A stretch of 64,000 nt of DNA, taken from NCBI RefSeq assembly GCF_016026235.1, contig NZ_CP065613.1. One strand, given 5' to 3'. Each line of letters begins with the position of its first letter. The stretch's first letter is position 1. This DNA comes from Escherichia coli (GTDB lineage Bacteria; Pseudomonadota; Gammaproteobacteria; Enterobacterales; Enterobacteriaceae). A program made the position numbers and the translations under genes. Shown here one piece after another: positions 1 through 64,000 of the stretch. The notes under the pieces were generated by a model, which saw nothing but the letters and a program-made list of their open reading frames with translations, was not told the origin of the DNA and searched no databases.

Positions 1-23725: not shown

Positions 23726-26700
23726 ATGGACAAGGAATTACCGTGGCTGGCTGATAACGCCCAACTGGAACTGAAATATAAAAAGGGTAAAACACCACTC
23801 AGCCATCGCAATTGGCCGGGCGAACCAGTGCCTGTTATCACTGAAAGCATCATTCAGACACTGGGTGATGAATTGCTACAAAAAGCTGAGAAGAAAAAAA
23901 ACATTGTCTGGCGTTATGAAAATTTTTTACTGGAGTGGCAGTCCGCCATCACGCAGGCCATCAACTTGATCGGCGAACACAAACCCTCAATCCCAGCCCG
24001 GACAATGGCGGCGCTAGCCTGTATCGCGCAAAATGACAGCCAACAGTTGCTCGACGAAATCGTCCAACAAGAGGGGCTGGAATATGCGACGGATGTAGTG
24101 ATGGCGCGTCAGTGCATTGCGCGGCGTTATGAGAGTGATTCACTGGTCGTCACTTTGCAGTATCAGGACGAGGACTATGGCTACGGTTATGGCTCCGCGA
24201 CCTATAACGATTTCGATCTCCGTTTGCGTAAGCATCTGTCGCTGGCAGAGGAAAGTTGCTGGCAGCGTTGTGCCGATAAACTCATTGCCGCACTGCCAGG
24301 AATACCCAAAATTCGCCGTCCTTTTATTGCGCTGATCCTCCCGGAAAAGCCTGAAATAGCCAATGAACTCGCCAGTCTTGAAAGCTCCCGGTCAAGTCTC
24401 CATTCAAAGGAGTGGTTAAAGGTCGTTGCTACTGATAATACGGCGGTAAAAAAACTCGAACGATACTGGGGCCTGGACGTATTTAGCGATCGCGAAGCCA
24501 GCTACATGTCACAAAAAAACCACTTCGGCTACGCGGCCTGCGCCGCCCTTTTGCGCGAACAAGGACTGGCAGCCATTCCGCGCCTCGCGATGTATGCCCA
24601 TAAAGAAGATTGCGGCAGTCTGTTGGTACAAATTAACCATCCGCAGGTCATCCACACCTTGCTACTGGTGGCTGATAAAAACAAACCCAGCCTGCAACGT
24701 GTGGCTAAATACAGTAAAAACTTCCCCCACGCGACGCTCGCGGCACTGGCAGAACTGCTGGCGTTAAAAGAACCACCAGCCCGCCCTGGTTATCCAATCA
24801 TCGAAGACAAAAAGCTGCCTGCCCAGCAAAAAGCACGCGATGAATACTGGCGTACGCTGTTACAAACGCTGATGGCATCGCAGCCACAACTGGCAGAAGA
24901 GGTGATGCAGTGGTTAAGTACTCAAGCCCGGGCAGTACTGAATAGTTATTTATTGGCACCGCCCAAACCGGTTATTGATGGCACCGATAACAGCAATCTG
25001 CCTGAAATCCTCGTTTCACCACCGTGGCGTAGTAAGAAAAAAATGACAGCTCCACGTCTTGATTTGGCACCGCTCGAATTAACCCCGCAAGTTTACTGGC
25101 AACCAGGCGAACAAGAGAGGCTTGCCTCCACTGAGTCTGCCCGTTATTTCAGCACGGAATCTCTTGCGGAACGCATGGAACAAAAAAGTGGGCGAGTTGT
25201 ATTACAGGAACTGGGTTTTGGGGATGATGTATGGCTGTTTCTGAATTATATACTCCCCGGAAAACTGGATGCTGCACGCAATTCACTCATTGTTCAGTGG
25301 CATTACTACCAGGGGCGGGTTGAAGAGATCCTGAATGGCTGGAACTCCCCGGAAGCACAATTAGCAGAACAGGCGCTCCGCAGCGGTCACATAGAAGCGT
25401 TAATTAACATATGGGAAAATGACAACTACTCACGTTATCGTCCGGAAAAGAGTGTCTGGAACCTGTATTTATTGGCACAGTTGCCGCGTGAGATGGCTTT
25501 GACCTTCTGGCTGCGTATCAATGAGAAAAAACATCTGTTCGCGGGTGAGGACTATTTTCTTAGTATCCTCGGGTTGGATGCGCTACCAGGTCTGATGTTG
25601 GCTTTTTCACATCGTACAAAAGAAACATTTCCGTTAATTTTAAATTTTGGCGCAACAGAACTGGCCCTGCCCGTTGCCCGCGTCTGGCGACGTTTCGCGG
25701 TGCAGCGTGATCTGGCTCGCCAGTGGATTTTACATTGGCCGGAACATACGGCTACTGCACTTATCCCTCTTGTCTTCACCAAATCCAGCGATAATAGCGA
25801 AGCTGCATTACTTGCCCTGCGTTTACTTTACGAACATGGGCATGGCGAATTGCTACAAACTGTAGCCAATCGTTGGCAGCGTAAAGATGTATGGCCTGCC
25901 CTGGAACAATTACTGAAACAGGGTCCAATGGACATTTACCCGGCACGCATTCCAAAAGCCCCTGATTTCTGGCATCCGGCAATGTGGTCCAGGCCTCGAC
26001 TTATCACTAATAATCAGCCTGTTACCGATGACGCTCTGGAAATTATCGGCGAAATGCTGCGCTTTACCCAGGGGGGACGTTTTTATAGCGGGCTGGAACA
26101 ACTGAAAACGTTTTGCCAGCCACAAACGCTGGCCGCTTTTGCCTGGGATCTCTTCACTGCGTGGCAACAAGCTGGTGCCCCCGCAAAAGACAACTGGGCA
26201 TTTCTGGCGTTAAGTCTCTTTGGTGACGAAAGCACGGCTCGGGATCTGACGACACAGATCCTCGCCTGGCCACAAGAAGGCAAATCTGCCCGTGCTGTCA
26301 TTGGTCTGAATATACTTACCTTGATGAATAATGATATGGCGCTGATACAGCTGCATCATGTATCACAACGGGCGAAATCCTCTTCATTACGTGAAAACGC
26401 AGCGGAATTTCTTCAGGTGGTCGCAGAAAATCGCGGGCTAAGCCAGGAAGAGTTAGCGGACAGATTAGTCCCAACACTGGGTCTTGATGATCCGCAGGCG
26501 TTGATTTTTGATTTTGGTCCCCGGCAGTTTACCGTTCGCTTCGATGAAAACCTCAACCCGGTTATCTTTGATCAGCAAAACGTTCGCCAGAAAAGCGTTC
26601 CCCGGTTGCGCGCCGATGACGATCAACTGAAAGCGCCCGAGGCACTGGCCCGACTAAAAGGGCTAAAAAAAGATGCTACTCAGGTGAGCAAAAACCTGCT

Positions 26701-27358
26701 CCCGCGTCTTGAAGCTGCCCTACGTACCACCCGACGCTGGTCGCTGGCAGATTTTCATTCTCTGTTTGTTAATCATCCCTTTACCCGTCTGGTTACCCAG
26801 CGATTAATATGGGGGGTTTATCCGGCAAATGAACCGCGTTGTTTACTCAACGCCTTTCGTGTGGCCGCAGAGGGGGAGTTCTGCAATGCGCAAGATGAGC
26901 CAATTGACCTGCCTGCGGACACTCTGATTGGCATTGCCCACCCGTTAGAAATGACAGCAGAAATGCGCAGTGAATTTGCACAGCTTTTTGCCGATTACGA
27001 AATTATGCCGCCTTTTCGCCAGTTGTCGCGCCGCACGGTGCTGCTCACACCTGACGAGTCAACCAGTAACAGCCTGACTCGCTGGGAAGGTAAATCCGCT
27101 ACCGTTGGGCAACTTATGGGAATGCGATACAAAGGCTGGGAGTCAGGCTATGAGGACGCATTTGTCTATGACCTGGGTGAGTACCGGCTGGTCCTTAAGT
27201 TTTCACCCGGTTTTAACCACTACAATGTTGATAGCAAAGCGCTAATGAGCTTCCGTTCTCTTCGAGTGTACCGTGACAATAAATCCGTCACTTTTGCCGA
27301 ACTTGATGTGTTTGATTTGAGTGAGGCGTTAAGCGCACCTGACGTCATTTTCCATTAA
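23726..27358 (+). CDS. yehI: large uncharacterised protein, intact third paralog of the array
   Basis: 1210-aa uninterrupted ORF; C-terminal ~480 aa homologous to the C-termini of the two upstream genes. Confidence 0.8.
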   Translation: MDKELPWLADNAQLELKYKKGKTPLSHRNWPGEPVPVITESIIQTLGDELLQKAEKKKNIVWRYENFLLEWQSAITQAINLIGEHKPSIPARTMAALACIAQNDSQQLLDEIVQQEGLEYATDVVMARQCIARRYESDSLVVTLQYQDEDYGYGYGSATYNDFDLRLRKHLSLAEESCWQRCADKLIAALPGIPKIRRPFIALILPEKPEIANELASLESSRSSLHSKEWLKVVATDNTAVKKLERYWGLDVFSDREASYMSQKNHFGYAACAALLREQGLAAIPRLAMYAHKEDCGSLLVQINHPQVIHTLLLVADKNKPSLQRVAKYSKNFPHATLAALAELLALKEPPARPGYPIIEDKKLPAQQKARDEYWRTLLQTLMASQPQLAEEVMQWLSTQARAVLNSYLLAPPKPVIDGTDNSNLPEILVSPPWRSKKKMTAPRLDLAPLELTPQVYWQPGEQERLASTESARYFSTESLAERMEQKSGRVVLQELGFGDDVWLFLNYILPGKLDAARNSLIVQWHYYQGRVEEILNGWNSPEAQLAEQALRSGHIEALINIWENDNYSRYRPEKSVWNLYLLAQLPREMALTFWLRINEKKHLFAGEDYFLSILGLDALPGLMLAFSHRTKETFPLILNFGATELALPVARVWRRFAVQRDLARQWILHWPEHTATALIPLVFTKSSDNSEAALLALRLLYEHGHGELLQTVANRWQRKDVWPALEQLLKQGPMDIYPARIPKAPDFWHPAMWSRPRLITNNQPVTDDALEIIGEMLRFTQGGRFYSGLEQLKTFCQPQTLAAFAWDLFTAWQQAGAPAKDNWAFLALSLFGDESTARDLTTQILAWPQEGKSARAVIGLNILTLMNNDMALIQLHHVSQRAKSSSLRENAAEFLQVVAENRGLSQEELADRLVPTLGLDDPQALIFDFGPRQFTVRFDENLNPVIFDQQNVRQKSVPRLRADDDQLKAPEALARLKGLKKDATQVSKNLLPRLEAALRTTRRWSLADFHSLFVNHPFTRLVTQRLIWGVYPANEPRCLLNAFRVAAEGEFCNAQDEPIDLPADTLIGIAHPLEMTAEMRSEFAQLFADYEIMPPFRQLSRRTVLLTPDESTSNSLTRWEGKSATVGQLMGMRYKGWESGYEDAFVYDLGEYRLVLKFSPGFNHYNVDSKALMSFRSLRVYRDNKSVTFAELDVFDLSEALSAPDVIFH

Positions 27359-27418
27359 AACACAGCGGGCAGTGATGCAACTGCCCGTTATTAACACGAC
27401 TTACCAGCGGGGAAAGCG

Positions 27419-27739
27419 ATGATCGTGCAAAAAGAGCTGGTTGCTATTTACGATTATGAGGTCCCTGTACCTGAAGATCCGTTTTCCTTCAGACTTGAGA
27501 TCCATAAATGCTCTGAATTATTTACAGGTTCCGTCTATCGACTGGAGCGATTCCGGCTACATCCAACATTTCATCAACGTGATCGAGAAGATGCTGACCC
27601 GCTAATAAATGATGCGTTGATTTATATAAGAGATGAGTGTATTGATGAGCGGAAATTACGAGGTGAATCACCTGAAACTGTAATAGCAATTTTTAATCGT
27701 GAACTACAGAATATATTCATCCAACAAATAGAAAAATAG
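27419..27739 (+). CDS. yehK: small uncharacterised protein YehK
   Basis: 106-aa ORF with a GGGGAAAG Shine-Dalgarno. Confidence 0.7.
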   Translation: MIVQKELVAIYDYEVPVPEDPFSFRLEIHKCSELFTGSVYRLERFRLHPTFHQRDREDADPLINDALIYIRDECIDERKLRGESPETVIAIFNRELQNIFIQQIEK

Positions 27740-27792
27740 CTTTATTAAAGGGGGAAACGGTATTCCCCCTTAGATGCGTTTCAATTTGCCCG

Positions 27793-27882
27793 TTACTTCA
27801 ACAAATCAATCAACCGTAACAGAGCCACTAATAACTCCAGTACGGCAATGAGCACGATTAACTTTTGTGTCAGCGTGTCCAT
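27793..27882 (-). CDS. zorO: type I toxin, ZorO family (29 aa), copy 1
   Basis: AAGGAG-agcgg-ATG…TAA encodes MDTLTQKLIVLIAVLELLVALLRLIDLLK; terminator hairpin at 27749-27775; TATAAT-like -10 on the minus strand at ~28064-28069 implies a long 5' UTR. Confidence 0.75.
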   Translation of the reverse strand: MDTLTQKLIVLIAVLELLVALLRLIDLLK

Positions 27883-28120
27883 CCGCTCTCCTTATTAAGG
27901 AGCGCAACACCAGCACCTTACCCTTACACTGCCTGTCGATACTGGTTTACGTATGTTGGTACGAAACGTTGCTCTCCGGATCAGAGCACCGCCTGCGGCA
28001 CCACCCGTCCAGCAGCCAGGACTTAAAATTGGTCCGATCCGGCACAACCTCCCAACGGGCAGGATTATAAATCTCATTCACTGAATTGCAATGGAGTGTG
28101 GATATGGTTATAATTTATTC

Positions 28121-28201
28121 GTTGGTACGAAATGTTGCACAATCAGCAAGTTAGCGTCACTGTAGTAAATAAAAGAACCTGCCTCACCAGCAGGTTTTTT
28201 T
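28121..28201 (+). ncRNA. orzO: OrzO-type antitoxin sRNA, copy 1 (ends inferred)
   Basis: TATAAT at 28109-28114; hairpin acctgc-ctcacca-gcaggt plus T7 at ~28176-28201; 5' 18 nt (28121-28138) complementary to the copy-1 toxin 5' UTR (27955-27972) with one G-U. Confidence 0.6.
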
Positions 28202-28400
28202 ATTTTCTGCGATCTACTTTCCAGATATTTTTTGCCAATAGCCCACCATAAATATTCACATCCCGGTCAAATGGTGCGTTGAATATAAAATCGATGAACT
28301 TATAAATAAACATGAGTTATATGATGAATTAATAAAAACAGTAATCATTTTATTAAAGGGGGAAGCGGTTTTCCCCCTTAGATGCGTTTCAATTTGCCCG

Positions 28401-28490
28401 TTACTTCAACAAATCAATCAACTGTAACAGAGCTACTAATAGCTCCAGTACAGCAATGAGCACGGTTAACTTTTGTGTCAGCGTGTCCAT
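28401..28490 (-). CDS. zorP: type I toxin, ZorO/ZorP family (29 aa), copy 2
   Basis: Encodes MDTLTQKLTVLIAVLELLVALLQLIDLLK with the same Shine-Dalgarno and terminator arrangement as copy 1. Confidence 0.75.
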   Translation of the reverse strand: MDTLTQKLTVLIAVLELLVALLQLIDLLK

Positions 28491-28728
28491 CCGCTCTCCT
28501 TATTAAGGAGCGCAACACCAGCACCTTACCCTTACACTGCCTGTCGATACTGGTTTACGTATGTTGGACCACGATGTTGCACTCCGGATCAGGGCACCAC
28601 CTGCAGCACCACCCGTCCGGTAGCCAGGACTTGAAATAGGTTCGATCCGGCGCAACGTCCCAACGGTCTGGATTATAAATCTCATTATCTTAATTGCAAC
28701 GGGGTCCAGCCATGGTTATAATTCGTTC

Positions 28729-28811
28729 GTTGGAACACGATGTTGCACAGGCTGTGGTGTTAGGCCTGAAAATAGTAAATAAAAGAACCTGCCTCACCAG
28801 CAGGTTTTTTT
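28729..28811 (+). ncRNA. orzP: OrzO/OrzP-type antitoxin sRNA, copy 2 (ends inferred)
   Basis: TATAAT at 28717-28722; terminator at ~28786-28811; 5' 18 nt (28729-28746) match the copy-2 toxin UTR (28563-28580) but differ from copy 1 at 5 positions. Confidence 0.6.
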
Positions 28812-28922
28812 ATTTACTGTGATCTGCTTTCCAGATATTTTTCGCTCAAACAACTAATGCGCCAAACATTTATTGCGCGTAAAATATCGTTTATTTCATT
28901 AATACATTTCAGGGATGAATAT

Positions 28923-30011
28923 ATGTCACCGCAGAATAATCATCTGCAGCGTCCGCCTGCTGCTGTGTTATACGCCGATGAACTGGCAAAATTAAAACAA
29001 AATGATAACGCACCTTGCCCGCCCGGTTGGCAGTTAAGTTTGCCTGCGGCCCGTGCTTTTATCCTTGGCGATAGCGCGCAAAATATTAGCCGTAAAGTGG
29101 TGATTAGTCCCTCCGCTGTCGAACGTATGTTAGTCACTCTTGCCACCGGACGCGGTTTGATGTTGGTGGGGGAACCTGGCACCGCAAAATCTCTCCTGTC
29201 TGAATTACTGGCAACCGCTATTAGCGGCGATGCCGGGTTAACCGTCCAGGGCGGCGCATCTACTACCGAAGATCAAATCAAGTACGGCTGGAACTACGCC
29301 CTGCTTATCAATCATGGTCCATCAACGGAAGCGCTGGTCCCTGCCCCGCTTTACCAGGGAATGCGCGACGGCAAAATCGTCCGTTTTGAAGAGATAACGC
29401 GTACACCGCTGGAAGTGCAAGACTGTCTGTTAGGCATGCTTTCTGACAGGGTGATGACGGTGCCGGAACTCACTGGTGAAGCCAGTCAGCTCTATGCGCG
29501 AGAAGGCTTTAATATTATTGCCACTGCCAATACCCGCGATCGCGGCGTCAATGAAATGAGTGCTGCGCTAAAGCGTCGCTTCGATTTTGAAACTGTCTTT
29601 CCGATTATGGATTTCGCCCAGGAGCTGGAGCTTGTCGCCAGTGCTTCGGCGCGTTTGCTGGCCCATAGCGGTATTCCGCATAAAGTGCCTGACGCGGTAC
29701 TGGAGTTACTGGTCCGCACCTTCCGCGATCTGCGTGCCAACGGCGAAAAGAAAACGTCAATGGATACACTAACAGCGATTATGTCCACGGCTGAAGCCGT
29801 GAACGTGGCCCACGCCGTGGGCGTCCGCGCCTGGTTTTTAGCGAATCGCGCGGGGGAGCCTGCCGACCTGGTGGACTGTATTGCCGGAACCATCGTCAAA
29901 GATAACGAAGAAGATCGCGCTCGTCTGCGCCGTTACTTCGAACAGCGTGTCGCCACACATAAAGAAGCTCACTGGCAGGCTTATTATCAAGCCCGCCACC
30001 GCCTGCCGTGA
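28923..30011 (+). CDS. yehL: MoxR-family AAA+ ATPase
   Basis: Start at MSPQNNHLQRPPAAVLYADELAKL gives 362 aa; Walker A LVGEPGTAKS. Confidence 0.85.
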   Translation: MSPQNNHLQRPPAAVLYADELAKLKQNDNAPCPPGWQLSLPAARAFILGDSAQNISRKVVISPSAVERMLVTLATGRGLMLVGEPGTAKSLLSELLATAISGDAGLTVQGGASTTEDQIKYGWNYALLINHGPSTEALVPAPLYQGMRDGKIVRFEEITRTPLEVQDCLLGMLSDRVMTVPELTGEASQLYAREGFNIIATANTRDRGVNEMSAALKRRFDFETVFPIMDFAQELELVASASARLLAHSGIPHKVPDAVLELLVRTFRDLRANGEKKTSMDTLTAIMSTAEAVNVAHAVGVRAWFLANRAGEPADLVDCIAGTIVKDNEEDRARLRRYFEQRVATHKEAHWQAYYQARHRLP

Positions 30012-30021
30012 GGAAAGATGC

Positions 30022-32301
30022 ATGAGCGAGCCGTTAATTGTCGGCATCCGGCATCATAGTCCGGCCTGCGCCCGGCTGGTGAAATCGTTAATCGAAAGCC
30101 AGCGGCCACGATACGTGTTGATTGAAGGCCCGGCTGATTTTAATGACCGGGTAGACGAACTGTTTTTAGCCCACCAGCTTCCGGTAGCTATTTACAGTTA
30201 TTGCCAGTATCAGGACGGTGCAGCCCCCGGGCGTGGTGCCTGGACGCCATTTGCTGAATTTTCGCCGGAGTGGCAGGCGCTACAAGCCGCTCGTCGTATT
30301 CAGGCACAAACTTACTTCATCGATTTGCCTTGCTGGGCACAGAGTGAAGAAGAGGACGATTCGCCTGATACGCAAGAGGAAAGCCAGACCTTGCTGCTGC
30401 GTGCCACCCGCATGGATAACAGCGATAACCTGTGGGATCACTTGTTCGAAGATGAAAGCCAGCAAACTGCATTACCCTCTGCACTGGCGCACTATTTTGC
30501 CCAACTGCGGGGCGATTTCCCCGGCGATGCACTCAATCGTCAGCGCGAAGCCTTTATGGCTCGCTGGATTGCATGGGCGGTGCAGCAAAATAATGGCGAC
30601 GTGTTAGTCGTCTGCGGTGGCTGGCACGCTCCGGCACTGGCAAAAATGTGGCGCGAATGCCCGCAGGACATTAACAAGCCAGAATTGCCCTCGCTGGCAG
30701 ATGCCGTTACAGGTTGTTATCTCACACCCTACAGTGAAAAGCGCCTTGATGTGCTGGCAGGATACCTTTCAGGAATGCCTGCCCCGGTCTGGCAAAGCTG
30801 GTGCTGGCTGTGGGGCTTACAGCAGGCGGGAGAACAACTGCTAAAAACGGTTCTTACCCGTTTGCGCCAACACCACTTGCCTGCTTCGACCGCGGATATG
30901 GCTGCCGCTCATCTGCATGCGATGGCGCTGGCACAGTTGCGCGGACATAAACTACCGTTACGCACTGACTGGCTGGATGCCATAGCAGGCTCGCTGATTA
31001 AAGAAGCCCTGAACGCGCCGTTGCCGTGGAGCTATCGCGGAGTTATTCATCCCGACACCGATCCGATTCTGCTAACGTTGATAGACACATTAGCGGGTGA
31101 CGGATTCGGTAAACTTGCCCCTTCTACGCCACAACCGCCTCTGCCAAAAGATGTCACCTGCGAACTGGAACGTACCGCAATCTCTCTTCCGGCGGAGCTT
31201 ACCTTAAATCGCTTTACCCCCAATGGACTAGCGCAAAGTCAGGTGTTACATCGTCTGGCAATACTGGAGATCCCAGGGATTGTACGCCAGCAGGGAAGCA
31301 CACTGACACTTGCAGGCAACGGTGAAGAACGCTGGAAATTAACCCGCCCACTTAGCCAGCATGCGGCATTGATTGAGGCCGCCTGCTTTGGTGCAACACT
31401 CCAGGAAGCCGCACGCCATAAATTAGAAGCCGATATGCTGGACGCGGGTGGAATCGGCAGTATCACCACATGTCTTAGCCAGGCGGCGTTAGCGGGTCTG
31501 GCGTCCTTCAGTCAACAATTACTGGAACAACTCACATTATTAATCGCCCAGGAAAATCAATTTGCCGAAATGGGCCAGGCGCTGGAAGTGCTATATGCAT
31601 TATGGCGGCTGGATGAAATTAGCGGTATGCAAGGCGCGCAGATATTACAAACGACGTTATGCGCGGCTATCGATCGCACGCTCTGGCTGTGTGAATCCAA
31701 CGGCAAACCGGATGAAAAGGAGTTTCACGCTCACCTGCATAGCTGGCAGGCGCTTTGCCATATCCTGCGCGATCTACATAGCGGCGTTAATTTACCCGGC
31801 GTTTCGCTTTCTGCGGCGGTAGCCTTACTGGAGCGACGCAGTCAGGCGATTCATGCCCCGGCGCTGGATCGCGGCGCGGCTCTTGGCGCACTGATGCGTC
31901 TGGAACATCCCAACGCCAGTGCCGAAGCGGCGCTGGCGATGCTGGCACAGTTTTTCCCGGCACAATCCGGCGAAGCGCTGCACGGTTTGCTGGCATTAGC
32001 CCGTCATCAACTGGCCTGTCAGCCGGCATTTATCGCCGGTTTCAGCAGCCATTTGAATCAACTAAGTGACGACGATTTTATTAACGCCCTGCCCGATTTA
32101 CGCGCGGCGATGGCCTGGCTACCACCACGAGAACGCGGGACGCTGGCGCATCAGGTGCTTGAGCATTATCAACTGGCGCAACTTCCCGTTTCGGCGCTGC
32201 AAATGCCGTTGCATTGTCCACCACAAGCCATTGCACATCATCAACAACTCGAACAGCAGGCACTGGCATCGCTGCAAAACTGGGGAGTTTTCCATGTCTG
32301 A
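30022..32301 (+). CDS. yehM: large uncharacterised protein of the yehLMPQ operon
   Basis: Start at MSEPLIVGIRHHSPACARLV gives 759 aa; no motif I can name; 10 nt after the yehL stop. Confidence 0.8.
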   Translation: MSEPLIVGIRHHSPACARLVKSLIESQRPRYVLIEGPADFNDRVDELFLAHQLPVAIYSYCQYQDGAAPGRGAWTPFAEFSPEWQALQAARRIQAQTYFIDLPCWAQSEEEDDSPDTQEESQTLLLRATRMDNSDNLWDHLFEDESQQTALPSALAHYFAQLRGDFPGDALNRQREAFMARWIAWAVQQNNGDVLVVCGGWHAPALAKMWRECPQDINKPELPSLADAVTGCYLTPYSEKRLDVLAGYLSGMPAPVWQSWCWLWGLQQAGEQLLKTVLTRLRQHHLPASTADMAAAHLHAMALAQLRGHKLPLRTDWLDAIAGSLIKEALNAPLPWSYRGVIHPDTDPILLTLIDTLAGDGFGKLAPSTPQPPLPKDVTCELERTAISLPAELTLNRFTPNGLAQSQVLHRLAILEIPGIVRQQGSTLTLAGNGEERWKLTRPLSQHAALIEAACFGATLQEAARHKLEADMLDAGGIGSITTCLSQAALAGLASFSQQLLEQLTLLIAQENQFAEMGQALEVLYALWRLDEISGMQGAQILQTTLCAAIDRTLWLCESNGKPDEKEFHAHLHSWQALCHILRDLHSGVNLPGVSLSAAVALLERRSQAIHAPALDRGAALGALMRLEHPNASAEAALAMLAQFFPAQSGEALHGLLALARHQLACQPAFIAGFSSHLNQLSDDDFINALPDLRAAMAWLPPRERGTLAHQVLEHYQLAQLPVSALQMPLHCPPQAIAHHQQLEQQALASLQNWGVFHV

Positions 32302-33430
32302 ACTGAACGATCTTCTGACCACCCGTGAGCTACAACGCTGGCGATTAATTCTTGGCGAAGCGGCAGAAACGACGCTTTGTGGGCTGGATGACAACGCCCG
32401 GCAGATAGACCACGCGCTGGAGTGGCTGTATGGGCGCGATCCTGAACGGCTCCAGCGTGGTGAACGTTCCGGTGGATTAGGTGGCTCAAATCTCACCACC
32501 CCTGAGTGGATTAACTGTATTCACAGGCTGTTTCCGCAACAGGTGATTGAGCGGCTGGAAAGCGATGCCGTACTGCGCTACGGCATTGAAGATGTGGTGA
32601 CAAATCTCGACGTGCTGGAACGTATGCAGCCTTCTGAAAGCCTGCTACGCGCCGTTTTGCACACCAAACATCTGATGAATCCCGAAGTACTGGCTGCCGC
32701 CCGCCGGATAGTGCGCCAGGTTGTTGAAGAAATTATGGCGCGCCTGGCAAAGGAAGTTCGTCAGGCTTTTTCTGGTGTCCGCGATCGCCGTCGCCGCTCA
32801 TTTATTCCACTGGCGCGAAACTTTGATTTCAAAAGTACTCTTCGCGCCAACCTGCAACACTGGCACCCGCAACACGGCAAGTTGTATATCGAATCCCCCC
32901 GCTTTAACAGCCGCATTAAACGCCAAAGCGAACAATGGCAACTGGTCTTACTGGTTGATCAAAGCGGATCGATGGTGGACTCGGTGATCCACTCTGCGGT
33001 GATGGCGGCCTGTTTGTGGCAGTTACCCGGCATTCGTACCCATCTGGTGGCGTTTGACACCAGTGTGGTTGATCTCACGGCAGACGTTGCCGATCCGGTA
33101 GAGTTATTAATGAAAGTGCAATTAGGCGGCGGAACCAATATCGCCAGTGCCGTGGAATATGGTCGGCAACTTATTGAACAACCAGCAAAAAGCGTCATTA
33201 TCCTCGTGAGCGATTTTTACGAAGGGGGTTCATCATCATTGCTGACGCATCAGGTGAAAAAGTGTGTCCAGAGCGGCATCAAAGTGCTGGGACTGGCGGC
33301 GCTCGATAGCACAGCAACGCCTTGCTATGACCGCGATACGGCCCAGGCGCTGGTTAATGTCGGCGCACAAATAGCCGCCATGACACCGGGCGAACTGGCA
33401 TCATGGCTTGCGGAGAATCTTCAGTCATGA
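32294..33430 (+). CDS. yehP: von Willebrand factor A (VWA) domain protein
   Basis: 378 aa from MSELNDLLTTRELQRW; VWA-like core (LVLLVDQSGSM…); 8-nt overlap with the yehM stop. Confidence 0.8.
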   Translation: MSELNDLLTTRELQRWRLILGEAAETTLCGLDDNARQIDHALEWLYGRDPERLQRGERSGGLGGSNLTTPEWINCIHRLFPQQVIERLESDAVLRYGIEDVVTNLDVLERMQPSESLLRAVLHTKHLMNPEVLAAARRIVRQVVEEIMARLAKEVRQAFSGVRDRRRRSFIPLARNFDFKSTLRANLQHWHPQHGKLYIESPRFNSRIKRQSEQWQLVLLVDQSGSMVDSVIHSAVMAACLWQLPGIRTHLVAFDTSVVDLTADVADPVELLMKVQLGGGTNIASAVEYGRQLIEQPAKSVIILVSDFYEGGSSSLLTHQVKKCVQSGIKVLGLAALDSTATPCYDRDTAQALVNVGAQIAAMTPGELASWLAENLQS

Positions 33431-42986: not shown

Positions 42987-43550
42987 TTACTCAACGTCAA
43001 ACGCCCGAATTGAAGCCAAATCATCCAGACCGCTCAGCTCCTCTTTCATTTCACGCTGACGGCGATAAATCTCATCGTTGCGATCGACCTGCGCCTGCAC
43101 CATTGCTGCCGCCAGTTCTTCCAGTTCCGGCATCGACAGTTTCACCTGCTGATTATCGGCATCGCTCCACGCCATATGTGTTTGTGCTGTGACAGATTTT
43201 GCCAGCATGACTACCGGGGACAGGCGGCCCAGTGAGTCGGGGCCAGCATTCCAGATACGACCGTTCCATTCAAACGTGAACGGCTTCGCCTCCTGTTCTG
43301 TGCGCCATGCTTCAATTTCCTGACGTCTGGCCTCTCTGGCCGCTTCCAGCATTTCTGGTGTCACAGTGAATGGGGCTATCTCACCCCATTTGCCACTTTG
43401 CAGTTCCTGCCAGATTTGCTGACCCGTCGGTGCGACATCATCAGCGGTGGCTGTGTAGGGAACTGCCTGGTCCCTGTCGTCAAAAAAAACGTCACAGTCT
43501 ACTGCGCCACTTTCGGTATAACGGGGATTAATGATTTTTTTAATTTCCAC
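42987..43550 (-). CDS. tail fibre assembly protein
   Basis: …[25 protein letters not shown]… Tfa-like; start set at a GTG (43550) just after the tail-fibre stop, uncertain. Confidence 0.6.
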
Positions 43551-43560
43551 GGTGCATTCC

Positions 43561-44973
43561 TCACGATGTGCGAATAAAAAGCCCGGGCATTGCGCCAGAG
43601 ACATGTGCATCCGGCACCCCGGACAGGGCGCAATATGACCCCGGTAATGAATGCTCTGAACATCCCGTAATGAAAAATTGTGGGTATGCTATATGCGTTC
43701 CGGTGGGAGTACTGGGCACTGAAATCCCCACCGGTCCCAGTCGTGAGCCTCTGTATGACTGCCCCCTGACAAGTCTGATGACTTTATCACCGTCAGCTTC
43801 TCCCTGGTACGCAGCAATAATCAGCCCGCCAATGTCAGGGTCTCCCCATCTGTTGCAGACAGAGCTCGCCACGATTCTGTAAATAATATCTTCTGTGGTT
43901 ATATTTATTTTCACCCAGTCAGTCAGTCTGGATATGGGCCAGTAGCAGTAGCGGGTGTGATAAATGGGGCCGTTAATGCCGTAAAAAGTAAGGGATTTGG
44001 CTCTGTACCGCGGTTCTGTTGTCTCAGGGCGTGCATCAGTCCACCGGATGCTGAGCACCCCTTCAAACCGTGTGTCGGGTATGATGCCCAGGCGGCCAGC
44101 AACGGAATACTCACCTGGCAGCGCATTCCTTACCCAGGCCAGGAAATCACTCTTAGTGTCAAAACGGATAACATCTTCAGGCAGAAAAGCACACCCAAAG
44201 CCGAATGCGCCGGGTATCGCCAGACGGCCTTTTGTCCGATCGTAAATGTCGCTCTGTGCTTCCATCGTGGCCGCACTTTTCAGCCCCAGATTATCCCGGG
44301 ACTTCTGTTGTGCCTTTTCGCCTGCTGCTGCGATTTCTGACAGATGGTTAGCCGTTTTCAGAGTGCCGGTCAGCGCAGCATCAATGTCATTTTTGGCCTG
44401 TTCTGCTGCGCGGGCATAACCTGCGGCTGCCTGTGCACGCTGACCGGATAAGACGGCGTTTTTCCCCGTGCTTTTCACGTCTTCCGCAGTGGCCTTTCTG
44501 TCCTCTGCAGTGGCAACTGCATCCTGTCTGGCATTCTCCGCAAAACGTTGTGCATCATCACGGGCCGTTGCGGCTGCCGCCACATTCTGCGCCGTCTGCT
44601 GTGCGTTTCCGGCTGCAGCCCCGGCACTCTGCTGCGCCTGCGCCACCATTTCCTCAAAGCGCTTCATCACCTCCGGACGTAAATCACCATCCTTTGGTGC
44701 ATTCAGAAACGCGTTCAGTGTCCCCGGTGCATCAGTCGGTGCCACATCAATATCCCCGACACGGGTTGGCTGCCAGCCGTTACAGTGAAGCGCAACCTCG
44801 TAATACCCCGGCTCAGCCTCAATCACATAAGCACCGTTATTGTCCGTCACGCAAGTGGCAACAACGTGTGCCACAACGGTCGGACTGGTTCTTCTGGCCC
44901 GCAGTTCAATCGCACAATTTACGACAGGTTTACCCGCCCCATCTTTCAGTACACCTGAAATCTTTACTGCCAT
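43561..44973 (-). CDS. side tail fibre protein
   Basis: Start at MAVKISGVLKDGAGKPVVNCAIELRA (44973), a lambdoid tail-fibre N-terminus; Ala/Gln-rich coiled stretch. Confidence 0.75.
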   Translation of the reverse strand: MAVKISGVLKDGAGKPVVNCAIELRARRTSPTVVAHVVATCVTDNNGAYVIEAEPGYYEVALHCNGWQPTRVGDIDVAPTDAPGTLNAFLNAPKDGDLRPEVMKRFEEMVAQAQQSAGAAAGNAQQTAQNVAAAATARDDAQRFAENARQDAVATAEDRKATAEDVKSTGKNAVLSGQRAQAAAGYARAAEQAKNDIDAALTGTLKTANHLSEIAAAGEKAQQKSRDNLGLKSAATMEAQSDIYDRTKGRLAIPGAFGFGCAFLPEDVIRFDTKSDFLAWVRNALPGEYSVAGRLGIIPDTRFEGVLSIRWTDARPETTEPRYRAKSLTFYGINGPIYHTRYCYWPISRLTDWVKINITTEDIIYRIVASSVCNRWGDPDIGGLIIAAYQGEADGDKVIRLVRGQSYRGSRLGPVGISVPSTPTGTHIAYPQFFITGCSEHSLPGSYCALSGVPDAHVSGAMPGLFIRTS

Positions 44974-45036
44974 ATTCACCCCACAAAAAGCCCGCCTGAA
45001 CCAGCGGGCTGTCATAACACTGTGTTACCTGGCTAA

Positions 45037-45636
45037 TCAGAACTTATAACCGACACCCACGATGAAACCGTCAGTGCGCCAGTCGCCACTGCCGGAACCT
45101 TCATAAGCAAGGTCAACGGCCACGGATTCGGTCGGGTTAAACTGCACGCCAGCTCCCCACGCCAGAGACGTGTTGCTGTGGCGACCGTCATCACTTCCGG
45201 TCAGCACATCGTGCGTTTTCCCCTTGTTGTCAGTTACGCGGAGATAATCCCCGGAGAAGGTCGACACACGGCTGTAAGCCACGCCCGCCATCGCATACGC
45301 GCTGAACCATTCATTCACGCGCACAGACGGCCCCGCCATCACGCTGAACCAGCGGTTACGCACGGAATCCTCATGCCAGCAGGTATCGCTGTAATGCGTT
45401 TTTTGCTCATCTTCAGCGTTGGCATAGCTGAATGACGTCACCAGCCCCAGCGTGTCCGTAAACTCATAACGGTATTTCACGTTAATCCCGTTCAGATCAT
45501 CACTGCCGGGAGCGTTCGTCGAGGCATGAAGATACCCCGCGCTCAGCGTGGACTGATGTTCAGACGCCCATGCAGGCGCACCGGATACAGCCAGACAGAT
45601 GGCTGCGGACAAAATGGCAGCATAAAGTTTACGCAT
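45037..45636 (-). CDS. lom: Lom outer-membrane protein (Ail/Lom family)
   Basis: 199-aa ORF MRKLYAAILSAAICLAVSGAPAWASEHQSTLSAGYLHASTN…GVGYKF, near-identical to lambda Lom. Confidence 0.9.
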   Translation of the reverse strand: MRKLYAAILSAAICLAVSGAPAWASEHQSTLSAGYLHASTNAPGSDDLNGINVKYRYEFTDTLGLVTSFSYANAEDEQKTHYSDTCWHEDSVRNRWFSVMAGPSVRVNEWFSAYAMAGVAYSRVSTFSGDYLRVTDNKGKTHDVLTGSDDGRHSNTSLAWGAGVQFNPTESVAVDLAYEGSGSGDWRTDGFIVGVGYKF

Positions 45637-45703
45637 AATTACCTCTCGCTTTTCTGCAATAAAAAAGGCACCATTTCTGGTGCCCGTATCTGGGTTATAA
45701 AAT

Positions 45704-48700
45704 TCAGCTGATACTGATACCTGCTGTGGATTTCTTCATCACAACAACCAGCAAATCGCTGATACTTGCTGTGGGATACCAGCCATTTACCAGCCATGCC
45801 GATACAGAAAACTCCAGCGTCATGTGACCGTGACCGGCAGGCATATCAATAACACCCGTATATATCAGCGTATTATCCAGGGTCGTTCGGTTATAAATTT
45901 CAGCACCGTTTTTCTTCACTATCAGGCGGCATGACGAATAAATATTGTTATTCTTCCGCTCATGTTTAGCACCGCGAAACGCCACCGCGGGAATAACAAT
46001 TTGCCGATCAAACGGCTGATCGTCATAAACCCTGACGGTAATGGTCCCTGATGGCCACCTCTCCGGTGCACGGGAGTCCCGTGGGAAAGGTTTGCCCACT
46101 GTTTTAACGAGATCGCCTTCAATCTGGTTCGCGGACAATTTTCCCAGAACCCGACAGTTCTTATTAATCGTGACGTTGTTGAGCGTCCCGGAGTTCACGT
46201 TACCGCTGATATCGGCATTTTTCGCCGTCAGCCGTCCGCCAGGTGTCAGGGAAAATGCCGGAGGATTACCGCCGCTGGTAATGGTCGGAGCCGTCAGGCG
46301 TTTCAGGAACACGTCGTTCATGAATATCTGATCGCCCTGACCAACAAACATCGGCTTTGTGTTGCCATTCGCAGGATTAATCATCGCAATCCTGTCTGCC
46401 GCCAGCAGCACCTGACTCTGCATTCCTGCTGGCGTATTCTCAATACCGGCACCGATACCCGCAATATAAAGGCGTCCGTCCTTCATCTGTTGCAGCTTCA
46501 CAGCCCACATGCTGTTCAGGTTATTATTTGTATCAACCTGAACTTTCTGTATCTGCTGGATTGCAGCACTCTGATTTTCCAGTTTTTTATTGACGGTTTG
46601 CGTGATTTCATTGCTGACATTCGTAATGGACGTCCTGATTTCAGTCAGGTCCGGCGCAAGCTGACCGTTATCAATCTGCGTCCACAACTCCTTGCCGAGA
46701 TGCGTTTTATTGATCAACCCTTTATAAAAACTCAGATAACCTTCCGCATCATCGCTCGCCCGACCGACGGCCTCCACAAATGCCGATTTGCCAACGGTGT
46801 TCACACTGCGAACGTAAAAATAATAATCATGGCCCGGCCTGATATTGATACTGGCGGCTATCCAGTACAGCGCCGTGCCAAGATAGCGGGCGCTGGTTTC
46901 AACCTGCCTGATATCCGCAATCCGCTTTTCCGAAAACCAGAACTCAAACTGCACCGTCGGGTCATATACAGCCAGTTTCGGGACCGCCGTTATCTGAAAA
47001 TACCCCGGTATCAGTTCAATAGTGACAGGCGCTGCCGGTGCCGCAATCCGGAACGATACCGACGCCGGATCGCCCTGCTGCCCCGGGCATTTACCACCCG
47101 GACTGTCAGACTGTAATTCCCCAGCGCCAGCTGCCTGAAGCGGTATGTGGTTTCCGTCGTCCGGGCTGTGCTGACCAGCCGCTCACTGCCGTCGTCCGCT
47201 GCCACGGTCAGGCGAAGCAGGAAGCTCACTCCCTTCACCACCTTCGGCGTGTCCCATCGCGCCAGCACCTGATATTCCCCGCTGTCTGCGGTGACTTCGG
47301 CGGTCAGATGCTGCACCGCTGGCGGCGTGACACCATTCACCGTGCCGCGCCGGTCACCGTCAAAGTGTGCCCCGTTATCCACGATGGCCTCTTTTTCCGG
47401 CACATGCTGCACGGCGGTGATGGCATACGTGCCGTCGTCGTTCTCACGGATACTCACGCAGCGGAACAGGCGCTGGCGCAGCGTCGGCAGCTTCAGCCCC
47501 CACACGCTGTATTCTGCAACGCCGTCAGGAACCCGGCTCACTTTCACCTTCACGCCGTCGGTGACGGACTGAACCTCCACGCTGACCGGACTCCCCTGCC
47601 CGTCAACCAGGCTTATCAGCGTGGTGCCGGAAGATGGCAGCGTGATTTCACGGTCGAGCGTCAGCGTCCGGGTCTGGCTGTTTACCGCCAGCACGCGCCC
47701 GCCGGTGCTGATACCGGCATAGTCATCATCGCAGATTTCAATGACATCGCCCGGTACATGGCGAAGCCCTTCAGCACCCACGCTGAAGTCCACGGTCTGC
47801 GTTTCCAGCAGCTCCGTTTTAATCAGCCACAGCCCGGCGCGGTGTGCCTGCCCCCGACTGGTACAGCCAAAGGCATCCATCTTCGTGACATTACGACCGT
47901 AACGGGCAATGGCCTGCGTATCTTCAACAAGCTCTGTCGCCGTCTCCCAGCCGTTATCCGGGTCAATCCAGTTCACCTCAACGGCATTATGGCGGTCCTT
48001 CAGGGCGCTGAAGCTGTAGCGGAACGGCGCGCCATCATCCGGCATCACCACATTACTGCGGTTATAGGTCCACACCTTATCCGACGGTCGGTCCTGCACG
48101 AACGTCAGCGTCTGCCCGTTCCATACCGGCATACAGCGCATCGCCGAGCAGAAATCACTGAGCACATCCCACGCCTTGCGCTGTGTGGTCAGGTACGCAT
48201 TACAGGTGATGCGCGGCTCCGTGCCGCCAAAGCCGTCCGGCACCGACTGATCGCAATTCTGGCCGATGACATACAGCGCCCATTTATCCACATCCGCCGC
48301 ACCAAGACGTTTCCCCATGCCGTAGCGCGGGTGGGTCAGCATATCCCACAGACACCAGGCCATATTGTTGCTGTATGCTGGCTTAAACGTTCCGTCCCAG
48401 ATACCGCTGTATTGCCGCGTCTGCGGGTTATAGTTCGACGGCACCTGCAGAATGCGCCCGCGAAGATGATAATTGCGACTCACCTGCTGGTTACCGAACT
48501 GCTCTGAATCCACCTGCACGCCGACCAGCGCCGTGTTCGGGTAGCACTGTTTCACATCGATGATTTCGGTGTACGACGACCAGAGCGTTTTGTTCTGCAG
48601 CTGGTCTGTGGTGCTGTCCGGTGTCATCCTGCGCATCCGGATATTAAACGGGCGCGGCGGCAGGTTACCCACCACCACCGAGGCCAGATACTGCGAAGTG

Positions 48701-49176
48701 GTTTTGCCCTTAATGGTGATGTCTTTTTCCGTCACCCAGCCACCGTTACGCTGTATCTGAACCAGCAGGCGGACTTCCGACGGATTCCGGTCCCCCTTTG
48801 AGGTGGTTTCCACCAGTGCCTGCACACCGAAGGTCAGGCGCAGACGATCAATGTTTGCCGACGTGATGGTCCGGGTGATCGGCGTGTCGTATTTCACTTC
48901 CGTACCCAGCACCGTCTCGGAGCCGGAAGATTCAAACCCCTCCGGCGGTGTCTGCTCCTGCTCGCCGGCGCGGAACACCACCGTAACACCGGAAAAGTTT
49001 GTCTTCCCCTCGCTGTCCAGGACCGGCGTACCGTTCAGCAGCACGCTTTTTAATCCATCCACCGGACCGTCAACCGGCCCTTCGCTGATGGCATCAATCA
49101 CACTCAGCAACTGCGTGGATTTCAGGTTGTCCTTCGCTTCGCGCGGGGTATGCCCCTTACTGCTGCCTTTACCCAT
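45704..49176 (-). pseudogene. tail tip/host-specificity protein J, frameshifted
   Basis: ORFs 47011..49176 and 45704..46954 match the lambda J N- and C-terminal parts in different frames; shift maps to a G-run at ~47081-47087 (VNAWGQQGD expected). Confidence 0.6.
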
Positions 49177-49236
49177 TCCTCACGCTCCATAAACGACAAA
49201 ACCGCCCGCAGGCGGTTTCACATAAAACATTTTGCA

Positions 49237-49878
49237 TCAGCGACCAATCACCACAACCTGACCACCATCCCCTTCGTCTGCCGTGCTGATCTCCTGAGAA
49301 ACCACACGTGACCCCACGCGCATTTCACCGTACAGAACGGGCAGAACATTGCCCTGGGCAACCATGTTATCCAGTGACGAGAAATACGTGTTCTGCTTAC
49401 CGTTATCCGTTGTCTGTGTACGGGGAGTTCTGGCTTTCGGTGCCAGCATCTGTGCAACACCGCCAAGCGTCATACTGGCACCGAGAGAAAACAGCAGATT
49501 ACTCGCCATAATTCCTACCCCCGGCATCCATATAGCAACCGCCATAACAGCCGCCCCCAGCACCGCCTGAAACACACCGCCACTTTTAGCTCCCACCAGA
49601 CGCGGTACTATGTGGATCACTGCACCATTTGCCAGCGGCTCATTAAGACGGGCAGACAATTCGGTTTCACCTGCATCACGCCCGGCAATGCGCACCTGAT
49701 ACCAGCCGTCACTCAGTTTCTGACGAAACGCCGGGAGCTGTGTGGCCAGTGCCCGGATGGCTTCAGCCCCCGTTTTCACACGAAGGTCGATGCGGCGACC
49801 AAATCGTTGTAAATCCCCGTAAAGGCAGATGCGCGCCATGCCCGGTGACGCCAGAGGGAGTGTGTGCGTCGCTGCCAT
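49237..49878 (-). CDS. tail assembly protein I
   Basis: 213-aa ORF MAATHTLPLASPGMARICLYGDLQRFGRRIDLRV…, lambda I homologue. Confidence 0.85.
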   Translation of the reverse strand: MAATHTLPLASPGMARICLYGDLQRFGRRIDLRVKTGAEAIRALATQLPAFRQKLSDGWYQVRIAGRDAGETELSARLNEPLANGAVIHIVPRLVGAKSGGVFQAVLGAAVMAVAIWMPGVGIMASNLLFSLGASMTLGGVAQMLAPKARTPRTQTTDNGKQNTYFSSLDNMVAQGNVLPVLYGEMRVGSRVVSQEISTADEGDGGQVVVIGR

Positions 49879-50519
49879 TTGTCGGTGTACCTCTCTCGTT
49901 TGCTCAGTTGTTCAGGAATATGGTGCAGCAGCCCGCCGTCACCGCAGTAAATGGCGGCATGATTCGGCACCGATGAACCAAAACAGCACAGCAGCACATC
50001 GCCCGGCTGCGCCTCTGTCAGTGCGACACGGTAAAAACCCGTCACCTCCATATTGTCAAGATAGAGATTCTGACCGTTACGCCACCAGTCATCCCCGCGA
50101 TGAAAATCCGGCATCTCAATCCCCGCCAGATGATAAGCATCCCGGAACAGCGTGTAACAGTCCGTCACCCCGTGCTCAAAGCGCCGCCCGGTGAGATGCG
50201 GCACACAGCGGAATTTATGAATCTCACCCCGGCAGACCAGCCACCAAGGCAAATCACTCTGCACCTGCAGCCGCCGGTCAGCCTCACTCAGCCAGGGCAG
50301 ACCACCGGGATGACTGTGGACCAGCGCCACAATCTCACCCAGCATTTGTGCCCGCAGCCAGTCCTCCGGAGCCATCCGGAACCGTTCCTCCGGCTCACCG
50401 GAGATATTCTCGCTGGGAAGATACCTGTCTCCCTCCGGCGTTCTCACCACGAAGCCACACGACTCCGCTGGCGCACATCGCCGGGCGTGCGCCAGAATCG
50501 CTGATTCTGTCTGTGTCAT
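49776..50519 (-). CDS. tail assembly protein K (NlpC/P60-like)
   Basis: Start at MTQTESAILAHARRCAPAESCGFVV (50519); lambda K homologue. Confidence 0.8.
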   Translation of the reverse strand: MTQTESAILAHARRCAPAESCGFVVRTPEGDRYLPSENISGEPEERFRMAPEDWLRAQMLGEIVALVHSHPGGLPWLSEADRRLQVQSDLPWWLVCRGEIHKFRCVPHLTGRRFEHGVTDCYTLFRDAYHLAGIEMPDFHRGDDWWRNGQNLYLDNMEVTGFYRVALTEAQPGDVLLCCFGSSVPNHAAIYCGDGGLLHHIPEQLSKRERYTDKWQRRTHSLWRHRAWRASAFTGIYNDLVAASTFV

Positions 50520-50523
50520 GGAT

Positions 50524-51222
50524 TTACTGAGAAAGTTTATTGATGGAAAGGAAACCGCCGAAATTACCGGTATTGTTGCGCAACTCACACCCGCGCATAC
50601 ACTTGCTGCATTTGTCCTTCCGGATATCCGTCGTTGGTTTGTCGAACTCGTCAGCCACTGCCCTGCCCGTGTAACCACACTCATCAGAACGGTAAGTCCA
50701 CATACAGGTATTCGCCAGCATGATACGCCCCGGGAAAACCGCGCCATCCGTCTCCGTTGGTGTGGCCAGCACAAAAGAGGCACTGACCGCGCTCAGTTCG
50801 CTGCACTGCTCGATGCGCCAGCGGCTGATCACCTCCTGTTCCGGATCGGCGTCGCTGTTTCCGTTGACGAAGTTCACCGCATCCAGAAAACGGGCGTAAA
50901 CCTTACGCCTGACCACCGTTCCGCCGACCAGACTCTGCAGATCTTCCGCCATACCGGTGACCATGCCGTGCAGGTTAGAGACCGTCAGTGTCGGACGGGC
51001 AGCACAGCCCCTGCCGTTCAGTTCAAACCCCGACCCCTGAATGGGGTATGCCTGATACTGCCGCCCCTGCCAGGTGACCGGCTCACCTTTTTCGTTCTGC
51101 TCATTACAGAAAAAATAACGCTCACCACCGACCTCTGTCAGATCGATTTCCCAGAGCTCCACCCGGACTGACTGCTCCGCACGGGTGCATTCATTCAGTG
51201 TTTCCTGCCGGATATCCTGCAT
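50524..51222 (-). CDS. tail tip protein L
   Basis: 232-aa ORF MQDIRQETLNECTRAEQS…, lambda L homologue. Confidence 0.9.
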   Translation of the reverse strand: MQDIRQETLNECTRAEQSVRVELWEIDLTEVGGERYFFCNEQNEKGEPVTWQGRQYQAYPIQGSGFELNGRGCAARPTLTVSNLHGMVTGMAEDLQSLVGGTVVRRKVYARFLDAVNFVNGNSDADPEQEVISRWRIEQCSELSAVSASFVLATPTETDGAVFPGRIMLANTCMWTYRSDECGYTGRAVADEFDKPTTDIRKDKCSKCMRGCELRNNTGNFGGFLSINKLSQ

Positions 51223-51551
51223 CAGTTCACCACCTGTTCAAAATCGGCCGTTACAGTCACCCATAACGCCCCCACGCTTGCCGACCATTTACGACAAACC
51301 ACCCTGATCGGTTTCCAGTCATAAGGTGGCGTCCACTGAAATGCGCGGACGCCACCGTGCCGTTCCAGAAAGGCTTTTAAAGATGGGTGTTCACCTTTAC
51401 GAACACGTATCGTCACGCTGTAAGTCGACAACTGGTTATTCAGTCCCGCCGCACGACGCTGTTCATAACCATCGCCCAGCTTCACTGTCACCACTTTCGG
51501 CTCTGATACCACATTCATATCCGGGCGCACTTTCCAGTGAAACGTCTCCAT
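51222..51551 (-). CDS. tail tip protein M
   Basis: 109-aa ORF METFHWKVRPDMNVVSEPKVVTVKLGDGYEQRRAAGLNNQ…, lambda M homologue. Confidence 0.9.
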   Translation of the reverse strand: METFHWKVRPDMNVVSEPKVVTVKLGDGYEQRRAAGLNNQLSTYSVTIRVRKGEHPSLKAFLERHGGVRAFQWTPPYDWKPIRVVCRKWSASVGALWVTVTADFEQVVN

Positions 51552-54508
51552 TACCGGTATGCTCCACTTAACCGGCCACCATCACGGGCCTGCTGTTGCA
51601 TAAAGTCCGCGGCCGCTTTTTTCCCGAGGTCATAAACCACCTTCAGGGCAGCCGGACCTATCTGCCCGTTCGTGCCATCGTTATTGATCTCAATGTTGTA
51701 CTGCGGGGCAAACATCACCATGCCTGAACCACCAGTATCCGCCACACCCCCAGCTTACCATCAGCACCGCGACGCAGTGGCAGAATGGCTTCAGGTCCCG
51801 CTTCCCCCATCACACCCGCGCCTTTTGCAAAAGCAAAAAACGTCGGACGGTTAACCACCGTGCCACTGTAGCGACTCAAATCAGCAGACTGGTAAACACC
51901 GCCATCAGCATTAGTCGTGAAGCCGAATAAAGAACCGACGCCCTTTACCGCCTGCATCATGGCCATCTGTGCCATAATTCTGGCCATATCTGACAACAGG
52001 GAAGAGGTAAAGGATTTAAAATTCAGCTTACCGGTGGTACAGAATGTCGCCAGTGCATTACCGGCACTGCTGAATGCCACTGTAAACATCTGTTCTGCCG
52101 TTCCCGCCGCATTATCCGCATCCGCCGTAAAATTCTGAAACGCCCGCATGGCACCGTTTTTCCAGTCGCCCTGCGCCACTTCCAGTTCCTGCCAGTAGCG
52201 TTTGTTTTCATTCAGTTGTCGCTTCAGGCTCCCCTTCAGCACCTCCTCAGCCCTCCGGTAGTCCTCCGTCCCGTAAGTGCCTTTCTGGCGACTGTCATTC
52301 TCAAGCTGTTGCAACTGTTGCCGGTATTCCTGCCGGATGCGCAACTGTGCCTGGTAGCGCTGCCGCTGCTTATCCCCCATACCTGCAGTGGCAATATCCA
52401 GATTGTGCTGCTCACGCAGTGCACGTTCTTTGTCTGCCAGCTGGCTGGTCAGCTGAACCGTTTTTTTTCTCAGGTCGTTAAGCGCTGTCTGTTTCTGCAG
52501 CTCCTGCTGTTTCACATCCAGCAGCGTCAGCGCCTGAATCAGCTCATTCTTACGGGCCAGCACACTCTTTTCATCTGCCGTCAGCTTTTTCCCGCCCAGG
52601 TCGCTGATGCGCTGCTGCAGGGCCAGAAGCTGTTTATGCGCTTCAGTCATCCTTTCAGTGGCAATGCCTGCTGACTGTCTGGCAGCAGCAATCTGCCCTT
52701 CCACCTGTGCCTGCTGCTGACTGTACTGCAGCAATAACCGGGTGGCCTCATCATTACGGGTTGCCCGTGTATTTTTCTTAATGGCTTTTTCGTAACGTTC
52801 ATTTTCACGCTGTATCGCCGCATCCCTGACAGCCTGGTCGGCGTACTGCATGGCATTAATACGCGCAATTTCCCGCTGATGTCGTGCAGCTTCCGTTTCA
52901 TTCATCCGGTTCAGCGCGGCATTTTCAGCATTCCGGCGTTTCTGTTGCTCCTGGTAATTCCGTTCTGCCTGCGCTTTTGCATCCTGCAAATCCTTCCGGC
53001 GTTTTTTCTCCTGAAGATCGTTAAGACGCTGCTGATCGTACTCCACCTGTGTGGAGGCGTTTGTCCACGGATATTTTTTCGCGCGCTGAATTTTTTCCTG
53101 TAACGCATCAATCTGCGCATCCAGCGAGTCTTCACGACCAATATTCATGGCCGCATCCCAGAACTGCTTCCACCAGTCAGACAAGGTTTGCAGCGTACTA
53201 CCCAGCGCATTGAGATTATTATCAATATCAGATGTGCGTTTACCGGTTTCCTCTGCCAGCGCAGACATGGCGATCCGGGCCGCATCACTGGACCGCCCCT
53301 GCTCCCCAAGGACGCGTATCTGCTCAAGCTGAGTGGCAGTCAAAAAATGCAGCGCATTGTCCAGCGCCTTCGCGGCATTTACAGGATCATCCTTCAGCCG
53401 CTTAAACTGATTTATGGTATCGCTGACCGACTGGCCAACCGATCGCTCCATCTGTGCGGCAGCTTTCGCCACCATACCAATATCGTTTCCATGAAATGCC
53501 CCACTGCCCGACAGTGACACCGGCATAATGTCCCGTCAGCGCCAGCTGACGGTTAAATTCCTCGCCCTCCTTCCGGCCGTCATGCCAGGCTTTACCCAGA
53601 CCCAGGACCGCCGCGACAAGTCCGCCAATAACGCCGCCAGTCATCATGCCTTTCGGCGACATCAGTGCGCCTGTCCATCCGGCACGGTTAGCCAGCGTTA
53701 TCCCGGATCCCCTCAGCGCACCAAAATTGCCGCGCGCCATCTGACTGATTAACACCCCCAGCTCCCGCCGGGCTGCCGCACTTTTCAGCCCCAGCGAATG
53801 TGTGGCTTTTCCTGCCCGCTCCATTTTGCGGATATACACTTCTGCAGCACTGCTTACCCCCAGCTGAGCCGCCCTGGCGCGAAGCAACTCAGAAGACGAC
53901 AGATTCTGGCGGGTTGCCTGCTCTTTAAGCTGGCGGATAAACGCCGCTTTCTGCCGGGTGGCCTGTTCCTCTGCCTGCGTCAGGGCACGGGTTTTCGCCG
54001 TGATCTCCGAAATCAGCGCCAGATAATCCTGCTGACCAACCCCGCCACTGTTTCTGGCCTGTCGGATCTGCTGCTGAATACGCTGTAATTCCTGAAGCCC
54101 CGCACCGGCCTGTTTCACACTGTCAATCTGGCGATAAAAGGCGGCAGCCGCTTTATCCTGCGCCTCCGCCAGTGCCCTGGCCTGCGCCTGTTCCTCGCGC
54201 ATTTTCTGGCTCAGCGCCTCCATGCGCTGGCGGGTTTTCTCCACCTCGCGGGCCATGCGTTCATGAGCCTGTGCGTTCTTCTCCACCGTCTGCGCATGGA
54301 CGGATGCGGCTGTTGCAGCCGAAGAAGCCGCCTGCGTTGTCTGCCGGGCGGCCTGAGTCTGACGCTCCATAAAACGCTGCATACGGGCAGAAGACCGTTC
54401 TGCATCGCTGGCTGCACCATTCAGAAGGTTTTTGATACGGGGAATTTCATTTTTAAACTCTGCCGCATCAATCCCCAAATCAATGACCAGGTTGGCTATC
54501 TGGTCCAT
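51551..54508 (-). pseudogene. tail tape-measure protein H, split over three ORFs by two frameshifts
   Basis: ORFs 53402..54538 and 51551..51745 share a frame; 51715..53526 is in another; the C-terminal block NNDGTNGQIGPAALKVVYD resembles the lambda H C-terminus. Confidence 0.55.
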
Positions 54509-54809
54509 AACGCACACCTCCGGAAATACCTTCCCCAAGATGCATCAGTTCTTCGTCCGTTCGCTCCGGTATCCCGTTCTCTTCCGGTAAAAGGCTGAAA
54601 TCAGCCACCGCAGCATCGCTGCTGCCGGACACCATTCTCACGATCAATGCCTTCAGCGAGGCAAACTGCGCATCCATCCACACATCACTGAAGCTCTGCA
54701 TCCGGAAATAATCGCCCCACTCACCAAGCTCAGTGGCCGACATTTCCGACAGCATCCGCCGCCAGTCTGCCCGCCGGAACTCCCGGGCAAGCCGCATGAC
54801 AAACTGCAT
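54480..54809 (-). CDS. T segment of the tail assembly chaperone G-T (reached by -1 frameshift from G)
   Basis: Open in the -1 frame relative to G and continuous across the G stop; heptamer GGAAAAG (plus 54824-54830) lies just before the G stop. Confidence 0.55.
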   Translation of the reverse strand: MQFVMRLAREFRRADWRRMLSEMSATELGEWGDYFRMQSFSDVWMDAQFASLKALIVRMVSGSSDAAVADFSLLPEENGIPERTDEELMHLGEGISGGVRYGPDSQPGH

Positions 54810-54817
54810 TTCCCGCG

Positions 54818-55207
54818 TCAGGACTTTTCCGGCGTCAGCGCCTCATGATCATCATCCCCGGCATTCTCAATGGTCCCCATACCGCTCAGCGACAGAACCC
54901 TCTCCGCCCCCGCGCCCAGCGCATCATACGACCATGTTGTCATAATGGATGCGCAAAGCGTCTCAACATCCTGAGACTGCTCAGCATTCCACAGTGAGCG
55001 GGAAACCAGCCAGGCATTGATATCCATTCCCATACGCAGAAAAGCAATCTGTCGTTCAGCCTCCGGCAGTTCTCCCTCCTGTGCATCAAACTTTGCCGTT
55101 CGCTGCTGAACAAACGTCAGATATTCAATTCTCTGCAGCCCGGACAGCTCACTGAGCACCACGGACTGTTTTTCATAATTAAACGTATCCTGTTTCAGAA
55201 ACATCAT
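54818..55207 (-). CDS. tail assembly chaperone G
   Basis: MMFLKQDTFNYEKQSVVLSELSGLQRIEYL… aligns with lambda G (MFLK…). Confidence 0.75.
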   Translation of the reverse strand: MMFLKQDTFNYEKQSVVLSELSGLQRIEYLTFVQQRTAKFDAQEGELPEAERQIAFLRMGMDINAWLVSRSLWNAEQSQDVETLCASIMTTWSYDALGAGAERVLSLSGMGTIENAGDDDHEALTPEKS

Positions 55208-55262
55208 GTTCTCCGGATGCAAAAAGCCCCGGATAACCGGGGCAATGATGAGTATCGTCCTG

Positions 55263-64000: not shown

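Follow-up and report, generated by a model that had tools for sequence, protein, structure and literature searches.

The closest described counterpart of the locus analysed here is zorO-orzO/zorP-orzP of Escherichia coli O157:H7 EDL933, designated z3289/z3290 (Fozo et al. 2010). Cells that overexpress zorO suffer toxicity, from which OrzO rescues them in a manner that depends on RNase III and is independent of Hfq (PMC3919570). The 174-nt 5′ UTR of zorO sequesters the RBS (+164..+169). Lead and RNase T1 probing showed that the EAP region (+73..+102), which is probably a ribosome standby site, becomes open once 28 nt are lost; the 3′ end of this region is where OrzO binds, and OrzO also blocks translation (PMC5397157). 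The ZorO peptide is found at the inner membrane, depolarises the membrane and depletes ATP; its charged residues matter, and the role of the toxin at native expression levels is unsettled (PMC9860968).

The other 'unconventional' divergent type I toxin-antitoxin loci of E. coli, tisB-istR-1 and shoB-ohsC, likewise have a divergent sRNA that is complementary over only about 18-21 nt to the long and structured 5′ UTR of the toxin, an mRNA that is activated by 5′ processing, and competition between the sRNA and standby ribosomes far upstream of a sequestered RBS (PMC3919570, PMC5397157). Unlike +1 tisAB, full-length zorO mRNA is still somewhat translatable (PMC5397157). The sequences, peptides and chromosomal sites of tisB-istR-1 and shoB-ohsC are unrelated to zor-orz. 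The tisB gene is LexA-controlled, and since both systems are single-copy, they do not have the problem of discriminating between paralogues.

When a 64,000-nucleotide stretch of E. coli DNA (hereafter the window) was analyzed by repeat search, two direct-repeat copies were found, with 27723-28022 matching 28331-28630 at 91% and 28163-28235 matching 28773-28845 at 95%. The units within them, 27741-28237 (unit 1) and 28349-28845 (unit 2), each measure 497 bp, as had been claimed in the first-pass annotation of this DNA; the repeat period, however, is 608-610 bp from start to start (608 for the units). An AT-rich spacer of 111 bp (28238-28348) lies between the copies and is conserved in the O157 locus. 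The neighbours of 27741-28845 are yehK (27419-27739) on one side and yehL (to 30011) on the other, and the annotated neighbours and the flanking ORFs of the window showed that this yehK-yehL site is common to O157, UMNF18, the K-12 type and others. Unit 1 is almost certainly zorO-orzO and unit 2 zorP-orzP, the two forming tandem, independently regulated type I toxin-antitoxin modules. All the features described in the first-pass annotation were found where it had placed them. Small plus-strand ORFs that overlap the units were set aside as probable by-products of the repeat.

The EDL933 locus occupies the same yehK-yehL site in the same tandem order, O then P, and has promoters, RBS hairpin, 174-nt UTR length, sRNA terminators, 18-20-nt pairing sequences and V1 triplets identical to those of the window. 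Identity to the O157:H7 locus is ~95% overall and reaches 98.8% in unit 1, and the stretch from the −10 box of the toxin promoter to the AUG aligns free of indels. The differences consist of three amino-acid changes (the window has ZorO T9I, and ZorP with T3 instead of S3 and with R23Q), a small number of dispersed substitutions in the distal part of the UTR, and ~57 extra bp between yehK and unit 1 in O157, whereas in the window yehK directly abuts unit 1. The zorQ/orzQ and orz-only (OrzPmg) loci belong to the same family and site (PMC11264685); the window carries the O+P combination with both toxin genes intact, and not Q+P. The first-pass assignment to the zorO/orzO type thus stands, on the basis of the Rfam RF02083 matches, the indel-free O157 alignment of the functional parts and the near-identical peptides.

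The list of open reading frames contains a minus-strand gene for a 29-aa peptide in each unit, as had been proposed: zorO at 27793-27882 (MDTLTQKLIVLIAVLELLVALLRLIDLLK), a T9I allele of ZORO_ECO57, and zorP at 28401-28490 (MDTLTQKLTVLIAVLELLVALLQLIDLLK), which has R23Q in comparison with ZorO, and T3 and R23Q in comparison with ZORP_ECO57. In a protein collection look-up, the canonical peptide MDTLTQKLTVLIAVLELLVALLRLIDLLK was the UniProt entry 'Small toxic protein ZorO' (ZORO_ECO57), to which the unit 1 and unit 2 peptides are each identical at 28/29 positions, and the MDSLTQKL...R... form was the UniProt entry 'Small toxic protein ZorP'. Alignment with the O157 ZorO likewise gave 28/29 for the zorO peptide. 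The database comparison thus agreed with the proposed ZorO/ZorP identity, the two peptides being single-residue variants of UniProt-named sequences. An NCBIfam scan gave no family match for either peptide, the library having no ZorO model; since NCBIfam has no model for the zor-orz family, family membership rests on near-identity.

An AAGGAG Shine-Dalgarno is located 5 nt upstream of the AUG, and a terminator hairpin follows each reading frame on the minus strand, both elements being part of the original proposal. The zorO hairpin (27748-27771, GGGGGAA-N-TTCCCCC followed by UUUAAUAAA; fold −16.0 kcal/mol) was recognized as a palindromic arm, lies 9 nt past the yehK stop codon and is invariant across a 4-unit alignment. 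Its U run is short, and for this reason it was missed by a simple scan for terminators. The zorP hairpin, found in the same way, is located at 28356-28379 (fold −14.6 kcal/mol).

Promoter search revealed a divergent pair of promoters in each unit. The zorO promoter (28064-28091, minus strand) has its −35 TTGCAA at 28091-28086, a 16-nt spacer and its −10 TATAAT at 28069-28064, and the orzO promoter (28086-28114, plus strand) has its −35 TTGCAA at 28086-28091, a 17-nt spacer and its −10 TATAAT at 28109-28114. In unit 2 the divergent promoters span 28672-28722 on both strands around a common −35 TTGCAA at 28694-28699, zorP being TTGCAA-N16-TATAAT (28699-28672, minus strand, −10 at 28672-28677) and orzP TTGCAA-N17-TATAAT (28694-28722, plus strand, −10 at 28717-28722). 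The TATAAT promoters claimed for the divergent transcripts were thus present on both strands of both units, and all of them are sigma-70-like with 10/12 consensus matches. In each unit, one and the same palindromic TTGCAA forms the −35 hexamer of both the toxin and the antitoxin promoter. Hexamers identical to those of the zorO promoter are 99-100% conserved in 2,439 loci, and the 2024 survey gives equal conservation figures for 'both' −35 elements (PMC11264685). In the published accounts of the zor-orz locus that were searched for it, we found no discussion of promoter sharing.

Both toxin mRNAs have a predicted 5′ UTR of 174 nt on the minus strand, at 27883-28056 (zorO) and 28491-28664 (zorP), the +103..+174 part of zorP being 100% identical to that of zorO. 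When +1 of zorO was set at 28056, 8 nt past the −10 box, the best OrzO duplex covered +85..+102, GGAG started at +166 and the AUG at +175. The AUG, RBS and pairing site thus coincide with the published coordinates, which can be transferred to zorO because there are no indels in comparison with the O157 unit. On this numbering, the RBS AAGGAG (27888-27893, +164..+169) lies in the hairpin CUCCUUAAUAAGGAG, and the EAP/standby region (+73..+102) corresponds to 27955-27984. A conserved GGAGAG directly 5′ of the pairing site fits the published GGAGTG/AG motif (PMC11264685). Partition-function folding (ViennaRNA) kept the RBS hairpin in every predicted fold. After truncation by 28 nt, the unpaired probability of the target site changed from 0.35 to 0.18 in zorO and from 0.25 to 0.48 in zorP. 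The folds thus disagreed between the copies and did not clearly show the EAP region opening, which we do not count against the published model; this step rests on the published probing.

Each unit also encodes the divergent plus-strand sRNA with a terminator that had been expected. The orzO sRNA (28121-28201, ~81 nt, V1 = GAA at 28129-28131, 3′ intrinsic terminator) and the orzP sRNA (28729-28811, ~83 nt, V1 = ACG at 28737-28739) were both recognized by RF02083, the OrzO-P RNA antitoxin family. An Rfam scan of 27000-29600 gave 88.8 bits for 28128-28201 and 99.9 bits for 28736-28811 over the full model (1-76), both above the gathering score of 60 bits, and a whole-window gathering scan confirmed both matches. 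Weak Rfam E-value matches to Thr/Trp leaders and STnc370 on the sRNA terminators were far below gathering and are explained by the terminator hairpin. Structure prediction gave GC-rich hairpin terminators in both sRNAs. The sequences read GTTGGTAC-GAA-ATGTTGC in unit 1, where the 5′ 18 nt constitute the pairing region of orzO, and GTTGGAAC-ACG-ATGTTGC in unit 2. The transcribed region of orzP is identical, letter for letter, to that of O157 in the alignment, and the K-12-type orphan copy is the same by eye.

To compare the pairing sequences, we read both sites on the plus strand. In unit 1, positions 28121-28138 (GTTGGTACGAAATGTTGC) and 27955-27972 (GTTGGTACGAAACGTTGC) differ at one position, which is a G·U pair, and the OrzO target site in the zorO mRNA (minus strand, +85..+102) therefore forms 18/18 pairs with the sRNA. 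In unit 2, positions 28729-28746 (GTTGGAACACGATGTTGC) and 28563-28580 (GTTGGACCACGATGTTGC) give 17/18 pairs with an A·G mismatch at position 7, and the complementarity runs two bases further, so that the OrzP target site in the zorP mRNA (28563-28582, minus strand) pairs with 28729-28748 over 20 nt in a 6(1)13 arrangement. The first-pass annotation had described the 5′ 18 nt of each sRNA as complementary to the cognate UTR, which is right for unit 1 and overlooks the mismatch in unit 2. It had also stated that the units differ at '5 of 18' positions, which was not the case: the sRNA 5′ ends differ at 4/18 positions (6, 9, 10 and 11) and the UTR sites at 6/18 (6, 7, 9, 10, 11 and 13). The stated figure probably stems from the non-cognate combinations of sRNA and UTR, each of which differs at 5 letters.

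Duplex energies were calculated with RNAduplex from the 5′ 22 nt of each sRNA and the 174-nt UTR. The cognate duplexes OrzO-zorO (−31.3 kcal/mol) and OrzP-zorP (−34.0 kcal/mol) were 7-15 kcal/mol more stable than the non-cognate duplexes OrzO-zorP (−24.4 kcal/mol) and OrzP-zorO (−18.9 kcal/mol). For repression, 15 or more pairs are needed if they are continuous, and 17 or more if they are interrupted by one internal mismatch (PMC3919570, PMC11264685), and when this rule was applied to the window, both cognate pairs passed and both non-cognate pairs failed. OrzP does not repress zorO despite 15 nt that are able to pair, and swapping V1 (GAA to ACG and back) moves the specificity (PMC3919570). 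The window OrzP-zorO combination has 15/18 pairs, the same as this published non-repressing pair, and the window V1 triplets are the published ones, GAA for OrzO and ACG for OrzP. The published crosstalk test was of OrzP on zorO (PMC3919570); for the reciprocal direction, the −24.4 kcal/mol duplex suggests that OrzO would not repress zorP either. The insulated cognate pairs that had been proposed from the sequence are thus in line with the shared V1 triplets and the greater stability of the cognate duplexes, and match the results of Wen et al. 2014 (PMC3919570).

The comparison was extended to 20 units from 12 genomes, comprising the window, O157, eight other E. coli, E. whittamii and two further Escherichia species. 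The results showed that, within each unit, any change in the 5′ end of the sRNA goes along with one in the UTR site, giving discrete O, P and Q types, with the sRNA 5′ end/UTR site being GGTACGAAA in type O, GGAACACGA in type P and GAGATGCCA in type Q, plus one Q-like variant. Q-type units (sRNA 5′ GTTGAGATGCCATGTTGCAC) were present in four E. coli genomes, one of them an EIEC strain, and 2/4 of these units encode a ZorQ A20S peptide. Across the 20 units, energies were −31 to −34 kcal/mol for cognate and −19 to −27.5 kcal/mol for cross-type duplexes. Divergence between the two window units is concentrated in three segments, the identity being 0.67 in the UTR pairing site, 0.78 in the sRNA 5′ end and 0.47 in the sRNA middle, as against 1.00 in both UTR +103..+174 and the sRNA terminator. 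The comparison agrees with the 2024 mSystems survey, in which three locus types were described, 99.8% of Orz were able to repress the cognate zor, and variation in the pairing region was suggested to prevent crosstalk (PMC11264685). The 20 units contained 11 distinct zor CDS that encode only 6 peptides, half of the variable codons being synonymous, which indicates constraint on the peptide.

Some orz sequence was found by megablast in 5,232 of 5,426 complete E. coli genomes. The toxin-bearing segment 27741-27990 was found in 3,398 of the 5,426, with a median of two copies, and an architecture kept in so many genomes is not due to chance. Genomes with orz only thus accounted for ~34% of the total, which is near the ~30% reported previously (PMC11264685). 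A 25-mer scan for the orz terminator in one genome per species gave three loci, all in Escherichia; it recognizes exact matches only and therefore says nothing about absence elsewhere, and the E. coli representative itself was unmatched. Judging by sequence matches, zor-orz is present in other Escherichia species.

The first-pass annotation had described the locus as absent from K-12 at this position. This is correct for both toxin genes and incorrect for orzP, which is kept intact with its promoter: in the K-12-type laboratory strain, all that lies in the yehK-yehL interval is orzP with its promoter, followed on the zorP side by a promoter and the beginning of the UTR. This orphan orzP is the OrzPmg that has been detected by northern blot in MG1655 (PMC11264685).

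Since all regulatory parts are identical in sequence to those of EDL933, the mechanism described there probably holds in the window strain as well. The minus-strand sigma-70 promoter would produce a zor mRNA with a 174-nt 5′ UTR and with its Shine-Dalgarno locked in a hairpin, owing to which the primary transcript would be poorly translated. Removal of the first 28 nt would open the EAP region (+73..+102) as a ribosome standby site, whereupon the 29-aa inner-membrane peptide would be made, an excess of which would depolarise the membrane and deplete ATP. The divergent plus-strand promoter would produce the Orz sRNA of ~80 nt, and its pairing would block the loading of standby ribosomes and lead to RNase III cleavage, with no need for Hfq. 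As the centre of the pairing region differs (V1 GAA/ACG and flanking changes, mirrored in the UTRs), each sRNA would repress its own toxin mRNA only. Toxicity, RNase III/Hfq behaviour, processing, standby and V1 discrimination are in this scheme taken from the EDL933 literature. The present analysis itself showed the anatomy, the match to the characterised locus, the pairing, the energetic basis of specificity, the co-variation among natural types and the prevalence.

One alternative is that unit 2, zorP-orzP, is a paralogue that has been detoxified or is in decay, R23Q weakening or abolishing toxicity and unit 1 being the only working pair; unit 2 would then be kept for the OrzP RNA itself or for a toxicity-independent growth benefit in aminoglycosides, as reported for ZorO R23L. 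R23 lies within the predicted transmembrane segment, and the R23L change abolishes the toxicity of ZorO, yet growth in kanamycin is still improved (PMC9860968). R23E, however, keeps toxicity, so that loss of the positive charge alone is not enough to abolish activity, and the changes to glutamine K7Q, E16Q and K29Q all leave ZorO toxic (PMC9860968). R23Q is rare, with the exact zorP CDS in 37 records as compared with ~3,300 that have a zor CDS, but its occurrence on 217 contigs indicates that the allele is in circulation and is no lesion private to one strain. That Orz is able to persist by itself is shown by the third or so of E. coli genomes in which orzP is kept and no toxin gene is present. 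Unit 2 of the window, for its part, has lost nothing in its promoter, RBS, reading frame or cognate pairing. On balance, we consider it unlikely that unit 2 is detoxified.

That the Orz sRNAs act mainly in trans on other mRNAs, with the copy-specific 5′ ends reflecting different external targets and toxin repression being secondary, appears very unlikely. All full units examined showed co-variation between the 5′ end of the sRNA and the UTR site of the toxin gene next to it, which selection by external targets alone would not predict. The expression of orphan orzP in MG1655, which has no zor gene, and the 100% conservation of its promoter and transcript would fit a trans-acting role, as would the ~34% share of orz-only genomes, but no other Orz target is known (PMC11264685), and the first 18 nt of OrzO suffice for repression of zorO when grafted on the unrelated sRNAs OhsC or IstR (PMC3919570). 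That the pattern merely reflects a segmental duplication of recent date, in which small ORFs and hairpins arose as if by chance and form no functional module, is practically out of the question. The only observation in its favour is the missing RefSeq annotation under most matches to the locus, and it is refuted by the Rfam scores far above threshold, by the conservation of the architecture in 3,398 E. coli genomes as well as in other species of Escherichia, by the compensatory variation at the pairing sites, and by the published toxicity and rescue experiments on a near-identical locus (PMC3919570). Two working and mutually insulated cognate pairs are the preferred reading, and the genes at this locus, mostly unannotated in RefSeq, can here be labelled with confidence. 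A type I toxin-antitoxin module, including its specificity logic, had been reconstructed correctly from the raw sequence alone.

The locus, its mechanism, the discrimination between paralogues, the copy-number variation, the population distribution and the K-12 orphan orzP are already published (Wen 2014, Wen 2017, mSystems 2024). What novelty remains is confined to the two peptide alleles, which are rare, and to what may follow from the −35 being shared. With regard to both, we tentatively suggest, while considering it rather improbable, that binding of RNA polymerase to the two promoters could be mutually exclusive on one DNA molecule and that ZorP R23Q could be a natural attenuated allele. 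If true, the shared −35 would superimpose a transcriptional toggle on the post-transcriptional control that is already known.

ZorO T9I and ZorP R23Q are the window-specific features in these sequence comparisons, and they provide ready-made natural variants for the ongoing toxicity studies of the peptide. Neither was found in the other 18 units of the 20-unit sample. Exact CDS matches in complete E. coli genomes numbered 53 records for zorO(T9I) and 37 for zorP(R23Q), out of ~3,300-3,400 with a zor CDS, and in a large public collection the exact peptides were on 74 contigs (ZorO T9I) and 217 contigs (ZorP R23Q). The two alleles occur together with adjacent locus tags in the same strains, e.g. 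KTE171. UMNF18 is 99.9% identical to the window over the locus, and its collinearity with the window breaks at 1-3118 and 39264.

The divergent promoters of the zor-orz locus share a core element. When the promoter regions of the two units were inspected, we found that the palindromic hexamer TTGCAA, at 28086–28091 and at 28694–28699, constitutes the −35 element of the toxin promoter (minus strand) and of the antitoxin promoter (plus strand) alike. Since one hexamer thus belongs to both promoters, the toxin and antitoxin promoters may compete for RNA polymerase. No discussion of −35 sharing or of such promoter competition was found in the two papers searched.

The antitoxin gene also occurs on its own. 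In the K-12-type strain OV2 (L002), the zor-orz site (2490–2720) comprises an orphan orzP, whose promoter is intact, together with the promoter of zorP and the beginning of its 5′ UTR, and lacks a toxin ORF. The orphan orzP is the published OrzPmg. By our own counts, this orz-only state applies to approximately 34% of the complete E. coli genomes. A natural example of disruption was seen at the corresponding site of E. coli strain 165 (L009, 387–1500), in which IS903B has inserted between the terminator region, at the 3′ end of the zorO unit, and the remaining locus.

The yehK stop codon (27737–27739) is followed after 9 nt by the palindromic zorO terminator hairpin (27737–27771 for stop codon and hairpin together), which may also end yehK transcription. 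In RefSeq, several E. coli genomes carry, in place of yehK, a 117-aa ‘hypothetical protein’ that overlaps the first unit by about 30 nt.

Elsewhere the window departs from UMNF18, otherwise the closest genome, at two places. Within 1–3200, UMNF18 carries an integrase-bearing island beside rcnR at the place of the window's thiM-type TPP riboswitch (3073–3169, minus strand). Upstream of yehI, in the molR/yehH region (14100–22250), the DUF4132 paralogue array is arranged differently in the two genomes.

Collinearity with the E. coli backbone stops at 39264, within mlrA (yehV), a known lambdoid integration site. From 39265 to the end of the window (64000) the sequence is occupied by a lambda-like prophage that carries genes for the tail fibre, J, the tape measure, and terminase; its identity to mEp460 and PhiR55_1 is approximately 91%, across some 76% of its length. 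The prophage end adjoining btsS holds a cargo region (39897–42807) containing IS009 (39897–40100, minus strand), a SAM-methyltransferase ORF (40180–40848, plus strand), the ‘Shigella sRNA B’ CssrB (40857–41036, minus strand; Rfam, 230 bits), a DinI-like gene, and an ORF for an ipaH-type T3SS effector E3 ubiquitin ligase (41164–42807, plus strand). Judging from the ipaH effector, we read the cargo region as pointing to a Shigella or EIEC-like source. Its junction is common to only seven of the 5,426 complete E. coli genomes, among them CFSAN029787, whose ipaH copy is annotated as frameshifted; the ORF in the window is intact and encodes 547 aa.

Follow-up and report, generated by a model that had tools for sequence, protein, structure and literature searches.

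One of the closest described counterparts of the locus analysed here is the tail chaperone region of phage lambda, where genes V, G, T and H follow each other and a −1 frameshift takes place near the end of gene G. The lambda shift site is fully canonical (X_XXY_YYZ), with GGA (Gly) in the P site and an invariant lysine codon in the A site, and is located 15 nt before the G stop. The T sequence of lambda is reportedly made solely as a G-T fusion. Homologous G/T pairs with the heptamer G_GAA_AAG, in register at the homologous lysine, are carried by phages N15 (genes 14/15), mEp237, phi80, LLS and mEp213, in which the site likewise lies 15 nt before the G stop.

The A-site part of these heptamers, A_AAG, is the most shift-prone tetramer of E. 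coli (A_AAG >> U_UUC > ...); by itself it remains near background, and a strong pseudoknot was required for it to attain 5.6% (Sharma et al. 2014). A P-site codon that is not slippery does not prevent shifting at natural −1 sites such as G_CGA_AAG of IS1222 and A_CGA_AAG of Bacillus cdd, and lambda requires merely a GT:G ratio of about 1:30 (Atkins et al. 2016). Peng et al. (2019) used AUG GAA AAG as a “less slippery” control in their reconstituted E. coli system and obtained mainly the 0-frame product; their dnaX-mimic mRNA had the form AGGGAG-N10-AAAAAAG. The natural dnaX site, A_AAA_AAG, also depends on an A-site A_AAG slip; it possesses an SD-like AGGGAG exactly 10 nt upstream of the heptamer and an essential downstream stem-loop, and has an efficiency of about 50%.

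The G/T junction of the window (the whole stretch of Escherichia coli DNA that was analysed, 64,000 nt) is very probably a genuine, functional-type −1 programmed frameshift site of a lambda-like G/G-T chaperone pair, represented by the common natural variant G_GAA_AAG.

Anatomy of the G/T junction

At the junction, the minus strand of the window reads ...CAT GAG GCG CTG ACG CCG GAA AAG TCC TGA CGC GGG AAA TGC AGT.... The positions of all features are given in Table 1.

Table 1. Features of the G/T junction and its surroundings (positions of the window)
Feature	Position	Strand	Remark
Tail tube ORF	55263..56078	minus	
Terminator-like hairpin	55226..55243	minus	between tail tube gene and G
Gene G, tail assembly chaperone	54818..55204	minus	128 aa, MFLK...TPEKS; from ORF list, sequence and Pfam
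T-frame (−1) upstream stop TGA	54845..54843	minus	read in the −1 frame; bounds the shift region upstream
SD-like GAGG, candidate 5' stimulator	54841..54844	minus	10-nt spacer 54840..54831 to the heptamer
0/−1 overlap	54842..54821	minus	22 nt, seven codons A L T P E K S
Shift site G_GAA_AAG	54830..54824	minus	in-register X_XXY_YYZ of the G frame (G GAA AAG)
Gene G stop TGA	54820..54818	minus	one codon (TCC) after AAG
T part of G-T fusion	54480..54824	minus	−1 frame, GTC (54824..54822) to stop 54482..54480
Tape-measure gene H, pseudogene	51551..54508	minus	ATG 54508 overlaps the T end
ORFs into which H is split	53402..54538, 51715..53526, 51551..51745	minus	

The start of gene G was taken to be the second ATG (55204), with GGAG ahead of it at 55214..55211. 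The product matches Pfam PF06894 (Phage_TAC_2, E=2.7e-40), and the identical sequence in E. coli CFSAN029787 has been annotated by PGAP as gpG, with 387 nt. The T part matches PF06223 (Phage_tail_T, E=5.1e-15). Behind its upstream stop, the −1 frame translates as GADAGKVLTREMQFVMRLAREFRRADWRRML and continues to the T stop, and the predicted junction peptide of the fusion is ...TPEK-VLTREMQFVMRLAREF.... The order tail tube, G, T and H on the minus strand is likewise annotated in mEp460, cdtI and the CFSAN029787 prophage. The predicted fusion is homologous to both gpG and gpT of lambda, with 34% protein identity to the lambda G-T fusion, and its alignment with the fusions of lambda, N15, phi80, Gifsy-2 and Stx2_95 extends across the junction.

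A preliminary description of this DNA, made from the sequence alone, had placed a programmed −1 site of G and T at exactly this heptamer and this G stop, and Pfam matches, gene order and overlap all agree with it. As it had also stated, the T frame, which is −1 relative to G, is open across the G stop as in lambda, namely from 54842 onwards, and the heptamer read directly on the minus strand is GGAAAAG, not GGGAAAG. The locus thus shares with lambda the gene order, the Pfam families, the −1 arrangement near the end of G and the A-site lysine. The differences relate to the P-site codon, the distance of the site from the G stop (3 nt in the window, compared to 15 nt) and the length of the T part after the G stop, which is 112 codons in the window and 138 in lambda.

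Since the T frame has a TGA of its own just upstream, a −1 shift that yields G-T is confined to the 22-nt overlap. In the 0 frame the shift site offers GAA (Glu) to the P site and AAG (Lys) to the A site, and the positions after a −1 slip are GGA and AAA. The heptamer departs from the canonical X_XXY_YYZ pattern, as the first three bases (G, G, A) are not identical, and tRNA-Glu on GGA has a second-position mismatch; this imperfect P-site re-pairing, foreseen in the preliminary description, is stated for the same sequence by Peng et al. (2019). The Z_ZZN tetramer A_AAG, on the other hand, is in register, with tRNA-Lys re-pairing cognately on AAA, and it is the sole in-register motif of this type in the overlap. 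In the naming convention of PRFect, GGAAAAG fits the non-canonical “twofour” pattern, which occurs among the annotated frameshifts of tail chaperones. By itself the heptamer is no rarity in the window (16 occurrences, compared to about 9 expected), and therefore its significance lies in the register, the position within a tiny overlap and the conservation at the homologous lysine, not in mere presence.

According to the mechanism which we infer, most ribosomes would read G to its own stop, giving gpG, and a small fraction would slip back by one base at GAA-AAG. tRNA-Lys would then move from AAG to the cognate AAA, and tRNA-Glu would re-pair near-cognately on GGA (G:C, G·U in the middle, A:U) under standard pairing rules; alternatively, if tRNA-Lys alone slips, re-pairing of tRNA-Glu would be unneeded. 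The slipped ribosomes would resume at GUC CUG ACG and produce the G-T fusion (...TPEK-VLTR...), which would connect the tail tube protein with the tape-measure protein. The A_AAG tetramer would thereby be the slippery element that is essential, with a P-site codon free to vary. As in IS1222 and Bacillus cdd, the P-site codon is non-slippery and only the A-site tRNA-Lys re-pairs cognately; in contrast to those sites, the P-site tRNA of the window can still re-pair through the middle G·U, and no strong 3' stimulator is evident.

The data of Sharma et al. (2014) and Peng et al. (2019) mean that the GGAAAAG site is intrinsically weaker than GGGAAAG in vitro, in line with the reasoning of the preliminary description; viable phages rely on it nevertheless. 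There is a tension here, in that many viable phages naturally use the very sequence that served Peng et al. as a poorly slipping control; this suggests that either a very low level of G-T is sufficient or that the context, possibly the upstream GAGG, is of help. In the literature examined, no direct protein evidence was found for the G-T fusion of any phage with GGAAAAG. Indirectly, plaque-forming phages with the identical site support the view that a low percentage of a fusion needed in tail assembly is produced.

Distribution of the heptamer among lambda-like phages

A tblastn search with the predicted fusion returned 186 phage records. G_GAA_AAG is present in register within the overlap in Gifsy-2 (53% protein identity to the window fusion), in phi80, LLS and mEp213 (37-40%) and in N15 and mEp237 (36%). 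The junctions of lambda, Turner, PhiR12_4 and Stx2a_EH1535 are representatives of G_GGA_AAG, and those of Stx2_95 and Stx1_12188 of A_AAA_AAG. In the alignment of the fusion proteins the lysine of the site forms an invariant column, which includes the lysine of lambda G_GGA_AAG, and the −1-frame peptide [VA][LF]xxE[LM]xF is conserved directly after it, as seen in the aligned junctions EK-VLTREMQF, EK-VLNNELHF, EK-ALASELKF, GK-VFDGELSF and KK-AFEGELNF. The invariant lysine and the conserved −1 residues indicate that the sites are orthologous and differ by one or two bases of the P-site codon. The heptamer is thus kept at the homologous lysine across lineages with only 34-54% protein identity. 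For two of these phages it is already on record as a shift site: positions 10027..10033 of the N15 GenBank record (NC_001901) are annotated as “slippery sequence for -1 translational frameshift”, and the LLS record (PQ299149), which also has a joined CDS, contains a “minus-one programmed translational frameshift site GGAAAAG”.

When IMG/VR was scanned further and G-T was aligned, 79 distinct junctions were obtained (Table 2); this sample is biased to relatives of the window, and the counts are not population frequencies. A lysine codon A_AAR occupies the A site in register in all 79, at P-site codons GAA (67), GCA (6), GGA (4) and AAA (2). The codon between AAG and the stop varies (UCC, CCC, CGC, CCU, UCA, UUC), whereas A_AAG is constant. 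A scan of IMG/VR with CCGGAAAAGNCCTGA gave G-T junctions in only 19 of 119 cases, most of the others being chance matches in unrelated contigs, and added few new lineages.

Table 2. Heptamers of 79 distinct G-T junctions (sample biased to relatives of the window)
Heptamer	Distance to G stop	Junctions
GGAAAAG	3 nt	57
GGAAAAG	15 nt	6
GGCAAAA	0 nt, stop directly after	6
GGGAAAG	15 nt	4
AGAAAAG	0 nt, stop directly after	3
AAAAAAG	15 nt	2
GGAAAAA	0 nt, stop directly after	1

It follows that GGAAAAG is a widespread, ordinary variant, ancestral to a large clade, and not a lesion. For the frameshifts of phage tail chaperones, the XXXYYYZ rule of the textbooks is too strict: what is constant in this family is the A_AAR slip at lysine, and tools or readers demanding GGGAAAG would miss or mis-score a GGAAAAG site.

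In some IMG/VR relatives the lysine codon stands directly before the G stop, as A_GAA_AAG TAA, G_GCA_AAA TAG or G_GAA_AAA TAG (lineages L119-L122, L104, L105, L109, L112, L115-L118 and L129-L131). These sites are less canonical still and suggest a P-site slip of tRNA-Lys of the “shifty stop” type.

Alternative routes to T and the state of the prophage

Expression of T without any frameshift, through independent translation from ATG 54809, is an improbable alternative. This ATG is present in the clade of the window, and T has been annotated as a separate CDS from it by PGAP and most depositors. However, the sole purine-rich stretch ahead of it (GGGAA) ends 1 nt from the ATG, the GAGG is 31 nt away, and the −1 peptide is conserved from the lysine on, which is upstream of this start. 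Moreover, Gifsy-2, L093, L121 and others have no ATG at this place, and yet their −1 frame is open back to the heptamer; T is therefore reachable only by frameshifting in Gifsy-2 and several other lineages. The locus consequently presents a second ORF in the −1 frame that overlaps the first and has no conserved start of its own. The stand-alone annotation of T, given without a ribosomal-slippage join (for instance at 20019..20743 of the CFSAN029787 prophage), is likely a mis-annotation and a very widespread one, the G-T module being found in 1846 of 5426 complete E. coli genomes, i.e. about a third. The records of the cdtI/mEp460 group also give T as a separate CDS, and a frameshift hybrid is mentioned only in that of Gifsy-2.

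Less probable again is a change of frame by another route, either through a shift at another place in the overlap, for example UCC UGA, or through slippage of transcription within the A run. The 0-frame stop is only one codon past the site, and in the related lineages with A_GAA_AAG TAA and G_GCA_AAA TAG a P-site slip of tRNA-Lys opposite a slowly decoded stop is plausible. Such a slip, however, uses the same A_AAG and is thereby a sub-variant of the −1 shift at G_GAA_AAG rather than an alternative site. The seven codons of the overlap offer no other in-register Z_ZZN motif, and it is the intervening codon that varies, not A_AAG. RNA polymerase does not slip efficiently on as few as four A. 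A sequencing error was also considered and rejected.

The conservation of the junction bears on a further alternative. In a megablast search, the 743-nt G-T region was matched by 17 phage records at 96-97% nucleotide identity, among them cdtI, mEp460, Ayreon, Tritos, HannyBb, PhiR55_1 and phi458 of the same clade as the window. Eight records were inspected (these seven and vB_EcoS-569R4), which give laboratory E. coli hosts or environmental isolation sources; the junction CGCCGGAAAAGTCCTGACGCGGGAAATG is exact in each of them. IMG/VR was scanned with the pattern GG[N]AAAG in a 33 nt context, leaving the third heptamer base free, and this base was A in 30/30 matched contigs. Gifsy-2 of Salmonella, which belongs to the clade of the window at 53% protein identity, and the cdtI/mEp460 group have the same junction CCG GAA AAG TCC TGA, with GAGG(A) 10 nt upstream. 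Within the sub-clade of the window, CCG GAA AAG YCC TGA persists to about 50% protein identity, and the acidic linker just upstream is rewritten freely. Seven complete-genome records are 100% identical to the 743-nt query, including CFSAN029787, in whose prophage the tail genes are annotated without interruption and the tape-measure gene measures 3042 nt.

That GGAAAAG is a degraded lambda-type GGGAAAG, produced by G-to-A mutation in the course of prophage decay and lowering the output of G-T, is refuted: the adjoining tape-measure gene is truly broken by two frame-shifting deletions and the heptamer is less slippery in vitro, but it is identical in isolated phages and in an annotated-intact prophage, is kept where proteins are only 36-54% identical and the flanks diverge freely, is annotated as a slippery site in N15 and LLS, and is found among close relatives with intact tails, not all of which carry GGGAAAG. 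The preliminary description had left two readings, another sign of decay or a tolerated variant, and had named functional homologues with the same heptamer as the observation that would speak against decay. Such homologues were looked for and found in working phages, including Gifsy-2, phi80, LLS, mEp213, mEp237 and N15, and the comparison with homologous prophages that it had proposed gave the full identity described above; of its two readings, only the tolerated variant stands.

Genuine decay sits in the adjoining H, and the G-T site is an intact passenger within a decaying tail module. Compared to H of the CFSAN029787 prophage, which is intact with 3042 nt, H of the window lacks 83 nt at about 53510 and 1 nt at about 51747; both deletions break the frame, and for this reason H is split over three ORFs (Table 1). 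In the phages of the cdtI/mEp460 group, by contrast, the tape-measure gene has been annotated as a single intact CDS. The prophage of the window is probably unable to build tails, whatever the G-T site does.

Positions 34567..56993 of the window are about 98-99% identical to the EIEC-type CFSAN029787 prophage. The match runs from its “phage tail protein” gene (18227..18811) into the chromosomal btsSR and yeh genes, and an ipaHe pseudogene is located nearby in the CFSAN029787 prophage region. The head, portal and protease genes past 56993 do not align to this prophage, and the head module is therefore a different mosaic. Between the tail tube gene and G, a terminator-like hairpin GCCCCGGTTATCCGGGGC is followed by TTTTT; mEp460, Ayreon and N15 have an equivalent for which the annotation is rho-independent terminator. 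Transcription may be attenuated by the hairpin before it reaches G, T and H.

Candidate stimulatory elements

A stem-loop or pseudoknot of the dnaX/IS type, 5-9 nt after the site, was not found in the window. The 100 nt past the heptamer fold like shuffled sequence (z=-0.96), and among the six phages folded a strong hairpin was obtained in Gifsy-2 alone. A conserved downstream structure was not found by RNAalifold over 12 diverse junctions either (consensus -4.27 kcal/mol, covariation term +0.17). The Rfam scan of 54300..55400 detected no known frameshift element, its one sub-threshold snoRNA match being due to chance. A shared hairpin in the region coding for LAREFxRPDWR was examined as a conserved stimulator and rejected; it starts more than 30 nt away and is present in lambda too.

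On the 5' side, the GAGG of the window, with its 10-nt spacer, falls within the range of 9-14 nt given in the literature for SD-like stimulators of −1 frameshifting, and its spacing equals that of the dnaX-mimic mRNA of Peng et al. (2019). It is a 4-mer only, and its duplex with the anti-SD has an energy of about -5.6 kcal/mol. Compared to dnaX, the window has the shorter SD-like sequence and no conserved hairpin, and presumably needs an efficiency of a few per cent only.

With the heptamer as the common reference point, the anti-SD duplex energy was scored in segments of 8 nt for a single representative of each 80%-identity cluster, and the clusters were grouped by how far the shift site lies from the G stop. 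Where the site is 0-3 nt from the stop, ΔG ≤ -4 kcal/mol was reached at offsets 6-12 in 17/22 clusters, compared to 3-9 of 22 at other offsets (Fisher p=2e-4 against the pooled other offsets). Where the site is 15 nt from the stop (lambda, N15, phi80 type), this was the case in 1/6 clusters (p=0.013 between the two groups). A null of synonymous-codon resampling gave p of about 0.017 with 22 clusters and about 0.095 with the earlier 13, on lineages that are not independent. The element takes the forms GAGG, GGAGG, AAGGAGGTG, CAGGA and AGGGG.

Much of this signal is explained by the amino-acid sequence, namely Glu or Gln followed by a codon starting with G; for this reason, and since the lineages are not independent, the SD-like element is treated as suggestive only. 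It is absent from several lineages (L121, L279, L293, L119 and L072). Among those with the same heptamer, L121, L279, L293, N15 and phi80 lack it, and the N15, phi80, LLS, mEp213 and mEp237 sites, in contrast to the window, have no such element 6-12 nt upstream; the type with the site 15 nt before the stop, to which lambda also belongs, lacks it. The upstream GAGG is accordingly a candidate 5' stimulator, suggested by the sequence. That the weak G_GAA_AAG or A_AAR site of the 0-3 nt sub-clade is boosted by an SD-like element about 10 nt upstream is a tentative proposal, which we consider possible but doubtful. To our knowledge, a 5' SD stimulator in the style of dnaX or IS elements is undescribed for phage tail chaperone frameshifting. 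If true, the boost would explain how a phage can make use of a heptamer that biochemists have chosen as a “non-slippery” control. The G-T site is of little importance for biology at large, and this upstream sequence of the sub-clade is its only possibly new element.

Gifsy-2 possesses, at 707..785 and starting 10 nt after the heptamer, a long, near-perfect hairpin (-46.9 kcal/mol, z=-5.9) which is shared neither with the clade of the window nor with other relatives, and which may be a lineage-specific 3' stimulator.
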